Assembly (NCBI GenBank): GCA_045537235.1
Contig: JAZSPB010000156.1
Coordinates: forward strand, 7,982 to 71,981
Length of the DNA stretch: 64,000 nt
Direction: 5' to 3'
Source of the DNA: Eubacteriales bacterium
GTDB taxonomy: Bacteria > Bacillota > Clostridia > Oscillospirales > CAG-272
The notes under the pieces were generated by a model. The model saw only the letters and a list, made by a program, of their open reading frames with translations. It was not told the origin of the DNA and made no database searches. Both the position numbers and the translations under genes were made by a program. Of the stretch, positions 1-64,000 are shown piece after piece. The first letter of the stretch is position 1; each line of letters begins with the position of its first letter.

Positions 1-263
1 AATGCTGTTTTTTGAATCATGGCAAAGAATGCGAAACACAAGGGGGGATTGTAGATCGGAAAGCTTTTGGGCAGTACGGATATCTCTAGAAAAACATGAT
101 TGTATTATCACCATATAGCATATAAATAAACAAAAGAAAGTTAACGCGTTTTTATATGTTTTTTTATATTTAAAGCAATTATTTTGTTCGAAGGGTTGAT
201 TTGAGAAATGGATTATGATATAATTAATATGTAGAAATTTCCACATAAGAGGAGCGTGAGAAA

Positions 264-1790
264 TTGGGAGGAGTACTTATAAAAAAGTTGAAGGAGGCGC
301 TGATATCGGTGCTTCCCGTTGTCGCCATCGTGGTTTTACTGAATTTGACCCCGCTGGTGAATTTTTCCGGGAAGGAGATCGCTGTCTTTTTGATCTCTGC
401 CTTTTTTCTGATCCTTGGTATCGGCTTGTTTAACCTCGGAGCCGACCTTGCGATGACCCCTATGGGTGAGCATATCGGTGCGGGACTTTCCAAGACAAAA
501 AAACTGTCCCTGTTGCTGGGTGTTTGCTTTGCAATGGGCGTTTTGATCACCGTTGCGGAGCCTGATCTTACCGTTCTTGCCGACCAAGTTTCCGATGTAA
601 TTAACGGAACGGTATTGATTCTTTCCGTTGGTATTGGTGTAGGTATCTTTTTGCTGCTTTCGGTTCTTAAAATTCTTTTCCGAAAGCCGCTTTCGTCCAT
701 GCTCATGTTTTTCTATATGTTGCTGTTTGCCGTAGCCTCTCTTGTGGTCATTAACGGAAATGTCGATTTTTTGCCATTGGCTTTTGACTCGGGAGGCGTT
801 ACAACCGGTCCCATTACCGTGCCGTTTATTATGGCATTGGGTGTGGGTATTGCGGCGACACTCGGTGGTAAGAATGTGGGCGAAAACAGCTTTGGTTTGA
901 TCGCTATGTGCTCGGTAGGCCCCATTTTGGCCGTCATGATCTTGGGGGTTACGGCCAACGGCGAGATTCCGTACCAAGTGCCGAATTATTCGATCGATAA
1001 CCATTTGGGAATGGCGCTTTGGAAAGAGCTTTGGGCGGTTACCAAGGAAGTGGCATTGGCTCTTGGCTTGATCGTCATATTCTTCGCGCTTCTCCAGATC
1101 GTTTGTCTCAAGCTTCCCGGAAAGAAATTGTATCAGATCGCCGTGGGAATTATTTATACCTTCCTCGGTCTCGTCATTTTTCTTACCTCGGTTACCGTCG
1201 GCTTTATGCCGATCGGCTATAAGATGGGCACCGAGTTGGCAAGCAGAAGTCCTGTTCTTTTGATCGTATTCAGCTTTGTGCTTGGAATGGTGGTCGTTTT
1301 GGCAGAGCCTGCGGTGCACGTTTTGAAGAAACAGGTAGAGGACATCACCGACGGTATGGTCAGCAAACGTTCTATGATGATCGCACTTTCCATGGGTGTC
1401 GGTCTTTCTATCGGACTTTCGGTTCTTCGTATCTATTTCGACTTTAATATTCTTTATTACATGATTCCGGGTTATTTCCTTTCTTTGGGACTTTCTTTCT
1501 TCGTACCCGGCATTTATACCGCGATTGCATTTGACTCCGGTGGTGTTGCCAGCGGACCCTTGACATCTACCTTCATCCTGCCGTTTGTGGTAGGTGCTTG
1601 TATGATATTGCAAGGGGAAAACAAGGTCATGAGCGATGCCTTTGGAATGGTGGCTATGGTTGCTATGACACCCTTGATTACCATTCAGCTTCTCGGTTTC
1701 CGCGCAATCCTATCCAAGAAGCTCAGAGAAAATATTGCCATGAAGCGCATTCTCAGCTCCGATGACGAGCAGATCATCAACTTTATGTAA
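264..1790 (+). CDS. DUF1538-family polytopic membrane protein (putative transporter)
   Basis: 508-aa ORF with a TTG start 9 nt after GGAG. It is very hydrophobic with many predicted TM helices. It is internally duplicated: AFDSGGVTTGPITVPF and AFDSGGVASGPLTSTF occur in the two halves. This matches my recollection of DUF1538 proteins, which are followed by P-II-like genes. Confidence 0.75.
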   Translation: MGGVLIKKLKEALISVLPVVAIVVLLNLTPLVNFSGKEIAVFLISAFFLILGIGLFNLGADLAMTPMGEHIGAGLSKTKKLSLLLGVCFAMGVLITVAEPDLTVLADQVSDVINGTVLILSVGIGVGIFLLLSVLKILFRKPLSSMLMFFYMLLFAVASLVVINGNVDFLPLAFDSGGVTTGPITVPFIMALGVGIAATLGGKNVGENSFGLIAMCSVGPILAVMILGVTANGEIPYQVPNYSIDNHLGMALWKELWAVTKEVALALGLIVIFFALLQIVCLKLPGKKLYQIAVGIIYTFLGLVIFLTSVTVGFMPIGYKMGTELASRSPVLLIVFSFVLGMVVVLAEPAVHVLKKQVEDITDGMVSKRSMMIALSMGVGLSIGLSVLRIYFDFNILYYMIPGYFLSLGLSFFVPGIYTAIAFDSGGVASGPLTSTFILPFVVGACMILQGENKVMSDAFGMVAMVAMTPLITIQLLGFRAILSKKLRENIAMKRILSSDDEQIINFM

Positions 1791-1802
1791 GGAGGGCAGA
1801 GC

Positions 1803-2204
1803 ATGAAAAATCAAGAGAATATCGCTCCCGCTGCTAAAAAACGGAAAGCGAGTGCCCCTCGTCAGCCCGCGCCTCCGAAGCTTAAGCTGTTGGTTACGGT
1901 AGTCAACCGAGAGAAAGCCGAACTGTATACCGCGCTTTTGCAAGCCTTTGAGATCAATCTTCAGCTCACCGTGGCGGCCAGTGGAACTGCCAATACCGAA
2001 ATGCTTCGTGTTCTCGGTCTCACAGAGTCCGAAAAAGCGGTCATTTTCAGTGTGCTCCGCGAAGATCAAGCCAATGCGGCACTTCGTTACCTTGAGGAGA
2101 AATTCCATACCATTAAGAATGGTAAGGGAATTGCTTATACCATTCCCATGACGGGAACCATCGGTGTAGCCATATATCAGTTCCTCAGTAACAGCCGCAA
2201 GTGA
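1803..2204 (+). CDS. P-II-like signal-transduction protein (divergent, with a basic N-terminal extension)
   Basis: 133-aa ORF with an AGGAGG RBS, 12 nt after the DUF1538 stop. The C-terminal GKGIAYTIPMTGTIG resembles the GDGKIFV.P motif of GlnB/GlnK. The N-terminal 25 aa are K/R/P/A-rich. Confidence 0.6.
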   Translation: MKNQENIAPAAKKRKASAPRQPAPPKLKLLVTVVNREKAELYTALLQAFEINLQLTVAASGTANTEMLRVLGLTESEKAVIFSVLREDQANAALRYLEEKFHTIKNGKGIAYTIPMTGTIGVAIYQFLSNSRK

Positions 2205-2232
2205 TAAAATAAGAAAGGTACGGTAATATAAA

Positions 2233-2571
2233 ATGAAAACATTCGACCATGAGGTCATCCTCTGTGTGGTAAATGCCGGTTTCAGTGATGCTGTGATGGA
2301 TGCGGCCAAGGAGTTTGGAGCCAGAGGCGGAACGGTCATTCGCGCTCGAGGGACCGCCAACTCTGAAGCGGAGAAACTTTTTAACATTGTGATCCAACCT
2401 GAAAAAGAAGTGGTTATGATCTTGGTGGATTCGTCCATTCGTGACAATATTCTTCACGCACTCTACCGCGCGGTTGGATTGAACACTCCCGGTCAGGGAA
2501 TTGCCTTTTCTTTGCCCGTTGACCAAGTCGTGGGACTTTCCAAGCCCGAGCAGACTAAAACCGAAGAATAA
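2233..2571 (+). CDS. P-II family protein
   Basis: 112 aa, which is the canonical P-II length. It shows a beta-alpha-beta pattern, and GQGIAFSLPVDQVVGL aligns with the GlnB GDGKIFVFPVEQVIRI region. Confidence 0.7.
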   Translation: MKTFDHEVILCVVNAGFSDAVMDAAKEFGARGGTVIRARGTANSEAEKLFNIVIQPEKEVVMILVDSSIRDNILHALYRAVGLNTPGQGIAFSLPVDQVVGLSKPEQTKTEE

Positions 2572-2621
2572 GAATTGTCTGCGAGCAAATTGGCAGCTTG
2601 AAAAATCTTTTGAAAATTTTT

Positions 2622-2706
2622 GATCCGCGTCCGCCCGGCGTTTGTGCGAGCATACTGTCCCACGGGACTTGTCATGTTAACACGTTTCACGGCGAGGACG
2701 CGGATC
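2622..2706 (+). other. GC-rich long-range hairpin, 50 nt downstream of the P-II operon (possible atypical terminator or 3' element)
   Basis: A perfect 11-bp inverted repeat, gatccgcgtcc (2622-2632) and ggacgcggatc (2696-2706), encloses 63 nt that contains inner GC-rich mini-hairpins. It is followed by atatttta. Confidence 0.4.
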
Positions 2707-2863
2707 ATATTTTATAAGGAACTGTTTACATTTGCAGAGCGTGGTTGTTCCTTACCAAAACGACCAATTTACTGACACCGATCAACTTTCGGTAAAGTTA
2801 TCATAAAATGTTTCTTGGTATTCCTTTGTGCACATGATTTTTTGGGGATTTCCCTCGAATCTA

Positions 2864-2892
2864 TTGAAAAAACGGCAAGTTTGTGTTAATAT
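2864..2892 (+). promoter_or_regulatory. Candidate sigma-A promoter for the ybaK-like/nitroreductase genes
   Basis: TTGAAA (2864-2869), a 17-nt spacer, then TAATAT (2887-2892) preceded by TGTG (extended -10). It lies 55 nt upstream of the ATG at 2947. Confidence 0.4.
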
Positions 2893-2946
2893 TATATTTA
2901 AATACAATTTGCTTTTTGTTTTTTACAAATCGGAATAGGAGGACAT

Positions 2947-3480
2947 ATGATTTTAGTAAACGGAAGACCCGAAACCAACGAAAGTCGACCGGCAAAAGAG
3001 CTTCGCACCTATGATTTTTTGGATTCCCTTGACATTTCTTATGACCGTATCGACCATGCTCCGGCTATGACCATGGAGGTCTGCGAGGAGATTGACCGTG
3101 TGCTGGGCGCGACTATATGCAAGAACCTTTTTCTATGCAACCGCCAGCAAACCGATTTTTATCTTCTTATGATGCCCGGTGATAAGCCCTTTAAGACCAA
3201 AGATCTGTCGGCGCAGATCGGTTCTTCGCGCCTGTCTTTTGCTTCTCCCGAAGCTATGGAGAAGTACTTGGATATAACTCCCGGATCGCTCAGTGTTCTG
3301 GGATTGATAAACGACAAGGATCATGCCGTGAGACTTTTGATCGACAGCGATATTTTGGAAGGCGAGTATATCGGATGTCACCCGTGTATCAATACTTCGA
3401 GCCTCCGCATCAAGACGGACGACATGATGAAAAAGATCATTCCCGCCATGGGACATTTTGTAACTCTTGTCAAGCTGTAA
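2947..3480 (+). CDS. YbaK/ProX-type aminoacyl-tRNA deacylase (prolyl-tRNA synthetase-associated editing domain)
   Basis: 177 aa with an AGGAGG RBS. Motifs CKNLFL, LLMMPGDK.F.TK and GS(L)SVLGL, and the overall length, are typical of the free-standing YbaK/EbsC/ProX family. Confidence 0.65.
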   Translation: MILVNGRPETNESRPAKELRTYDFLDSLDISYDRIDHAPAMTMEVCEEIDRVLGATICKNLFLCNRQQTDFYLLMMPGDKPFKTKDLSAQIGSSRLSFASPEAMEKYLDITPGSLSVLGLINDKDHAVRLLIDSDILEGEYIGCHPCINTSSLRIKTDDMMKKIIPAMGHFVTLVKL

Positions 3481-3496
3481 GAAAGGAAAATACAGT

Positions 3497-4021
3497 ATGG
3501 AAAATGTAGTACTGAGATCTCTCAAAGAACGCAGAAGTGTTCGTAGCTATCAAGCGCGCCAAGTCGAAGAGGACAAGCTGACGGCTATTTTGGAGGCAGG
3601 AACCTATGCCGCGACGGGAATGAACCGTCAGTCGCCCATCATGGTCGTCGTGCAAGATGCCGCTGTTCGAGAAAAGCTTCGCAAAATGAATGCCGCAATC
3701 ATGGGAAATCCCGACATGGATCCCTTTTACGGTGCGCCGACTATTATTATCGTGCTTGCTGACAGTAAGATTTCCACCTGCGTGGAGGATGGCAGCCTTG
3801 TTATGGGAAACCTCCTCAATGCCGCCCATGCCGTTGGTGTGGATTCGTGTTGGATCCATCGCGCCAAACAGGAATTTGAATCCGAGGAAGGGAAGCAGTT
3901 GCTTCGCGAATGGGGGATCGAGGGAGAATATATCGGTATCGGTCACTGCATTCTGGGTTATCGTGATGGGGCAGAGCCAACGGTCAAACCGCGAAAGAGC
4001 AACTACGTTTATCGAGTGTGA
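3497..4021 (+). CDS. Nitroreductase family protein
   Basis: The N-terminal LKERRSVRSY is the classic nitroreductase FMN-binding motif (R-R-S-x-R). The length is about 174 aa. I chose the ATG at 3497 because the ORF-track start at 3467 overlaps the upstream gene. Confidence 0.8.
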   Translation: MENVVLRSLKERRSVRSYQARQVEEDKLTAILEAGTYAATGMNRQSPIMVVVQDAAVREKLRKMNAAIMGNPDMDPFYGAPTIIIVLADSKISTCVEDGSLVMGNLLNAAHAVGVDSCWIHRAKQEFESEEGKQLLREWGIEGEYIGIGHCILGYRDGAEPTVKPRKSNYVYRV

Positions 4022-4135
4022 TTTTTGTTCTTTCGTTTTTGACGCAAACAAAGTCGACAAGGGGCAAGGTGATACCTTTCCTTTGCCTTGTGTCTTTCTC
4101 TCAATATTGAAAAAGTCTGCGATAAGAGGTAGTTT

Positions 4136-5572
4136 ATGATTTTTCTATGGCTTTTTTTGATCTTGATCGCGCTATTGGCGGTGCTGATTCTCGTTCGAAC
4201 TGCAATTTTTCGCCCCAAAGCCCCGATCCCCATATCGGAAGATTTGGTTTTCGTGGATAATGATGCCAATATTGCCGCGCTTCAGAAACTCATTCAATGC
4301 AAGACAGTCTCATATTATGATTCTTCATTAGAGGATAATTTTGAATTTGAAAAGCTGATCCATCTTTTGCCCGAACTATATCCGGAGGTTTTTCGCGCGT
4401 GTACTCTCACACATCTTCCCGACCGCGCCTTGCTGTTTCATTGGAAAGGACAAAAGCATGACGCACCCTCGGTCATGATGGCTCACTATGATGTGGTTCC
4501 GGCGGAGGAAGAAAAATGGCAAAAGCCCCCGTTTGCGGGGGTTCTTGAAAATGGAGTCCTTTGGGGAAGAGGTACTTTGGATACCAAGGTAACCTTCAAC
4601 GGCATTCTTTTTGCCGCTAATACGTTGATTTCCGAGGGCTATGTTCCCGAAGAGGATATCTATTTTGCCTTTTCGGGCGGGGAGGAGGTCAACGGGAACG
4701 GTGCTGTCAACATTGTCAATTGGTTTGTTGAAAATAATATTAAGCCGGCGTTGGTGGTTGATGAAGGAGGCGGCGTAGTGGAGAGGGCTTTTCCCGGTGT
4801 AAAAATGCCTTGTGCTTATATCGGAATCGCGGAAAAGGGAATGATGAATGTCACTTTTTCTGTGGCGTCGAACGGCGGTCATGCATCTGCGCCCAAGCCT
4901 CATACCCCCATTGGTATTCTTTCGCGTGCCTGCTGCGCAATGGAAACTTCGCCCTTCCCATTGCATATAACCAAGCCGGTGACCGAGTTATTTGATACGA
5001 TAGGAAGACATTCTACCTTCCTTTATCGCATGATCTTTGCCAATCTTTGGCTTTTCAAAGGTGCGTTGAATCTTCTTTGCAAGAAAAACGGCGGTGATAT
5101 CAATGCCTTGCTTCGAACAACTGTGGCATTCACCCAGGCTTCGGGAAGCATCGCTCCCAATGTTATTCCGCCCACGGCAACAATGACGGCCAATCTTCGT
5201 TTGAATCCCAATGATACGGTTGCGGGAGCCGAAGCTTATATTCGAAAAACGATTGGAGACGATTCTGTTCAGATAACCGTCAAAAACGCGATGGAGCCCA
5301 GTCCCGTTTCAGAGGTCTACTGTCCTGCTTGGGACAAGGTGGCTAAAGCGGTGGCAAGCACATGGCGTGGCAGTATCGTAACGCCGTACTTGATGGTGCA
5401 GTGCTCCGACAGCCGTCATTATCGGGATCTTTCCAACCATGTATATCGTTTTTCAGCCATGGATCTGACTGCCGAAGAACGGCAAAGTATCCACGGAAAC
5501 AATGAACGCATTCGCGTGGAGGCGGCAAGGAGAACCGTGGAATTTTATATCCGTTTGATGCGGCAATGTTAA
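4136..5572 (+). CDS. M20-family metallopeptidase (carboxypeptidase S-like) with an N-terminal membrane anchor
   Basis: 478 aa. The N-terminal TM helix is MIFLWLFLILIALLAVLILV. M20 motifs present: MAHYDVVP, WGRGTLDTK, FSGGEEV, VVDEGG, and a HASAP-containing dimerisation region. Confidence 0.8.
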   Translation: MIFLWLFLILIALLAVLILVRTAIFRPKAPIPISEDLVFVDNDANIAALQKLIQCKTVSYYDSSLEDNFEFEKLIHLLPELYPEVFRACTLTHLPDRALLFHWKGQKHDAPSVMMAHYDVVPAEEEKWQKPPFAGVLENGVLWGRGTLDTKVTFNGILFAANTLISEGYVPEEDIYFAFSGGEEVNGNGAVNIVNWFVENNIKPALVVDEGGGVVERAFPGVKMPCAYIGIAEKGMMNVTFSVASNGGHASAPKPHTPIGILSRACCAMETSPFPLHITKPVTELFDTIGRHSTFLYRMIFANLWLFKGALNLLCKKNGGDINALLRTTVAFTQASGSIAPNVIPPTATMTANLRLNPNDTVAGAEAYIRKTIGDDSVQITVKNAMEPSPVSEVYCPAWDKVAKAVASTWRGSIVTPYLMVQCSDSRHYRDLSNHVYRFSAMDLTAEERQSIHGNNERIRVEAARRTVEFYIRLMRQC

Positions 5573-5595
5573 AGGAAAAGGTAAAATACAAATTA

Positions 5596-5632
5596 TTTTG
5601 GCGCGCCCAATGATAAAACGGGGGCGCCAAAA
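5596..5632. terminator. Hairpin downstream of the M20 peptidase gene
   Basis: ttttggcgc (5596-5604) pairs with gcgccaaaa (5624-5632), a 9-bp perfect stem plus inner GC pairs. It is flanked by A/T runs, but the T-run on the + strand is weak. Confidence 0.4.
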
Positions 5633-5890
5633 TCAAAGAAAAAATTATTTTTCCACCTTTGAATTTGAAAAGAAGGGACAAGCGCAATCTCGCGTTGACT
5701 ATATAAAACATTTCTTAAGTATCGCTTGTATCAAGTATTGACGGCGATTACTTTTTTATTTTTGGCATACATACTTGCATATTATCTGTTTTAAATTTGG
5801 CTATGTCACAATAAATAGTTAATTTTTCAAATTTTGATTTATCGGTGAGTTTGAAATGGTTACGCAGAGATATAATCGTTTCTCGGAACC

Positions 5891-5968
5891 CGTAGGGGCG
5901 CGCATTGCGCGTCCGCCTTAAGCCAACGGTGACCGTTCATTTTCGGACGACCAAAGGTTGCCCCTGCG
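5891..5968. repeat. GC-rich multi-hairpin intergenic element (REP/MITE-like core or small structured RNA)
   Basis: cgtaggggc (5891-) pairs with gcccctgcg (-5968), and gtccg pairs with cggac. Local hairpins are cgcgc-att-gcgcg and aacgg-tga-ccgtt. It forms a GC island inside an AT-rich 611-bp intergenic region. It shares the 9-mer gcgtccgcc with the element at 2622-2706. Confidence 0.4.
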
Positions 5969-6183
5969 ATGGTTGTACGTTACAGTCGACAATTCAATAA
6001 CGCCCGATTTGCCCGAAATTCTTCCCAAAATTCAGTCATTTGATGTGACAGAGCCTAAAATTTTAATTTGCGCCTTGTTTTTGTATTTCAAATATGATAT
6101 ACTAAAAAAGAATTTATGAGCAGCATATACAGGTATTAAGACCTAAAATTGCATCAAGTATTCAAGGGAAGGAGAGAAAACAT

Positions 6184-7290
6184 ATGAAAAAGAGAGATTT
6201 ATTTGTTTTTGCCGGACAGTCAAACATGATGGGGGCTTCGGTTTTTCCTCCGAAGAAACCTATTACCGTAACCGACTCTTACGAATACAAACACGTATCA
6301 AAAAGATTAGGGGCTGCTGAAGGAAGATTTGTTTTAGCGGGGTATCCATGCGGCGAGTTTTCTTACACAGAGGAAATGATAAAGGCGGCCTATCGCCCGG
6401 AATTTGTCGATCACACCGGAAAAAGCACGGTAAATACTTATTCAAAAACCACTTATTTTTGTCCTGCCATGTGTAATTTGAAATGCCAAGAGGCGCATGA
6501 GGAATACCGATTTGATCATTTTAGCGAATCGACTATGATGGCAGGTTGTTCTATGGCACCGCTGTTTGCTACCGAATGGGAGAAAAGAGGTCAAAAATGT
6601 GCTTATGCGCACATTGCTAAAGGCGGCGTTTCAATCGTGCATTATTTCAACAAAGATATGGTTGAACATTACAACAAAACAGTGGAAAAACATAATGCGT
6701 GTCATAATTCCGATTGGAAAACGATCAACTCGTCACCTATGCGAAACGGTGCATCTGCGTATTTTGATGAAAAGGTGACCGATTTTTTCTCGGATGCAAA
6801 GAAGCACTTTGAAGGAGAGGACACATCGGTCAAAGCCTTGGTTTGGTGCCAAGGAGAGTCAGACCGCGCCATTTCGTGCGAGGAGTACAAACTCCGTTTG
6901 GAGATTCTTTGGTCGCATATGAAGACCTTGGGTTTTACACACTTTTTCTGCGTCCGAGTCGGATTTTGGGGAGATAAACTGCCCAATAATATTTATGAGA
7001 TCATGCGAGCACAGGAAGATTTTTGCCGAGAAAGTGAAGATTGTTATATTGTGACGCGAGCTATGTCGCTTATGTCTCATCAGACAACAGACGGAACCGA
7101 TTGGTTTGCTATTCAACCAAGTGAGGAATATTGCGAATGCCGAGACAGCTATTTCGGGTTTAGCAATTCCCATATCAATGAAAAGGGCTTTTCTTTGATT
7201 GCCCAACGTATGGCAGATAATCTTGTAAGGATCCTCAAAGAAGAAAAAGAACCGATTTTGGAACCTGAAAATGTGAATAAACTTATATAA
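6184..7290 (+). CDS. SASA/CE6-type carbohydrate esterase (sialate O-acetylesterase-like), no signal peptide
   Basis: 368 aa with a GGAGAG RBS. The N-terminal FAGQSNMMG (GQSNMxG) and the later WCQGESD match the SASA (DUF303) esterase signature. Confidence 0.65.
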   Translation: MKKRDLFVFAGQSNMMGASVFPPKKPITVTDSYEYKHVSKRLGAAEGRFVLAGYPCGEFSYTEEMIKAAYRPEFVDHTGKSTVNTYSKTTYFCPAMCNLKCQEAHEEYRFDHFSESTMMAGCSMAPLFATEWEKRGQKCAYAHIAKGGVSIVHYFNKDMVEHYNKTVEKHNACHNSDWKTINSSPMRNGASAYFDEKVTDFFSDAKKHFEGEDTSVKALVWCQGESDRAISCEEYKLRLEILWSHMKTLGFTHFFCVRVGFWGDKLPNNIYEIMRAQEDFCRESEDCYIVTRAMSLMSHQTTDGTDWFAIQPSEEYCECRDSYFGFSNSHINEKGFSLIAQRMADNLVRILKEEKEPILEPENVNKLI

Positions 7291-7326
7291 AGTCGACGGA
7301 GAAAAACCGTTGTCTCGAAGAGGTCT

Positions 7327-8022
7327 ATGAAATATCAAAACATAATTCCCGCCATTTTTCTTTCTCGTCCCAACCGTTTTATTGCACACGTTGAGATAAA
7401 CGGCAAGGTTGAAGTGGCGCACGTCAAGAATACGGGACGTTGTCGTGAACTGCTGATTGAAGGCGCAACTGTGTACCTTTCAGTTTTCGATAATCTAAAA
7501 AGAAAAACCAAATATGATCTGATCGCAGTGGTGAAGCAAAGAGACGGCGGGGCGCCGCTCCTTATTAACATGGATTCGCAGATTGCCAATGATGTGGCAG
7601 ACGAGTGGTTGCGGTCAGGCGCCCTGTTTTCGAAAAAAGCCAACATTCGCCGTGAGGTCACATGGGGGACATCTCGGTTTGATTTTTATATCGAGGACGG
7701 AGATCGTCGCGCATTTTTGGAAGTCAAGGGTGTGACTTTGGAGAATGACGGTGTGGCGAGGTTTCCCGATGCGCCGACCGAACGGGGCATAAAGCATTTG
7801 AATGAGCTTGCTTCGTGTGTTGGTGAGGGCTACGAGGCCTATCTGCTATTTGTGGTTCAGATGAAGGGCATTCGTGTCGTGCGTCCCCACGATGAGATGC
7901 AGAAATCCTTTGGTGATGCCTTAAGAGCGGCTTTTCGCAGTGGTGTTCAAGTCATGGCCGTGGACTGCATTGTAACCCCCGACAGTATTGTGTTTGATTC
8001 GGAAATTTCCGTTGAACTGTAA
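7327..8022 (+). CDS. sfsA: Sugar fermentation stimulation protein A (SfsA nuclease-fold DNA-binding protein)
   Basis: 231 aa. RPNRFIAHVEINGK..AHVKNTGRCRELL, ...RFDFY..., EVKGVTL and FPDAPTERGIKHL are highly characteristic of SfsA. Confidence 0.85.
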   Translation: MKYQNIIPAIFLSRPNRFIAHVEINGKVEVAHVKNTGRCRELLIEGATVYLSVFDNLKRKTKYDLIAVVKQRDGGAPLLINMDSQIANDVADEWLRSGALFSKKANIRREVTWGTSRFDFYIEDGDRRAFLEVKGVTLENDGVARFPDAPTERGIKHLNELASCVGEGYEAYLLFVVQMKGIRVVRPHDEMQKSFGDALRAAFRSGVQVMAVDCIVTPDSIVFDSEISVEL

Positions 8023-8032
8023 AGGAGAGAAA

Positions 8033-8503
8033 ATGAAACGAATTATGTTTGTTTGTCACGGCAACATCTGCCGAAGCCCGATGGCAGAATTTATTCTTCG
8101 AAATCTATCCAAACAAGAAGGAATGGATCTTATCATAGAATCAAGTGCCACCTCTACCGAAGAGATATGGAATGGAATCGGCAATCCCATCTATCCACCC
8201 GCAAAGGCAGAATTGACCCGACACGGCATTTCTTGCGAGGGCAAACGGGCGGTTCAACTGCAAAAAAATGATTACGAAAAGTACGATCTTTTTATCGGAA
8301 TGGACAGCGCCAATATCCGCAATATGCACCGCATTCTCGGCGGAGACCCGAACGGCAAGATCCGCAAACTCATGGACTATACCGATCGCCCGGGCGATGT
8401 GTCTGATCCATGGTACAGCGAGCGGTTTGATATCGCCTATCGGGATATTTACGACGGTTGTTGCGGGCTGATGAGCGAATTGAAGAAAGAGGGAAAAGTA
8501 TGA
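8033..8503 (+). CDS. Low-molecular-weight protein-tyrosine phosphatase
   Basis: FVCHGNICRSPMAE is the CX5R(S/T) P-loop at the N-terminus, with a C-terminal DP general-acid motif (DVSDPWY). The ATG at 8033 follows an AAAGGAGAG RBS. Confidence 0.85.
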   Translation: MKRIMFVCHGNICRSPMAEFILRNLSKQEGMDLIIESSATSTEEIWNGIGNPIYPPAKAELTRHGISCEGKRAVQLQKNDYEKYDLFIGMDSANIRNMHRILGGDPNGKIRKLMDYTDRPGDVSDPWYSERFDIAYRDIYDGCCGLMSELKKEGKV

Positions 8504-8880
8504 CCGAAGTAGTTGCCGCACTCATATGGCGCGAAGATCGATTTATGATATGTCGGCGCCCGCCCCACAAAGCGCGGGGGCTCCTATGGGAATTTGTTGG
8601 CGGCAAGGTGGAGGCAGGGGAAAGTCGAGAAACTGCCCTGGTCCGTGAATGTCATGAAGAGCTGGCAGTCACGGTTGCCGTAGAGGATATTTTCATGGAG
8701 GTCACGCACGAATATCCCGATATCACGGTACACCTGACACTTTTCAACGCCCACATTACCGAAGGTGAGCCAAAAATGCTGGAGCACAGTGATATCAAGT
8801 GGATCACGACCGCGGAGATTCCCGAATACGATTTTTGTCCGGCAGATAAAGAAATTCTTGAAAAACTAATGCTTACTTGA
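8500..8880 (+). CDS. NUDIX hydrolase (MutT/8-oxo-dGTPase-like)
   Basis: The Nudix box is GGKVEAGESRETALVRECHEELAV (GX5EX7REUXEEXGU). The start ATG overlaps the upstream stop (ATGA). Confidence 0.8.
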   Translation: MTEVVAALIWREDRFMICRRPPHKARGLLWEFVGGKVEAGESRETALVRECHEELAVTVAVEDIFMEVTHEYPDITVHLTLFNAHITEGEPKMLEHSDIKWITTAEIPEYDFCPADKEILEKLMLT

Positions 8881-8899
8881 TAGAATGCGAGGGGTTTTT

Positions 8900-9934
8900 A
8901 TGGCACTTCAAAGATCGGTTTTGAATACGGAGCGAATTCAAAAACTCATAAAAGATTATTACAATATCAATATTCTTTCAGTGAAAAAATTGAAGCTGGG
9001 TACAGCAAATTGCTATCGGATCTCAGATGAAACGCAAACATATTTTTTGAAAGAATTTCAAAAAGGCTTTAGTAAAGATGATTTGGCGCGCGAGGCAAAT
9101 TTGACAGATTTTCTTATCAAAAATCAATTTCCTACCGCTCGATTCTATCGAACCATTGACAATTCCGTCGGTTTTATATATGATGATAGTTTGATCTGCT
9201 TGCAGGAATTTGTAGAGGGAACTACGTTCGGATACAACGATTTTCCGAAAGAAATGCTTCCTGAACTAGCTGAAAAATTGGGAAAAATGCATCAGATTCT
9301 GCGCGACTATCCGCTTCCTACGGATATGGGGGAGAAGTGGCTAAAACGCGTTTCTTCCGAGGCGATTATCGCGGGATACGAGGCATTGATCCCTGTTGCC
9401 GAACAAAGGACGAACGATTCCCATCGCGAGCGAATTTTGTCTGATTTGAAATACAAGAAGAAATTGGTGGCTCGCAGCGAAGAATTCAAGAAGCACTATA
9501 AAGGAATTACCTATTTGCCAACTCACGGTGATTATCAAGGCTGTCAGCTTGTTTGTGAAAATGGTCATATAAAAGCGGTTATTGACTTTTCTTCTGCCTG
9601 TAGACTTCCTGTGGCATGGGAGATCATGCGTTCTTATGTGCAGTCGTCGTCAATTTGCAGAACTCAGGCGCACATTGACATAGCAGACTTTTGCGAATAT
9701 GTAGCAACATATATGCGATTTTCTCCGCTGACATCTATTGATCTGGCATCCATGCCATATGTATATTTGTTTCAGTTGTGCATTAGCAAATATGGTTATC
9801 CACAATATCTCAAGACAGATTCAGAGGACCGGGAAGGGCTTCTGCAATTTGCTTTCTGGCGCACTGATATTTGTCGGGAAATTGAGGAAAAAGCGGAAGA
9901 AATATCGCGTGCTCTTGTTAATTTGGGGCGGTAA
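8900..9934 (+). CDS. APH/CotS-type phosphotransferase (small-molecule kinase, substrate unknown)
   Basis: The catalytic-loop-like motif is THGDYQGCQL and the metal-binding motif is IDFSSA. The size (~344 aa) and N-lobe pattern fit the aminoglycoside/choline/homoserine-kinase-II superfamily. The ATG at 8900 sits 5 nt after GAGGGG. Confidence 0.6.
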   Translation: MALQRSVLNTERIQKLIKDYYNINILSVKKLKLGTANCYRISDETQTYFLKEFQKGFSKDDLAREANLTDFLIKNQFPTARFYRTIDNSVGFIYDDSLICLQEFVEGTTFGYNDFPKEMLPELAEKLGKMHQILRDYPLPTDMGEKWLKRVSSEAIIAGYEALIPVAEQRTNDSHRERILSDLKYKKKLVARSEEFKKHYKGITYLPTHGDYQGCQLVCENGHIKAVIDFSSACRLPVAWEIMRSYVQSSSICRTQAHIDIADFCEYVATYMRFSPLTSIDLASMPYVYLFQLCISKYGYPQYLKTDSEDREGLLQFAFWRTDICREIEEKAEEISRALVNLGR

Positions 9935-10030
9935 TATCAATTCTAACCACATCTATTTTATCAAAGTATGCCAAAATCTAAAACATAGAAAGAATGATGC
10001 AATACGATGCAATACAAAGCAAAAAACAGC

Positions 10031-10624
10031 ATGAATTTAATCTTATCATCCTGCGATTTTTCCAACGAGAAATCGCAGAAAATCATAATCGATAATTTGC
10101 CTAAACCCATCCATGAATGCCGTCTTTTGTTTGTTCCCAACGAAAAGGCAACGCGAGAGGCGATACATAGTGAAAAATATTATAATTGGATGCAAAAGCG
10201 GGGATTTTCGAAAGAAAATATTACAATTTTTGATCATCGAGAGCCCGAACAATATTTTGGCTTGGATATTGATGTGTTGTACATCAGCGGCGGCAATACC
10301 TTCGAAACCCTCCAAAAAATACGAAAATGCCATTTTGATACCGAGATGATTCGGTATATACAAGCGGGGGTTACTTATATCGGAGGAAGCGCAGGCGCCC
10401 ACATTGTCTCGGCGGACATTTCCCATGTTTCAAGATACGATACCGTTCCCGGCGGATTTGCTGATTTTCATGGTCTTGGTTTGTTTGACGGTGTTTTGAT
10501 CTGTCACTTCACCTCGGAACGACAAGAACATTATGATGCGCTGAAAGCAGATGGAAAATACAAAGTGATTGCATTGACCGACGAGGATTCTATTGTTGTA
10601 AGAAAGGAGTACCCCTATGGATAA
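10031..10624 (+). CDS. Peptidase E-like S51 family (class-I glutamine amidotransferase fold)
   Basis: YISGGNTFETL and IGGSAGA (nucleophile Ser) are typical of S51 dipeptidase E. The start is uncertain (ATG at 10007 or 10031). MNLILSSC matches the usual N-terminus. Confidence 0.65.
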   Translation: MNLILSSCDFSNEKSQKIIIDNLPKPIHECRLLFVPNEKATREAIHSEKYYNWMQKRGFSKENITIFDHREPEQYFGLDIDVLYISGGNTFETLQKIRKCHFDTEMIRYIQAGVTYIGGSAGAHIVSADISHVSRYDTVPGGFADFHGLGLFDGVLICHFTSERQEHYDALKADGKYKVIALTDEDSIVVRKEYPYG

Positions 10625-11114
10625 AGAAAAAATTTTAAAAGCCATCGCTCCTTGCGCCCTCTGCTGTTATACCTGTCCCTCGATGAAAGACGGTGTGATC
10701 GCGCAAACTGCGCAGAAGCTACACCACTATTTTGACGGCTTTTGCGAGTTTAATCAAATGATGTTGCCCGAACGGTGGCGGCAACGTGAGGCGGATTTTC
10801 AAGCTTTTGATGATAAGCTGGTTAAATATTCAAAGCGCCATTGTAACGGATGCCGAGACAATACTCACGGTCAGTGCTGTATTGAGGGGTGTTTTATTCT
10901 TGAATGTACATCAAGCCACGGTGTGGAGTTTTGTGCCGAATGTGCAGAGTTTCCTTGCAACAAGCTGAAGTCCGACATATTCCACCCCGTCGTCATTGCC
11001 GAGTGGAAAGAAGGAAATGAAAGAATAAGAGAGGTCGGCATTGAGCAGTTTTATGAGGAGATTACCTCCAGATCTCATTATTTGCCGTTTAAGGATAAGG
11101 GAAATCAGACATAG
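10617..11114 (+). CDS. Cys-rich DUF3795-like protein (probable metal or Fe-S binding)
   Basis: 165 aa with clustered cysteines: APCALCCYTCPS, HCNGCRDNTHGQCCIEGC, FCAECAEFPC. AAGGAG RBS. It overlaps the upstream gene by 8 nt. Confidence 0.55.
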   Translation: MDKEKILKAIAPCALCCYTCPSMKDGVIAQTAQKLHHYFDGFCEFNQMMLPERWRQREADFQAFDDKLVKYSKRHCNGCRDNTHGQCCIEGCFILECTSSHGVEFCAECAEFPCNKLKSDIFHPVVIAEWKEGNERIREVGIEQFYEEITSRSHYLPFKDKGNQT

Positions 11115-11164
11115 AAATATTTGCGTTGAGCAGACAGATTTATAAATAAAAAAGGAGAATGAAC

Positions 11165-11725
11165 ATGAGAAAAAATTTTGGAGCCAAACCTTTTCTTTAC
11201 CCCCAGCCGGTATTTATCATCGCCGCTTATGACGAGCAGGGAATCCCCAATGCTATGAATGCTGCGTGGGGCGGTATCAGCGAGGAAGCGGAGATCAGTG
11301 TTTGCATAAGTCCCGATCACAAAACAACAAAGAACATTCTTGCCCGAGGTGCGTTCACGGTCAGCATGGCTGATGCAGCCCATGTGGTCGAATGTGACTA
11401 TCTGGGAATTGTTTCGGGCAATAAAGTATCAGACAAACTGACTCACATCGGATTCCATACTACCCCAAGCGAGTTCGTCGACGCTCCTCTTATCGATGAG
11501 CTTTCTATGGCTGTAGAATGTAAATTGATCAGCTATGACGAGCATACTTGCCGCCTTGTGGGCGAGATCGTCAATGTCAGCGCCGATGAAGGGATCCTCA
11601 ACGAGAAGGGAAAAGTTGATCCCGCCAAGCTGCGCCCCATCACTTTCGATCCTATGAATAACGAGTATCTCGTTCTTGGTGAAAAGGTAGGCCATGCATT
11701 TTCCGACGGCTTAAAATTGAGATGA
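11165..11725 (+). CDS. Flavin reductase-like (flavoredoxin) domain protein
   Basis: The N-terminus PFLYPQPVFIIAAYDEQGIPNAMNAAWGG is typical of flavin reductase/flavoredoxin FMN-binding split-barrel proteins. The ATG at 11165 sits 7 nt after GGAG. Confidence 0.75.
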   Translation: MRKNFGAKPFLYPQPVFIIAAYDEQGIPNAMNAAWGGISEEAEISVCISPDHKTTKNILARGAFTVSMADAAHVVECDYLGIVSGNKVSDKLTHIGFHTTPSEFVDAPLIDELSMAVECKLISYDEHTCRLVGEIVNVSADEGILNEKGKVDPAKLRPITFDPMNNEYLVLGEKVGHAFSDGLKLR

Positions 11726-12147
11726 ATATGAAATATTTTTCGGTATTGTTGCTAATAATTATAACAATATTATCTTCTTGCGGTCAGCAAGGAGAGAAGG
11801 AAAATAAAGAGGAGAGCAGAGTGGAGAGTAGCGAAAAAAACGAGTATATAAGCATTTCAGCCCAACAAGCAAAGCACCTTATGGATACCGAAACCGACTA
11901 TATAATATTGGATGTAAGAACCGATGAAGAATATAACGAAAGTCATATCCCGGGCGCTATCTTGATCCCCGACTACGAGATTGCTGAAAGGGCGGAGCAG
12001 ATTCTGAAGAAAAAGGACTGGTTAATTTTAGTCTATTGCCGAAGCGGACGTCGAAGCAAAAATGCGTCGCAAGTTCTTGCCGACCTTGGTTACAGCAATG
12101 TCAAGGAATTTGGTGGAATCATTGATTGGCCATACGGAGTCGAATGA
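11722..12147 (+). CDS. Rhodanese-domain lipoprotein (sulfurtransferase)
   Basis: Signal peptide plus lipobox (LSSCG). The rhodanese active-site loop is YCRSGRRS, with an upstream ILDVRTDEEY..GHIPGA. ATGA overlap with the flavin reductase gene. Confidence 0.8.
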   Translation: MNMKYFSVLLLIIITILSSCGQQGEKENKEESRVESSEKNEYISISAQQAKHLMDTETDYIILDVRTDEEYNESHIPGAILIPDYEIAERAEQILKKKDWLILVYCRSGRRSKNASQVLADLGYSNVKEFGGIIDWPYGVE

Positions 12148-12233
12148 GAAAAAATCATAAAACCGCTTTCTTTGATTTTCGTCTGTTTTGGATGAGTGTG
12201 AGGTGTTGAAAGCGCTTTGATTGAGAAAAAAGA

Positions 12234-12267
12234 AAAAGCTGAATCCGAAAAAGAGGGTTCAGCTTTT
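12234..12267. terminator. Bidirectional intrinsic terminator between convergent genes
   Basis: 13-bp stem (aaaagctgaatcc / gggttcagctttt) with an 8-nt loop. An A-run precedes it and a T-run follows. Confidence 0.7.
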
Positions 12268-12281
12268 GATTTTATAATGAA

Positions 12282-12761
12282 TCAGTTTTGAAAGATCACA
12301 AAAATCAAAAAAAGAGTTAATGCAATGCCCAGTGATGCCAGTAACAACTTGGCCCATTCGGGAAAAGACGTATCATCCCTGTAAGATTCAGGGACTCTAA
12401 TAATAGTTGGTCGCATAGAGGGAGAATCCATTTGTCTTTTGGTCTTTTGCAATTGATTCAGCTGAGCTATGGGATCGGTTCGATTTATAATACGGGAATA
12501 AAAATTTTCGATCCAATCAATATCTTCTTGAGAGCAAAGTTCCTCATCAAACGCCCCAATGTCATGCGCCAGACGGTTTCTTTTGTGGCGATATTTTTTC
12601 AATCGCGCCAAGTCCGATTCCCAATTTGGGATAAAGTAAGATCCGTCTCTTGTCTTATTTTTCATATCTCTAATATATTCGCTGACTCCATGCTGGGCAC
12701 CGTAGCATTGGCCACATAATTTGTCAAGACGATTAAAAGCATCGAAGAATATACGATTCAT
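12282..12761 (-). CDS. Hypothetical tail-anchored membrane protein
   Basis: 159 aa with a GGGAGG RBS. It has a soluble N-domain with conserved-looking C..C..H and RNRLAHD, and a single C-terminal TM (LLLASLGIALTLFLIFVIF). I do not recognise the family. Confidence 0.5.
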   Translation of the reverse strand: MNRIFFDAFNRLDKLCGQCYGAQHGVSEYIRDMKNKTRDGSYFIPNWESDLARLKKYRHKRNRLAHDIGAFDEELCSQEDIDWIENFYSRIINRTDPIAQLNQLQKTKRQMDSPSMRPTIIRVPESYRDDTSFPEWAKLLLASLGIALTLFLIFVIFQN

Positions 12762-12781
12762 ATATACCTCCCTATAAAAAC

Positions 12782-12816
12782 AAAAGCCGCAAGGTAATCC
12801 TTACGGCTTCATTTTT
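12782..12816 (-). terminator. Hairpin plus T-run immediately downstream of tRNA-Ser
   Basis: aagccg-c-aagg / cctt-a-cggctt stem. On the minus strand it is followed by ttttgttttta. It sits between the tRNA 3' end and the RBS of the 12761 ORF. Confidence 0.6.
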
Positions 12817-12836
12817 TGCGGTTGAACCCGCAGAGC

Positions 12837-12925
12837 TGGCGGAAGCGGTGGGATTCGAACCCACGGTACCGTGAGGTACAACTGATTTCGAGTCAGTCCC
12901 GTTATGACCACTTCGATACGCTTCC
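12837..12925 (-). tRNA. tRNA-Ser (anticodon CGA), CCA encoded
   Basis: The reverse complement folds as a cloverleaf. Acceptor GGAAGCG/CGCTTCC. Anticodon stem ACTGA/TCAGT with loop CTCGAAA. Long variable arm GTACC-TCAC-GGTAC. T-arm GTGGG-TTCGAAT-CCCAC. Discriminator G plus CCA. Confidence 0.9.
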
Positions 12926-12975
12926 GTATTGAATTTTTCGTCCGAGATATAGTTCCATCTCGTGACGACTCGATT

Positions 12976-13004
12976 ATTATATCATACTTTTTTCAAAAAT
13001 GCAA
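12976..13004 (-). promoter_or_regulatory. Candidate sigma-A promoter for tRNA-Ser
   Basis: On the minus strand: TTGCAT, a 17-nt spacer, then TATAAT, about 45 nt upstream of the mature tRNA 5' end. Confidence 0.5.
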
Positions 13005-13048
13005 TAGGGAAACGCAAATTTTTTTGAAATTTAAAGGGGGAAAAGCTA

Positions 13049-13077
13049 TTGTTTTATTCGCAACTCCGTGATATAAT
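13049..13077 (+). promoter_or_regulatory. Candidate sigma-A promoter for the SGNH hydrolase gene
   Basis: TTGTTT, a 17-nt spacer, then TATAAT with an upstream TG. Confidence 0.45.
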
Positions 13078-13113
13078 GGTTTATATTAAAAAGTACACGA
13101 CGGAGGTTCAACT

Positions 13114-14175
13114 ATGGGAATTGAAAAATTGGATCGTAACTTTGAAATTCAGTCCAACGTAGATAAAGCAGATGTGGTTTGGCACAATGTAACGGAGGAT
13201 GGCTTTGACATCTATGGTTTGTATGATCCCCAAAACGGGGAGTCTTTTCGTCGGATGCCCGCCGATATTGCAGAAACGATCAGTTCTTCGGTATCCGTTT
13301 TGTGTCGAAAAACCGCAGGCGGTCGTATTCGTTTTCGTACCGATTCGCCTTATATCGCCATTCGCGTTTATTATAAAGAGCTCAACAATATGTCGCATAT
13401 GCCTCGCTCCGGTTCCTCAGGCTTTGATCTTTACCGTTATGAGAATGGAAAATATCACTTTATCAAAAATGCCATGCCGACGGCCGACGATAAAAACGGA
13501 TATGAGCGAATGATCTTCCAAAACAATATTGGAATGAATGATTTTCTAATGCATATGCCGCTTTATAATGAGGTTTCGGAGGTTTATATCGGTCTGCGCG
13601 AGGGGGCTGCTATCGAGCCCGCAGCTCGCTACCGAGACATTGCTCCCGTGGTTTATTACGGCTCCTCCATTACCCAAGGCGGATGTGCATCGCGCCCCGC
13701 CAATGCCTACGAGAATATGATCTCTTTAGCGCTTGACATTGACCACATCAACCTTGGTTTTTCGGGCAATGCCAAAGGAGAGAGCGCCATGGCTGACTAT
13801 ATCGGCGGTCTTGAAATGAGTGTTTTTGTGTTGGATTACGACCACAATGCGCCCAATGTTGCCCATTTGGAAAAAACGCACTATGCGTTCTACAAGCGGT
13901 TTCGTGAGTATCAACCGAACACACCGATCATCATGGTCAGCCGTCCCAATATTGATCCCGAAGTATTGCCTCACCCAAGAACAGAGATCATCAAGCGCAC
14001 CTACGAGCAGGCGCTCGCGGAAGGGGATGATCAGGTCACTTTTATCGACGGTGTAACGCTGTTTGGCGACGATATGCGTGATAGCTGTTCTGTTGACGGA
14101 TGCCATCCCAATGATCTTGGATTTTACCGTATGGCCAAGGTAATCGGAGCGGCAGTTGAAAAATATTTGAAATAA
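13114..14175 (+). CDS. SGNH/GDSL-family hydrolase with an N-terminal beta-sandwich-like domain
   Basis: 353 aa. Block I YYGSSITQG (nucleophile Ser), block III GxN (GFSGNAKG) and block V DGCHPND (Asp-x-x-His). Confidence 0.7.
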   Translation: MGIEKLDRNFEIQSNVDKADVVWHNVTEDGFDIYGLYDPQNGESFRRMPADIAETISSSVSVLCRKTAGGRIRFRTDSPYIAIRVYYKELNNMSHMPRSGSSGFDLYRYENGKYHFIKNAMPTADDKNGYERMIFQNNIGMNDFLMHMPLYNEVSEVYIGLREGAAIEPAARYRDIAPVVYYGSSITQGGCASRPANAYENMISLALDIDHINLGFSGNAKGESAMADYIGGLEMSVFVLDYDHNAPNVAHLEKTHYAFYKRFREYQPNTPIIMVSRPNIDPEVLPHPRTEIIKRTYEQALAEGDDQVTFIDGVTLFGDDMRDSCSVDGCHPNDLGFYRMAKVIGAAVEKYLK

Positions 14176-14220
14176 GGAATAGTTTCTGATTTTTTGCATA
14201 TTGGGAAAAGGAGGATCGAG

Positions 14221-14442
14221 ATGCATCCTGTTTTATTGATAATTTCCATCGTTATAATCAGTATAATCTCTCATTGCTTGATCGTTATTCAAACCTACGA
14301 ATGTCCCGAATGCAAAAATCGATTTCGACCGAGATGGTATGATATCTCTGTGTGGATCCGCTTTGGCAGAAAACGGCTTGTAAAATGTCCGCACTGTCAT
14401 AGAAAAAGCTTTTGCAGACCACTTAGCGGTCATGAGAGATAA
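14221..14442 (+). CDS. Small membrane-anchored zinc-ribbon protein
   Basis: 73 aa from the ATG at 14221 (GGAGGA RBS). It has one N-terminal TM helix, then CPEC...17 aa...CPHC and a basic tail. Confidence 0.45.
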   Translation: MHPVLLIISIVIISIISHCLIVIQTYECPECKNRFRPRWYDISVWIRFGRKRLVKCPHCHRKSFCRPLSGHER

Positions 14443-14452
14443 ACATAAAAAG

Positions 14453-14486
14453 CTTCCTCCAATACTGTTAACGGAGGAAGTTTTTT
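14453..14486. terminator. Bidirectional intrinsic terminator
   Basis: cttcctcc / ggaggaag 8-bp stem with a 12-nt loop. TTTTTT follows on the + strand and an A-run precedes (a T-run on the minus strand, serving the LysR gene). Confidence 0.7.
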
Positions 14487-14492
14487 ATATTG

Positions 14493-15365
14493 TCAAATGC
14501 GTTCCTGTCCCTTTTTAAACAAGAACTCGCAAAACTCGCGAATCTCCTTTTCGTGAGCATTCCAACGACGGTGATACACATATACCGCCTGTGTTTCGTG
14601 AAAGTCCGTCACATTCAGTGCGACCATATCCTTTTCCGCATCGCCCGCTAAGGCGCGCCGTGACCCGAGTGTAAGCCCCATATTAGCCTTCACATATTTG
14701 GCGAGGCAATAGGTATCATTGCATTCAATGGTGATTTTTGGCGAAAAGCCATGCCGCTTGCCTGTGGAATCCAAGAGCTTGCGAACACCGTTATTGAGAG
14801 GTGGCATAACAAACGGTTGCTCGCGCAACTGTCGAAAGGTCAACGACCGTCCGACCAGCGGGCTGTTTTTGGAGGCTTTTATGCAAAATTGCTCCACAAC
14901 AAGTAAGAAACGCTCTCGGTCTCCATAAATGTCTGACTGCTCGTCAATAATGATGTCAAAATCTTCAAAATCCCGTGTGCTGAAATCGTTGGAAATGCGG
15001 AAACATACGTCGGGATGCGTTTCTCGATATTCGATGATCAGCTCAGTGATCCATTTCCGACGTGTTCGTATCAGCATGCCGATCTCGCATGGTTGAGTTT
15101 GCGATCCTGTGATGTCCGATACGGTTTGTTTCAACTTTTCAAAGATTTCTCCCAGTGTTTCTGCCAAACGATATCCGTTTTCATTGAGCTTGATTCGGTT
15201 AGCGGAGCGGTCGAAGAGTTTGGTTCCAAGTTCTGTTTCCAACCGTTTGATCGAAGCCGATACCGAAGAAGAGGGAACCATAAATTTTTCGGCGGTCTTG
15301 GTCAAATTCTCGTTTTGTGCGGTTTCATAAAAATAGCGCAATTGCAGAAATTCCATTTTCATCAC
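14493..15365 (-). CDS. LysR-family transcriptional regulator
   Basis: The N-terminal wHTH FLQLRYFYETAQNENLTKTAEKFMVPSSSVSASIKRLE is the canonical LTTR signature. About 290 aa with a C-terminal substrate-binding domain. Confidence 0.85.
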   Translation of the reverse strand: MMKMEFLQLRYFYETAQNENLTKTAEKFMVPSSSVSASIKRLETELGTKLFDRSANRIKLNENGYRLAETLGEIFEKLKQTVSDITGSQTQPCEIGMLIRTRRKWITELIIEYRETHPDVCFRISNDFSTRDFEDFDIIIDEQSDIYGDRERFLLVVEQFCIKASKNSPLVGRSLTFRQLREQPFVMPPLNNGVRKLLDSTGKRHGFSPKITIECNDTYCLAKYVKANMGLTLGSRRALAGDAEKDMVALNVTDFHETQAVYVYHRRWNAHEKEIREFCEFLFKKGQERI

Positions 15366-15421
15366 TCCCTCATCATTTTAGCATACTTTTAAAAATATAG
15401 CAAGGCAATTTTATAAAATTC

Positions 15422-15450
15422 TTTACAATGTGCCAAGAATATTGTATAAT
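15422..15450 (+). promoter_or_regulatory. Candidate sigma-A promoter for the CN-hydrolase::GDPD gene, abutting an AT palindrome
   Basis: TTTACA, a 17-nt spacer, then TATAAT (with TG). The perfect 14-bp palindrome aattttataaaatt (15407-15420) lies immediately upstream, in the position expected for an LTTR site. Confidence 0.45.
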
Positions 15451-15483
15451 GGTGTCAAATCAATCAATGAAGGAGCATCGTAA

Positions 15484-17091
15484 ATGAAGGTTTGTATCAT
15501 TCAACCGCCATATTCGGCGGATTATTCCCAATCGGATGCGTGCTATACGCGAGAACTGGAGTTGCTGGAGGAATGTGATCCTTCGATGGATCTGATTGTA
15601 TTGCCGGAGTCATGCGACATTCCCTGTTTAGCCAAAACGGTGGAGCAACGGCTTGGTAGCGTAGAAAAGTATAACAAAAGTATCCTTGATGCCGCTTCCC
15701 GGACGGCCAAACGCTGTCATGCTATGGTATTTATCAACGCAAGATCAAGATTTGAACGGGGATATATCAATACCACCTATGCCTTTGACCGAAACGGTGA
15801 GGTCGTGGGAATGTACTATAAGCAGCAACCCACCCCCGGAGAGGTGGCGGATCCCACGCAAGATACCGAATATGCCTTCGAGTTTTCCGAACCGACGGTT
15901 ATAGAGATCGAGGGAATTCGATTTGGATTTTTGACCTGCTATGACTTTTATTTCTATGAGAGCTTTGCCAATATGGCGCGGCAAAAATTGGATGTGATCA
16001 TCGGGTGCTCCCACCAAAGAAGCGATACCCATGAGGCGCTGAAGATCATTTCGCAATTTCTCGCGTACAACACCAATGCCTATGTGGTTCGCTCGTCGGT
16101 ATCCATGGACGAAAATTCCAATATCGGCGGCGCGAGCATGATCGTCGCTCCCACAGGAGAGGTGTTGACCAATCTGTACAGTCGCGTGGGAATGGCGACC
16201 GTTGATATTGACGTAACCAAAAAATATTATAAGCCTGCCGGTTTTGGAAACCCGCTGTCTGCGCATTACGAATACATCGAAAAAGGGCGGAAGCCATGGA
16301 AGTACCGCCCTGCGGGAAGCGCTATTGTCAGACCCGACGATTTTATGCCATATCCCAGAGTTTGTGCTCACCGCGGATTTTGCACCATTTCGCCCGAAAA
16401 CAGTATGCCTGCGTTTGGTGCGGCGGTGGCTATGGGCGCAGAGGAGATCGAATTCGATCTGTGGTACACCAAGGACGGAGAGGTCGTATCGATCCACGAT
16501 CCTACCCTGGAGCGTGTATCGACCGGTATCGGAAAGGTCTATGAGCACACATATGAAGAGTTGCTGAACTACGATTTTGGAGTCAAATACGGCGAGAAAT
16601 TCAAGGGATTGAAGATCTTAAAATTTGAAGAGATTCTGAAGAAATTTGCCTGCCATGTGATTATGAACATTCATGTCAAGACGGTCAACAATACCTGTGA
16701 GTATGACAGAGCGATTTTAGAAAAGATCGTGGCACTTATTGACAAATATGACTGTAAGCAATATGTATATTTCATGTCCGGCAACGATAATTTCCTCCGA
16801 CTTGCCAAAGAGGTAGCCCCCGACATTTCTCGTTGTTGCGGAGGAGGGGATGACCGCTGGGGAATGGTAGAAAGAGCCATAAAGTATGAATGCAAGAAAA
16901 TTCAGCTTATGAAAGGCTATTTCAATCAAGAGATGATAGAAAAAGCGCACCAAAACGGGATTTACTGTAATGTTTTTTGGTCAGATGATGAACAAGAGAC
17001 ACGCCAATTTCTTGACATGGGAATCGATACGATATTGACTAATGATTACCATCTTATTTCCCGGGTCGTAAAAGAACGGAAAAAGAAGTGA
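15484..17091 (+). CDS. Fusion protein: carbon-nitrogen hydrolase (nitrilase superfamily) domain plus glycerophosphodiester phosphodiesterase (GDPD) domain
   Basis: 535 aa. N-half: IIQPPY...LIVLPE (catalytic Glu region) and FGFLTCYDFYF (nucleophile Cys, CYD motif). C-half: VCAHRGF..PENSMPAF, AEEIEFDLWYTKDGEVVSIHD, typical of GDPD. Confidence 0.7.
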   Translation: MKVCIIQPPYSADYSQSDACYTRELELLEECDPSMDLIVLPESCDIPCLAKTVEQRLGSVEKYNKSILDAASRTAKRCHAMVFINARSRFERGYINTTYAFDRNGEVVGMYYKQQPTPGEVADPTQDTEYAFEFSEPTVIEIEGIRFGFLTCYDFYFYESFANMARQKLDVIIGCSHQRSDTHEALKIISQFLAYNTNAYVVRSSVSMDENSNIGGASMIVAPTGEVLTNLYSRVGMATVDIDVTKKYYKPAGFGNPLSAHYEYIEKGRKPWKYRPAGSAIVRPDDFMPYPRVCAHRGFCTISPENSMPAFGAAVAMGAEEIEFDLWYTKDGEVVSIHDPTLERVSTGIGKVYEHTYEELLNYDFGVKYGEKFKGLKILKFEEILKKFACHVIMNIHVKTVNNTCEYDRAILEKIVALIDKYDCKQYVYFMSGNDNFLRLAKEVAPDISRCCGGGDDRWGMVERAIKYECKKIQLMKGYFNQEMIEKAHQNGIYCNVFWSDDEQETRQFLDMGIDTILTNDYHLISRVVKERKKK

Positions 17092-17096
17092 ATTAA

Positions 17097-17136
17097 ATGC
17101 CGTATGCTTCGAAAGGGAGGCATACGGCATTTTTGT
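17097..17136 (+). terminator. Intrinsic terminator
   Basis: atgccgtatgc / gcatacggcat 11-bp perfect stem followed by TTTTGTT. Confidence 0.75.
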
Positions 17137-17218
17137 TATTAAAGGGGTGCAGAAAGGAGATTCCGTAAAGGGGAGGTAAGGCAACAAAGGAAGAACCAAC
17201 CGCTCAAACGATCTACAG

Positions 17219-17818
17219 TCAAGAATTATCTTCCGGCTCAAATGTTCCCCCCAAAGTAATTATGTCCGCTCCGAGAGCATAGACTTCTTCAATATTGTGC
17301 GTTACCAAAACCACAGCATGATCTTTGGCATACTCTGAAATAATATTTATCAAAACCTCACGTGTTTCGCTGTCAACGGCGCTGAAAGGCTCATCAAGAA
17401 GCAAAAGATCACCACCGAAGGCAAGGGCTCGAGCGAGGGAAACACGCTGCTGCATTCCACCCGAAAGTTGAGAAGGATATAGGTGAAGACTTTCGGAAAG
17501 CCCCATCCCTTCCAACCACGCTTCTGCGACCTTCGATGTTTCCTTACCCTCGGCAAGCACGACCTTAATATTATCCTGTGCCGTCAACCATTCGAAGAGA
17601 CGCGGCTCTTGAAATTTATATGAGATTTTAAGAAAGGTAGAATCAACCGTTCCCGAATCGGCGTGTTCCAGACCGGCAATGATGTTGAGCAAGGTGGTTT
17701 TTCCAATACCGGAAGCTCCCATGATCGCTGTGACCCCCGTTTGACCAAGGGTAAATGATATGTTGTTCAAAACTACCTTATCACCAAATTGTTTGCAAAT
17801 TCCATCAACTCTCAGCAT
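17219..17818 (-). CDS. ABC transporter ATP-binding protein (NitT/TauT-type)
   Basis: Walker A GASGIGKTT, signature LSGGMQQR, Walker B LLLLDEP. The ATG at 17818 follows AAGGAGG and overlaps the permease stop. Confidence 0.85.
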   Translation of the reverse strand: MLRVDGICKQFGDKVVLNNISFTLGQTGVTAIMGASGIGKTTLLNIIAGLEHADSGTVDSTFLKISYKFQEPRLFEWLTAQDNIKVVLAEGKETSKVAEAWLEGMGLSESLHLYPSQLSGGMQQRVSLARALAFGGDLLLLDEPFSAVDSETREVLINIISEYAKDHAVVLVTHNIEEVYALGADIITLGGTFEPEDNS

Positions 17819-18575
17819 AAGACCTCCTTTTCCGAAGCCGTCGCAATAGAAGCGTGGCGGTTTTTTCAATCGCCAGACTCAAAAGGATCACCACCGTTGT
17901 CCACGCAAAAAGCTCGGGAGTCTCGAGGTAGATCTTTGTATTGTAAAGTTGTTTTCCTATAGAATTTGGCGTCACAGCCAAAACCTCTGCAGCCACCCCT
18001 GCTTTCCAAGCCATGCCGATCGAAGTCTTGCAGGCCGAAAGAAAATAGGGAAGAACAGAGGGGATGTAAAAATATTTGAGACGTTTTACGAAAGAAAACC
18101 GGTAAACCTTGCACACTTCAGCCATTTTTCCGTCCAGTGCCCGAATTCCGTCACTCACCGCCGCCCAAACAATGGGAAGCACCATAAGAAAACAGATAAA
18201 CACGGGCATTTTACCGGCACCCAGCCAAATCAGTACCAAGATAATAAAAGAGGCAACAGGAGTTGCGCGAATTACCGTGATCAAGGGGGACACCAATCGG
18301 TAAACAAAAGAGAATCGACAAGTGAGAATGGCCAAGCCGGTTCCCAATATAGTTCCCAATAGGATCCCCAATAAAATACGCCCCAAAGTCAATCCTACAT
18401 TTTTCCAGAACTGCGGATCCAAGCAGAGTTTTGCCAAGGCTCGCAACACCGTATGCGGATAGGGAAGCAAAAGCTCCTTATCCACAAAACGTGCTGCGCA
18501 AAACCAAACGGCAATCCAAAAGAGGACAATAATCAGTACGCTCCCCAGTTTTTTTGCGGTATTGGCTTTTTTCAT
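17805..18575 (-). CDS. ABC transporter permease (NitT/TauT-type)
   Basis: 256 aa, about 6 TM, with an EAA-like loop (..AWKAGVAAEVLA..). It overlaps both neighbours. Confidence 0.85.
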   Translation of the reverse strand: MKKANTAKKLGSVLIIVLFWIAVWFCAARFVDKELLLPYPHTVLRALAKLCLDPQFWKNVGLTLGRILLGILLGTILGTGLAILTCRFSFVYRLVSPLITVIRATPVASFIILVLIWLGAGKMPVFICFLMVLPIVWAAVSDGIRALDGKMAEVCKVYRFSFVKRLKYFYIPSVLPYFLSACKTSIGMAWKAGVAAEVLAVTPNSIGKQLYNTKIYLETPELFAWTTVVILLSLAIEKTATLLLRRLRKRRSYAES

Positions 18576-19624
18576 TTGCTATAATAGAAATCCTCCGCGG
18601 GAAGAGCACCGCCTACGGATTGAGGGTTGACTCCGTGCATTACATCAAGGAATGCGGAAAGAGCATTCATCATATCCTCACCATCCATATAAACGATGTT
18701 GCACTTGGGAATGGCCTTTTCCGCAATAGCAGCGGCGCCTGCGTAAATACCGAGATCCACTACCATTTGAGCGGCTTCGGAAACATTTGCATTCAAAAAT
18801 TCAATGGAGGCTTTGTACTCCTCAAGGAACTTCGCCACCTCGTCGGGATGCTCCTCAAGGAACGCAGTACGAACAACGATACAGCCCTGCGTCAAAGGTT
18901 CATCTTTGCTATTTTCCCATTCTTCGGTGATATCAAGCGCCACACGAAGATTGGCATTCTTGTTCATCGCCACAGAAACGATAGGCTCGGGGAGTACAGC
19001 GATCATACCCTCGGAGGAGGTGGCAACCGCGCTCATCAATGCTGCGGGTTGTGCATATGTGGTATCAACGGTAACATTTTCCACATTGCTAAGTTGACAA
19101 ACGGCGCGGAAGATAAACTCGGGATTCTGCGCCGGGCAGTATACCGTCTTTTCTGCGAGGTCGGAAAGGGAATTGACGGTATTGCCGTTTTCTACAACAT
19201 AAAGAACACCCAACGTATTGAGGGCAATAACCTTAACACCGCCTTGTGTTTTGTTGTAAAGAACCGATGCGGCATTGGTGGGGAGCGCGGCAATATCGAT
19301 CTCGTTGTTGATGATTCCTGCATTGATAACCGATGCGTCAGTCTCAACCTTGAACTTGTAGTCCAAAGCCGCCGTCTTTTTATTGGCAGCATCCATCAGC
19401 TTTGCGGCACCGAATCCGGTTGTGCCGTTAAGAACCGAAATGCGAATATCCAATTCGGTATCGAGCTTGTTTTCCGAATCGGTACCATTGGTCTCGTCGT
19501 TGTTGGTGTCACTTTCGTTCGTGCCTTCGGTATCGGTTTCTTGCGAGCCGTTGCAGGCAGGAATAAGAGTAATGCACGAAAGCATCAAGGCGAGTACGAG
19601 TAATAGAGTAAGGATTTTTTTCAT
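18572..19624 (-). CDS. ABC substrate-binding lipoprotein (NMT1/THI5-like)
   Basis: Signal peptide plus lipobox (LIPAC), followed by a ~35-aa T/D/E/N-rich linker. Then a periplasmic-binding fold (IRISVLNGTTGFGAAKL...). The ATG at 19624 follows an AAGAGG RBS. Confidence 0.75.
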   Translation of the reverse strand: MKKILTLLLVLALMLSCITLIPACNGSQETDTEGTNESDTNNDETNGTDSENKLDTELDIRISVLNGTTGFGAAKLMDAANKKTAALDYKFKVETDASVINAGIINNEIDIAALPTNAASVLYNKTQGGVKVIALNTLGVLYVVENGNTVNSLSDLAEKTVYCPAQNPEFIFRAVCQLSNVENVTVDTTYAQPAALMSAVATSSEGMIAVLPEPIVSVAMNKNANLRVALDITEEWENSKDEPLTQGCIVVRTAFLEEHPDEVAKFLEEYKASIEFLNANVSEAAQMVVDLGIYAGAAAIAEKAIPKCNIVYMDGEDMMNALSAFLDVMHGVNPQSVGGALPAEDFYYSK

Positions 19625-19672
19625 TGGTTTTACCTCTTTCATAAGAATTTTTTTATATAAAAATCTCTGCAA

Positions 19673-20341
19673 TTAACCAAAGCGGATCTTGAGAGCATTT
19701 TTATCAAGTACAATAATTTGTTTTCCTTCTTTGCGAATCAGACCTTCGTTGATCAAGCTGTCAAAAGCACGATAAAGTGAAGCACGTCCTATATTCAGCA
19801 TATCTGATAGGGAATTTGCATTAATATTGAGTGAATATTGTTCCATTTCTTTATTGCCGCAGGAAAGCAAAAAGAAGGCCAATTTTCGTTCGGGACTTCC
19901 GGCAGTAAAGCAGGAAATCTTTTCATTCAAAAAACAGATGCGGTCAGAAAGAAACCGAATATAATTCATACAAAAAGTCGGATCTTCACACAAAAACAGT
20001 CGAACTGTTTCTTCGGGGAAGAATACTACTCGACACGCTTTTTTGGCTACGATCAAGCTGACAAATTCCTCCTTTTGACTGAACAGATTTGCCACCCCAA
20101 AGGTATCTCCGGCATTTAACATACGCAAAAGAACGGTGTTGTTCGGGTCGGCAGAAAAAACCGAGGCTGAGCCGGAAAGAAGAAAGCCCATTTTTTTCTC
20201 CTTTTCTTGAGGCGAGTAGACTGTCGCCCCTGCGGCAAATTCAACCGGAATAACCGAACCGTTTTGAATCTTTTCGGAAAGAATATCGGGATTTACCCCT
20301 CGAAAAAGGGGATGCGAGAGAAGCCGAGAAATCAAATCCAT
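19673..20341 (-). CDS. Crp/Fnr-family transcriptional regulator
   Basis: 222 aa. N-terminal cNMP-binding-like beta-barrel (GDTFGVANLF) and C-terminal HTH (SLSDMLNIGRASLYRAFDSL). There is no N-terminal Cys cluster, so it is not a classical FNR. Confidence 0.8.
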   Translation of the reverse strand: MDLISRLLSHPLFRGVNPDILSEKIQNGSVIPVEFAAGATVYSPQEKEKKMGFLLSGSASVFSADPNNTVLLRMLNAGDTFGVANLFSQKEEFVSLIVAKKACRVVFFPEETVRLFLCEDPTFCMNYIRFLSDRICFLNEKISCFTAGSPERKLAFFLLSCGNKEMEQYSLNINANSLSDMLNIGRASLYRAFDSLINEGLIRKEGKQIIVLDKNALKIRFG

Positions 20342-20376
20342 AGATTCACCTCCAAAAGTGTCTCAACTGATACAAA

Positions 20377-20405
20377 ATTTTAACATAAAAAACGACACTT
20401 GTCAA
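20377..20405 (-). promoter_or_regulatory. Candidate sigma-A promoter for the crp-like/ABC operon
   Basis: On the minus strand: TTGACA, a 17-nt spacer, then TAAAAT, about 35 nt upstream of the GGAGGTG RBS. Confidence 0.5.
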
Positions 20406-20487
20406 TAGGAAAATGATATTTTTTTCACAATTCGCTTGTTTTATTGTTTCTCCTATCGAAAAAATTATCGCAAAATTCGTAAAGCTA

Positions 20488-20516
20488 TTGATTTCCAAGG
20501 AAATATGAGTTATAAT
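20488..20516 (+). promoter_or_regulatory. Candidate sigma-A promoter for the nucleotidyltransferase-galE-galM cluster
   Basis: TTGATT, a 17-nt spacer, then TATAAT. Confidence 0.5.
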
Positions 20517-20528
20517 ATTTACGAAGTA

Positions 20529-20542
20529 TGTGCATATGCACA
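20529..20542. promoter_or_regulatory. Perfect 14-bp palindrome TGTGCATATGCACA (candidate operator) just downstream of the -10
   Basis: The reverse complement is identical. It has a 5-4-5 architecture and lies between the predicted -10 (20511-20516) and the RBS (GGAGG, ~20552). Confidence 0.35.
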
Positions 20543-20562
20543 ACAAATATTTGGAGGTAAAT

Positions 20563-21468
20563 ATGACGCTTGTTGTTTTGGCTGCCGGTCTTGGTTCGAG
20601 ATATGGCGGAATGAAGCAGATCGATCCCATCACCAAAGACGGTGAATTTATTCTGGACTTTTCAGTTTACGATGCGGTAAGAGCGGGATTTGATAAAGTG
20701 GTTTTTGTTATCAAGGAAGCGATGCTGAAGGATTTTCAGGATACGGTAGGTGCTCGCATCGGCGATAAGATCAAGGTGGAATATGCATTCCAAAAGCCGG
20801 AGCGCTATGTCGGTGCCGACCGCATTCCCGAAGGTCGCACAAAGCCTTGGGGTACTACCCATGCCTTGCTTTGCGCCAAGGAATATCTTACCGATAATTT
20901 CGCCGTGATCAATGCGGACGATTTCTACGGAAAAGAGGCATATGAAACCATTGCGGCGCATCTTTCCAAAGCCGAGGATATCGATGGCGTGGGGAATGTA
21001 GCCATGGTTGGCTATGTCTTGGGAAATACCTTGACCGAAAACGGAACGGTGTCTCGCGGTGTTTGCCAAGTGAACGAAAACGGATATTTGGAGAGCATTG
21101 TGGAAACCACTAAAATCATGCCCAACGGCGATATGGCAGTTTCCATTGTTGACGATAACAAATATCCTTTGCCGTACAACACCATGGTATCTATGAATTT
21201 CTGGGGCTTTACGCCTTCGATCTTGGATTATTTGGAAAAGGATTTCGAAAAATTCCTCGGCACTCTTTCCGATGATCCTATGAAAAAAGAATGTTATCTG
21301 CCGTTTTCGGTAGACAATGCTATGAAGGAAGGCAAGTGCAAGGTCAAAACTTACATTACCGAGGCCCAGTGGTTCGGTGTCACTTACAGTGAGGACAAAC
21401 CGGGTGTAGTTGCCGGAATCCGCAGTCTGATCGATGCCGGCGTATATCCCGACGGTCTTTGGAAATAA
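20563..21468 (+). CDS. Sugar-1-phosphate nucleotidyltransferase (UDP-sugar pyrophosphorylase-like)
   Basis: The N-terminus VVLAAGLGSRYGGMKQ is the G-x-G-(T/S)-R nucleotide-binding loop. The length is 301 aa and the ATG at 20563 follows a GGAGG RBS. Confidence 0.65.
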   Translation: MTLVVLAAGLGSRYGGMKQIDPITKDGEFILDFSVYDAVRAGFDKVVFVIKEAMLKDFQDTVGARIGDKIKVEYAFQKPERYVGADRIPEGRTKPWGTTHALLCAKEYLTDNFAVINADDFYGKEAYETIAAHLSKAEDIDGVGNVAMVGYVLGNTLTENGTVSRGVCQVNENGYLESIVETTKIMPNGDMAVSIVDDNKYPLPYNTMVSMNFWGFTPSILDYLEKDFEKFLGTLSDDPMKKECYLPFSVDNAMKEGKCKVKTYITEAQWFGVTYSEDKPGVVAGIRSLIDAGVYPDGLWK

Positions 21469-21495
21469 TCAAGTAAATTTAAAGAGGTAAATGGA

Positions 21496-22509
21496 ATGTC
21501 TATTCTTGTTACAGGCGGCGCCGGGTTTATCGGCTCCCATACTATCGTTGAACTGCTGAACGCCAACCGAGACGTGGTAGTCCTCGACAATTTCTGCAAC
21601 AGCAAGCCTGTTGTACTTGATCGTATTCGTGAGATTACGGGTAAGGATTTCAAGTTCTATGAGGCGGATCTGCTTGACTATGATGCTATTGACAAGATCT
21701 TTTCGGAGAATGAGATCGACAGTGTGATCCATTTTGCGGGACTCAAGGCCGTTGGGGAATCGGTGGCACAGCCCTTGCGCTACTATCATAATAACCTAAC
21801 CGGTACCTTCAATCTCTGTGAGATCATGCAGAAGCACGGTGCCAAGCGAATCGTGTTCAGCTCCTCGGCTACCGTTTACGGAAAGCCCGAAAGTGTGCCG
21901 ATCCGCGAGGATTTCCCCCTTTCTACTACCAACCCCTACGGCGAGACCAAATTGATGATCGAACGCATTCTCAAGGATGTTTATGTGGCAGACAATGAGT
22001 GGAGTGTATCCATTCTTCGATATTTTAATCCCATCGGCGCTCATAAGAGCGGTCGTATTGGAGAGGACCCCAAGGGAATTCCCAACAATCTTTTGCCCTA
22101 TATCACCCAAGTGGCATCCGGCAAACGGGATCACCTTTCGGTGTTTGGAAACGATTACAACACCCATGACGGTACCGGCGTGCGTGATTATATCCACGTC
22201 GTTGACCTCGCCAAAGCCCATCTCAAAGCGCTTGACCGCGCAAGCACCGTGACGGGAGTAGAGCATTTTAACATCGGTACAGGTGTCGGTTATTCGGTTC
22301 TTGATATCGTCAAGGCTTACGAGAAGGCTACGGGCATCAAGATCAAGTATGAGATCGTTGACCGCCGCCCCGGTGACATCGATGAGTGTTATGCGGATCC
22401 AACACGCGCCTATGAGATTCTTGGCTGGAAGGCTGAGTATAATATCGAAGATATGTGCCGTGATGCCAATAACTGGCAGAAGAATAACCCCAATGGATAC
22501 GGTGACTGA
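21496..22509 (+). CDS. galE: UDP-glucose 4-epimerase
   Basis: [13 protein letters not shown] Rossmann motif, catalytic YGETK (YxxxK), SSSATVYG, and typical GalE length (337 aa). Confidence 0.9.
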
Positions 22510-22523
22510 AAGGAAATGCAGCA

Positions 22524-23588
22524 ATGAATAATATTGAAAAGAAATACTTCGGAACGCTTGCGGACGGTAGAAAAGTCCACGCCTATACACTGTCCAATGC
22601 GAACGGAATGCGCGTTATGATCTTGGATATGGGCGGTACGCTTTCCCAGATCCATGTTCCCGACAAGGACGGCAGATTGACCGATGTGGTCGGCGGCTAT
22701 GACAATTTGGATTATTATGTAAATGCATCCGGCTATCAGGGCGCATTGATCGGTCGTTTCGGTAACCGCATCGGACAGGGAAAATTCACCCTTGACGGCA
22801 AGGAATATTCCTTGTTTCTCAACAATAACGGCAACCATCTCCATGGCGGAAAGGAAGGCTTCAACAAGAAAATTTGGGATGTTGTTGCCAAGGACGGTGA
22901 CGAGCCTGCGCTTGAGCTGACCTATGTTTCTCCCGACGGAGAAGAGAATTACCCCGGTACTCTAACCGTCCGTGTGACCTATACCCTCTCCAAAGAGAAT
23001 GCTCTTTCTATCCGCTATGAAGCGACGACGGATAAAAAGACGATCCTCAATCTGACCAACCACGCTTACTTTAACCTTGGCGGCTATGCCTCGGGCAGTA
23101 TCCACGATCACTTCCTGCAAATGGATGCCGACAGTTACGTCAGAACCGATGAAAAGCTGATTCCGACGGGCGAGCTCGCTTCCGTAGAGGGAACGCCCTT
23201 TGATTTCCGCGCAGGAAAGAAGGTCGGACAGGATATCAATGCGGATAACGCTGATCTTAAAATTGCAGGCGGCTATGACCATTGCTTCAACTTCGCGGGA
23301 GGAGAAACCAAAGAACCTGTCCTGCGTGCCACCCTCAAGGATCCCAAGTCGGGTCGTGTCATGAAGATGTACACCAATCAGCCGTGTGTGCAGCTTTACA
23401 CAGGCAATTTCCTTGCCGATGATGGCTATCCCTTCAAAGGTGGACTTGTTAAAACCAAGCAAATGGCGCTTTGCCTTGAGACTCAACATATGCCCGACAG
23501 TATCAACCAAAAGGGCTTCACCAATGTTGTGTTGGATGTGGGAGAAAATTACGATTACACCACCATCTACGCATTCTCGGCAGAGTAA
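22524..23588 (+). CDS. galM: Aldose 1-epimerase (galactose mutarotase)
   Basis: GRFGNRI, N.LHGG..GF, LTNHAYFNL and the C-terminal LETQH.PD motifs are typical of GalM. Confidence 0.85.
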   Translation: MNNIEKKYFGTLADGRKVHAYTLSNANGMRVMILDMGGTLSQIHVPDKDGRLTDVVGGYDNLDYYVNASGYQGALIGRFGNRIGQGKFTLDGKEYSLFLNNNGNHLHGGKEGFNKKIWDVVAKDGDEPALELTYVSPDGEENYPGTLTVRVTYTLSKENALSIRYEATTDKKTILNLTNHAYFNLGGYASGSIHDHFLQMDADSYVRTDEKLIPTGELASVEGTPFDFRAGKKVGQDINADNADLKIAGGYDHCFNFAGGETKEPVLRATLKDPKSGRVMKMYTNQPCVQLYTGNFLADDGYPFKGGLVKTKQMALCLETQHMPDSINQKGFTNVVLDVGENYDYTTIYAFSAE

Positions 23589-23608
23589 TTAATTGAAATA
23601 ATATGTAG

Positions 23609-23649
23609 AAAAGCGATGCTTGTTTCAAGGCATCGCTTTTTGCTTTTTG
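23609..23649 (+). terminator. Intrinsic terminator after galM
   Basis: agcgatgc / gcatcgct stem flanked by AAA and TTT, followed by TGCTTTTT. Confidence 0.7.
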
Positions 23650-23700
23650 AAAACCGTTTGCCACAAAAAATCAAAACTTTTCTTTTTTCTTGATTTTCTG

Positions 23701-23729
23701 TTTACAAACGGGACATTTTGTGATATAAT
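23701..23729 (+). promoter_or_regulatory. Candidate sigma-A promoter of the LRR surface-protein gene
   Basis: TTTACA, a 17-nt spacer, then TATAAT with an upstream TG. It implies a 5' leader of about 190 nt. Confidence 0.5.
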
Positions 23730-23736
23730 CAAAAAT

Positions 23737-23844
23737 GCGACACAACTGAATAAAACTCAATTGGGGATGGCCATTTTTATCATATGGTAAAAATGCATGC
23801 TCTTTTTTCGCCTACCCTTTTGAGTTTACGAAAAGTTGTGTCGC
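23737..23844 (+). ncRNA. Structured 5' leader (unclassified cis-regulatory RNA candidate)
   Basis: The closing helix is gcgacacaact (23737-47) with agttgtgtcgc (23834-44), 11 bp perfect. It is co-linear with aaactcaa (23753-60) and ttgagttt (23820-27), 8 bp. The interior has AT-rich hairpins (ttttta-tcatatgg-taaaaa). Confidence 0.45.
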
Positions 23845-23868
23845 AGCAATCGGAGTCATGTGTTTTTC

Positions 23869-23901
23869 GTGCGTGGCTACGAGCTGCGCACTTTTTATTT
23901 T
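23869..23901 (+). terminator. Leader terminator (attenuator candidate), 22 nt upstream of the LRR gene start codon
   Basis: gtgcgtgg / ctgcgcac stem (8 bp including 2 G-U) with a 7-nt loop, followed by TTTTTATTTTGTTTT. It lies between the structured leader and the RBS (AAGGGGA). Confidence 0.45.
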
Positions 23902-23923
23902 GTTTTAAGAAGGGGAAAAGAAA

Positions 23924-26002
23924 ATGAAAAAACAATTTTTACGGTTGATAGGTTTGTTGCTTTGCCTGTCAGTTCTTCTGTCCAACACTGTGATTCTTGT
24001 GGCTTCTGCCGAGCAAGTAAGCGGAACCTGCGGGGCAGAAGGGGACAATCTGACATGGGAATTGGACACCGACACGGGAGAATTAACCATCTCCGGCTCG
24101 GGCGCAATGGAAGACTACTCTCTTAGTACTGCTTCTCCGTGGTATTCATACCGTAGTTCTATAAAAACGGTAAACATTTCTGACGGAGTTACGAACATCG
24201 GCGATTATACGTTCTATGAATGCAAAAATTTGATGAATATAGAAATTCCAATAGGGATAACGAGTATAGGTAATTTTGCATTCCGAGGATGCGGTAGTTT
24301 GACGGAAATAGAAATTCCGATGGGTGTGACGCGTATAGGTTCTACTGCGTTCTCTAGATGCAGTAGTTTGCTGGATATAAGAATTCCAACAAGTGTGACG
24401 TGGATAGGACCTTATGCGTTCAATGAATGCAACCGGTTGACGAATATAGAAATTCCAACAAGTGTGACGTGGATAGGTTCTCACGCGTTCAGTGAATGCA
24501 GCTGTTTGACGAATATAGAAATTCCGATAAGTGTGAAGAGCATAGGTAATGGGGCGTTTTTTGGATGCAATAATCTTTCGTATATTGCTGTTGCGCAAGG
24601 AAATGCTGTATATCATAGTATAGATAATTGTTTAATAGAGACAGCAGCCAAGGTATTGATTGCCGGATGCAAAAACAGCAAGATTCCCACCGACGGAAGT
24701 GTGACGAGCATAGGCGATTATGCATTCTCCGGATTCACCGACGAGACGAGCCTCACACTTCCCGAAGGATTGACGAGCGTGGGCATTCATGCATTCGAAG
24801 GTTGCACCGGCTTGACGAGCCTTGTGCTCCCCAAAGGATTGACGAGCATAGGCAATTTTGCATTCAGAGGTTGTACCGGCTTAACGAGCCTCACATTCCC
24901 CGAGGGATTGACGAGTATAGGCAATTCTGCTTTCTCTAGATGCACTGGTTTGATGAACCTCACATTCCCCGATGGATTGATAAGCATAGGCACCAATGCA
25001 TTCACTAGTTGCGCTGACTTGTCGGTTCTTACATTTTTATCCCCGACGACAACGATTGGCAATTTCTCCTATGCAATTTCTACAACTTCTACCACAATTT
25101 ATGGTTACGCAGGTTCTACCGCCGAAGCATTTGCCACTCAATACAACCACATTTTTATTCCCTTCGCCACCGACACCTCCACGGTATTTGAATTCACCCT
25201 AACCTTCACCCCCACCCCCGATCAAGTCGGTGTTTACACCCCTGTGGCGACCTTAAACCGTGTCGGCGCAGAAAGCTCCGAAACCTTGGATTTTCTCTAT
25301 ATTGAAGAGTCCACAGGTACACTGGTCATAAAGGATGCGGAAGGAATCTATCAAACGCTCCGCAACGGTTTAGGCAGAGCCATCACCGTAGGCGAAACGG
25401 AAACCGCTGTTGCCGTAATTTACGACAACGTAAACGGACTTTTCCGATACTACATCAACGGCTATCTTGCTTATTATGGCACCTTTAACAAGGCAACCAA
25501 CGACATCCCTGTATACAATCCCGCATTCTGTGCTCTTGAAGCCGTCACCGACAGTTTAACCACACTTGACACAGTGACAGTAAGCAATATATACAACATC
25601 AACGAATCGGGCACCTCCGACTTCATCGGCATTCAGCAAAAAGAGGGCGATACTTCCGCACTTCGCATTCTTGCGGGTATTGATATGCTGTATTACGGCT
25701 CCATGGGCTTTGATGTCGAGCTGTTCCGTGACGGACAGTCTCTCGGTACGATCGCAAGAGCCTCAAGTGAAGTATACACCGGCATCACCGCCGGCGGCGA
25801 AACGGTCACGGCCGATAATTGCGGCTACCGTTATTTCTCTATGCTGACAATTGAGGGAATTGACACCGGCGACGGAGCGGAATACTATTTTGTTGTTCGT
25901 CCCTTCACAGAAGTGGCAACGGTAAAATATTACGGACAAGCCAAGAAAATCGATATCAGCACCACAGGCTTCACCATTGATGAAACCTACACGGCGCAAT
26001 AA
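23924..26002 (+). CDS. Secreted BspA-like leucine-rich-repeat surface protein with a C-terminal non-repeat domain
   Basis: 692 aa. Signal peptide MKKQFLRLIGLLLCLSVLLSNTVILVASA. About 13 repeats of 23 aa (I.IP..VT.IG..AF..C..LT.). The C-terminal ~270 aa look like a beta-rich, LamG-like domain (LFRYYINGYLAYYG). Confidence 0.8.
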   Translation: MKKQFLRLIGLLLCLSVLLSNTVILVASAEQVSGTCGAEGDNLTWELDTDTGELTISGSGAMEDYSLSTASPWYSYRSSIKTVNISDGVTNIGDYTFYECKNLMNIEIPIGITSIGNFAFRGCGSLTEIEIPMGVTRIGSTAFSRCSSLLDIRIPTSVTWIGPYAFNECNRLTNIEIPTSVTWIGSHAFSECSCLTNIEIPISVKSIGNGAFFGCNNLSYIAVAQGNAVYHSIDNCLIETAAKVLIAGCKNSKIPTDGSVTSIGDYAFSGFTDETSLTLPEGLTSVGIHAFEGCTGLTSLVLPKGLTSIGNFAFRGCTGLTSLTFPEGLTSIGNSAFSRCTGLMNLTFPDGLISIGTNAFTSCADLSVLTFLSPTTTIGNFSYAISTTSTTIYGYAGSTAEAFATQYNHIFIPFATDTSTVFEFTLTFTPTPDQVGVYTPVATLNRVGAESSETLDFLYIEESTGTLVIKDAEGIYQTLRNGLGRAITVGETETAVAVIYDNVNGLFRYYINGYLAYYGTFNKATNDIPVYNPAFCALEAVTDSLTTLDTVTVSNIYNINESGTSDFIGIQQKEGDTSALRILAGIDMLYYGSMGFDVELFRDGQSLGTIARASSEVYTGITAGGETVTADNCGYRYFSMLTIEGIDTGDGAEYYFVVRPFTEVATVKYYGQAKKIDISTTGFTIDETYTAQ
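24170..25080 (+). repeat. 69-bp-period tandem coding repeats (LRR units) in two sub-families
   Basis: One example is ...attccaacaagtgtgacgtggatagg..., which occurs twice 69 nt apart (24385/24454). The second block repeats ggattgacgagc.t.ggca...gcattc..aggttg.accggcttgacgagcc. These repeats generate the many shadow ORFs seen in other frames. Confidence 0.85.
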
Positions 26003-26016
26003 GCAAAAGTAAGGGT

Positions 26017-26050
26017 AAGGCTCATTCGGACATTTCTTCGAATGAGCCTT
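26017..26050 (+). terminator. Strong hairpin after the LRR gene (weak T-run)
   Basis: aaggctcattcg / cgaatgagcctt 12-bp perfect stem with a 10-nt loop, followed by TGTCAT. Confidence 0.5.
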
Positions 26051-26125
26051 TGTCATAGTCGTAATGTATATTTTCCAATAGAACAAGCATATAGTTTACC
26101 GAACTCAAAACGGAGGAAGGAAACT

Positions 26126-27298
26126 ATGAAATCACAAATCTTGTCTTTTTTTCTTGCCATAACCATACTCATGACAGCTTTTGTCATTTCCGTGGTGGCG
26201 GCCGATGCGTCGGAGGACGTGTCTTTGGAAAGCTCCGTCGCCCTCGACTTGGAATGCAAAAGCGCGATTTTGATGGACGCAACCACAGGAACTGTCCTGT
26301 ATGAACAAAATGCTGATGAGGCATTGCCTCCTGCATCGGTAACCAAAATCATGACCTTGTTGTTGGTCATGGAAGCGATCGATGCAGGAACCATCAAGCT
26401 GACGGATATGGTCAGTGCCAGCGCCCATGCGGCATCTATGGGCGGCTCACAGATCTACCTCAAAGAAGGCGAACAAATGAGTGTGGAAGATTTGGTAAAA
26501 AGTGTGGTCATCGCCTCGGCCAATGATGCGGCGCTGGCACTGGCTGAGCACGTTGCGGGAAGTGAAGAATCCTTCGTGGAACGCATGAACAAGCGCGCGG
26601 AAGAACTGGGGATGGTCAACACCCATTTTGAAAATACCAACGGGCTTGATGACACCGTAGAAAATCATGTAACCTCTGCGAGAGATATTGCAGTCATGTC
26701 AGCCGCATTGATCAAGCACGAAAAAATACTGGAGTACAGCGGCATTTGGATGGATACGATTCGAAACGGCGCATTTGGTCTGACCAACACCAACCGCCTG
26801 GTTCGTTTTTACCGTGATGCTACAGGACTTAAAACCGGCTCTACCGCCAAAGCGAAATTTTGTGTTAGCGCCACGGCAAAAAGGGATGGAATGCATTTGA
26901 TCTGTGTCATTATGGGCGCCGAGACACGAGACAGCCGCAACGCCATTGCCACCAAGCTTCTTGATTATGGATTTGCAAATTATGCCTTGTATCATGCTGA
27001 GGGAAAAGTTCTGAATGAGCTCAAGGTGCTTGGTGGGGTAGAAGATACTTGCGGCATCGCCTACGACGCGTTTGATTGTGTTTTGCCCAAAGGTGGAGAG
27101 GGAAAGGTACAATGTGAGATCAAGATCGACGAATCGATCGCCGCACCGGTGAAGAAGGGAACCGCGGTAGGAAAAATTATATACCGATCGGGAGATGAGG
27201 TATTGGGAGAGGTTCCCATCCATACCACAGAGACCATAGAGAAGATCGGTTTCGGAGATGTTTTTTTGCGAATGCTTGCAACCATATTTGTTAAATAA
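26126..27298 (+). CDS. D-alanyl-D-alanine carboxypeptidase (class-A low-MW PBP, PBP5/DacB-like)
   Basis: Signal/TM helix, SxxK (PASVTK), SxN (ASAND), KTG (LKTGST) and a C-terminal PBP5_C-like beta domain. The ATG at 26126 follows GGAGGAAGG. Confidence 0.85.
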   Translation: MKSQILSFFLAITILMTAFVISVVAADASEDVSLESSVALDLECKSAILMDATTGTVLYEQNADEALPPASVTKIMTLLLVMEAIDAGTIKLTDMVSASAHAASMGGSQIYLKEGEQMSVEDLVKSVVIASANDAALALAEHVAGSEESFVERMNKRAEELGMVNTHFENTNGLDDTVENHVTSARDIAVMSAALIKHEKILEYSGIWMDTIRNGAFGLTNTNRLVRFYRDATGLKTGSTAKAKFCVSATAKRDGMHLICVIMGAETRDSRNAIATKLLDYGFANYALYHAEGKVLNELKVLGGVEDTCGIAYDAFDCVLPKGGEGKVQCEIKIDESIAAPVKKGTAVGKIIYRSGDEVLGEVPIHTTETIEKIGFGDVFLRMLATIFVK

Positions 27299-27326
27299 AA
27301 AATCACAATAAAATTGCAAAAAGGTA

Positions 27327-27355
27327 TTGAAAAAGTAACGATAATGTAGTAAAAT
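27327..27355 (+). promoter_or_regulatory. Candidate sigma-A promoter of pgi
   Basis: TTGAAA, a 17-nt spacer, then TAAAAT. Confidence 0.45.
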
Positions 27356-27394
27356 ATAGGAAATGCTTATCCAAAAAAGAGGTAAAAAAGACAA

Positions 27395-28732
27395 ATGACT
27401 CTCAAATTAAATGAAAATTATGTAAAAGGCTTTGTTCGTGACACGGAATATGACAATATCCAACCCATGATCACCGCCGCTCACGATCAGCTCAAAGCAA
27501 AAAGCGGCGCAGGAAGCGATTTCCTCGGTTGGACAACGCTGCCCTTCGATTATGACAAGGAGGAATTTGCACGCATCAAGACCGCTGCTGCCAAAATTCA
27601 AAAGGCTTGTGACATCTTTATTGTCATCGGTATCGGCGGCTCCTACCTCGGTGCCCGTGCGGCTATCGAATTTATCCGTTCTCCCCTTTATAACAATATG
27701 AAAAAAGACACGCCCGATATCTATTTCTCGGGTTGCAATATCAGTGCAGAAGCTCTTCAGCAGTTGCTTTCTATCTGCGAGGGCAAGGACGTCTGCATTA
27801 ACGTAATATCCAAGTCCGGTACAACAACCGAGCCCGCTGTGGCTTTCCGTGTATTCCGTGAACTTTTGGAGAAGAAGTATGGTGCTGAAGGCGCGCGTGA
27901 ACGTATTTTTGTCACGACCGACAAGGCGCGCGGAACTCTCAAAAAATTCTCTGACGAGCGCGGTTACGAGACCTTCGTTGTTCCAGACGATGTCGGCGGA
28001 CGTTTCTCGGTGCTTACCGCAGTTGGACTTCTTCCCATCGCCGTTGCCGGCATTGACGTGGATGCTCTTATGAAGGGTGCACAGGATGCCGCTACCGCGT
28101 ATGGTGACCCCGATATTCGCAAAAACGATTGCTATAAGTACGCAGCACTTCGTAACATCCTTTACCGCAAAGGCAAGACCACCGAGATCCTCGTTGGTTA
28201 TGAGCCGGGAAACCAAATGATCAATGAGTGGTGGAAGCAGCTTTACGGTGAAAGCGAAGGAAAGGATCAGAGAGGTATTTTCCCGTCTTCTGTTATTTTC
28301 TCCACTGACCTTCATTCTTTGGGACAGTACATTCAAGACGGTATGAGAAACATCTTTGAAACGGTTCTCAACATCAAAAGCACCGGTTATACTCTTGAAA
28401 TCCCCTATGATGCACAAAACGTAGACGGTCTCAATTTCCTTGCCGGAATGGATCTTAACAAGGTCAACAAGACTGCAATGCAGGGAACTCTTTTGGCTCA
28501 TGTGGACGGCGGTGTGCCCAACATCGTTATTGACCTGGAAGACAAGAGCGAGCACTCGCTGGGTTACTTGATTTACTTCTTTGAGCTTGCTTGTGCGATC
28601 TCCGGTTATGTCCTCGGTGTAAACCCCTTTGATCAGCCCGGTGTAGAGGCTTACAAGAAAAATATGTTTGCTTTGCTGGGAAAACCCGGCTATGAGGCAG
28701 AACGCGCAGAACTTGAGAAGCGCATTCAGTAA
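27395..28732 (+). CDS. pgi: Glucose-6-phosphate isomerase (short Firmicute type)
   Basis: 445 aa. [38 protein letters not shown] and the C-terminal NPFDQPGVE motifs are present. Confidence 0.9.
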
Positions 28733-28771
28733 ATTTGTGCAAAATTTTTAGGAATATTTTTAAAAAAACTA

Positions 28772-28800
28772 TTGATTTTTTATAGTCTTTGTTGTATAAT
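28772..28800 (+). promoter_or_regulatory. Candidate sigma-A promoter of the small P-loop gene
   Basis: TTGATT, a 17-nt spacer, then TATAAT with an upstream TG. Confidence 0.45.
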
Positions 28801-28832
28801 ATAACCAACCAAAGAAAACGGAGGTATCCCAA

Positions 28833-29240
28833 ATGTTGAAATTAATTATCGGTGTCAAGGGAACAGGAAAAACAAAAACACTTATCAGTATGGTAAACGA
28901 AGCTGTCGATGCTTCGCACGGCGACGTTGTATGTATTGAAAAGGGAACAAAACTCCGCTTTGATATTAAATATCAGGCAAGATTGATAAATACAGAGGAG
29001 TATTATATTGACGACGCACATGCTTTGAGCGGATTCATTGCAGGCATTCTTGCCAGCAATCATGACGTGACTGAGCTATTTGTTGACTCGGCACTCAAGA
29101 TCTGCAAGAACGATGTAGCAGAATTTGAGAAGATGTTGCTCACTCTTGAGAAACTTCTTGAAGGTCAGAACACTAAGGTTTTGATTACCGCGTCTCTTCC
29201 CATGGAGGAAGCAACCGATACCATTAAAAAGTATCTTTGA
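28833..29240 (+). CDS. Minimal (135-aa) P-loop NTPase-like protein, function unknown
   Basis: Walker A-like GVKGTGKTKT at aa 7-16, with a possible Walker B at TELFVDS. It has its own promoter and terminator and a GGAGG RBS. Confidence 0.45.
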   Translation: MLKLIIGVKGTGKTKTLISMVNEAVDASHGDVVCIEKGTKLRFDIKYQARLINTEEYYIDDAHALSGFIAGILASNHDVTELFVDSALKICKNDVAEFEKMLLTLEKLLEGQNTKVLITASLPMEEATDTIKKYL

Positions 29241-29258
29241 TTTATCGAAATAAATAAG

Positions 29259-29295
29259 TCAAGACCGCTGTCTGTTGCAGGGGTCTTGATTTTTG
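29259..29295 (+). terminator. Intrinsic terminator
   Basis: tcaagacc / ggtcttga stem followed by TTTTTGCTTTT. Confidence 0.7.
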
Positions 29296-29362
29296 CTTTT
29301 CTATTATTTTTGTATTCTTCTCATCCTTTTTGATTTATAATTACAAACTGTTTTTCAAAAAG

Positions 29363-29396
29363 GTGCGCACTCTTCGTTTTTTCGAAAAGTGCGCAT
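29363..29396 (-). terminator. Hairpin built from two GTGCGCA(C/T) palindromes; probable terminator of the metal ABC operon
   Basis: gtgcgcac (29363-70) and gtgcgcat (29389-96) pair with an inner ttcg/cgaa. T-runs are present on both strands (CTTTTTG on the minus strand). Confidence 0.5.
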
Positions 29397-29475
29397 TATT
29401 TTTGTTTATCATTCAAACTTAAATAGAAAATTTTTGTCTAAAACGGAGAAACCTTTCCTCCGAAAAATGATAGCC

Positions 29476-30315
29476 CTATCTTTTAAAAATTTTCCCCGCC
29501 AAGCTGCAAAGAAAGAATGTAACAATATCAGCTACAACAATCGTTGCTCCCGCAGGCGTTTCTGCGAGAATGGAAATGCAAAGTCCCAATGTCGCACAAA
29601 CCAAAGCAAGGATCGAGGAGCAAATGACCACGGACTTGAAATTTTTAAACAGTCGCATGGCAGAAAGAGCAGGGAATATTATGAGAGCTGTGATCAGTAA
29701 TGAGCCGACCAAACGCATGGCAAGCACAATGACAACCGCGGTGACAGTGGCAATGAGCAAATTGTAGGCACTTGCCCGAAGCCCGGAAGCCTTGGCAAAG
29801 CTCTCATCAAATGTAACCGCAAAAATTTTATTATAGAAGACCAAATACAGAACAATGACCACTGTGGAAAGTACTACGCAAGTAACAACATCGGTGGTGG
29901 AAAGTGTCAAAAATCTTGTAGAGCCGAACAGCGTAGAGCAAACATCTCCCGCCACATTGGACGAGGTCGAGAAAACATTGAGAAGCAAATAGCCAACAGC
30001 CAAAGAACCGACAGAGATCATCGCCAATGCCGCATCCCCTTTGATTTTGGCATTTTGTCCCATACGCAAAAGCAAGACTGCCGCCACAATAGTAATCGGA
30101 AGAACTACGAGCATACTGTTGGATATACTGATAACCGTAGCTACCGTCATAGCACCGAAAGCTACATGGGAAAGCCCATCTCCGATATAGGAATAGCGTT
30201 TCAGTACCAGCGTGACCCCTAGAAGCGACGCGCAAAGTGCCACAAGAATGCCGACGATCAGCGCGTGACGGACAAAGGGGAACCGAAAATATTCTATCAA
30301 CTTTTCCATTGCCAT
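29476..30315 (-). CDS. znuB: Metal (Zn/Mn-type) ABC transporter permease
   Basis: 279 aa, about 8 TM. ABC-3 family look (ZnuB/TroD/MntB): ...GDGLSHVAFG..., ...LVLAMRLVGSLLITALIIFPA.... Confidence 0.8.
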   Translation of the reverse strand: MAMEKLIEYFRFPFVRHALIVGILVALCASLLGVTLVLKRYSYIGDGLSHVAFGAMTVATVISISNSMLVVLPITIVAAVLLLRMGQNAKIKGDAALAMISVGSLAVGYLLLNVFSTSSNVAGDVCSTLFGSTRFLTLSTTDVVTCVVLSTVVIVLYLVFYNKIFAVTFDESFAKASGLRASAYNLLIATVTAVVIVLAMRLVGSLLITALIIFPALSAMRLFKNFKSVVICSSILALVCATLGLCISILAETPAGATIVVADIVTFFLCSLAGKIFKR

Positions 30316-31031
30316 TATTCAACACCCCCTTTTTCGGTGTCAAAAAACGACTGTCCCTCTCGGCTTTCCCGATATTGCTCCACCGTACCGAAAAAGTGGT
30401 GTGTGGAGCTGATATGGAGAATGTGAGATGCTTGGTTGACTGCCGCAGAAATATCATGAGAAACCATGACTACGGTAATGCCTTCCTCATGATTGAGCCT
30501 GTTGATCAATTCATACATTTCTTGTGTTACTTTAGGGTCAAGTCCCGATACAGGTTCATCCAAAAGCAGCATTTCTCCCGTTGCACATAAGGCACGAGCC
30601 AAAAGCACTCTCTGCTGTTGTCCGCCCGAAAGCTCGCGATAACAACGTTCGGAAAGACCGTCGATTCCCAATTTTTTCATGTTGGTAAGTGCCAACTGCT
30701 TTTCGCTTTTGGTGTAAAAGGGACGCAGGCCCATTCTACCGATACATCCCGAAAGAACGATCTCGCGGACAGAGGCGGGAAAATCACGTTGAATTTGTGT
30801 TTGTTGAGGCAGATAACCGATGTTTTTGTGAGAAAATCCGTTTTCCTCTCGAATACTTCCTCCAAGCGGTGCCTTAATGCGTAAAAGTGCTTTGATCAGT
30901 GTGCTTTTTCCCGAACCGTTTTCACCAACGATGCAAAGGTAATCCCCTCGGTTGATTGAAAAAGACAGGTTTTCAACCACGGGCTTGCCGTCATAACCCA
31001 AAGAAAGATTTTCAACTGTAATTTGTGCCAT
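30315..31031 (-). CDS. znuC: Metal ABC transporter ATP-binding protein
   Basis: Walker A GENGSGKST, signature LSGGQQQR, Walker B LLLDEP, H-loop VSHD. The ATG at 31031 sits 6 nt after GAGGA. Confidence 0.85.
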   Translation of the reverse strand: MAQITVENLSLGYDGKPVVENLSFSINRGDYLCIVGENGSGKSTLIKALLRIKAPLGGSIREENGFSHKNIGYLPQQTQIQRDFPASVREIVLSGCIGRMGLRPFYTKSEKQLALTNMKKLGIDGLSERCYRELSGGQQQRVLLARALCATGEMLLLDEPVSGLDPKVTQEMYELINRLNHEEGITVVMVSHDISAAVNQASHILHISSTHHFFGTVEQYRESREGQSFFDTEKGGVE

Positions 31032-31043
31032 ATTTTTCCTCAT

Positions 31044-32036
31044 TTAGTGGTTTAGCGCAGAGCAAAGCGCTTGGAGATTGTTTTTCATAATATCCAAATA
31101 TGTCACTCCGTTTTTAATATCTTCGCGAGAGATCGACTGGAGCGAATTCAAAGAAACAATGCGAATATCCTTACATTTTGCGGTAGTGATCACGGTGTTT
31201 GCCAGATTATCCTCGGAATTTTCCAAGATCACCACGGCGGGGAGGGAATAATCGTTAAGAACATTTGATAAAAAAGCAACTGTTTCGAAGCTTGCTTCGG
31301 TCTCCGCGGAGCAACCGGGAAATGCCGCGAAGCAGGTGAGCCCGTAGTCATTGGTTAGGTACGAGAAGGGAAAACGATCGGCAAACAGCAAATTTTTTGT
31401 GTCAGCCTCTGCGACCGCTTGCGCGTAATCACTATCCAGTTTGTCCATTTTTGCAACATACTTTGTACAATTGTCGGTATAATGCGCAGCCTTCTCGGGG
31501 ATTTTTTGACAAAGAACATCGGTGATCGCTTTGCAAAAATGCTTGGCATTTTTCAGCGAAAGCCAAAGATGTTCATCATATACTTCTTCATGATGATCAT
31601 AGCCGTGGTGGTCGTTGTGGTCATGACCGTGGTCGTGATTTGTGTTATGATGCACAGATTGTTCTACCAGCTTTTTGTCCTCGGACAAAAGAGACATCAA
31701 CTTGATGACCGTACGCTCGTCATTGGGTGCTGCCTTCAGTGCGTCATCTATCCAAGTATCCGAAATACCGCCCGTGCAAATTAAAATATCGCAAGAGGAT
31801 ATCTTGGCGATATCGCTGACTGTAGGCTGAAAACTGTGAAGATCGGTTCCGTTTTCTGTTAAAAGGATCAATTCAATTCCTTCGGTATGATTTCCCAAAA
31901 TGTTTTTGACCCAATCGTATTCAGGGAATACGGTAGTCACGATCGTTACTGTTTCATTTTTTACCTGACTGCCACAGGATGTAGTGGGAAGAACGACAAG
32001 AAGTATAATCAGTATTAAAATTGCAATTCTTTTCAT
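31044..32036 (-). CDS. znuA: Metal ABC substrate-binding lipoprotein with a His-rich loop (Zn-specific ZnuA/AdcA type)
   Basis: Lipobox (TTSCG) and a cluster-9 SBP pattern. The loop HHNTNHDHGHDHNDHHGYDHHEE is characteristic of zinc-specific ZnuA. Confidence 0.75.
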   Translation of the reverse strand: MKRIAILILIILLVVLPTTSCGSQVKNETVTIVTTVFPEYDWVKNILGNHTEGIELILLTENGTDLHSFQPTVSDIAKISSCDILICTGGISDTWIDDALKAAPNDERTVIKLMSLLSEDKKLVEQSVHHNTNHDHGHDHNDHHGYDHHEEVYDEHLWLSLKNAKHFCKAITDVLCQKIPEKAAHYTDNCTKYVAKMDKLDSDYAQAVAEADTKNLLFADRFPFSYLTNDYGLTCFAAFPGCSAETEASFETVAFLSNVLNDYSLPAVVILENSEDNLANTVITTAKCKDIRIVSLNSLQSISREDIKNGVTYLDIMKNNLQALCSALNH

Positions 32037-32107
32037 TAATATATACCCTTTTTAAAAATCATACGGTTTATTATACTATACAGAGAAGGATTTGTCAATA
32101 GATTTGA

Positions 32108-32122
32108 GAATGATTTTCATTT
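32108..32122. promoter_or_regulatory. Imperfect 7-1-7 palindrome gAATGAt-t-tTCATTt (candidate Fur-family/Zur-type operator), flanked by a TTTGAGAA direct repeat
   Basis: It lies in the divergent znuA/asnA intergenic region. The core aatga-ttt-tcatt is palindromic. TTTGAGAA occurs at 32103 and 32121. It does not match the Bacillus Zur box exactly. Confidence 0.25.
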
Positions 32123-32231
32123 TGAGAAGAGATTTTCTCTTTTTAGAAAAGAATCTTGCCAAAAGGTGTTGTATTTTTTTGAAAAATATGATATGATATA
32201 TTGTATTTTTATTTCCAAGGAGTAGTTTAGT

Positions 32232-33230
32232 ATGTATCGCTCGATTCTTGATGTTAAGACCACACAAAGGGCAATTAAGTCCTGCAAGGATTATTTTGAA
32301 AGAGAGCTGGCCAAGGCATTGAATTTGGTTCGGGTCAGTGCCCCTCTTTTCGTGACCCCCGAATCGGGCTTGAATGACTGTCTAAATGGCGTAGAGCGTC
32401 CTGTGCAGTTTGATCTGTTGGAAACCGGGCGGGAGGTTCAGATCGTTCAGTCTCTTGCTAAATGGAAACGATTCGCACTTGGCAAATACGGTTTTGAGCC
32501 GGGGGAAGGTTTGTATACCGATATGAATGCGATCCGCCGCGACGAGGAAACTGATGCCATCCACTCGATCTATGTAGATCAGTGGGACTGGGAGAAGGTG
32601 ATCACCAAAGAGCAAAGAACGCTTCAAACTCTTCGCGATACCGTAAACAGTATTTTCACAGTTCTTAAAAATACCGAACGCTATATGATTTCCGAATATC
32701 CGCAGCTCGGAGAGGCTTTTTCCAAAAATCCGTTGCCCGATCATATCACCTTTCTGACAACAAGCGAAATGGAGGATGCGTATCCCGAGTTGACACCCAA
32801 ACAGCGGGAGCACCGTGTTGCCAAAGAGTATGGAGCGGTTTGTATCATGCAGATTGGCGGCAAGCTTCGGTCCGGCAAGCCCCATGACGGTCGGTCGCCC
32901 GATTACGATGATTGGTCAATGAACTGCGATATCCTTCTTTATTTTGATGTTTTGGACATCTCCTTGGAGATCTCCAGTATGGGTGTTCGCGTAGATGAGA
33001 ATGCACTTGCCAAGCAGTTAGAGGAGGCGGGATGCAATGACCGTCGCGAGTTGGCATTTCATAAAGCGGTTCTGGATAAGAAACTTCCGTATTCCATCGG
33101 CGGCGGTATCGGTCAATCCAGACTTTGTATGTATTTCTTGAAGAAGATGCACATCGGTGAAGTTCAGGCTTCTGTATGGCCTGAGGCTCAAGAAAAAGCA
33201 CTGGCTGAGCAGGGCTGTACGCTCCTTTAA
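32232..33230 (+). CDS. asnA: Aspartate--ammonia ligase (asparagine synthetase A)
   Basis: 332 aa. AsnA hallmarks are present: ...RVSAPLFV...SGLND.LNG.ERPV.F, IYVDQWDWE, GGGIGQSRLCM. Confidence 0.9.
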   Translation: MYRSILDVKTTQRAIKSCKDYFERELAKALNLVRVSAPLFVTPESGLNDCLNGVERPVQFDLLETGREVQIVQSLAKWKRFALGKYGFEPGEGLYTDMNAIRRDEETDAIHSIYVDQWDWEKVITKEQRTLQTLRDTVNSIFTVLKNTERYMISEYPQLGEAFSKNPLPDHITFLTTSEMEDAYPELTPKQREHRVAKEYGAVCIMQIGGKLRSGKPHDGRSPDYDDWSMNCDILLYFDVLDISLEISSMGVRVDENALAKQLEEAGCNDRRELAFHKAVLDKKLPYSIGGGIGQSRLCMYFLKKMHIGEVQASVWPEAQEKALAEQGCTLL

Positions 33231-33238
33231 TATACGCT

Positions 33239-33889
33239 ATGAAAAAGCAAAAGACAAGACTCATTGTGGTAAGACACGCCCAAAGTGAGAGCAATCAAGC
33301 TAAATTTTATGCTGCGGCTACAAATGTCAACCTTACCGAATTTGGAAGAGAGCAGGCTGAATTAACGGCGGATTTTCTTCGCGACTATCCGATAGATCGC
33401 GCATATTCCAGCCCCATGGTGCGCGTGATCCAAACGGCCAAGCCTATCATTCGCGGGAGAGGCCTTGATCTTGAGATCGTCCCCGACCTTCGCGAGATCG
33501 ACGGCGGTATGTGGGAAGGTCTGCCGTATACCGAGATTGAGAATTGCTATCACAATGAACGCAATCTTTGGTATAATGATTTTATCAATTGTATTTGTCC
33601 GGGGGGAGACAGCGTTAGTGAGCTGTACAATCGTGTCCGTCCTGCCTTTGAAAAGATTATCGCGGACAATCGCGGTAAAACAGTTCTCGTTGCCAGCCAT
33701 GCGACACCCATTCGTTTGATGCTTACCCACTTTTCAGGAAAGCCGATCAAAGAGTCCAATAGCACACCTTGGCCTGAAAATGCTTCGGTAACCATTGTGG
33801 ATTGCTTTGACGACGGAACGTATGATCTGATCCTGTTTGCTCACGATGAGCATCTTAAGGCAAAAAATATGTTTGTTGAAGCGCATTAA
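33239..33889 (+). CDS. Histidine phosphatase family protein (PGM/CobC-like)
   Basis: N-terminal RHAQSESN (RHG motif with catalytic His), EIDGGMWEG and a second His in ASHATPIR. Confidence 0.8.
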   Translation: MKKQKTRLIVVRHAQSESNQAKFYAAATNVNLTEFGREQAELTADFLRDYPIDRAYSSPMVRVIQTAKPIIRGRGLDLEIVPDLREIDGGMWEGLPYTEIENCYHNERNLWYNDFINCICPGGDSVSELYNRVRPAFEKIIADNRGKTVLVASHATPIRLMLTHFSGKPIKESNSTPWPENASVTIVDCFDDGTYDLILFAHDEHLKAKNMFVEAH

Positions 33890-33962
33890 AAAAGGGAAAA
33901 ACATATTCATTTTGGGGATTTCCGCATAATCAATATTTATAGCAAGATCTCCCAAATCCAAT

Positions 33963-34003
33963 AAAAAAGCAGATGCCGTAAATTCGTCGGCATCTGCTTT
34001 TTT
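33963..34003. terminator. Bidirectional intrinsic terminator
   Basis: gcagatgccg / cggcatctgc 10-bp perfect stem, flanked by AAAAAA and TTTTTT. Confidence 0.8.
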
Positions 34004-34012
34004 ATTGGCAAA

Positions 34013-34123
34013 TTACAGATAGACAGCCACAGTATAAACTACGCCTGCAATCATAATGGCGGCCATAAATCCGCAAAAAATTCTTGTCAGCAAGATTTTT
34101 CTCTGTTCTTTCTTGTTTTTCAT
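34013..34123 (-). CDS. 36-aa hydrophobic peptide (MKNKKEQRKILLTRIFCGFMAAIMIAGVVYTVAVYL) at the end of the parC operon
   Basis: It is not in the ORF track (<60 aa). The ATG is preceded by GTGAGGT at 7 nt, 17 nt after the parC-like stop. It has a basic N-terminus plus one TM helix and is followed directly by the terminator. Confidence 0.4.
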   Translation of the reverse strand: MKNKKEQRKILLTRIFCGFMAAIMIAGVVYTVAVYL

Positions 34124-34140
34124 GTAGATTACCTCACTTA

Positions 34141-36375
34141 TTATATTTTTAACTGCATAGCATTAATATCCTTCTCGGCAAGCAAAGTACCGACTGCGGG
34201 AAGCTTTAGTTTGCGATACCCCTTGGTATCTTCTTGTTTGTCCGCGGAGTGGATGCTGGCAGAGATCACTGTTTGCCCCTTTTTCAAGGTCATCAGCGCT
34301 ACACCGCCGGCCGTTCTTGTGGTTTTAACAGGAATCAGGGAAGACTTAAACACAATGGCTCGATCCGCGGAGTTGATCATCATGATATCGATTGGTTTAT
34401 CCTTTTCTTCGTAGAATGCCGCGACAATGGGAGAAGCATCGGAATAAGCGCCTTGCAGCTTTCTTCGAACCGCCCTAGTCTCATAAGAACTGAGCGGAAC
34501 GCGGACACCCTTGCCGTTCTCAAAGATAAAGATCATATGCTCATCTTCGGGATAGGATTTCTGGACGCGCATAAAGATCGGTTTTTCACCGGTTTCCATT
34601 TCCAATTCAGCGGGAATGAATGCACCCATAGCCGAGGCCTTGGTATTTTCGAAATCCGAAACTTTGGCACGGTACAAACGGCATTTGTCGGTAAAGAACA
34701 CCAACTCTGCCGAATTGGTTGTTTCGTAGGAGTAGGTAAGCACATCGCCCTCTTTGAGCTTGTGTTCGTCATTTCCGCGAAGAGAGAGCAGTGTGATCTT
34801 CTTGAAATATCCCTCCCGTGTCAGATAGATGCGAACATTGTAATCATCCTCGGGAGTTTCGTCCACATACTCTTCTACATCGGAAGCATATTCCAAATAG
34901 GATTTTCTCGGCTGACCGTAGGTCTTTTTGATCTCGGTCAACTGCTTGGAGATCAGTGCCTTGACCTTAAGATCGTCACCGAGGATATCTTCCAGTTGTG
35001 CAATATCCTCTTGAAGACCCGTAATCTCATTGATGCGATTCAAAATATATTCTTTGTTGAAATGACGCAACTTGATCTCTGCAATATACTCGGCTTGGAG
35101 CTCGTCCACATTGAAGCCTTTCATCAAGTTTTCAATGACAGCAGAATCCTGTTCGGTATTTCTAACAATCTTGACCGCCTTATCAATGTCCAGGTAAACT
35201 GCCGCAAGACCCATGAGCAAATGAAGCTTTTCCTTCTTCTTGTTCAAATCATACGTCAGTTCGCGCCGCACGCACCCCATGCGGAACAAGATCCATTCAC
35301 TCAAAATTTCGATAATTCCCATTTGACGTGGGGTGGAATTGATCAAAATATTAAAGTTGCATTTGAAGCTGTCTTCAAGCGGCGTCATCTTATAGAGCTT
35401 GGCCATCAACTTGTCGGGATCGGTGCCCTTGCGAACATCAATGGTAAGCTTGAAACCGTTTAGGTCAATTTCATCTCGGAAGTCTACGATCTCCTTGAGT
35501 TTTCCGTCCTTGACCAGATCGGAAATTCGGTTCATGATGAGCTCGATGGAGGTGGAGTAGGGAATTTGCAGAATATCGATACAATTTTGCGTGCGATCGA
35601 AATTGTATCTCGCACGAATCTTGATCGATCCTTGTCCCGTCTCATAAATGGAGCGCATCTGTTCGCGATCGTAAATGATGGTGCCACCACCCGGAAAATC
35701 GGGGGCTTTAATAATATCCAAAATCTTTTCGATGTTGGTTTTGGGGTTCTTCAACAGTGCAATGGCACCGTCGCAGACCTCGGAAAGGTTGAAGGGGCAG
35801 ATGGAGGAAGCCATACCGACCGCGATTCCCGTGTTGGGCGTGACCAGCACATTAGGGAAAGAAACGGGAAACAGCGCAGGCTCGGTCATAGTATTGTCGT
35901 AGTTGGGAACCATATCTACCGCATTTTTATCAATGCCGCGGAACAGTTCAGCGCAGAATTTGTCAAGCCTGACCTCGGTATAACGCGATGCCGCAAACTT
36001 CATATTAGACGAATACTGCTTGCCGAAGGTGCCCTTGGAATCAACGAACGGATGCAAAAGCGCCTCATTGCCACGGGTAAGGCGGACAAGCGTTTCATAG
36101 ATCGCCATATCTCCGTGAGGGTTGAGTTTCATGGTCTGTCCGACAACATTGGCGCTCTTGGTATAACCGCCTGTCAAAAGTCCCATTTTATACATGGTAT
36201 AAAGCAACTTTCTATGTGAGGGCTTAAGACCGTCGATCTCGGGGATCGCGCGGGAGATGATAACGCTCATGACATACGGCATATAGTTTTTCTCGATGGT
36301 ATCGGTAATCAACTGCCGCTGTACGGGCGCATATTTGATAGGAGCATTTTCTGTGACTTTACTTTTTCTTGCCAT
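34141..36375 (-). CDS. parC: Type IIA DNA topoisomerase subunit A (topoisomerase IV ParC-like / GyrA paralogue)
   Basis: 744 aa. YMPYVMSVIISRAIPEIDGLKPSHRKLLYTM, NPHGD, the catalytic-Tyr motif AASRYTEVRL, and a C-terminal beta-pinwheel region. It is shorter than a typical GyrA. Confidence 0.8.
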   Translation of the reverse strand: MARKSKVTENAPIKYAPVQRQLITDTIEKNYMPYVMSVIISRAIPEIDGLKPSHRKLLYTMYKMGLLTGGYTKSANVVGQTMKLNPHGDMAIYETLVRLTRGNEALLHPFVDSKGTFGKQYSSNMKFAASRYTEVRLDKFCAELFRGIDKNAVDMVPNYDNTMTEPALFPVSFPNVLVTPNTGIAVGMASSICPFNLSEVCDGAIALLKNPKTNIEKILDIIKAPDFPGGGTIIYDREQMRSIYETGQGSIKIRARYNFDRTQNCIDILQIPYSTSIELIMNRISDLVKDGKLKEIVDFRDEIDLNGFKLTIDVRKGTDPDKLMAKLYKMTPLEDSFKCNFNILINSTPRQMGIIEILSEWILFRMGCVRRELTYDLNKKKEKLHLLMGLAAVYLDIDKAVKIVRNTEQDSAVIENLMKGFNVDELQAEYIAEIKLRHFNKEYILNRINEITGLQEDIAQLEDILGDDLKVKALISKQLTEIKKTYGQPRKSYLEYASDVEEYVDETPEDDYNVRIYLTREGYFKKITLLSLRGNDEHKLKEGDVLTYSYETTNSAELVFFTDKCRLYRAKVSDFENTKASAMGAFIPAELEMETGEKPIFMRVQKSYPEDEHMIFIFENGKGVRVPLSSYETRAVRRKLQGAYSDASPIVAAFYEEKDKPIDIMMINSADRAIVFKSSLIPVKTTRTAGGVALMTLKKGQTVISASIHSADKQEDTKGYRKLKLPAVGTLLAEKDINAMQLKI

Positions 36376-36395
36376 TGTTTCCTCCTGCCTAAAAT

Positions 36396-37430
36396 TTATA
36401 CCTTGCGTATTGTATGCGCCGCCGCGCGGATCATGCGGTTATAGAGCGCAAGACCGATTCCGTCCTTTGGGGGAAGATGAGCATAAATGATATCCACATC
36501 CAGCTTGTCTGCATCGCGAAGGGCGGTAAACAGTTTTTTTGCCTGTGTTTCCAGATCGTCGGCTTTGCCAATATCGATCATGTTGTTTCCGGAAAGCTCG
36601 GAAAGCTCTTCCGAATAACAAAGCACAGCACATTTTTTATGTTCGCATTCTTTTGTGAGAAAGGATACGACATTCGTTTCTTCACCATCTAAAAGCACCA
36701 ATGGAATGTCCGGAGCGTAATGCCGATATTTCATTCCCGGAGATTGCGGTCGCTCGTTCGCCCCAAGCTGTTCAATGACCGACGGCGCAATGTCCACCGC
36801 AGAGCAAACACAGAGAAGGGCATCGGCTGTAATGGCTCCCGGACGAAGAAGTGTCGCTCTGTCTCCGTCAAGTCGGATGATCGTAGACTCCAGTCCGATC
36901 TCGCAATCGCCGCCGTCAATGATCATGTCTACTCGCCCATTCAGATCGTCGATCACATGGTGTGCGCAAGTGGGCGACGGTTTTCCCGAAAGATTGGCCG
37001 AGGGCGCGGCAATGGGAAATCCACACGCATCGATCAACTTTCGCGCAATAGGATGTGAAGGGCATCGAACAGCAACCGTTTCCAGCCCACCCGTTACCGA
37101 ATACGGAACCGTTTCCTTTTTGGGAAGAATAACCGTCAGTGGCCCCGGCATAAAGGCCTTGGCCAATTTATAATAAGTATCATTGGTGTGCGCATAGCCT
37201 TCAGCTTGCTCTGGCGATGCAATGTGTATGATCAACGGATTGTCGGAAGGACGACCCTTGGCGGCATAGATGCGTTTTGCTGCCTCCGCATTGGTTCCGT
37301 CCCCTCCGAGCCCGTAGACCGTTTCGGTAGGGAATACCACAAGTCCGCCCTCTCGCAAGATGTGTGCGGCTGAAGAAAGTGCCTCGGGGGCGATGGTCAT
37401 TCCGTCGGTTTTTATAATTTTTGTGTTCAA
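36396..37430 (-). CDS. tsaC: L-threonylcarbamoyladenylate synthase (Sua5/YwlC long form)
   Basis: YrdC domain motifs (VVFPTETVYGLG, KGRP..NPLI.H, APSAN.SG.PSPT) plus a C-terminal Sua5 domain; 344 aa. Confidence 0.85.
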   Translation of the reverse strand: MNTKIIKTDGMTIAPEALSSAAHILREGGLVVFPTETVYGLGGDGTNAEAAKRIYAAKGRPSDNPLIIHIASPEQAEGYAHTNDTYYKLAKAFMPGPLTVILPKKETVPYSVTGGLETVAVRCPSHPIARKLIDACGFPIAAPSANLSGKPSPTCAHHVIDDLNGRVDMIIDGGDCEIGLESTIIRLDGDRATLLRPGAITADALLCVCSAVDIAPSVIEQLGANERPQSPGMKYRHYAPDIPLVLLDGEETNVVSFLTKECEHKKCAVLCYSEELSELSGNNMIDIGKADDLETQAKKLFTALRDADKLDVDIIYAHLPPKDGIGLALYNRMIRAAAHTIRKV

Positions 37431-37445
37431 AGCAAAACCTCGTTG

Positions 37446-38510
37446 TTAATTGCTTTTCAGCTTTTCTGCGGTATCGGCGGTGATCAGGGCATCGATCATC
37501 TCACCAATGTTGCCATTAAGAAAATTTTCCAAAGAATATACAGTAAGACCGATACGGTGATCGGTAATTCGTCCTTGGGGATAGTTGTAGGTTCGAATAC
37601 GCTCACTTCTGTCGCCCGTTCCCACCTGACTTTTTCGCTCCGAGGCAATTTTCTCGGATTGCTCTGTCTGCTTGATATCATAGAGCTTGGTGCGGAGCAT
37701 TTTGAGGGCTTTGTCCTTGTTCTTGAACTGGCTACGCTCCTCTTGGCATTCGATTACGATACCGCTTGGCTTATGGGTCAAGCGAACCGCCGATTCGGTC
37801 TTGTTGATATGCTGACCGCCCGCGCCGCTCGATTTGCATGACTCAAAGATCAAGTCCGCAGGATTGATCTCAATCTCCACATCCTCAACCTCAGGCAAAA
37901 CGGCAACCGTTGCGGTAGAGGTCTGAATGCGTCCTTGGGACTCGGTCTCGGGAACACGTTGAACACGGTGAACACCGCTTTCAAATTTGAAACGAGAATA
38001 AGCACCATCACCTTCGATCATGAACGTAATCTCGCGAAAACCACCCAATTCAGTTTCGTTGGCATTCATGAGAGAGGTCTTGAACCCAACGGTTTCCGCA
38101 TACATACAGTACATACGGTAAAGAACAGCCGCAAAAAGTGCCGCTTCTTCTCCACCTGCCCCTGCACGAATTTCAACCATGACATTCTTGTCATCATTGG
38201 GGTCACGGGGAAGAAGAAGGATCTTTAATTCCTCCAAAAGCGTCTCAATCTTTTTTTGGCAAGCCTTATATTCGTCATTTACCATTTCACGCATATCGGC
38301 ATCCAACGATTCGTCGAGCATTTCCCGCGCCTCGCGACACTCGGTTTCGGTACGCTTGTACTCCCGAAATTTTTCAATGACGGGAGTCAGCCCTTTGTAT
38401 TCCTTCATGAGCTTGGTATATACCTCATTGTCGGAAAAAACATCGGGGCTTGCCAAGCGATTTTCGATGTCAATATATTTTTCTTCAGCGGATTTTAACT
38501 TTTCGAGCAT
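37446..38510 (-). CDS. prfA: Peptide chain release factor 1
   Basis: GGQ motif (SSGAGGQHINKT), the RF1-type tripeptide region VPETESQGRIQTS, and a typical RF1 length with no internal frameshift site. Confidence 0.9.
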   Translation of the reverse strand: MLEKLKSAEEKYIDIENRLASPDVFSDNEVYTKLMKEYKGLTPVIEKFREYKRTETECREAREMLDESLDADMREMVNDEYKACQKKIETLLEELKILLLPRDPNDDKNVMVEIRAGAGGEEAALFAAVLYRMYCMYAETVGFKTSLMNANETELGGFREITFMIEGDGAYSRFKFESGVHRVQRVPETESQGRIQTSTATVAVLPEVEDVEIEINPADLIFESCKSSGAGGQHINKTESAVRLTHKPSGIVIECQEERSQFKNKDKALKMLRTKLYDIKQTEQSEKIASERKSQVGTGDRSERIRTYNYPQGRITDHRIGLTVYSLENFLNGNIGEMIDALITADTAEKLKSN

Positions 38511-38531
38511 GAACGGAAAAGACCTTTCTGA

Positions 38532-39905
38532 TCAATATTTGGAGAATGCGCAGAACGCACGGTAGGTTTCATAAACATCTACCTTGGAAACAATTTCATA
38601 AGGTGCGTGCATGGAGATCACGGGAACACCGAGGTCAACGGTCTCAATGTTGTGCATAGAGATATACTTGGCTACGGTTCCGCCGCCGCCGCAATCCACC
38701 TTGCCAAGCTCACCCGTTTGCCAAAGAACATTGTCCTTGGCCATTACACTGCGAAGCCAAGCAATGTATTCTGCGCTGGCATCATTGGTTCCGCTCTTGC
38801 CGCGAGCTCCCGTGTACTTGGTAAGGATAGCACCGCAAGAAAGCAGAGGGGAATTGCGCTTTTCAAATACGTCGGCAAAGTTGGGGTCATATGCCGCAGA
38901 TACGTCTGCGGACAGACACTTGGAATTGGCACGAACCTTAATGGGGTCTACGCCCAATGCTGACGAAACCGATGCAATCAGGTCAAGCAAAAGATCCGAC
39001 TGCATACCGGTGTTGCCGTCGCTGCCGGTTTCCTCTTTGTCAGCGAGAATACACATGAGAGAATGCTCACTGTCCGCACAATCAAAGATTGCCGTAAGTG
39101 CGGGATATGCACAAACTCTGTCATCATGACCGTAAGCACCGATCAAGGAGCGATCCAGACCTACGTCACGCGCTTTTGCAGCAGGAACAACGCAAAGCTC
39201 TGCCGAGAGGAAGTCGATCTCTGTCATGCCGTATTTCTCGTTAAGAAGCTTAAGAACATTCAATTTAATGGCATCCTCGCCCTCGCCGCAAGGAATGCTT
39301 CCCACAAGCACATTAAGCTTTTCACCGGGAATGGCCTTCCCAAGAGGCTTTTCGTCGTCAGCGTGTCCAAGATGGGGCAGAAGATCGTTGATATAAAGAA
39401 TGGGATCGCTGTCATCTTCACCGATGGTTACCTTAACCACAGTTCCGTCGGTCTTGACTACGACGCCATGAAGTGCCAAAGGAATCGTGACCCACTGATA
39501 TTTGCGGATACCGCCATAATAATGGGTCTTGAAGAAGCTCATGCCGCCTTCCTCATAGAGAGGGCAGGGCTTGAGGTCAATGCGAGGAGAATCAATGTGT
39601 GCTGCCGAAATACGGAAACCGTTCTCAAGATTTTCCCGTCCAACAGTAAATAAGAAAAGGTTTTTGCCGCGATTGTTGTAGTAATACTTGCCGCCGACTT
39701 CAACCTTCATTCCCAAAGAATAGGAAACAAAACCGTTTTTCTCGGCATCGGCAATCGAGCGCTCTACCGCTTCGCGCTCGGTCTTGGCATCGTCAAGATA
39801 GGAAGCATATCCGCGAGCATAATCAAATGCCGCCGCCAGCTCCTTTTCTCCGAACTGCTCATAAAAGCTTTTTTTCTTGTAAAAGAGAATATCCTTGTTT
39901 TCCAT
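38532..39905 (-). CDS. M18-family aminopeptidase (aspartyl aminopeptidase-like)
   Basis: 457 aa. AAHIDSPR, DKEETGS and the C-terminal GVPVISMHAP..E motifs are typical of M18/M42 aminopeptidases. Confidence 0.75.
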   Translation of the reverse strand: MENKDILFYKKKSFYEQFGEKELAAAFDYARGYASYLDDAKTEREAVERSIADAEKNGFVSYSLGMKVEVGGKYYYNNRGKNLFLFTVGRENLENGFRISAAHIDSPRIDLKPCPLYEEGGMSFFKTHYYGGIRKYQWVTIPLALHGVVVKTDGTVVKVTIGEDDSDPILYINDLLPHLGHADDEKPLGKAIPGEKLNVLVGSIPCGEGEDAIKLNVLKLLNEKYGMTEIDFLSAELCVVPAAKARDVGLDRSLIGAYGHDDRVCAYPALTAIFDCADSEHSLMCILADKEETGSDGNTGMQSDLLLDLIASVSSALGVDPIKVRANSKCLSADVSAAYDPNFADVFEKRNSPLLSCGAILTKYTGARGKSGTNDASAEYIAWLRSVMAKDNVLWQTGELGKVDCGGGGTVAKYISMHNIETVDLGVPVISMHAPYEIVSKVDVYETYRAFCAFSKY

Positions 39906-39942
39906 AATGATCTATCCTTTCTTTTCAATTGATTTTATAATT

Positions 39943-40494
39943 TTATGAATCTTTGTATAGTTTTCGATAAATCTCAGCTCTGCGAGTTACCTTTTCCACA
40001 TAGGATGCCGTTTCTGCATAGGGAATATGGATAAGCTTGCCATCGCGAGAATATTCATCGGATTCCAACCATTCGGAGACGCGTCCCATTCCGGCATTAT
40101 AGGCCGCAAAGACGGTCTGATAGTTTTGATAATACCGATATAGGTAACTCAGGAAAAAAGTACCGTATCGGATATTGATTTCGGGATCGTAAAGCGCATC
40201 GACGGGGTGTTCCTCGCCCAACAGCTCATTCAGCCACAAAAACGTGGAAGGCATGATCTGCATCAGCCCCACCGCACCGGCAGAGGAAATTGCATTCGGA
40301 TCAAAGTTGCTTTCCGTCTTGATAACCGCAAATACGATCTCAGTCGGCACATCAAACTCTTTTGCATAAGCCTCCACCGTGTCGGAATATTTCCCGGGAT
40401 ATACAAGGCGAAGGATCAGTGGAGGAGAGAGGGCGACCAAAAGTAAAAGACATAGTAAAAAAATCAGTGTTCGATGCCAAAGCGTTTTTTTCAA
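39943..40494 (-). CDS. Lytic transglycosylase (SLT domain), membrane-anchored
   Basis: N-terminal TM. The SLT catalytic motif is IKTESNFDPNAISSAGAVGLMQIMP, followed by AYNAG. Confidence 0.8.
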   Translation of the reverse strand: MKKTLWHRTLIFLLCLLLLVALSPPLILRLVYPGKYSDTVEAYAKEFDVPTEIVFAVIKTESNFDPNAISSAGAVGLMQIMPSTFLWLNELLGEEHPVDALYDPEINIRYGTFFLSYLYRYYQNYQTVFAAYNAGMGRVSEWLESDEYSRDGKLIHIPYAETASYVEKVTRRAEIYRKLYKDS

Positions 40495-41096
40495 AGAAAC
40501 AACCCCTCCGCTATAAGAATGGACTTTAACTGTTCGGAGGTGTTTTCTTTGTCCGCATCGTTGATCACGGTATACCGAGCTTGCGAGGAATAATAGTCGT
40601 CCGCTTTTTGCGCAGCCAAACGAGCTTCGGCGGCATTTACCGTCAAACGATCCCGTTTTATGATCCTTTGCAATCGAAGCTCATAAGGCGCAAGGACAGC
40701 GATACAAAAATCACACATCTCATCGAAACCAGCCTCAAACAGTAAGGGCGCATCTACCACGACCGCACGGCAATGTTTCATTTTATACTTATCAAGAAGC
40801 CGAGAGGTTTTTTCTCTCACATATTTATGCGTGATTCGATTCAGAACCGCAGCACGTTCTCGACTCATATCGGAAAAGACAATAGCCGCAAGTGCTTTTC
40901 GATCAATTCCGCCTCGCCCGTTAATAATCGACTCTCCAAATTCATTGACAAGCTCGCGTGTGCAAGGAGAGGGAGCTTTGATCAAATTGTGATATACATT
41001 ATCCGTATCAATGCAAGGAATCTCCTGCGAGGAAAAATAATCACAGCAAATGCCTTTTCCCGCGCCGCTGGGACCGGTAAGACCGATAACCTTCAT
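40491..41096 (-). CDS. coaE: Dephospho-CoA kinase
   Basis: From the ATG at 41096: MKVIGLTGPSGAGKG (P-loop) and ...VVDAPLLFE.... The longer ORF-track start would overlap the upstream gene by 168 nt. Confidence 0.85.
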   Translation of the reverse strand: MKVIGLTGPSGAGKGICCDYFSSQEIPCIDTDNVYHNLIKAPSPCTRELVNEFGESIINGRGGIDRKALAAIVFSDMSRERAAVLNRITHKYVREKTSRLLDKYKMKHCRAVVVDAPLLFEAGFDEMCDFCIAVLAPYELRLQRIIKRDRLTVNAAEARLAAQKADDYYSSQARYTVINDADKENTSEQLKSILIAEGLFL

Positions 41097-42247
41097 CGTT
41101 TTTCCTCCACGGTTCGCCATGCGCCTTCTGCCGCCGAACAATAGGCCGCTTCCATGATAGCCTGCACATAGGCGCCGTCGGTAAAATCGGGAGCGGATTG
41201 CGTCTGGGTATATACCGAATTCAAAAAATGGTAGAGACTTTCCACATGACCGCGAAGCCATCCCGAAGAGGCTTTAGGAGAGGGGAACACGCCACCGGGC
41301 GTGGGGTATCTTCCTACACACTCGATACGCGTGAAGCCTCGAGCTCCTCCCAGCTCTGTATCGGGAAGGGTGTTGTCATAAAAATACAACCAGTTTGGCT
41401 CCATCAACGAAAAACGCAAGGAACCTTTTTCACCGAACAGCTCTAAAAATATATCATCGTTCGCTCCCACCGCAACCTTGCTTGCCGAAATCGTTCCGCA
41501 AGCGCCGTTTTTGAGCTTGACCAGCATATAAAAGGCTTCGTCCGCGTTGGTTTTCCACGCGCCGCCGTCCATTCCCGTGCGCATAGGATAAGCAATTTGT
41601 GTCATAGCACAAACCGAATCAAATTCACCGCAAAGGTGATAGATCAAGTCGATAACGTGCGACCCAAGATCGAAGAGAACACCGCCTCCGCAAATATCTC
41701 GATTCTGCTTCCAACCCGCTTTTTTTTCAACATTGGTGGCACTGCTGTGAAGATAGGAGGCAGAGAAGGAGAGCATACGACCAATGCGCCCCTCATCAAC
41801 CAGTTGCTTGGCACGAAGAATGGGAGCGAGAAAACGGTTGTTGAATACAATATTGTGAATTTTTTTGCTGTTTTTTTCAGCCAGCGCCGCAATTTCGTTG
41901 GCTTGTTCGGCTGAAATACAGAGCGGTTTCTCACAGTAAATATGTTTTCCGGCCAAAATGGCTTTTTTCAGGGTGGAGAAATGGCAATTATTGGGCGTGC
42001 ATATATCAATCACATCAATATCAGACGAGAAGATCAGATCATCTTCGCAAGCTGTAGCCACCGAAAAGCCGTATTGCTCACAAATGGCGCGAGATTTCTC
42101 CATGCTTGTGGTACATATGCCGACAATCTCTGCTTGAAAGGGAAGATCACGATAAAAATAGTTTAAATTATTGACCGCGTACGAATGTGTTTTTCCCATG
42201 CTGCCGAATCCCAACAGACCGATTCGGATCACCTTTTTTTCAGCCAT
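41093..42247 (-). CDS. Gfo/Idh/MocA-family NAD(P)-dependent oxidoreductase
   Basis: The N-terminal Rossmann motif IRIGLLGFGSMGKTH, the EKPL motif (YCEKPLC), and the size (384 aa). Confidence 0.8.
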   Translation of the reverse strand: MAEKKVIRIGLLGFGSMGKTHSYAVNNLNYFYRDLPFQAEIVGICTTSMEKSRAICEQYGFSVATACEDDLIFSSDIDVIDICTPNNCHFSTLKKAILAGKHIYCEKPLCISAEQANEIAALAEKNSKKIHNIVFNNRFLAPILRAKQLVDEGRIGRMLSFSASYLHSSATNVEKKAGWKQNRDICGGGVLFDLGSHVIDLIYHLCGEFDSVCAMTQIAYPMRTGMDGGAWKTNADEAFYMLVKLKNGACGTISASKVAVGANDDIFLELFGEKGSLRFSLMEPNWLYFYDNTLPDTELGGARGFTRIECVGRYPTPGGVFPSPKASSGWLRGHVESLYHFLNSVYTQTQSAPDFTDGAYVQAIMEAAYCSAAEGAWRTVEEKR

Positions 42248-42426
42248 AGTCGCGCCTCCCGAACAAAAAATTACATCTTAAATATTATACACTAAAATCA
42301 TGCAAATTTCAAGTCTTTTTCAAGGATAAGTCAAAAAAACTATATACAAAACGAAAAAAATGTGCTATAATGTAAAAGGAAAAATATATTTGCAAGAAAA
42401 TGAATATCAATGAAAGGATGACCGCT

Positions 42427-43281
42427 ATGTCGGAATATAACAGATTCAAAAAGAACAACCGCAAGTATGAAGAAAACAGAGGAAATCGAGAATATAAAAA
42501 TATTCACAGTCAAGAAGGCTTTAATAATGCTGACCAAGATGAGAATTGCGGTGTTGTTATCGGAAGAAATGCGGTGAGAGAGCTTCTTCGCTCCGATCGC
42601 TCTATTGATAAGATAATGGTAAAAAAAGGCGAATTGGAAGGTTCGATCACCGTCCTTGTTGCGGAAGCGCTTTCTCGTGGTATTCCTGTGATTGAGGTAG
42701 ATAAATCCAAATTGGATGCCGTTTCGGGTTTTGCCCCCCATCAAGGGATCATCGCCATGGCGGCAGAGAAAAACTATTCCACGGTGGAAGAAATTCTTGC
42801 CATTGCCGAGGAGCGCGGAGAAAAACCGCTGATCGCCATCTCGGACGGCATCACCGATCCCTATAATTTGGGTGCTCTGATTCGTTGCGCAGAGGGGGTT
42901 GGTGCTCACGGACTTATTATCCCCAAGCGCCGTGCTACCGGGCTGACTCCGCTGGTAACCAAGGCCTCGGCCGGCGCCATTGAGCATCTTGCTATTGCCA
43001 AGGTGTCCAACATTGCCTCGACGATTGAACTTCTCAAGAAAAAAGGTCTTTGGGTCTATGCGGCCGAGGCCGGGGGACAAAATTATTTTGAAACCGATTT
43101 TACCGGCGGATGTGCCATTGTTTTTGGCAGTGAAGGGAACGGAGTATCCAAGTTGGTTCAGGAAAAGAGTGATTTTATCACATCCATTCCCATGTACGGC
43201 AAGGTAAATTCCTTCAATGTATCTACCGCAGCCGCGGTCATTCTTGCCGAGGCATCTCGTCAGCAGCGCTTCGGAAAATAA
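42427..43281 (+). CDS. rlmB: 23S rRNA (guanosine-2'-O)-methyltransferase RlmB (SpoU/TrmH family)
   Basis: SpoU substrate-binding domain (GRNAVRELL..), then SpoU_methylase motifs (DGITDPYNLGALIRCAEG.GAHG, FGSEGNGVS, IPM.G.V.S.NVS.A). It has a K/N/E-rich N-terminal tail. The start is ambiguous (42400, 42418 or 42427). Confidence 0.8.
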   Translation: MSEYNRFKKNNRKYEENRGNREYKNIHSQEGFNNADQDENCGVVIGRNAVRELLRSDRSIDKIMVKKGELEGSITVLVAEALSRGIPVIEVDKSKLDAVSGFAPHQGIIAMAAEKNYSTVEEILAIAEERGEKPLIAISDGITDPYNLGALIRCAEGVGAHGLIIPKRRATGLTPLVTKASAGAIEHLAIAKVSNIASTIELLKKKGLWVYAAEAGGQNYFETDFTGGCAIVFGSEGNGVSKLVQEKSDFITSIPMYGKVNSFNVSTAAAVILAEASRQQRFGK

Positions 43282-43317
43282 ATTCTTTATCAAGTTTACG
43301 AAAGGAGTTTCAACGGT

Positions 43318-46300
43318 ATGAACAGAAATTCGGATGACAGTATCCACGATATTCTGGAGCGGCTGCGCAAAAATGTGGAAAATCAAGACGACGAGCCGAT
43401 TGCAGAAACCGTTGCCCCCGCGCCCAATACCGAATCCCCTGAAAATCTTTTGGATAAATTAAAAGCACACATGGGAGAAGCCGCGGCAAGCACCGAGGAC
43501 TCTCGAGAAAGCGATTATGACATTCGCGGGTTTGAAATTTCCGAATCGGAGGAACCCGAGATGCCTTCTTCCAAGGAGGAGAAGCAACCGCCTCAAGCGG
43601 AGATGACCGAATCCTCCTCTAAACAGGAATCTTTGATCGATCTGCCATGGGAAGAGGGACCGGAGAGCGCGCCTTCGCTTTCCGAATCATCTGACCTGTT
43701 TGAAGAAGCAGAGAACGGCAGGGGAAATGATGATGAAGAAACGGAATTTCATAAAGATGAGCAAGTTGAAGCGCCAACCGAAACAATTTCTTCTTCTGCG
43801 ATCATTGAGGAAGTGATTGCGGAAGCATCTCTCCCCCCTGAAGCGGAAGAACTTACCGAATCACCCATTGATTGCGCAGAAACGGAAGAATTGCAAGAGT
43901 CGGAGCCTATTGAAGAAAATTCCGATGAACTCGCAGATACAAAACCTCTCAATGATGCCGAAAATCATGCCGATGTTGTCACAGATGTCGTCGCTAACGC
44001 GGAGGATGATGTTGTTGAATTGCCTTCCGTTTCCGCCGACTCTGACACGAGCGAAAGGGAAATGTCTGCCAACGACATCGAAACCGATGAAGAATCGGAC
44101 AATGGTGAACGTACCACCGTTGTAAATACATCTGACACCGTCGAAGATGCGAAAGAAAACGAAACGGTAGACGAACAACCGCTTACAACCGCAGAGATGG
44201 AGGAAGAGGTTCGCAAACGTGTGGAGCTTTTTGTGGAAAAAACAGTAGCTCCCGAGGAAGAGTTTGATTACTTTGCTCAAATGGAACGCGCCGCTATGCG
44301 GAGCAAGCAAAGATCCTCCTCGGAAGAAAGCATTGATACCGAAGCCGTTTCCGCAGACATCACCGATCCTGTGCAAGAAACCCTTCCCGATGAAACGGAT
44401 TCCGAAAACACCGACATTCTTGTGTCCGAGGTTGAGACGACGCCCCCCATTGAGCAAGAATCGCAAACAATGGTTGAGGCACCAATATCTGCAGAAGCAT
44501 TCTCTGTTCTTTCGGAAAATGAAGAAACGATAGCTTCGCCGTTATTGGAAACCAAAACATCTTCCTTTTTCTACCAAAAGAAAGATACGGATGCATCGTC
44601 CAAGGACAGTCTATCCGTTGATCATGCAGCCTCGCGTCTTGATGACACCGACATCAATCTCCTTTTGGCTTTGGGGCAGAAGGATGCGCTGGAAAAGAGT
44701 GTTGGTTTTGTCCGCGTCCGCGAAGCAAAAAATAACTTTTACGATCCCGCTGACGAAGAACCGATCGGAAAAGCCTTTGCTTATAGCGGGGAAGAATTTC
44801 GTTCTTCCGAGCAAGCGGAAACGATCAAAAGCAATTATCGAAAAGAAAGAAAAACACTCTATAAACGCTTGGTTTGCACCTCGCTCCTTTCTCTTGTTTT
44901 GCTGTTTTTGGAGCATCTCACGCTTACCGGTCTCACGATTCCGTATCTTTCCGATTTTTTGTCGGTGAAACTGTACTATAATTTAACCAATCTGGTTCTT
45001 ATCACGCTTTGCTTGCTGATTTCCTTGAAACCGATCTTGAATGGTATCCACGGGTTCTTTACCATGCGTCCCAACCAGCATACCCCTGTTGCCGTCCTTT
45101 CTTTGCTCAACTTGGTCTACAGTATAGCACTGCCGCTGTTTTTCAATTCATCCAACATCAACACCTACAATTTCGTTCTTTCTCTGTTCTGGATCCTTTC
45201 GATTATTGGTGACAATATTCGACTTACCAAAGAGATCATGACATTTGATGTTATTTCGGACAAAAAGGAAAAATTCTCTCTGGAAAAAGCCGAACTCTCT
45301 CCCGAAACCATTCGTGAAAAAAATGTTCTTCAGAAAAGAGATCTGTTGGTGGAACGTGTCAGCTTTGTAGGAAAATATTTTACGAGAACCGCTCGCCGTT
45401 CTGCCGCCTATAACCAATATTTTATTGAGCTTTTAGTTATTTTGACGGTCGCCATTTTATCCGCCGTTGTGACAGCTTTTGTCAGCAACAGTGTATCACA
45501 ATCCGTTCATATGCTGATTTTGGTTCTTTTTATCTGTATACCGGCACAGCATTTGGTTCTCGGCGTTTATCCGTTTGGAAGATTGGCCAAGCTCTTGTAT
45601 AAAAACGACAGCGCCATCATCGGGGAAACCGTTGACCGTGAATATGTTGGTGCCAACACGGTGTATCTTGACGATATTGAAATGTTCGGTCATCATGGTG
45701 TTTCGGTTTCCGGTCTCCGTGTGTATAACGATGCGGATCTTTGCAAGATCTTATATCATGCCTCTGCCGTATTTTCGCAAGTAGAAGGACCGCTTCGTTA
45801 TGTTTTTGAGGATTCTGCCCAAGAGATCGAAGATCCGCAATCGGTAAAGCTTCTAAACATTTGCGCCAATGGTGTCGAAGCGTTGGTGGATTCTCAAGAT
45901 AAGATATTCATCGGTAATATTGGCTTTATGCGCAGTAACGGATTTTTCCCCAAGCGCAATGAGGATGATGACAGAAAAGTCGATAGCGGAGAGATATCTA
46001 TCCTCTATATGACAGTCAATGGGACTCTTTGCGCGAAATTCTATATGAAATATGTCATAACACAACGGTTTGAAAAATTTGTTGAGGAAATGAGCGAAAA
46101 CAATACCAAGGTGGGAATTCGAACCTTGGATCCCAATGTGACCGAACGCATGATCGCTCTTCTTCGCCGCGGAAAGGAAACCGAGATATCGGTCATTCGT
46201 CCGACACTCAACGACCTTACACCTCTTGGAAGACGCTCCGACAGCGGTATTATCACGGCCAAAAGTCCGCACATGATCTCTCGCATTCTTGCGCAGTGTA

Positions 46301-46488
46301 CGCGGTTGAAAAAGATCAATCGATTCAGTTCGTGGATGCGGTTCCTTTCCGGTGTTGTTGGCATAGGTGCAATTGTTGCTTTGATCTTGACTCAAATGAC
46401 CAATAACGTTCCGTCTCTTGCCGTTGCATTCTATCAACTGCTTTGGTTGATTCCAACGCTGATCTATACCAAGATAAAATTGAAATAG
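43318..46488 (+). CDS. Large membrane protein: ~500-aa acidic disordered N-terminus plus a degenerate P1B-type-ATPase-like core (predicted pseudo-ATPase)
   Basis: 1056 aa. Residues 1-~500 are E/D/S/T-rich low complexity. These are followed by ~6 TM helices. ICIPAQ sits where CPC would be, and TVYLDDIEMFG sits where V.FDKTGTLT would be. There is no TGES actuator or GDGxND motif. Two C-terminal TM helices are present. Confidence 0.5.
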   Translation: MNRNSDDSIHDILERLRKNVENQDDEPIAETVAPAPNTESPENLLDKLKAHMGEAAASTEDSRESDYDIRGFEISESEEPEMPSSKEEKQPPQAEMTESSSKQESLIDLPWEEGPESAPSLSESSDLFEEAENGRGNDDEETEFHKDEQVEAPTETISSSAIIEEVIAEASLPPEAEELTESPIDCAETEELQESEPIEENSDELADTKPLNDAENHADVVTDVVANAEDDVVELPSVSADSDTSEREMSANDIETDEESDNGERTTVVNTSDTVEDAKENETVDEQPLTTAEMEEEVRKRVELFVEKTVAPEEEFDYFAQMERAAMRSKQRSSSEESIDTEAVSADITDPVQETLPDETDSENTDILVSEVETTPPIEQESQTMVEAPISAEAFSVLSENEETIASPLLETKTSSFFYQKKDTDASSKDSLSVDHAASRLDDTDINLLLALGQKDALEKSVGFVRVREAKNNFYDPADEEPIGKAFAYSGEEFRSSEQAETIKSNYRKERKTLYKRLVCTSLLSLVLLFLEHLTLTGLTIPYLSDFLSVKLYYNLTNLVLITLCLLISLKPILNGIHGFFTMRPNQHTPVAVLSLLNLVYSIALPLFFNSSNINTYNFVLSLFWILSIIGDNIRLTKEIMTFDVISDKKEKFSLEKAELSPETIREKNVLQKRDLLVERVSFVGKYFTRTARRSAAYNQYFIELLVILTVAILSAVVTAFVSNSVSQSVHMLILVLFICIPAQHLVLGVYPFGRLAKLLYKNDSAIIGETVDREYVGANTVYLDDIEMFGHHGVSVSGLRVYNDADLCKILYHASAVFSQVEGPLRYVFEDSAQEIEDPQSVKLLNICANGVEALVDSQDKIFIGNIGFMRSNGFFPKRNEDDDRKVDSGEISILYMTVNGTLCAKFYMKYVITQRFEKFVEEMSENNTKVGIRTLDPNVTERMIALLRRGKETEISVIRPTLNDLTPLGRRSDSGIITAKSPHMISRILAQCTRLKKINRFSSWMRFLSGVVGIGAIVALILTQMTNNVPSLAVAFYQLLWLIPTLIYTKIKLK

Positions 46489-46498
46489 GAAGATACAA

Positions 46499-48355
46499 AT
46501 GAAAAATAACAGTTCAATTATGAAAGCCGTCACCAAGCCCGGGCGGTATTCGGGCGGTGAATATAACCAGATCATCAAGGACAAAAATAAAGTAAAAGCA
46601 AGATGGGCTTTCTGCTTTCCCGATTCTTATGAGATCGGTATGTCCAACCTCGGTGTTCGAATCCTCTACGGTGTCTTGAATAATGAAGATGATATCTGGT
46701 GCGAAAGGGTTTATACCCCTTGGTCGGATATGCAGGAAAAAATGCGCGAGCATAACCTTCCTCTGACCGCTCACGAGAGCAAAGACCCTTTGACAGAATT
46801 TGATATTATCGGTTTCACGCTTCAATACGAGATGTCATATACCAATGTTCTCAATATGTTAAAACTGGCAGGAATTCCGCTCCGCGCCGCTGACCGCGGA
46901 GATGAATATCCTATCATTATCGGTGGCGGTCCTTGCGCCTATAATGCCGAGCCGATTGCCGATTTCTTCGATTGTTTTTCCATCGGAGAAGGGGAGGATA
47001 TGTTGGTGGAATTTACAAAGCTCTACATAAAAATGAAGGAGAGCGGCAATTATTCCAAACGCGAATTCCTCCACGAAGCGGTCAAGACGGTAGGCGGCAC
47101 CTATATTCCTTCCTTCTATGATGTCACCTACAATGATGATAATACCATAAAGGCTTATACTCCAATTTACGATGACATTCCCACTCGCGTTACCAAGCGT
47201 ATCATGAAGGATATGGACAAAGCCTATTTCCCGGACAGGGTAGTCATGCCTTATATCGAGACTGTTCACGACCGAATCATGCTGGAGGTCTATCGCGGCT
47301 GTATTCGTGGCTGTCGTTTTTGCCAAGCGGGCATGGTCTACCGTCCCGTGCGCGAAAAAACGGCAGAGGTTTTGAATCAACAGGCTCGTTGTCTCTATGA
47401 GTCTACGGGATATGAGGAGATTTCTCTCACCTCACTTTCCATCAGCGACTATACCGAATTGGAATCGCTTACCGACAAACTGTTGTCTTGGACGGATGAA
47501 AATATGGTGAGCCTCTCTTTGCCTTCATTACGTGTTGATAGCTTTACAAAAGAACTGATGGATAAGGTAGCAAGTGTACGCTCGTCATCGCTGACTTTTG
47601 CCCCCGAGGCAGGAACCCAGCGTTTGCGCGATGTGATCAACAAAAACGTCAGAGAAGAGGATCTTCTCCGGGCCGTCAATGTCGCATTTGATGCCGGAAA
47701 AAATCAAGTTAAGCTCTATTTTATGATGGGACTTCCCACCGAGCAGTTGAGTGACCTCGACGGTATTGCTGCATTGGCAAAAAATGTTGTGGATGCCTAT
47801 TATCAGAATCCCCACCGTAATAAAGCAAGATCGCCCCAAGTCACTGTCAGTGTGTCTTGCTTTATTCCCAAGCCTTTTACCCCCTTCCAGTGGGAGGCAC
47901 AGGACACGCGGGAAATGTTGGAAATGAAGCAACAGTATCTTGCTGAAAAGATTACCGATCGCAAGGTTCGTTATATTCATCATGACTCTAAGACATCTCA
48001 CATTGAGGCAGTCCTCGCACGAGGAGATAGACGCCTCTCCGCGGCACTTGAATTGGCCTGTGAGGAGAATTTCATGTTTGACTCGTGGGATGAATTCTTT
48101 GATTATGATAAATGGCTGTCGGTGTTTGAAAGAACCGGCATCGATCCTGCTTTCTATGCCAACCGTAAATTCGGCATGGATGAGGTTCTTCCTTGGGACA
48201 TTATTGATTGCGGTGTCGAAAAGAGCTTTTTCAAACGTGAGTGTGAAAAGGCATACCAAGAAAACACAACGCCCAATTGCCGCGAAAAATGCAGCGGTTG
48301 CGGTGCCAATAAACTGGGAGGTGAACGCTCATGCTGTCCCAAGATCAACAGGTAA
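46499..48355 (+). CDS. B12-binding-domain radical SAM protein (TIGR03960-like family)
   Basis: 618 aa. The N-terminal B12-binding-like domain is followed by the radical-SAM cluster motif CIRGCRFCQAG (CxxxCxxC). The C-terminus is Cys-rich (CREKCSGCGA). Confidence 0.8.
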   Translation: MKNNSSIMKAVTKPGRYSGGEYNQIIKDKNKVKARWAFCFPDSYEIGMSNLGVRILYGVLNNEDDIWCERVYTPWSDMQEKMREHNLPLTAHESKDPLTEFDIIGFTLQYEMSYTNVLNMLKLAGIPLRAADRGDEYPIIIGGGPCAYNAEPIADFFDCFSIGEGEDMLVEFTKLYIKMKESGNYSKREFLHEAVKTVGGTYIPSFYDVTYNDDNTIKAYTPIYDDIPTRVTKRIMKDMDKAYFPDRVVMPYIETVHDRIMLEVYRGCIRGCRFCQAGMVYRPVREKTAEVLNQQARCLYESTGYEEISLTSLSISDYTELESLTDKLLSWTDENMVSLSLPSLRVDSFTKELMDKVASVRSSSLTFAPEAGTQRLRDVINKNVREEDLLRAVNVAFDAGKNQVKLYFMMGLPTEQLSDLDGIAALAKNVVDAYYQNPHRNKARSPQVTVSVSCFIPKPFTPFQWEAQDTREMLEMKQQYLAEKITDRKVRYIHHDSKTSHIEAVLARGDRRLSAALELACEENFMFDSWDEFFDYDKWLSVFERTGIDPAFYANRKFGMDEVLPWDIIDCGVEKSFFKRECEKAYQENTTPNCREKCSGCGANKLGGERSCCPKINR

Positions 48356-49068
48356 AGGCTTGCTACAGACGCAAGGAATGGCCGCTTCTGCCGACGCCGA
48401 TCAATGTAAGAGTCAAATTCCAAAAGATTGGGGATCTGCAATATATTTCTCATCTGGATCTTCAGCGCACTTTGCACCGGATTCTTGTCCGTGCGGGAAT
48501 TCCCATGTGGTATACAAAGGGATTTAACCCTCATGCAAAGATCGTCTTTTCCACGCCGCTTTCCGTAGGCGCGCAAAGTGTTTGCGAGATGGTAGATATC
48601 CGCATTGACCGTGATATGCCTTGTGAAGAGATCAAGCGGTTGCTGAATTTGGAAGTAACCGAAGAGCTTCGCATCCTTGATGTATATTTGCCCACAACCA
48701 AATTTTCCGATATCGTTTGGGCAAGCTATGAAATTGAAATTCATGAAAAGGGAATTACCAACTTCTCGGAAACCATTCAAAAAATTGTTGAGACTGATCA
48801 TATCATGGCAATGAAGAAAACTAAGTCCGGCGAGAAAGAAGTGGATATTTTGCCAATGATAAAAGGTTTTTGGGCTTCCGCCGATGAAAAAAGTGAATAT
48901 CTTTCTATAAAAGCTGTGTTGAATGTTGGGCAAGACAATTACCTAAACCCGGAATTGCTGATTCAAGTCTTAAAACAAAAATTTTCCATTCTCTCCACCG
49001 ATGATTCATGGTATACCGTTATGAGAACCGCAACCTATTTTGAGGATGGAATAACCGTTTTCGAATAA
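48331..49068 (+). CDS. Radical-SAM-associated protein (TIGR03936/DUF2344-like)
   Basis: VRVKFQKIGDLQYISHLDLQRTLHRILVRAGIP..YTKGFNPH is the hallmark N-terminus of this family. It overlaps the upstream radical SAM gene by 25 nt. Confidence 0.7.
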   Translation: MLSQDQQVKACYRRKEWPLLPTPINVRVKFQKIGDLQYISHLDLQRTLHRILVRAGIPMWYTKGFNPHAKIVFSTPLSVGAQSVCEMVDIRIDRDMPCEEIKRLLNLEVTEELRILDVYLPTTKFSDIVWASYEIEIHEKGITNFSETIQKIVETDHIMAMKKTKSGEKEVDILPMIKGFWASADEKSEYLSIKAVLNVGQDNYLNPELLIQVLKQKFSILSTDDSWYTVMRTATYFEDGITVFE

Positions 49069-49086
49069 GTAAAGAAAGGATTATCT

Positions 49087-50877
49087 ATGGGAATTTTTTC
49101 CATGACGCAAGCGCTTTCGTTTGCCGGAAAAATATTTGATAATAAAAATTCTACCACTCCCATGGTGGAAACGACTTCGTTCAAGCCGTCTTTTTCATGG
49201 CAATACGAAAGCCAACGAATCGAACGATGCGCCCCCGAAGAGCAGGGCATTCCTTCATCGTTAATACATGATTTTATTCAGACCTTGGCAGAGGATAAGA
49301 CACTTAACCTTCACAATATTTCTATTCTGCGTAACGGAAAGGTGCTTTGTGAAGTTGCTTTCGGAGCCGAGCGCCTTGATGTTTGGAAATACACCTTTTC
49401 TGCTTGTAAAAGTGTACTGTCTTTGGCTGTTGGAATCCTTGTCGATGACGGTATTCTTCATTTGAGCGACCGCGTTGTAGATATATTTCCCAAGGTGGTT
49501 CCGCCGTTGAGCAAGATAAAATTAAAGGATCTGACGGTGGAGGATCTCCTCACCATGAGAAGCCCTGTTCTCTTTGCGGAAATTGATTCCGCTATCGAAA
49601 AAGATTGGCTTCGGGGATATTTTTCCGCACCAACTAAAGGCGAGCCGGGTGAAACCTTTAAATACAACAGTCTTAACTCCTACATTCTCTCTGCAATCGT
49701 TGTTCAAAAAAGCGGTATGTCGCTGTCGGATTTTCTTGACACAAGACTTTTTACCCCCCTTGGCATTGATCGAGGTGCCTGGTACTGGGAAAAATGTCCG
49801 ATGGGGATAGAAAAGGGTGGTTGGGGATTGTTTATCTACCCGGAGGATTTTTGCAAAATTGTTCAATTGGTTATGCAAAAAGGAACATGGAACAACCGGC
49901 AACTAATTTCCGAAACATATTTGACGGCTGCCACCGCGGCTCAAGTCGAGGTTACGGAGGAAAGTGCACTCTTTAATTACGGATACCATATATGGGTAGG
50001 AAAGCATACAGATACTTTCTTATTTAATGGAATGCTGGGACAAAATTTTATCGGGTTTAAAAACAGTGGTATCATTGTTGCCTGTAATGCGGGGAACGGA
50101 GAATTTTTTCAGCAAAGCAATTTCTTCCGTTATCTTGTTGAATTTTTCGATAAAAAATTTGAAGGCACCTGTCCCAAAAATGCCAAAGCTTCGCTTGCCC
50201 TCTCCAATTATATCTCTTCGCTTTCTGCCTACACTGTCAAGCCACTCAAGAAAAATATCTTCGCTCGGCTTTTTCAACAGATCTTCAAAAAAACAAGCCA
50301 CTCACATGATTTCGATACGCTTGCCGGAACAAAATTTCAATATTTTAGAGGGCATGAAAAGGCGATCGGTCTTCTTCCATTGGTACTACAGGCGGTTGAA
50401 AACTGTTATCCCAAGGGATTTTGCAGTGTATCATTTGACCGCGATGGAAAAAATGATGTTTTGATCTACGAGGAAAACGAAAATCGGTTGAAACTGCCGT
50501 TGGGATTTGATAAGCCCCAAATCACCGAGCTTTCCTTTGGGGAAAATCGCTTTCTTGTGGCAACAAAGGCAAGCTTTAAATATGACGAAGATGATCGTCG
50601 TGTCCTCGTGATTCGAATCGATTTTCTCGAATTTCCATCTTCCCGCATCTTGAAATTTATATTTTTAAACCAAGATACGGTCTTGTTTCGTCAAGAAGAG
50701 CTTCCCGGGAAAGATTTTGCGATCGAAACAATTCGAGAGCACATTGGAGAATTTGCAGACAAGCCGATGCTTTCGGGAATCATCGAACGGATCGGCAGCG
50801 ACTTTTTTGAATTTAAAGCCGAATGTGCGTTTGCTCCCGAACTGACATTAAAACGTCAAAAAAACAAATACAAATAA
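49087..50877 (+). CDS. Serine hydrolase (class C beta-lactamase/PBP4*-like) with a ~250-aa C-terminal extension
   Basis: SxxK motif (FSACKSV), Y-x-N (FKYNSLNSY) and a beta-lactamase-fold length for aa ~60-340. I do not recognise the C-terminal domain. Confidence 0.65.
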   Translation: MGIFSMTQALSFAGKIFDNKNSTTPMVETTSFKPSFSWQYESQRIERCAPEEQGIPSSLIHDFIQTLAEDKTLNLHNISILRNGKVLCEVAFGAERLDVWKYTFSACKSVLSLAVGILVDDGILHLSDRVVDIFPKVVPPLSKIKLKDLTVEDLLTMRSPVLFAEIDSAIEKDWLRGYFSAPTKGEPGETFKYNSLNSYILSAIVVQKSGMSLSDFLDTRLFTPLGIDRGAWYWEKCPMGIEKGGWGLFIYPEDFCKIVQLVMQKGTWNNRQLISETYLTAATAAQVEVTEESALFNYGYHIWVGKHTDTFLFNGMLGQNFIGFKNSGIIVACNAGNGEFFQQSNFFRYLVEFFDKKFEGTCPKNAKASLALSNYISSLSAYTVKPLKKNIFARLFQQIFKKTSHSHDFDTLAGTKFQYFRGHEKAIGLLPLVLQAVENCYPKGFCSVSFDRDGKNDVLIYEENENRLKLPLGFDKPQITELSFGENRFLVATKASFKYDEDDRRVLVIRIDFLEFPSSRILKFIFLNQDTVLFRQEELPGKDFAIETIREHIGEFADKPMLSGIIERIGSDFFEFKAECAFAPELTLKRQKNKYK

Positions 50878-50883
50878 AAGAAA

Positions 50884-50922
50884 AGCACTTATGGAAACAT
50901 TACCATAAGTGCTACTTTTTTT
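50884..50922. terminator. Bidirectional intrinsic terminator
   Basis: agcacttatgg / ccataagtgct 11-bp perfect stem, followed by TTTTTTT on the + strand and preceded by A/T runs. Confidence 0.8.
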
Positions 50923-50928
50923 AAGTCA

Positions 50929-51177
50929 TCAATCTATATGCGACTTAAGAGCGATGGCCAACTGATCGGGGCAGGAGGTAGACTTGAAACCGCAACGAAT
51001 GCCTTCTAATTTTGCGATAGCCTCCTCGACCTTCATTCCTTTAACAAGTGCCGCCACCCCTTGTGTATTTCCGGAACAGCCGCCTAAAAACTTAACCTCC
51101 GCAATTGTATCATTTTCCAGTGTGATCTCGATTTCTCTGGCACAAACGCCGCGTGTTCTGTAAGTGAAACGATCCAT
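50929..51177 (-). CDS. TSCPD-domain protein (TIGR03905-like)
   Basis: 82 aa from the ATG at 51177 (GGAGGA RBS). RGVCAREI..., FLGGCSGNTQG and KSTSCPDQLA are the conserved Cys motifs of the small TSCPD family. Confidence 0.7.
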   Translation of the reverse strand: MDRFTYRTRGVCAREIEITLENDTIAEVKFLGGCSGNTQGVAALVKGMKVEEAIAKLEGIRCGFKSTSCPDQLAIALKSHID

Positions 51178-51191
51178 TTTTCTTCCTCCGA

Positions 51192-52094
51192 TCATATTTG
51201 AATATACAGACCAATAACATTAATATCTTTCCCAAAAAGAAACAAATAAATGAAGAAGGGAAGTGCTGTATTCTCTGATATTTCAAGGGTGACCGTATCT
51301 ACACAGGCATTTCCTCGATAGTATAGGGGCACCGATGACAGGCGCATAACCGACATTTCAAATTGATCGGCTGCTCCAATCATATCCAGCATTTTTTGTG
51401 CATTCGATGAGATGACTGAAAGTTCGATCCGACGGGGATAACTTCCGCCAAACTGATAGACTTCACGAGACACCATGGCAAACCCGGTAAATGCATCCCC
51501 TTCTTCGTCCTCGACATTGCAAACAGCACTGATTTTCAACTCATATTTGTCTAACATCCGATAAAAACTGTTCAGGCGTCCGTCGGTTGAGTTTTCTATG
51601 GGAAGGATCCCAAAATCACATTCGCCGCGGTGAATACGTTCGCAAACATCCACAAAGCTATCCGATTGAATCAATTCATCGTTCGGTATCAGTGAACAAA
51701 AACGATCGTATGCCAGAGATGAATACCGATTGGACATCCAGCAGGCAATTGAGGCTGATGCTTGCACTTGACGAAGGGTTTCTGAAGACACCTCAAGGAG
51801 ATCTTCAAGAGAATATCTTGAAGCCAACAATTTTGCAATAAGAGTTTTTTCTTTTATGGTATCTGCGCGAGACTGTTTTATCTCTCTCGCTTTTTCGCGC
51901 CGCAAACGATACTGTGAAAGAAGCATTCTCGCCGCTGCGGAAAAGGAAAGAGTTTCAGAAAGAAAATTCTCATAATAATCTCGGAGCAAAAGCCTTTTTT
52001 CCTCTTCGATCGTCTTCTTTTCTTCGGTTATGGAGGACAAGTTACGCAAAAGAATTTCTTCCCGATTCAATTTGGACTTTGCCTCAGTATTCAT
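51192..52094 (-). CDS. Degenerate prephenate-dehydratase-like protein with a helical N-terminal region and an ACT-like C-terminus
   Basis: FGILPIENSTDGRLNSFY resembles the PDT motif (VPIENS.EG.V). The TRF motif is replaced by TGF, and the ESRP motif by SSVP. The middle of the PDT domain appears to be missing. The start overlaps the htpG stop (ATGA). Confidence 0.4.
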   Translation of the reverse strand: MNTEAKSKLNREEILLRNLSSITEEKKTIEEEKRLLLRDYYENFLSETLSFSAAARMLLSQYRLRREKAREIKQSRADTIKEKTLIAKLLASRYSLEDLLEVSSETLRQVQASASIACWMSNRYSSLAYDRFCSLIPNDELIQSDSFVDVCERIHRGECDFGILPIENSTDGRLNSFYRMLDKYELKISAVCNVEDEEGDAFTGFAMVSREVYQFGGSYPRRIELSVISSNAQKMLDMIGAADQFEMSVMRLSSVPLYYRGNACVDTVTLEISENTALPFFIYLFLFGKDINVIGLYIQI

Positions 52095-53935
52095 ATTTGT
52101 TCAAGAAGAGAAAAACTATCCTCAAGGAAACTTGTCATTTCTTCGGCAGTAAGCTTTCTTTGAGAGAGGACGGCCAATTTATAGATATACGAGGCGATTT
52201 TGATTGCCGACGCTTTATCGGTTGCCATCATTCCATCTAACTTTTTAACAAGCGTTGCTGCGGTGTTGACTACAAGAGTCTCTTCTTTGCTCATGCCCAT
52301 CGGCATTCCCATGTTCCCGGAATACATACGCATCATTTCCTCCATGCGGCGAGACTCTTCGGAAATATTAAGGATAGCGGGAGTTTTGGTCGATTTGAGA
52401 TTCTCAAATTTTACTTTAAGTTCGGAATTGCCAATCGCATCCTTGAAAAGGTCGGCAAGAGCGGCATTCTCTGTTACCTCTCCCTCCGTTTTCATTGCGG
52501 AAGCTACATCGGCATCCACTCGGACAAACTTGACATTTTCCATATACTGTTCCAGCATAGAAAGGAACTGTACCTCAAACTGTTTATCAAAACAAGCCAC
52601 TTGAATGCCTTCCGCATCAAAAAGGGAAATGTACTGTGCTTGCAGAGCTTTGTCCGTAGTATAATACACCGTGTTTTCGTGCTTTTCGCGAGCGGTCTCC
52701 AAATAGTCCTTGAGCGTGGTGAAGCAATCGTCGGACAGCTTGATCAAAAGGGAATCTTTAACACGATCGTAGAATTTCTTGTCGCGCATACAAGCATATT
52801 CCACGAATACTTTAATGTTCTCCCAAACCGACTCGTATTTTTCTCTTTCTGTATTATAAAGAGAGTTCAGTTTGTCCGCAACTTTTTTCACAATATGAGC
52901 TGAAACCTTGGATACATAAGTGTTAGTTTGAAGATAGCTTCTTGACACATTCAAGGGCAATTCGGGACAATCCAATACACCGCGAAGCATAATCATATAA
53001 TCGGGAATCACTTCCTTGATATTATCGGAAACAAATACCTGATTGTAGTACAGCTTCACCTGTCCCTCGATCGACTCATATTCATTAGAGATCGCAGGGA
53101 AAAACAGAATTCCTTTGAAGTTGAGAGGATAGTCCGCATTGATGTGGATGTAGAAAAGAGGATCGCGAAAATCGCCAAAGGCCTTTTTATAAAATTCATT
53201 GTATTCTTCAGGTGTACATTCCGATGCGGGCTTGAGCCAAAGAGGAGTTGTCTCATTGATTGGCTTTTCTTCGGGAGATTCCTCCGATTTTTGACCATCC
53301 TTGATTTCTGTGAAATAAATCTCAACAGGCATAAAGGAACAGTATTTATCCAACATTCCGTGAAGCTTAAACGCGTTTAAATACTCCTGTTCTTCATCGG
53401 AAATATGCATGATAACAGATGTTCCGTGAACTGTGTCTTCGCAAGGCTCGATCTCATATTCGCCAACATCCGAACAAGTCCAGTGCACTGCGGGTGCATC
53501 GGTATACGATTTGGTGAAAATTTCTACCGTATCGCTTACCATAAAAGCAGAATAAAAGCCAAGACCAAAATGACCGATGATGCCATCGGCTGCATTGTCT
53601 TGTCCTTCATATTTTTGAATAAATTCAAGAGCACCGGAGAGGGCAATCTGGCAAATATAGCGCGACAGTTCCTCCTCGGTCATACCGATTCCATTATCCT
53701 TGACAGTAATGGTTTTTTCATCTTTGTCAAGAATCACATCAACACGGTAGGCTTCATCTGTCATTGGAATCTGACCGAGAGATTGGAGCCTTTTAAGCTT
53801 TGTGATTGCATCCGTGGCATTGGAAACGATTTCACGAAGGAATATATCCTTTTCCGAATACAACCATTTTTTGATAACAGGGAATATATTCTCGGTTTCT
53901 ACCGAAATTCCGCCTTTTTTCTTGATTTCTTCCAT
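52091..53935 (-). CDS. htpG: Molecular chaperone HtpG (Hsp90)
   Basis: The GHKL N-domain motifs are IFLRE(I/L)(V/I)SNA.DA, DNGIGMT and GHFGLGFYSAFMV. The length and middle/C-terminal domains are typical. The ATG at 53935 is preferred over the TTG at 53956. Confidence 0.9.
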   Translation of the reverse strand: MEEIKKKGGISVETENIFPVIKKWLYSEKDIFLREIVSNATDAITKLKRLQSLGQIPMTDEAYRVDVILDKDEKTITVKDNGIGMTEEELSRYICQIALSGALEFIQKYEGQDNAADGIIGHFGLGFYSAFMVSDTVEIFTKSYTDAPAVHWTCSDVGEYEIEPCEDTVHGTSVIMHISDEEQEYLNAFKLHGMLDKYCSFMPVEIYFTEIKDGQKSEESPEEKPINETTPLWLKPASECTPEEYNEFYKKAFGDFRDPLFYIHINADYPLNFKGILFFPAISNEYESIEGQVKLYYNQVFVSDNIKEVIPDYMIMLRGVLDCPELPLNVSRSYLQTNTYVSKVSAHIVKKVADKLNSLYNTEREKYESVWENIKVFVEYACMRDKKFYDRVKDSLLIKLSDDCFTTLKDYLETAREKHENTVYYTTDKALQAQYISLFDAEGIQVACFDKQFEVQFLSMLEQYMENVKFVRVDADVASAMKTEGEVTENAALADLFKDAIGNSELKVKFENLKSTKTPAILNISEESRRMEEMMRMYSGNMGMPMGMSKEETLVVNTAATLVKKLDGMMATDKASAIKIASYIYKLAVLSQRKLTAEEMTSFLEDSFSLLEQI

Positions 53936-54020
53936 GATTTTTTTTCCTTTTCCCAAATATAATAAGGTTTGACTTTGCCCGATCCTTCAAAAAGCGGGCA
54001 AAGCAAACCATAAAAAACAA

Positions 54021-55451
54021 TTATTTTTCTTTGTTTTCGGTGTTTTCTTCCTTGATATCTTCTTTTTTCATCTTTTTCATTTTCATCTTTTTTTGCGTAG
54101 CATCGACATTGCCATCGGCACTGTTTTTGGCTCTCCTCTTCGCCCTAACGGCTTTTACCTTGCGAGCAATAAGCTGTTCTTCTTTTTTGATCCAATCTCC
54201 GCTGATGCGGAAAAGTTTGGCAGACAGATGCTCGACCTCTTCATCGGGCTCGGCAAGCGAGTTTGCGCTATAATAATCGGCAAGAGAGGTGGGGAGATTT
54301 TTATTGGCAAGGCGATGCTTGATATTCTTTTTTAAGACTGCACAGATGACAGCAAAGATCGGAACCCCCAAGAACATACCGAGGACACCGAAATAGCCAC
54401 TCATGATCGTGACGGCAACCAAAACACCGAGTGAGGAAAGACCTGTGCGGTCACCAACGATCTTGGGTTCGATAATATTTCCGTCAATCTGTTGAATTAT
54501 CAAAATAAGAACAAGGAAGAGCAGCAGTTTCTCGGGTCTTGCAATAAGAACAATAAATGCCGAAGGAATTGCACCGATAAAGGGTCCAAAGAAGGGGATG
54601 ATATTACAAACACCGATAAATACCGAAACAAGAATCGAGTAGGGAATTCCGGCGATGCTGAAAACGATAGAACACACAAGAATAATGAGTGTGGCATCAA
54701 TCAATTTTCCTACAATAAATCCACCCAATGTCTTATCGGCAAAACGGAACCAGTCTTTGACCGAATCGGCTTTTTTCTTTGAGCAAACGGCAGTAAGGAT
54801 TCGATTAGACTGTGCGTACAATTTTTCTTTGGAAATTACAAAATAGATGGAGAGAAGGAAACCGATAAAGACATTCTTTACGCCGGTCAAAATCATTCCA
54901 CCGTATGTTGTTGCCCATTCGATTACCCGGTTCAATATATCCTCGGTTCCCGCAAATAAGCTGCTGATCGCCTCAACAATGGTTTCGCGGTTGATATATT
55001 CAAAGGCTTCTTCGCCGCGAGCGGCCAACACCTTGTTCAAGAAGCCATTGATCGCATTGATCATCGAATTGAGATAGGTTCCATCACTTATTTTCTTGAC
55101 CAGTTCTTCAATGCTGGAAAGGAGTTGCGGCACGATCAAAACCACAAAGAGTGTTAAAATAACAATGATAGAGACGTATGCCGACACAATGGAAAGCGAA
55201 CGTCTGACACGTTTTTTCTGTATTCCTTTGAATATGCGGTTTTGAAAAAAACGAACCAGTGATGTACAAATATACGCAATCACACCGCCAATGACCAGCG
55301 GAGTAAGCACGGACAGCTTTTCGTCCACCCATTCGTAAAAGGATGAAAACCGATCAAAATTGGTGATAATGACGACAAGCAAAATCACAAGTGCATATAC
55401 AATAGAACAAACGGTAAATATTTTCTTTTTCTTTTCGTCAAAACCGAACAT
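54021..55451 (-). CDS. AI-2E family transporter (PerM/UPF0118) with a Lys-rich C-terminal tail
   Basis: About 8 TM helices, a conserved C-terminal core (IIPFFGPFIGAIP, QQIDGNII.PKI.G) and a tail of KKMKMKKMKKEDIKEE. The ATG at 55451 follows GGGGGT. Confidence 0.8.
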   Translation of the reverse strand: MFGFDEKKKKIFTVCSIVYALVILLVVIITNFDRFSSFYEWVDEKLSVLTPLVIGGVIAYICTSLVRFFQNRIFKGIQKKRVRRSLSIVSAYVSIIVILTLFVVLIVPQLLSSIEELVKKISDGTYLNSMINAINGFLNKVLAARGEEAFEYINRETIVEAISSLFAGTEDILNRVIEWATTYGGMILTGVKNVFIGFLLSIYFVISKEKLYAQSNRILTAVCSKKKADSVKDWFRFADKTLGGFIVGKLIDATLIILVCSIVFSIAGIPYSILVSVFIGVCNIIPFFGPFIGAIPSAFIVLIARPEKLLLFLVLILIIQQIDGNIIEPKIVGDRTGLSSLGVLVAVTIMSGYFGVLGMFLGVPIFAVICAVLKKNIKHRLANKNLPTSLADYYSANSLAEPDEEVEHLSAKLFRISGDWIKKEEQLIARKVKAVRAKRRAKNSADGNVDATQKKMKMKKMKKEDIKEENTENKEK

Positions 55452-55660
55452 ATATACCCCCGAGTTGATGATGCGATTCTCAACATTTCCTTTCATAACG
55501 CGATGATAATAACAATATTGATATTATTATATTTTATTATATCGTTTTTTGCGGTGGAAGTCAATAACTTAAATAAAAGATTAAAAATATTTTACAATAT
55601 TGTTTCATTTTTTTCGAATATGTGATACAATAGAGATATCAAAAATTGGAGGTGCTCCTT

Positions 55661-56542
55661 ATGGCCGAAGTTTTTGCCTACGCAAAAATTAATTTATTTC
55701 TGGATATTGAAAAAAAACGAGAAGATGGTTATCATGATATAGTAAGCGTTATGCAGACAGTAGACTGGTATGACATCTTGAATGTTCGAAAAAATACCGA
55801 AAACAAGAAAGAAATAACCCTTATCTGTGAAAATGCAGATATCCCCACCGACGAGACTAACACGGTATATAAAGCCGCCTCCTTGTTTTTGAAAAAAATC
55901 GGCACATCGGACGGGATGGATATCACCATAGAAAAAAACATCCCTCACGCAGCAGGAATGGCAGGCGGAAGTGCCGATGCGGCAGCCACCTTGAGGGAAC
56001 TGAATCGAATGTACGGCGACCCACTCTCCAATAACGAGCTTTTGTTACTTGGAAAGCAGATCGGAGCAGATGTTCCGTTCTGTATTGCGGGAGGAACCAT
56101 GCTAACAACGGGAATCGGAGAAAAAATGATTCCTTTGTCCCCCCTCCCACCTTGTTTTCTTGTTTGCGCAAAGTTAGGAGAGGGAATTTCAACGCCTAAA
56201 GCCTATTCTGCATTGGATACCAAGCACCGAGACTTTAGAGACTATTCCGTTCACCAAAAGCAATTCAATGCTCTTGAAGGCGCGCTCAAAAACCAAAATA
56301 TTTTTGCCTTACCCAGCGGTCTTTACAATGTTTTTGAAGAGGTTGCAGAAACAGAGCGCCCTGCCGTAAGCCTTTTAAAAACAAGCTTGCTCAAAAACGG
56401 GGCGTTGGGGGCCATGATGAGTGGAAGTGGTCCTTCCGTTTTCGGGGTGTTTAACGACCAAGTCACAGCAGAACGTGCTTGTTTGGATCTTGCATCGCTT
56501 GGGGCGGTTTGCAAGGTTTGCACCCCTATCGGTTCACTTTGA
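55661..56542 (+). CDS. ispE: 4-diphosphocytidyl-2-C-methyl-D-erythritol kinase
   Basis: AKINLFL....KR.DGYH and the GHMP kinase motif IPHAAGMAGGSADAAA. GGAGGTG RBS. Confidence 0.85.
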   Translation: MAEVFAYAKINLFLDIEKKREDGYHDIVSVMQTVDWYDILNVRKNTENKKEITLICENADIPTDETNTVYKAASLFLKKIGTSDGMDITIEKNIPHAAGMAGGSADAAATLRELNRMYGDPLSNNELLLLGKQIGADVPFCIAGGTMLTTGIGEKMIPLSPLPPCFLVCAKLGEGISTPKAYSALDTKHRDFRDYSVHQKQFNALEGALKNQNIFALPSGLYNVFEEVAETERPAVSLLKTSLLKNGALGAMMSGSGPSVFGVFNDQVTAERACLDLASLGAVCKVCTPIGSL

Positions 56543-56626
56543 ATTCTTGCGTTTTTTCGTTCGATTTTCAGTGTGTTTTTCACGAACACTCCTTCTCATC
56601 TTAATTTAAATCACGAGGTATAAAAA

Positions 56627-57556
56627 GTGAAAATTGTTACAATTACGCTAAATCCGGCATTCGATATCCACTGCCATATTGACAATTTTCTCCCATGCCG
56701 CGAGAATTTGGCTCATGTGACCGAGCGAGATGCCGGAGGAAAAGGCGTCAACATCTCTCGGGCGCTGACGGCGAACCAAACAGAAAATATTGCTTTGCTG
56801 GTGTTAGGTGAGAAAAATGCTGTCGATTTTTGCCAAGCCCTTTCGGTCGACGGAATCCTTTCACACAACATTATAGTTCCCGGTCGGATACGCGAAAATA
56901 TTACTATTCACACAAACGACACCGAGGAAACTCGCATCAGTTTTGCAGGTTTTTCCGCCGATGAAAGTCTTCTTTCCTTGATATCCAATACACTGGACGA
57001 ATTGTTAGACAATGAATCCTTTGTAACTTTTACAGGGCGTGTTCCCGACGGCATTGGTATGGATGCAGTAAAAGGCTTTTTGATGGCTCTGAAAAAACGC
57101 GGAGTAAAAATCGTTGTTGACTCCCGATCTTTTGAAAAGCAAGATCTGATCGACATCAAACCTTGGTTGATCAAACCCAATCAAGAAGAAATTTCGCATT
57201 ATTTTGGACGCAATATCCAAACGCAAGAAGAGGCATTAGAGGCAGCACAATATCTTTATCATAATGGCATCGAAAATGTTATGATCAGTTTAGGAGCCCG
57301 AGGAGCGCTCTTGGTTTGTCAAGAGGGGAGCTTCTTGGCTGTTCCGCCGCAAATTGATGCGATCTCCACCATTGGCGCCGGCGACAGCTCAATTGCGGGA
57401 TTTTTGGTTGCTGCCATGAACCGAAAAACATCGAAAGAAATGCTTGCCATGGCCGTTTCTTATGGGAGTGCCGCCTGTTTGCAAAAAGGGACACGTCCTC
57501 CTAAAAGTGAAAATATTGCGAGGCTTTTATCTCAAGTCACTGTCCAAAGAATATAA
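56627..57556 (+). CDS. PfkB-family hexose-phosphate kinase (1-phosphofructokinase/tagatose-6-P kinase-like)
   Basis: GTG start after a GAGG RBS. LNPAFD, GGKGVN(I)SR, KPN.EE and the C-terminal GAGDS..AGF motifs are present. Confidence 0.8.
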   Translation: MKIVTITLNPAFDIHCHIDNFLPCRENLAHVTERDAGGKGVNISRALTANQTENIALLVLGEKNAVDFCQALSVDGILSHNIIVPGRIRENITIHTNDTEETRISFAGFSADESLLSLISNTLDELLDNESFVTFTGRVPDGIGMDAVKGFLMALKKRGVKIVVDSRSFEKQDLIDIKPWLIKPNQEEISHYFGRNIQTQEEALEAAQYLYHNGIENVMISLGARGALLVCQEGSFLAVPPQIDAISTIGAGDSSIAGFLVAAMNRKTSKEMLAMAVSYGSAACLQKGTRPPKSENIARLLSQVTVQRI

Positions 57557-57580
57557 ATCCAAAGAAATAAATATAAAAGA

Positions 57581-57625
57581 AAAGACCACTTTACACTCTT
57601 GTTTGAGGGCAAAGCGGTCTTTTCT
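57581..57625. terminator. Hairpin between convergent genes
   Basis: aaagaccac / gcggtcttt stem (one mismatch) with a large loop, followed by TTTTCTT. Confidence 0.45.
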
Positions 57626-58104
57626 TATTGAAGAATTTGTTTGACTGCGCGGATCGCATCTTTGCTTTGTGCAGAATCCAAGATCGTATAAATAACATAT
57701 TGTCCGATTACCGTAACCTTGGCATTTTCAAACTTGGGGTATTCTTTGATATCATATACCACACCGCTTTGGAATCTTTCCTTGGCATCTTTGAGATACC
57801 TTTTCAACTGTTTTTCACAAAGCTTGGCATCGGATGCTGATTTTACATGGAAAACCCCAAACTCGTTAAAATTGGTGCTCTCGGTGCAAACTACAACACA
57901 ACAGTCGTCTACAAAAGAGAGGGAAGTAAAATGATATTGCATATAGTATTCGGTATTGTCCGTGTAACCAAATGCTGTGGGAGCCGCTTTTTGAATCACA
58001 TCGGAGATCGATTCGGCGCTTGCTTCCGCAGATGCAAATACCGCATTGGGTATTATCGAAACAATCAATATTATAAGAATAAAAAAACAAACTGTCTTTT
58101 TCAT
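57625..58104 (-). CDS. Secreted DUF4358-like protein
   Basis: Signal peptide (ILIILIVSIIPNAVFASA). The NFNEFGVFHVKS core is typical of DUF4358 as I recall it. Confidence 0.55.
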   Translation of the reverse strand: MKKTVCFFILIILIVSIIPNAVFASAEASAESISDVIQKAAPTAFGYTDNTEYYMQYHFTSLSFVDDCCVVVCTESTNFNEFGVFHVKSASDAKLCEKQLKRYLKDAKERFQSGVVYDIKEYPKFENAKVTVIGQYVIYTILDSAQSKDAIRAVKQILQ

Positions 58105-58952
58105 GCATCTTCCTCCGCCGGATAGCCGTGTGTGCGAATATATTGTAGCACAGCGGTCAACCCGATTTCATTCAAATGGATCCCGTCACCGCCATTGTCG
58201 TATTTTTCCAAGAGATATCCGTCCTCGTCTGTCAAAACTGATGCGGTGTCAAGATATTTTAAGCCGTATTCACTTGCAAGATCTTGAATCCATGTGTTAC
58301 ATAGTTCGATCCTTTGAGGTGTATAGGCAGAGACTTTACAAGTTTTGGCTACCGGAAAAAGTGACTGAAGTATTATTTTTGTGTCCTCGGATGCGTCGAT
58401 AGCGGAATTCAACAGGATACGATAACATTGTTTAAATTGATCCTCAGTATAGTATGATGCGCCGTTATTGAGCCCCAATGTGATGATCAAATATTGCGGC
58501 TTTTTTCGAGAAAGCGCTTGAGAAACTGTGAGAGCGCTACCGTCATCGGGAAAATAAAGTTTGGTTTGGGCAATGGTGGGGGAGAGCGAAAGTGTCCCGG
58601 CGCAGGTCACTTTTCCATCGGGCGAAGAGGCACCTGTCCAAACCTGCGTCGTATTTTTTCCGTCATGAAGGACTCCGTATCGCCAAAGGCCGTAGGTGGT
58701 GGATTCCCCGAGGAAGACCAACCGATCAACATACTCCCACCCCATGTCCGCAGTCTCCGCAAGAACAGTCTCTCCTCGCATGGCATCAACCTTGATCTCC
58801 GAAGAATTCTCTGATTCTGTTAAACTTCTCGCCTTTAAGGCGTTTTCCCTTTCCGTGATCTTTCCCAAGCACATAAGCAGGGGGAGCAGGATAAAAAACA
58901 AAAGAATGATAGTAAAAACAGAAAGCACATAAGAATTAAACTTTTTTTCCAT
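58101..58952 (-). CDS. Membrane-anchored SGNH/GDSL-family hydrolase
   Basis: N-terminal TM. Block I is FLGESTTYG, block III LGLNNG and block V GGDGIHLN (DxxH). It overlaps the downstream DUF4358 gene by 4 nt. Confidence 0.65.
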   Translation of the reverse strand: MEKKFNSYVLSVFTIILLFFILLPLLMCLGKITERENALKARSLTESENSSEIKVDAMRGETVLAETADMGWEYVDRLVFLGESTTYGLWRYGVLHDGKNTTQVWTGASSPDGKVTCAGTLSLSPTIAQTKLYFPDDGSALTVSQALSRKKPQYLIITLGLNNGASYYTEDQFKQCYRILLNSAIDASEDTKIILQSLFPVAKTCKVSAYTPQRIELCNTWIQDLASEYGLKYLDTASVLTDEDGYLLEKYDNGGDGIHLNEIGLTAVLQYIRTHGYPAEEDA

Positions 58953-59053
58953 ATTACTCCATGAATTAATAAAATAAAAGGCAACCTTACACCCGACCTT
59001 GACAGATACTGTGCAATGTTGCCTTTAAATATGCCGAAACATATTTGCTATTA

Positions 59054-59491
59054 TTATTTCCGTTTTGAATCCCCGTATACGCTCTTATACTCGGTTTTTT
59101 TGTTGTTTTTTCTCTTGATTTCAGAGCGAATGACCGTAAATACCAAAATGCCGAGTGCATAAAGAAGAGTAAGTACAGCAAAGATAATAACCGCATTGGG
59201 CATCGAAACAACACGGGAGTTGGGAAGATAGATACAAAGCCAAAGAGCGAACATAATGGCAAAATAGCGAACCACAGCTCGTCCGAATCCCTTTAATTGA
59301 CTGGCTTGAAGCATCTCATTAGCAAAGACGATAATAAAGGAGAAGGGGTAAAAAAGCATTACGGTGAAAACAGACATATTGGCGCGAATGTCATAAATCG
59401 CAATCATCGCAAGAGAATACACAAGGGTTAAAATGCAAAAGTAGTAGCAAGCTACAGCGAGAGATCTTTTTATTGCCGAGTTGAGAGACAT
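59054..59491 (-). CDS. Small 4-TM membrane protein, function unknown
   Basis: 145 aa with four hydrophobic segments and a basic C-terminal tail (RSEIKRKNNKKTEYK). Confidence 0.5.
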   Translation of the reverse strand: MSLNSAIKRSLAVACYYFCILTLVYSLAMIAIYDIRANMSVFTVMLFYPFSFIIVFANEMLQASQLKGFGRAVVRYFAIMFALWLCIYLPNSRVVSMPNAVIIFAVLTLLYALGILVFTVIRSEIKRKNNKKTEYKSVYGDSKRK

Positions 59492-59654
59492 ACGGATAAA
59501 CCTTTCTTTAGATTGTTTTTATCATTTTAACACAAAACCTTTATAAATTCAACCATTATTTATAAACTTTTGAAAAAACTTAAACAATGAGCCAACATTA
59601 TATCCCTCATATGATTTCTGAAACAAAATCGTTATGTAAAAAACAGCCAACCAA

Positions 59655-59683
59655 TTGACAAACCCCGTGGTTGATGGTATAAT
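59655..59683 (+). promoter_or_regulatory. Consensus sigma-A promoter of the TerB/ATPase/helicase operon
   Basis: TTGACA (59655-60), a 17-nt spacer, then TATAAT (59678-83) with an upstream TG. It lies 35 nt upstream of the ATG at 59718. Confidence 0.6.
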
Positions 59684-59717
59684 TATAAGATAAGGAAACA
59701 CTGTGGGAGGTGAGAAG

Positions 59718-61346
59718 ATGTCAGACTTGAAAAAGAGCCGAAAAGAGAAGATGAATGATTTTTGGGATATCGGTCGTCTGGTTCCGACAAAGCCGAAAAA
59801 TGTTACCAAACATTCCATCTCCCCCACAAAAATCGAACCTACGGAGATATCGGTAAATATCAGCACACCGTCAAGTGAAACAAGCATCGGTGAGAGTAAA
59901 TTAACCATGACATCTCCGCGAACGGTTACCGAATCGGCACCGTCGGTCTATGCCGAATATCCCAATTTCTCTCCACTTATCCCTCATGTGAAAATTGTTA
60001 ATTGGAAAAGCACTTATAACTATTATGAGTTTTTCTGTCGGCAAGCTGCCGCCTTATATCAAAAGCAGGGAAGCGAATGTCCCGAAGTCCATTTCTTTTC
60101 CTATGTAGCGCAATATTCGCAATTGAACCGCCGTCAGCTTGACTGGTATCTTTGGTGGCGCGAATGCGTGAGAAACGGAGAATATCGAAGTACAGACATC
60201 AGTTATATCTACCTTCTGATCTTTGAGATCATCAATTTGGGAAATGCCATTGACACTCGAAAATCTTTGGATATTTTGATCGCACTTTGGGTGAATTATA
60301 AAGAAATATACCCTCAACTTGTGGGGGCATTAGGCGATTGGATCTGCGATTACAGTTTAATTCATAATCTTCCGATCCGATTTCCGATGGCAGGGATCGA
60401 CCGTAATATGATCTCGAATGTATCCTTTGCAGAGTCCTTTTGCCATTTTGATCTTTCTAACACCTCACTTTTGGCAAAATTTTTAATTTCCTTCTGTAAC
60501 TCCTACAATTACAGAAAAAGCAAGTTTTATACAGAGGCGTTGCAACTGCTTTATGAGGAGCATCTCCCCGGGGCGCTGGAATATCTCCTGGGAAAGATCG
60601 ATTTGCCGTCAGCCTTGGCTGCACAGCCGCGAAAACACATCAGTCGTGTTGCCTTCACCGGGGCACTTTGTTCTTATAAAAACCGAAAGCATATCGAGGC
60701 AGACTACATTTCTTTGTGCGACTCTCATGAAATAAGAAGCCGCATCGGAGATATTATCAAATATGCAGAAAATAAGCTTCGAGCCTTTTCGGGAATTCGT
60801 TCACGGCTTGGCGTTCCGTCATTAGACGAAAAAACCAAGGCAACCGTGGATGAATATTTTGCTCAAATGCATATGACAAACAGGGAAACCGAGTTTGAAC
60901 ATCCCGAATATGAAGCACTCTATGAAGCCAAGGAAATCACGTTTTCATTGGCGTCTGCTCTCGACATTGAAAACCGCTCATGGGAAGTCACGGAAAAACT
61001 GGTGGACGCCTTTGAAGAAGAAAACGAAACACCGCCACCGCCGGAAGAAATTGAAATTATTCCTTCCGACGATTTGGGGGGAGAGGCAGATGAAACCGTT
61101 CAATTTTTCACTTCTATTGCCAATCATCTCGATTTTTTTCACCTTATCGTACATGAAGATTTTATCGGACAGCGCTCCTACATCAGCCAACATCGCATTT
61201 TGCCTGAAGCCGTAGTAGATGAGATCAATGAAAAAGCCGCCGATATTTTTGGCGATATCGTGATTGAAGAAACCGATGACGGCTATTGTATTATGGAAGA
61301 TTACCGTTCTATGTTTAAACAGGAGGATGAAAGCCATGCCAAATAA
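59718..61346 (+). CDS. TerB_N / TerB_C domain protein
   Basis: 542 aa from the ATG at 59718 (GGGAGGTG RBS). The GTG at 59703 in the ORF track lies inside the RBS. The S/T/P-rich N-terminal ~95 aa are followed by FFSYVAQYSQLNRRQLDWYLWWRECVRNGEYRSTDISYIYLLIFEIINLG, which looks like TerB_N. An acidic linker (EENETPPPPEEIEIIPSDD) follows. The C-terminus HRILPEAVVDEINEKAADIFGDIVIEE looks like TerB_C. Confidence 0.65.
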   Translation: MSDLKKSRKEKMNDFWDIGRLVPTKPKNVTKHSISPTKIEPTEISVNISTPSSETSIGESKLTMTSPRTVTESAPSVYAEYPNFSPLIPHVKIVNWKSTYNYYEFFCRQAAALYQKQGSECPEVHFFSYVAQYSQLNRRQLDWYLWWRECVRNGEYRSTDISYIYLLIFEIINLGNAIDTRKSLDILIALWVNYKEIYPQLVGALGDWICDYSLIHNLPIRFPMAGIDRNMISNVSFAESFCHFDLSNTSLLAKFLISFCNSYNYRKSKFYTEALQLLYEEHLPGALEYLLGKIDLPSALAAQPRKHISRVAFTGALCSYKNRKHIEADYISLCDSHEIRSRIGDIIKYAENKLRAFSGIRSRLGVPSLDEKTKATVDEYFAQMHMTNRETEFEHPEYEALYEAKEITFSLASALDIENRSWEVTEKLVDAFEEENETPPPPEEIEIIPSDDLGGEADETVQFFTSIANHLDFFHLIVHEDFIGQRSYISQHRILPEAVVDEINEKAADIFGDIVIEETDDGYCIMEDYRSMFKQEDESHAK

Positions 61347-62673
61347 CACTCATGCCGTTCCCAAACGCATTTTGTCTTCGCTTATTGCGTCGGTCTCTGC
61401 CGGTGTGGTTCCGCGCGCGGGAGCGCCTTATATGGCCATTGGGCGCAATGACGAGATTACTGCGCTTTTGGGCGATTTGGAACGTATCAGCGACGGTGAA
61501 GGGGCTATTCGCTTTATCATCGGACGCTACGGAAGCGGAAAAAGCTTCTTGATCCAACTGGTACGTGGATATGCCTTGGAAAAGGATTTTATTACCGCCG
61601 ACGCAGATCTGTCTCCCGAAAGAAGACTTTACGGTACTAACGGAAGCGGTATTGCCACCTATCGTGAATTGATCAAAAATATGGCCTCCAAATCCTCTCC
61701 TGACGGCGGAGCGCTTTCTAAATTGATTTCTAAGTGGATCTCTTCGCTCCGTTTGAAATTGCTGAATGACGGAATCGATGAGAGCTCTCCTGCGTTTGTT
61801 ACCAAACTTTCGGCAGAAGCCGCCCTGGCACTTCGCGACATCGAGTTTCTCGTAGGCGGTTTTGACTTTTCAAAAATCATTTCGGAGTATTATCGCGCCT
61901 TTATGGATGGCAATGACGACAGACAAAGTTCCTGTCTTCGCTGGCTCCGCGGTGAATATAGCAGTAAAACCGAGGCAAGACAAGCCCTTGGCTTTAATGT
62001 ATCTGTTATCATCAACGATGACAACTGGTATGATTTTATCAAGCTTTGGGCGGTACTGGTGCGCAAGATGGGATATCGCGGTCTGATGGTGTTTATTGAT
62101 GAATGTGTCAACCTTTATAAGATTACCAACCGTATCAGCCGAGAAAACAACTACGAAAAGATCTTGTCCATGTTCAATGACACGCTTCAAGGACACGCCG
62201 AAGGACTTTCCATCGTGTTTGCGGGAACTCCTCAATTTTTAGATGATACCCGTCGCGGTCTTTTTAGCTACGAAGCATTAAGAAGCCGCCTTTGTGACAG
62301 TAAATATGAATTGGACGGTGTTAAAAACCTGAACAACCCCATTATCCGTCTTGTCAGACTTAACGACAATGAACTCTTTGCCTTGCTTCGACGGATGACC
62401 GATCTTTTCGCCCAATATCATTCATGGGAACCTCGTTTGACCAATGAAGAGATCGCCGCCTTTCTGCGCACGGAGCTTGGTCGCGTAGGAAGCGATTCTA
62501 TGGTGACCCCTCGAGAGATCATCCGCGATTATATGACAATTCTCAACATCCTTTTGCAAAATGCTGAGGTATCCTTCGGTGATATTTTGCAAAAGAGAGA
62601 ACAGCAGGATGGAAAACCGAAAACCACTACCACGGAAACCAAAAAAATTACCGCTGCCGATATTGAATTTTAA
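61336..62673 (+). CDS. DUF2791-type P-loop ATPase (BREX BrxC/BrxD-like ATP-binding protein)
   Basis: 445 aa. The ATG at 61336 sits 9 nt after GGAGG and overlaps the upstream stop by 11 nt. Walker A is GRYGSGKS and Walker B is LMVFIDE. The N-terminal RILSSLIASVSAGVVPRAGAPYMAIGR and the overall ORC/Cdc6-like layout match my recollection of DUF2791. Confidence 0.7.
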   Translation: MPNNTHAVPKRILSSLIASVSAGVVPRAGAPYMAIGRNDEITALLGDLERISDGEGAIRFIIGRYGSGKSFLIQLVRGYALEKDFITADADLSPERRLYGTNGSGIATYRELIKNMASKSSPDGGALSKLISKWISSLRLKLLNDGIDESSPAFVTKLSAEAALALRDIEFLVGGFDFSKIISEYYRAFMDGNDDRQSSCLRWLRGEYSSKTEARQALGFNVSVIINDDNWYDFIKLWAVLVRKMGYRGLMVFIDECVNLYKITNRISRENNYEKILSMFNDTLQGHAEGLSIVFAGTPQFLDDTRRGLFSYEALRSRLCDSKYELDGVKNLNNPIIRLVRLNDNELFALLRRMTDLFAQYHSWEPRLTNEEIAAFLRTELGRVGSDSMVTPREIIRDYMTILNILLQNAEVSFGDILQKREQQDGKPKTTTTETKKITAADIEF

Positions 62674-62688
62674 AAAGGAGAGATGCAC

Positions 62689-64000
62689 ATGACCAAAGCA
62701 GACCGCCTGTTCGAACAGTTTCCCGAATATATCAAACGCTTTATCTATGAAAGCGGCTGGGACTCTTTGCGAGAGGTGCAGATTGCCGCAGCGGAAAGTC
62801 TTTGGAACGGCGACAACAACCTTTTACTTTGCTCCTCCACGGCCAGCGGAAAAACAGAAGCGGTCTTCTTTCCCATCCTCGCAGATTTGGATCGCGATCC
62901 CTCTGCAAGCATTGCCGTGCTTTACATCGCACCGATCAAAAGTCTTATCAACGACCAGTTTTTGCGCATGGAAACACTCCTTGAGGAAAGTGGCATTCCC
63001 GTATTCCATTGGCACGGAGATGTTGCCGCCTCACACAAAAAGCAACTGCTTGACGATCCGCGCGGCGTTTTACAGATTACGCCCGAGTCATTGGAATCCA
63101 TGCTCATCAATCGTTCTAACGATATTGTTCGTCTGTTTCATGACGTCAGATATGTTATTATCGATGAAATTCATTCACTGATCGGAAGTGACCGCGGCAG
63201 TCAGATCATTTGTCAACTGACTCGATTGGGGCGGCTCATTGGTAAGCACCCTCGTCGCATCGGACTTTCGGCAACGATCGGGGATCCGGAAGAAGTTGCG
63301 CGTTGGATGTCCTTTGGGAGTGGGCGCGGAGTAGATATTCCTGCCATACAGCCTGCAAAGATTACATGGAGATTGGGGCTTGAGCATTTTTACATTCAAA
63401 ATCAAAACTTTGATCAATCCAATGTTCGCGTGCCGATGACTCAGGGGGCAGCCAAAGCCGGATTTGATGCCGGTTTTGAATATATGTACGATTGTGTAAA
63501 GGACAAAAAAGCCCTTGTTTTTTCCAATTCCCGTGAAGAAACCGAATATATTACCGCCACGATGCGCCAAATTGCACGCAAACGGGGGGAGAGAGATGTA
63601 TTTCTCATCCATCACGGAAATCTTTCCGCAAGCCTTCGAGAGGAGGCAGAAAGCAGAATGAAAGATGACGAGCAACAGCAACTTGTCACTTGCGCAACCG
63701 TCACTATGGAACTGGGCATTGACATCGGAAAACTTCAACGAGTTCTCCAATACGACTCACCGCACTCGGTAGCCGGCTTTTTACAGCGTCTCGGTAGATC
63801 GGGACGGCGCAATGACCCTCCCGAAATGATGATGGTCTTCCGAGAGGACGAGCCTTTGCCCGATGCCCCCCTGCCACAATTGATTCCGTGGGGACTTATT
63901 CGCGCAATTGCCATCATTCAGCTCTACATCGAGGAGCGATTTATCGAGCCTCCCAGCATCAAAAAAATGCCCATGAGCCTGCTGTTCCATCAAACATTAA
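62689..64000 (+). CDS. SF2 DEAD/DEAH-box helicase, Lhr/BrxHI-like (5' part; the ORF continues beyond the window)
   Basis: I translated it by hand from the ATG at 62689 (AAGGAGAG RBS). The frame is open to base 64000, so it is absent from the ORF track. Motifs: I SSTASGKTEA, Ia YIAPIKSLINDQ, II DEIH, III SAT, V TVTMELGIDIG, VI QRLGRSGRR. Confidence 0.8.
   Translation, partial: MTKADRLFEQFPEYIKRFIYESGWDSLREVQIAAAESLWNGDNNLLLCSSTASGKTEAVFFPILADLDRDPSASIAVLYIAPIKSLINDQFLRMETLLEESGIPVFHWHGDVAASHKKQLLDDPRGVLQITPESLESMLINRSNDIVRLFHDVRYVIIDEIHSLIGSDRGSQIICQLTRLGRLIGKHPRRIGLSATIGDPEEVARWMSFGSGRGVDIPAIQPAKITWRLGLEHFYIQNQNFDQSNVRVPMTQGAAKAGFDAGFEYMYDCVKDKKALVFSNSREETEYITATMRQIARKRGERDVFLIHHGNLSASLREEAESRMKDDEQQQLVTCATVTMELGIDIGKLQRVLQYDSPHSVAGFLQRLGRSGRRNDPPEMMMVFREDEPLPDAPLPQLIPWGLIRAIAIIQLYIEERFIEPPSIKKMPMSLLFHQTL

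Follow-up and report, generated by a model that had tools for sequence, protein, structure and literature searches.

A chromosomal Shango operon (sngABC) in an uncultured gut Clostridia lineage, and a proposed loader/sensor mechanism for its products

Positions 59655-64000 of the window, the 64,000-nucleotide stretch of DNA analysed here, very probably hold a chromosomal copy of the Shango system (sngA, sngB, sngC), arranged as one promoter-driven operon and with a proposed loader/sensor mechanism. Family membership of all three proteins and the operon architecture were observed directly in the present analysis; the triad is a typical Shango copy, already known, and defence annotators carry matching profiles for it. 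Shango, a three-gene system of a TerB-like protein, an ATPase and a DEAD/DEAH helicase, was found independently by Millman et al. 2022 and Johnson et al. 2023. In E. coli it reduces the replication of two phages approximately 10-fold (Millman et al. 2022; Johnson et al. 2023), and in P. aeruginosa PAO1 it lowers phage plating 10- to 100-fold (Johnson et al. 2023). By analogy with the homologous operons of E. coli and P. aeruginosa PA14, the present clostridial copy would be expected to restrict phages as well. An earlier note on this DNA had described the triad as uncharacterised and lacking experimental function, a view now out of date given best PADLOC matches to SngA, SngB and SngC of the published Shango; its reading of the genes as defence-like was correct.

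Organization of the operon

The features of the locus are collected in Table 1. Adjacent, co-directional and served by one upstream promoter, as is required of Shango as a single operon, sngABC is transcribed as one unit from a strong, conserved, predicted sigma-70 promoter. The -35 and -10 hexamers (the latter at 59678-59683) agree with consensus at 12 of 12 positions, with the TG extension in addition, and both blocks are identical in the window and in three orthologous loci (L038, L001 and L002). Synonymous sites are saturated among these four genomes, yet the promoter blocks are unchanged. SngA and SngB coding regions overlap by 11 nt and a spacer of 15 nt separates sngB from sngC, and because these junctions are tight, translational coupling across them is suggested. 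The consensus promoter (TTGACA-17-TATAAT), the 11-nt overlap and the short gap before the third gene had all been read from the sequence in the earlier note, and all three hold.

Table 1. Features of the sngABC locus, numbered from the first nucleotide of the window
Feature	Positions	Strand	Description
Promoter, sigma-70-type	59655..59683	+	-35 TTGACA 59655-59660; 17-nt spacer; extended -10 TGgTATAAT 59675-59683
sngA (gene 1)	59718..61346	+	ATG 59718, TAA 61346; 542 aa; RBS GGAGG 59706-59710
sngB (gene 2)	61336..62673	+	ATG 61336, TAA 62673; 445 aa; BrxC_BrxD (DUF2791) AAA+ ATPase
sngC (gene 3)	62689..64000	+	ATG 62689; N-terminal 437 codons, gene cut by the window end; SF2 DEAD/DEAH helicase

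The three families, their order and their orientation are those of the validated systems. Their best PADLOC matches are near full length (for SngC by way of its L038 orthologue), and they form a stand-alone three-gene operon having no additional effector. The A-B-C order is kept in 27 complete Clostridia loci, and in several others that are cut at a contig end. The present copy differs from the validated ones in its host, an uncultured gut member of the Clostridia (Eubacteriales) as opposed to the Proteobacteria E. coli and P. aeruginosa.

The three proteins

SngB belongs to Pfam family BrxC_BrxD (PF10923, formerly DUF2791; 4.9e-149), and its best PADLOC match is SngB at 5.6e-162 and 538 bits, over profile positions 4-422 of 439. 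Both nucleotide-binding motifs are intact, Walker A (GRYGSGKS) at residues 63-70 (nt 61522-61545) and Walker B (LMVFIDE) at residues 250-256 (nt 62083-62103).

Gene 3 encodes, from its sequence, a predicted DEAD/DEAH helicase of superfamily SF2, within the Lhr/BrxHI-like clade; the literature assigns SngC, together with BrxHI, DruE and DpdJ, to a clade of SF2 helicases specific to defence. The fragment within the window matches DEAD (1.2e-27) and Helicase_C (8.4e-18) and has intact motifs I (ASGKTEA, residues 52-58), II (DEIH, 159-162), III (SAT, 194-196) and VI (QRLGRSGRR, 366-374). Its best PADLOC match is SngC (1e-159, 532 bits), with the N-terminal 437 residues covering profile positions 6-424 of 720. 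The C-terminal portion, approximately 300 residues, lies beyond the window end, and the syntenic full-length orthologue of 739 residues (L038:11357-13576), which is 85% identical to SngC, matches the same profile end to end (3.3e-237, positions 6-709 of 720) and also gives a weak WH_Lhr signal.

In SngA, TerB_N (residues 103-219, 1.3e-14) and TerB_C (residues 403-531, 4.8e-11) were recovered by Pfam at 54.8 and 43.5 bits, above gathering cut-offs of 25 and 26.3, respectively. The best PADLOC match of the protein is SngA (3e-50), residues 73-535 aligning with profile positions 74-525 of 528. Conserved blocks include QLDWYLWWR (residues 140-148), YIYLLIFEIINLG (163-175) and VVDEINEKAADIFGDIVIEE (499-518), and the protein begins with a conserved helix spanning residues 3-21, F15, W16 and L21 among them. 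Of its two linkers, one is disordered (about residues 30-66) and the other acidic (about residues 436-456). Although neither SngA nor SngB has a solved structure in the PDB, as searched here, an AlphaFold2 model of SngA was obtained with mean pLDDT 86.5; a Foldseek search of this model against the PDB gave zero fold matches at E<=0.001. A profile search of PDB sequences with SngA gave only a marginal MarR/wHTH match (E=0.01, residues 371-493), which is not relied on.

These assignments bear out the domain reading made in the earlier note, namely TerB_N-like and TerB_C-like blocks in gene 1, a DUF2791-like frame with Walker A and B motifs in gene 2, and the SF2 motif set in gene 3. Of the Pfam domains that it proposed to look for, TerB_N, TerB_C, BrxC_BrxD, DEAD and Helicase_C were recovered, and DUF1998 was found neither in the window fragment of SngC nor in the full-length orthologue.

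Relation to BREX, Ter and other TerB-containing systems

The kinship of genes 2 and 3 with the BrxD/BrxHI pair, proposed in the earlier note, is real, as BrxD (4e-46, 156 bits) and BrxHI (6.3e-98, 327 bits) are the second-best PADLOC families of the two proteins. BrxD, an ORC/Cdc6 AAA+ ATPase, is tightly paired with BrxHI, and a recent comparative analysis proposed that it serves as a helicase loader. Like BrxD, SngB falls into the BrxC_BrxD family and into the AAA+ fold class of ORC/Cdc6 type; SngC, for its part, is a sister of BrxHI among the SF2 helicases, both having a C-terminal region that resembles Lhr. The ATPase gene lies next to the helicase gene in Shango and in type 2 BREX (Pgl) alike. 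With the dyad so tightly linked in type 2 BREX, the triad might be what is left of a type 2 (or type 6) BREX system, or a satellite to one, with the PglX/PglZ/BrxC core lying nearby or lost. That reading is largely refuted and highly improbable. Gene 2 scores 538 bits with SngB and 156 with BrxD, gene 3 scores 532 with SngC and 327 with BrxHI, and gene 2 stays under the threshold of the BrxD equivalog (NCBIfam NF033438 BREX_BrxD, cut-off 350 bits, score 156.2). None of the 54 ORFs over 59 kb upstream matches a BREX family by PADLOC, brxC/pglY, pglX and pglZ included, and none of the 25 Pfam families listed for them is a BREX family, in agreement with the earlier note that the BREX core is missing on that side. 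Downstream of the helicase gene, the syntenic loci L038 and L001 carry genes for polysaccharide deacetylases, a SpoU methylase and unknown proteins. Further, PglX, PglZ, BrxC and PglW are absent from the Shango locus, whose third partner is a protein with TerB_N and TerB_C and with SngA as its profile match.

The TerB_N and TerB_C domains of gene 1 could also be taken to indicate a tellurite or stress-resistance (Ter) module, a reading of negligible probability. The TerB core domain (PF05099) was not found in gene 1 by Pfam search, terZ/A/C/D/E-like genes appear neither among the 25 Pfam families listed for the 54 other window ORFs nor in the relatives, and the partners, an AAA+ ATPase and a helicase, make a DNA-linked context unlike that of a ter operon. 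TerB-superfamily proteins are also found in phage defence in BnzA of Bunzi and DinB of Dionysus, with a proposed role in sensing or membrane surveillance. In those two systems, however, TerB is paired with membrane or pore-forming proteins, whereas SngA consists of TerB_N and TerB_C modules only and its partners are DNA motor proteins.

Genomic context and selective constraint

In four genomes that are deeply diverged the triad occupies one and the same place in the chromosome, between the gene for a 145-residue membrane protein on one side and polysaccharide deacetylase genes on the other. The lineage in this respect differs from the validated Shango systems, keeping the operon at one site across deep divergence and among housekeeping genes, outside any defence island or hotspot; P. 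aeruginosa Shango resides in the cDHS1 hotspot. No defence system or mobility gene was seen beside the locus, and no integrase or transposase was found near the operon; att-like repeats, direct or inverted, were sought around it in L038 and L001, with only chance-level matches of 14-30 nt as a result. The earlier note had suggested that the system may extend past the window. The helicase gene is indeed cut there, but the relatives indicate that only about 300 residues remain: in the three syntenic relatives the operon stops after the 739-residue SngC and housekeeping genes come next.

The locus is accessory, being present or absent, as was observed directly in metagenome contig L039, where the same flanking genes are joined without Shango (the GDSL protein being 66% identical). 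The flank-anchored scan of metagenome contigs found this one locus, which documents an empty site and not a frequency. Because L039 is similarly related and has the site empty, the module is dispensable. Elsewhere the triad turns up in six or more unrelated genomic settings, and also on plasmids, beside a relaxase and IS elements; on a Clostridium estertheticum plasmid, for example, a TerB N-terminal domain protein, an ATP-binding protein and a DEAD/DEAH helicase lie beside a relaxase and IS110. SngB homologues were found on 696 plasmids and, in the search made, not in phage genomes.

Substitution rates add to this picture. Among the syntenic genomes dN is 0.12-0.21 for sngB and 0.10-0.19 for sngC, and two- to four-fold higher (0.40-0.47) for adjacent ispE and pfkB; likewise SngB and SngC are 81-86% identical between genomes, versus 43-64% for the flanks. 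Purifying selection on sngB and sngC is stronger than on the neighbouring housekeeping genes. SngA evolves approximately 3 times faster than SngB and SngC. Recent horizontal transfer was considered as the source of the high SngB/SngC conservation and was rejected, because pS is saturated (0.77-0.84) for all genes, sngB and sngC included. Long retention at one site together with strong constraint on sngB and sngC is unusual for a defence system.

Such retention, across four genomes with saturated synonymous sites, the low dN of sngB and sngC and the housekeeping neighbourhood would fit a reading in which the triad serves mainly in host genome maintenance (DNA repair or processing with an Lhr-type helicase) in this lineage and not in phage defence. 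In another Clostridial group the triad adjoins radA and the gene for RNase Y, and the solved structures closest to the SngC helicase core are those of the repair enzymes YprA/MrfA (6znp, 4e-30) and Lhr (5v9x, 4e-29; 7lhl, 3e-28). SngC differs from Lhr and YprA in lacking DUF1998 and in having an AAA+ ATPase and a TerB-type protein as fixed partners. Nevertheless, this reading is very unlikely. The N-terminal 437 residues of SngC, the only part scored, fall far under the cut-offs of the repair-helicase equivalogs (TIGR04121, ligase-associated DEXH, 194 against 850 bits; PRK13767, 182 against 849) and score much higher, at 532 bits, with the SngC profile. The empty site and the scatter of the triad over unrelated contexts and plasmids also argue against it, as do the experiments in which homologous systems restrict phages. 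Moreover, since the loci were collected by a search with SngB, apparent retention is biased toward carrier genomes. For the same lineage, the idea that Shango is a long-term resident instead of a transient defence cassette is an unlikely one; it draws on the stay at one site from before synonymous saturation, the unchanged promoter, the constraint on sngB and sngC and the faster evolution of SngA.

Proposed mechanism

With Shango as the preferred identity, a mechanism can be proposed by analogy with the BrxD/BrxHI dyad, the likeliest model being one in which the ATPase would load or activate the helicase and SngA would act as sensor or regulator. SngB would oligomerise on ATP and would load SngC, or activate it, at phage DNA or at intermediates of replication or recombination, and SngA would couple a phage cue to this ATPase-helicase motor. 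The proposed sensor is the fast-evolving component and has a tethered, conserved N-terminal helix. Since no recognisable nuclease or toxin domain was seen in SngA, SngB or the window part of SngC, restriction may come about through a helicase that disrupts the replication of phage DNA, or through host nucleases that are recruited. Literature up to 2025 calls the role of TerB-type domains in defence unclear, and a literature search did not find a paper dedicated to the mechanism of Shango.

Conclusions

In summary, as a discovery the operon adds little, for current defence annotators would label its genes Shango. It does document Shango among uncultured gut Clostridia, surrounded by housekeeping genes and with an empty site in a relative. 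On the unlikely reading of long-term residence, the SngB-SngC motor could have a host genome-maintenance role besides defence, or SngA could be an arms-race sensor. If Shango were a long-term resident of these gut Clostridia, the lineage would lend itself, as a natural system, to finding the Shango trigger. The contrast of fast-evolving SngA with slowly evolving SngB and SngC marks SngA as the place to look for trigger sensing.

Identity of the operon

Three co-directional genes near the 3' end of the window had been read from sequence, in an earlier note, as an uncharacterised BrxD/BrxHI-type module with a TerB_N/TerB_C protein. Pfam searches recovered the families named there, with TerB_N (1.3e-14) and TerB_C (4.8e-11) in gene 1, the BrxC_BrxD family (PF10923, the former DUF2791; 4.9e-149) in gene 2, and DEAD and Helicase_C in gene 3. 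The best PADLOC matches are SngA for gene 1 (3e-50, with almost the entire profile covered), SngB for gene 2 (5.6e-162) and SngC for gene 3 (1e-159, the alignment ending at the window end); second matches are clearly weaker (BrxD at 4e-46 for gene 2, BrxHI at 6e-98 for gene 3). Gene 2 scores 156 bits against the NCBIfam BrxD equivalog, below the cut-off of 350, and the 437-codon fragment of gene 3 falls far under the threshold of the NCBIfam repair-helicase equivalogs. Judged by these profile matches, the triad is SngA, SngB and SngC, the three components of Shango, in a standard Shango operon. A Ter stress module is excluded, there being no TerB core domain in gene 1 and no Ter family among the 25 Pfam families listed for the rest of the window.

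Shango is a defence system whose protein bears TerB domains (Millman et al. 2022). In P. aeruginosa PA14 it consists of three genes, encoding a TerB-like protein, an ATPase and a DEAD/DEAH helicase, and in PAO1 this system lowers plating efficiency 10- to 100-fold for many phages (Johnson et al. 2023); E. coli Shango inhibits two phages roughly 10-fold (noted in Johnson et al. 2023). Given this published phage restriction together with the profile matches, the triad is already named and experimentally validated, and the description "uncharacterised" fails, while the defence-like interpretation that accompanied it was correct.

Operon layout and extent

Promoter scanning and ORF coordinates confirmed the consensus promoter, gene overlap and gene order described previously, and each quoted peptide motif was found at its expected position. 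No other perfect promoter match occurs in the 5 kb scanned. An alternative start for sngA, an in-frame GTG at 59703, is unlikely.

Features of the window and of compared loci
Feature	Location	Strand	Remarks
tRNA-Ser	12837-12925		sole RNA gene in window
1056-aa ORF	43318-46485	+	no Pfam match at E<=0.001
Promoter TTGACA-17-TATAAT	59655-59683	+	12/12 match, TG extension
Invariant promoter blocks	window 59655-59700; L038:8300-8350; L001; L002		ATTGACAA, 17 nt, TGnTATAATTA, then GATAAG
Gene 1 (sngA)	ATG 59718 to TAA 61346	+	GGAGG at 59706-59710
Gene 2 (sngB)	ATG 61336 to TAA 62673	+	AGGAGG upstream; 11-nt overlap with gene 1
Gene 3 (sngC)	from ATG 62689	+	AAGGAG upstream; 15-nt spacer after gene 2; exits window after 437 codons
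Empty site	L039:8364-9745		metagenome contig JAEIGA010007949.1
Second Clostridial group, example	L008:6682-8070
252-aa ORF	L015:11393-12148		between sngB and sngC
849-aa protein	L040:10596-13142		Clostridium estertheticum plasmid pCF002-344; ATP-binding cassette domain; 18 nt after Shango helicase

Three Shango-bearing loci (L001, L002 and L038) share their gene order upstream of the operon with the window; downstream of it they are syntenic among themselves. The shared upstream genes are ispE, pfkB (absent in L002) and those for a DUF4358 protein, a GDSL hydrolase and a 145-aa membrane protein; downstream lie polysaccharide deacetylases (two in L001 and L038), an unknown protein and a SpoU methylase (L001 and L038). 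SngC is 739 aa long in L038 and L001 and aligns to the SngC profile over its full length (3.3e-237), and no BREX-like or defence-like genes follow it there. The window is therefore short of only about 300 sngC codons, and the triad stands alone. Judged by these relatives, the earlier suggestion that it may extend past the window holds for the cut helicase and not for further genes.

The 54 other ORFs of the window are housekeeping genes (among them gyrase/topoisomerase IV subunit A, RF-1, AsnA, HtpG, ABC transporters and a radical SAM enzyme), and no BREX component, integrase or transposase was found among their PADLOC matches and the 25 Pfam families listed for them, bearing out the claim that no BREX core lies upstream. 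The triad as a BREX remnant is therefore excluded: core genes are absent upstream in the window and downstream in the syntenic relatives, the Shango profiles outrank BrxD and BrxHI, and the NCBIfam BrxD threshold is missed. GC content at the locus (0.45-0.47) lies inside the window's range, and no att-like repeats bracketing the operon were found in L038 and L001. One ORF in window 1-59600 matches the PADLOC candidate family PDC-S07 (4e-45); the remaining upstream PADLOC matches resemble generic ABC/AAA ATPase similarity.

Constraint and presence at the site

Among the four syntenic genomes SngB and SngC are 75-86% identical and flanking proteins 38-64%. Recent transfer as the cause of the high SngB and SngC identity was rejected, since synonymous differences are saturated (pS 0.77-0.84) in sngB and sngC, as they are in the flanks. 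sngB and sngC have dN values of 0.10-0.21, compared with 0.38-0.52 in sngA and 0.40-0.47 in ispE and pfkB; the ATPase and helicase are strongly constrained, and SngA evolves faster, by about 3-fold. The -35 and extended -10 blocks of the promoter are invariant in all four genomes despite the synonymous saturation, which implies strong selection on operon expression. Together, saturated synonymous sites, low sngB and sngC dN and the invariant promoter show the operon to be an old resident at this site.

Metagenome contigs were scanned for the flanking GDSL gene, and on the one contig recovered (L039) the 145-aa membrane protein gene adjoins the deacetylase genes, about 140 bp apart, without Shango. 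Its GDSL protein is 66% identical and its genome is related as closely as the Shango-bearing ones. The locus is thus polymorphic for Shango presence.

Distribution in other genomes

A look-up for an identical SngB sequence gave no record. Scanning genomes for SngB gave 38 loci, mostly in gut/rumen Eubacteriales/Clostridia MAGs (best identity 82-83%), with the A-B-C order kept in 27 complete loci and several cut at a contig end. In Clostridia the triad occupies at least six different genomic contexts. A second Clostridial group (L006-L017) has it at a conserved site, with RadA immediately adjacent upstream in many and large unknown ORFs (880-1360 aa) in others, and with RNase Y and TldD/PmbA downstream, variable extra genes following sngC. 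SngB homologues occur on 696 plasmids, and on one from Clostridium estertheticum the annotated triad adjoins a relaxase and an IS110 transposase; none were found in the phage genomes searched.

Of the rival readings, only a housekeeping repair module has some support, drawn from long-term synteny, strong constraint and the housekeeping neighbourhood, but it is weakened by the empty site in a relative, the multiple contexts and plasmid carriage, the published phage phenotypes, and the gathering of loci by SngB presence, which biases the sample towards retention. Overall, Shango here behaves as an accessory, horizontally spread system that is stably kept in this lineage.

Several loci depart from the standard arrangement. 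The 849-aa protein of pCF002-344 could belong to the system as a fourth component or simply be encoded next to it, and one related locus (L015) has an additional ORF between sngB and sngC (Table). Six loci (L026, L027, L029, L034-L036) have a SngB-family ATPase with no SngC helicase detected nearby, the ATPase being preceded by an 874-aa SngA-like protein in L026 and by a 340-aa protein in L027 and L029; these may represent variants with two genes, or other systems that employ the same ATPase. SngB homologues (43-45% identity) in MAGs of the gut/rumen archaea Candidatus Methanomethylophilaceae (L032, L037), with a SngC homologue (40%) also in L032, suggest inter-domain transfer in the gut habitat.

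Structure and possible mechanism

A PDB sequence search gave no solved relatives of SngA or SngB, and for SngC the nearest are YprA/MrfA and Lhr. The AlphaFold2 model for SngA drew on 72 homologues; it is confident, with a mean pLDDT of 86.5 (>90 through most of aa 70-390), and matched no PDB fold at E<=0.001. Model and alignment describe a conserved short N-terminal helix (F15, W16 and L21 invariant), a disordered stretch of about 40 residues that links it to a core containing TerB_N, then an acidic linker and a helical TerB_C domain.

The literature search returned no published mechanism for Shango. Helicase phylogeny groups SngC with BrxHI, DruE and DpdJ in a defence-specific SF2 clade, and a 2026 comparative analysis treats BrxD as an ORC/Cdc6-type AAA+ ATPase, tightly linked to BrxHI and proposed to load or activate that helicase. 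SngB might likewise load or activate SngC on phage DNA or replication intermediates. According to a 2025 preprint, what TerB-type proteins do in defence is still unclear, and membrane surveillance is again put forward there; SngA could act as a sensor or regulator, a role that would agree with its faster evolution. Interference is proposed to be helicase-driven because Pfam recognises no nuclease or toxin domain in the Shango proteins, here or in the syntenic relatives.

In summary, the system is already known and the operon is annotated as Shango by existing tools; the remaining interest lies in the mechanism of Shango and in how unusually stable this copy has been in evolution.
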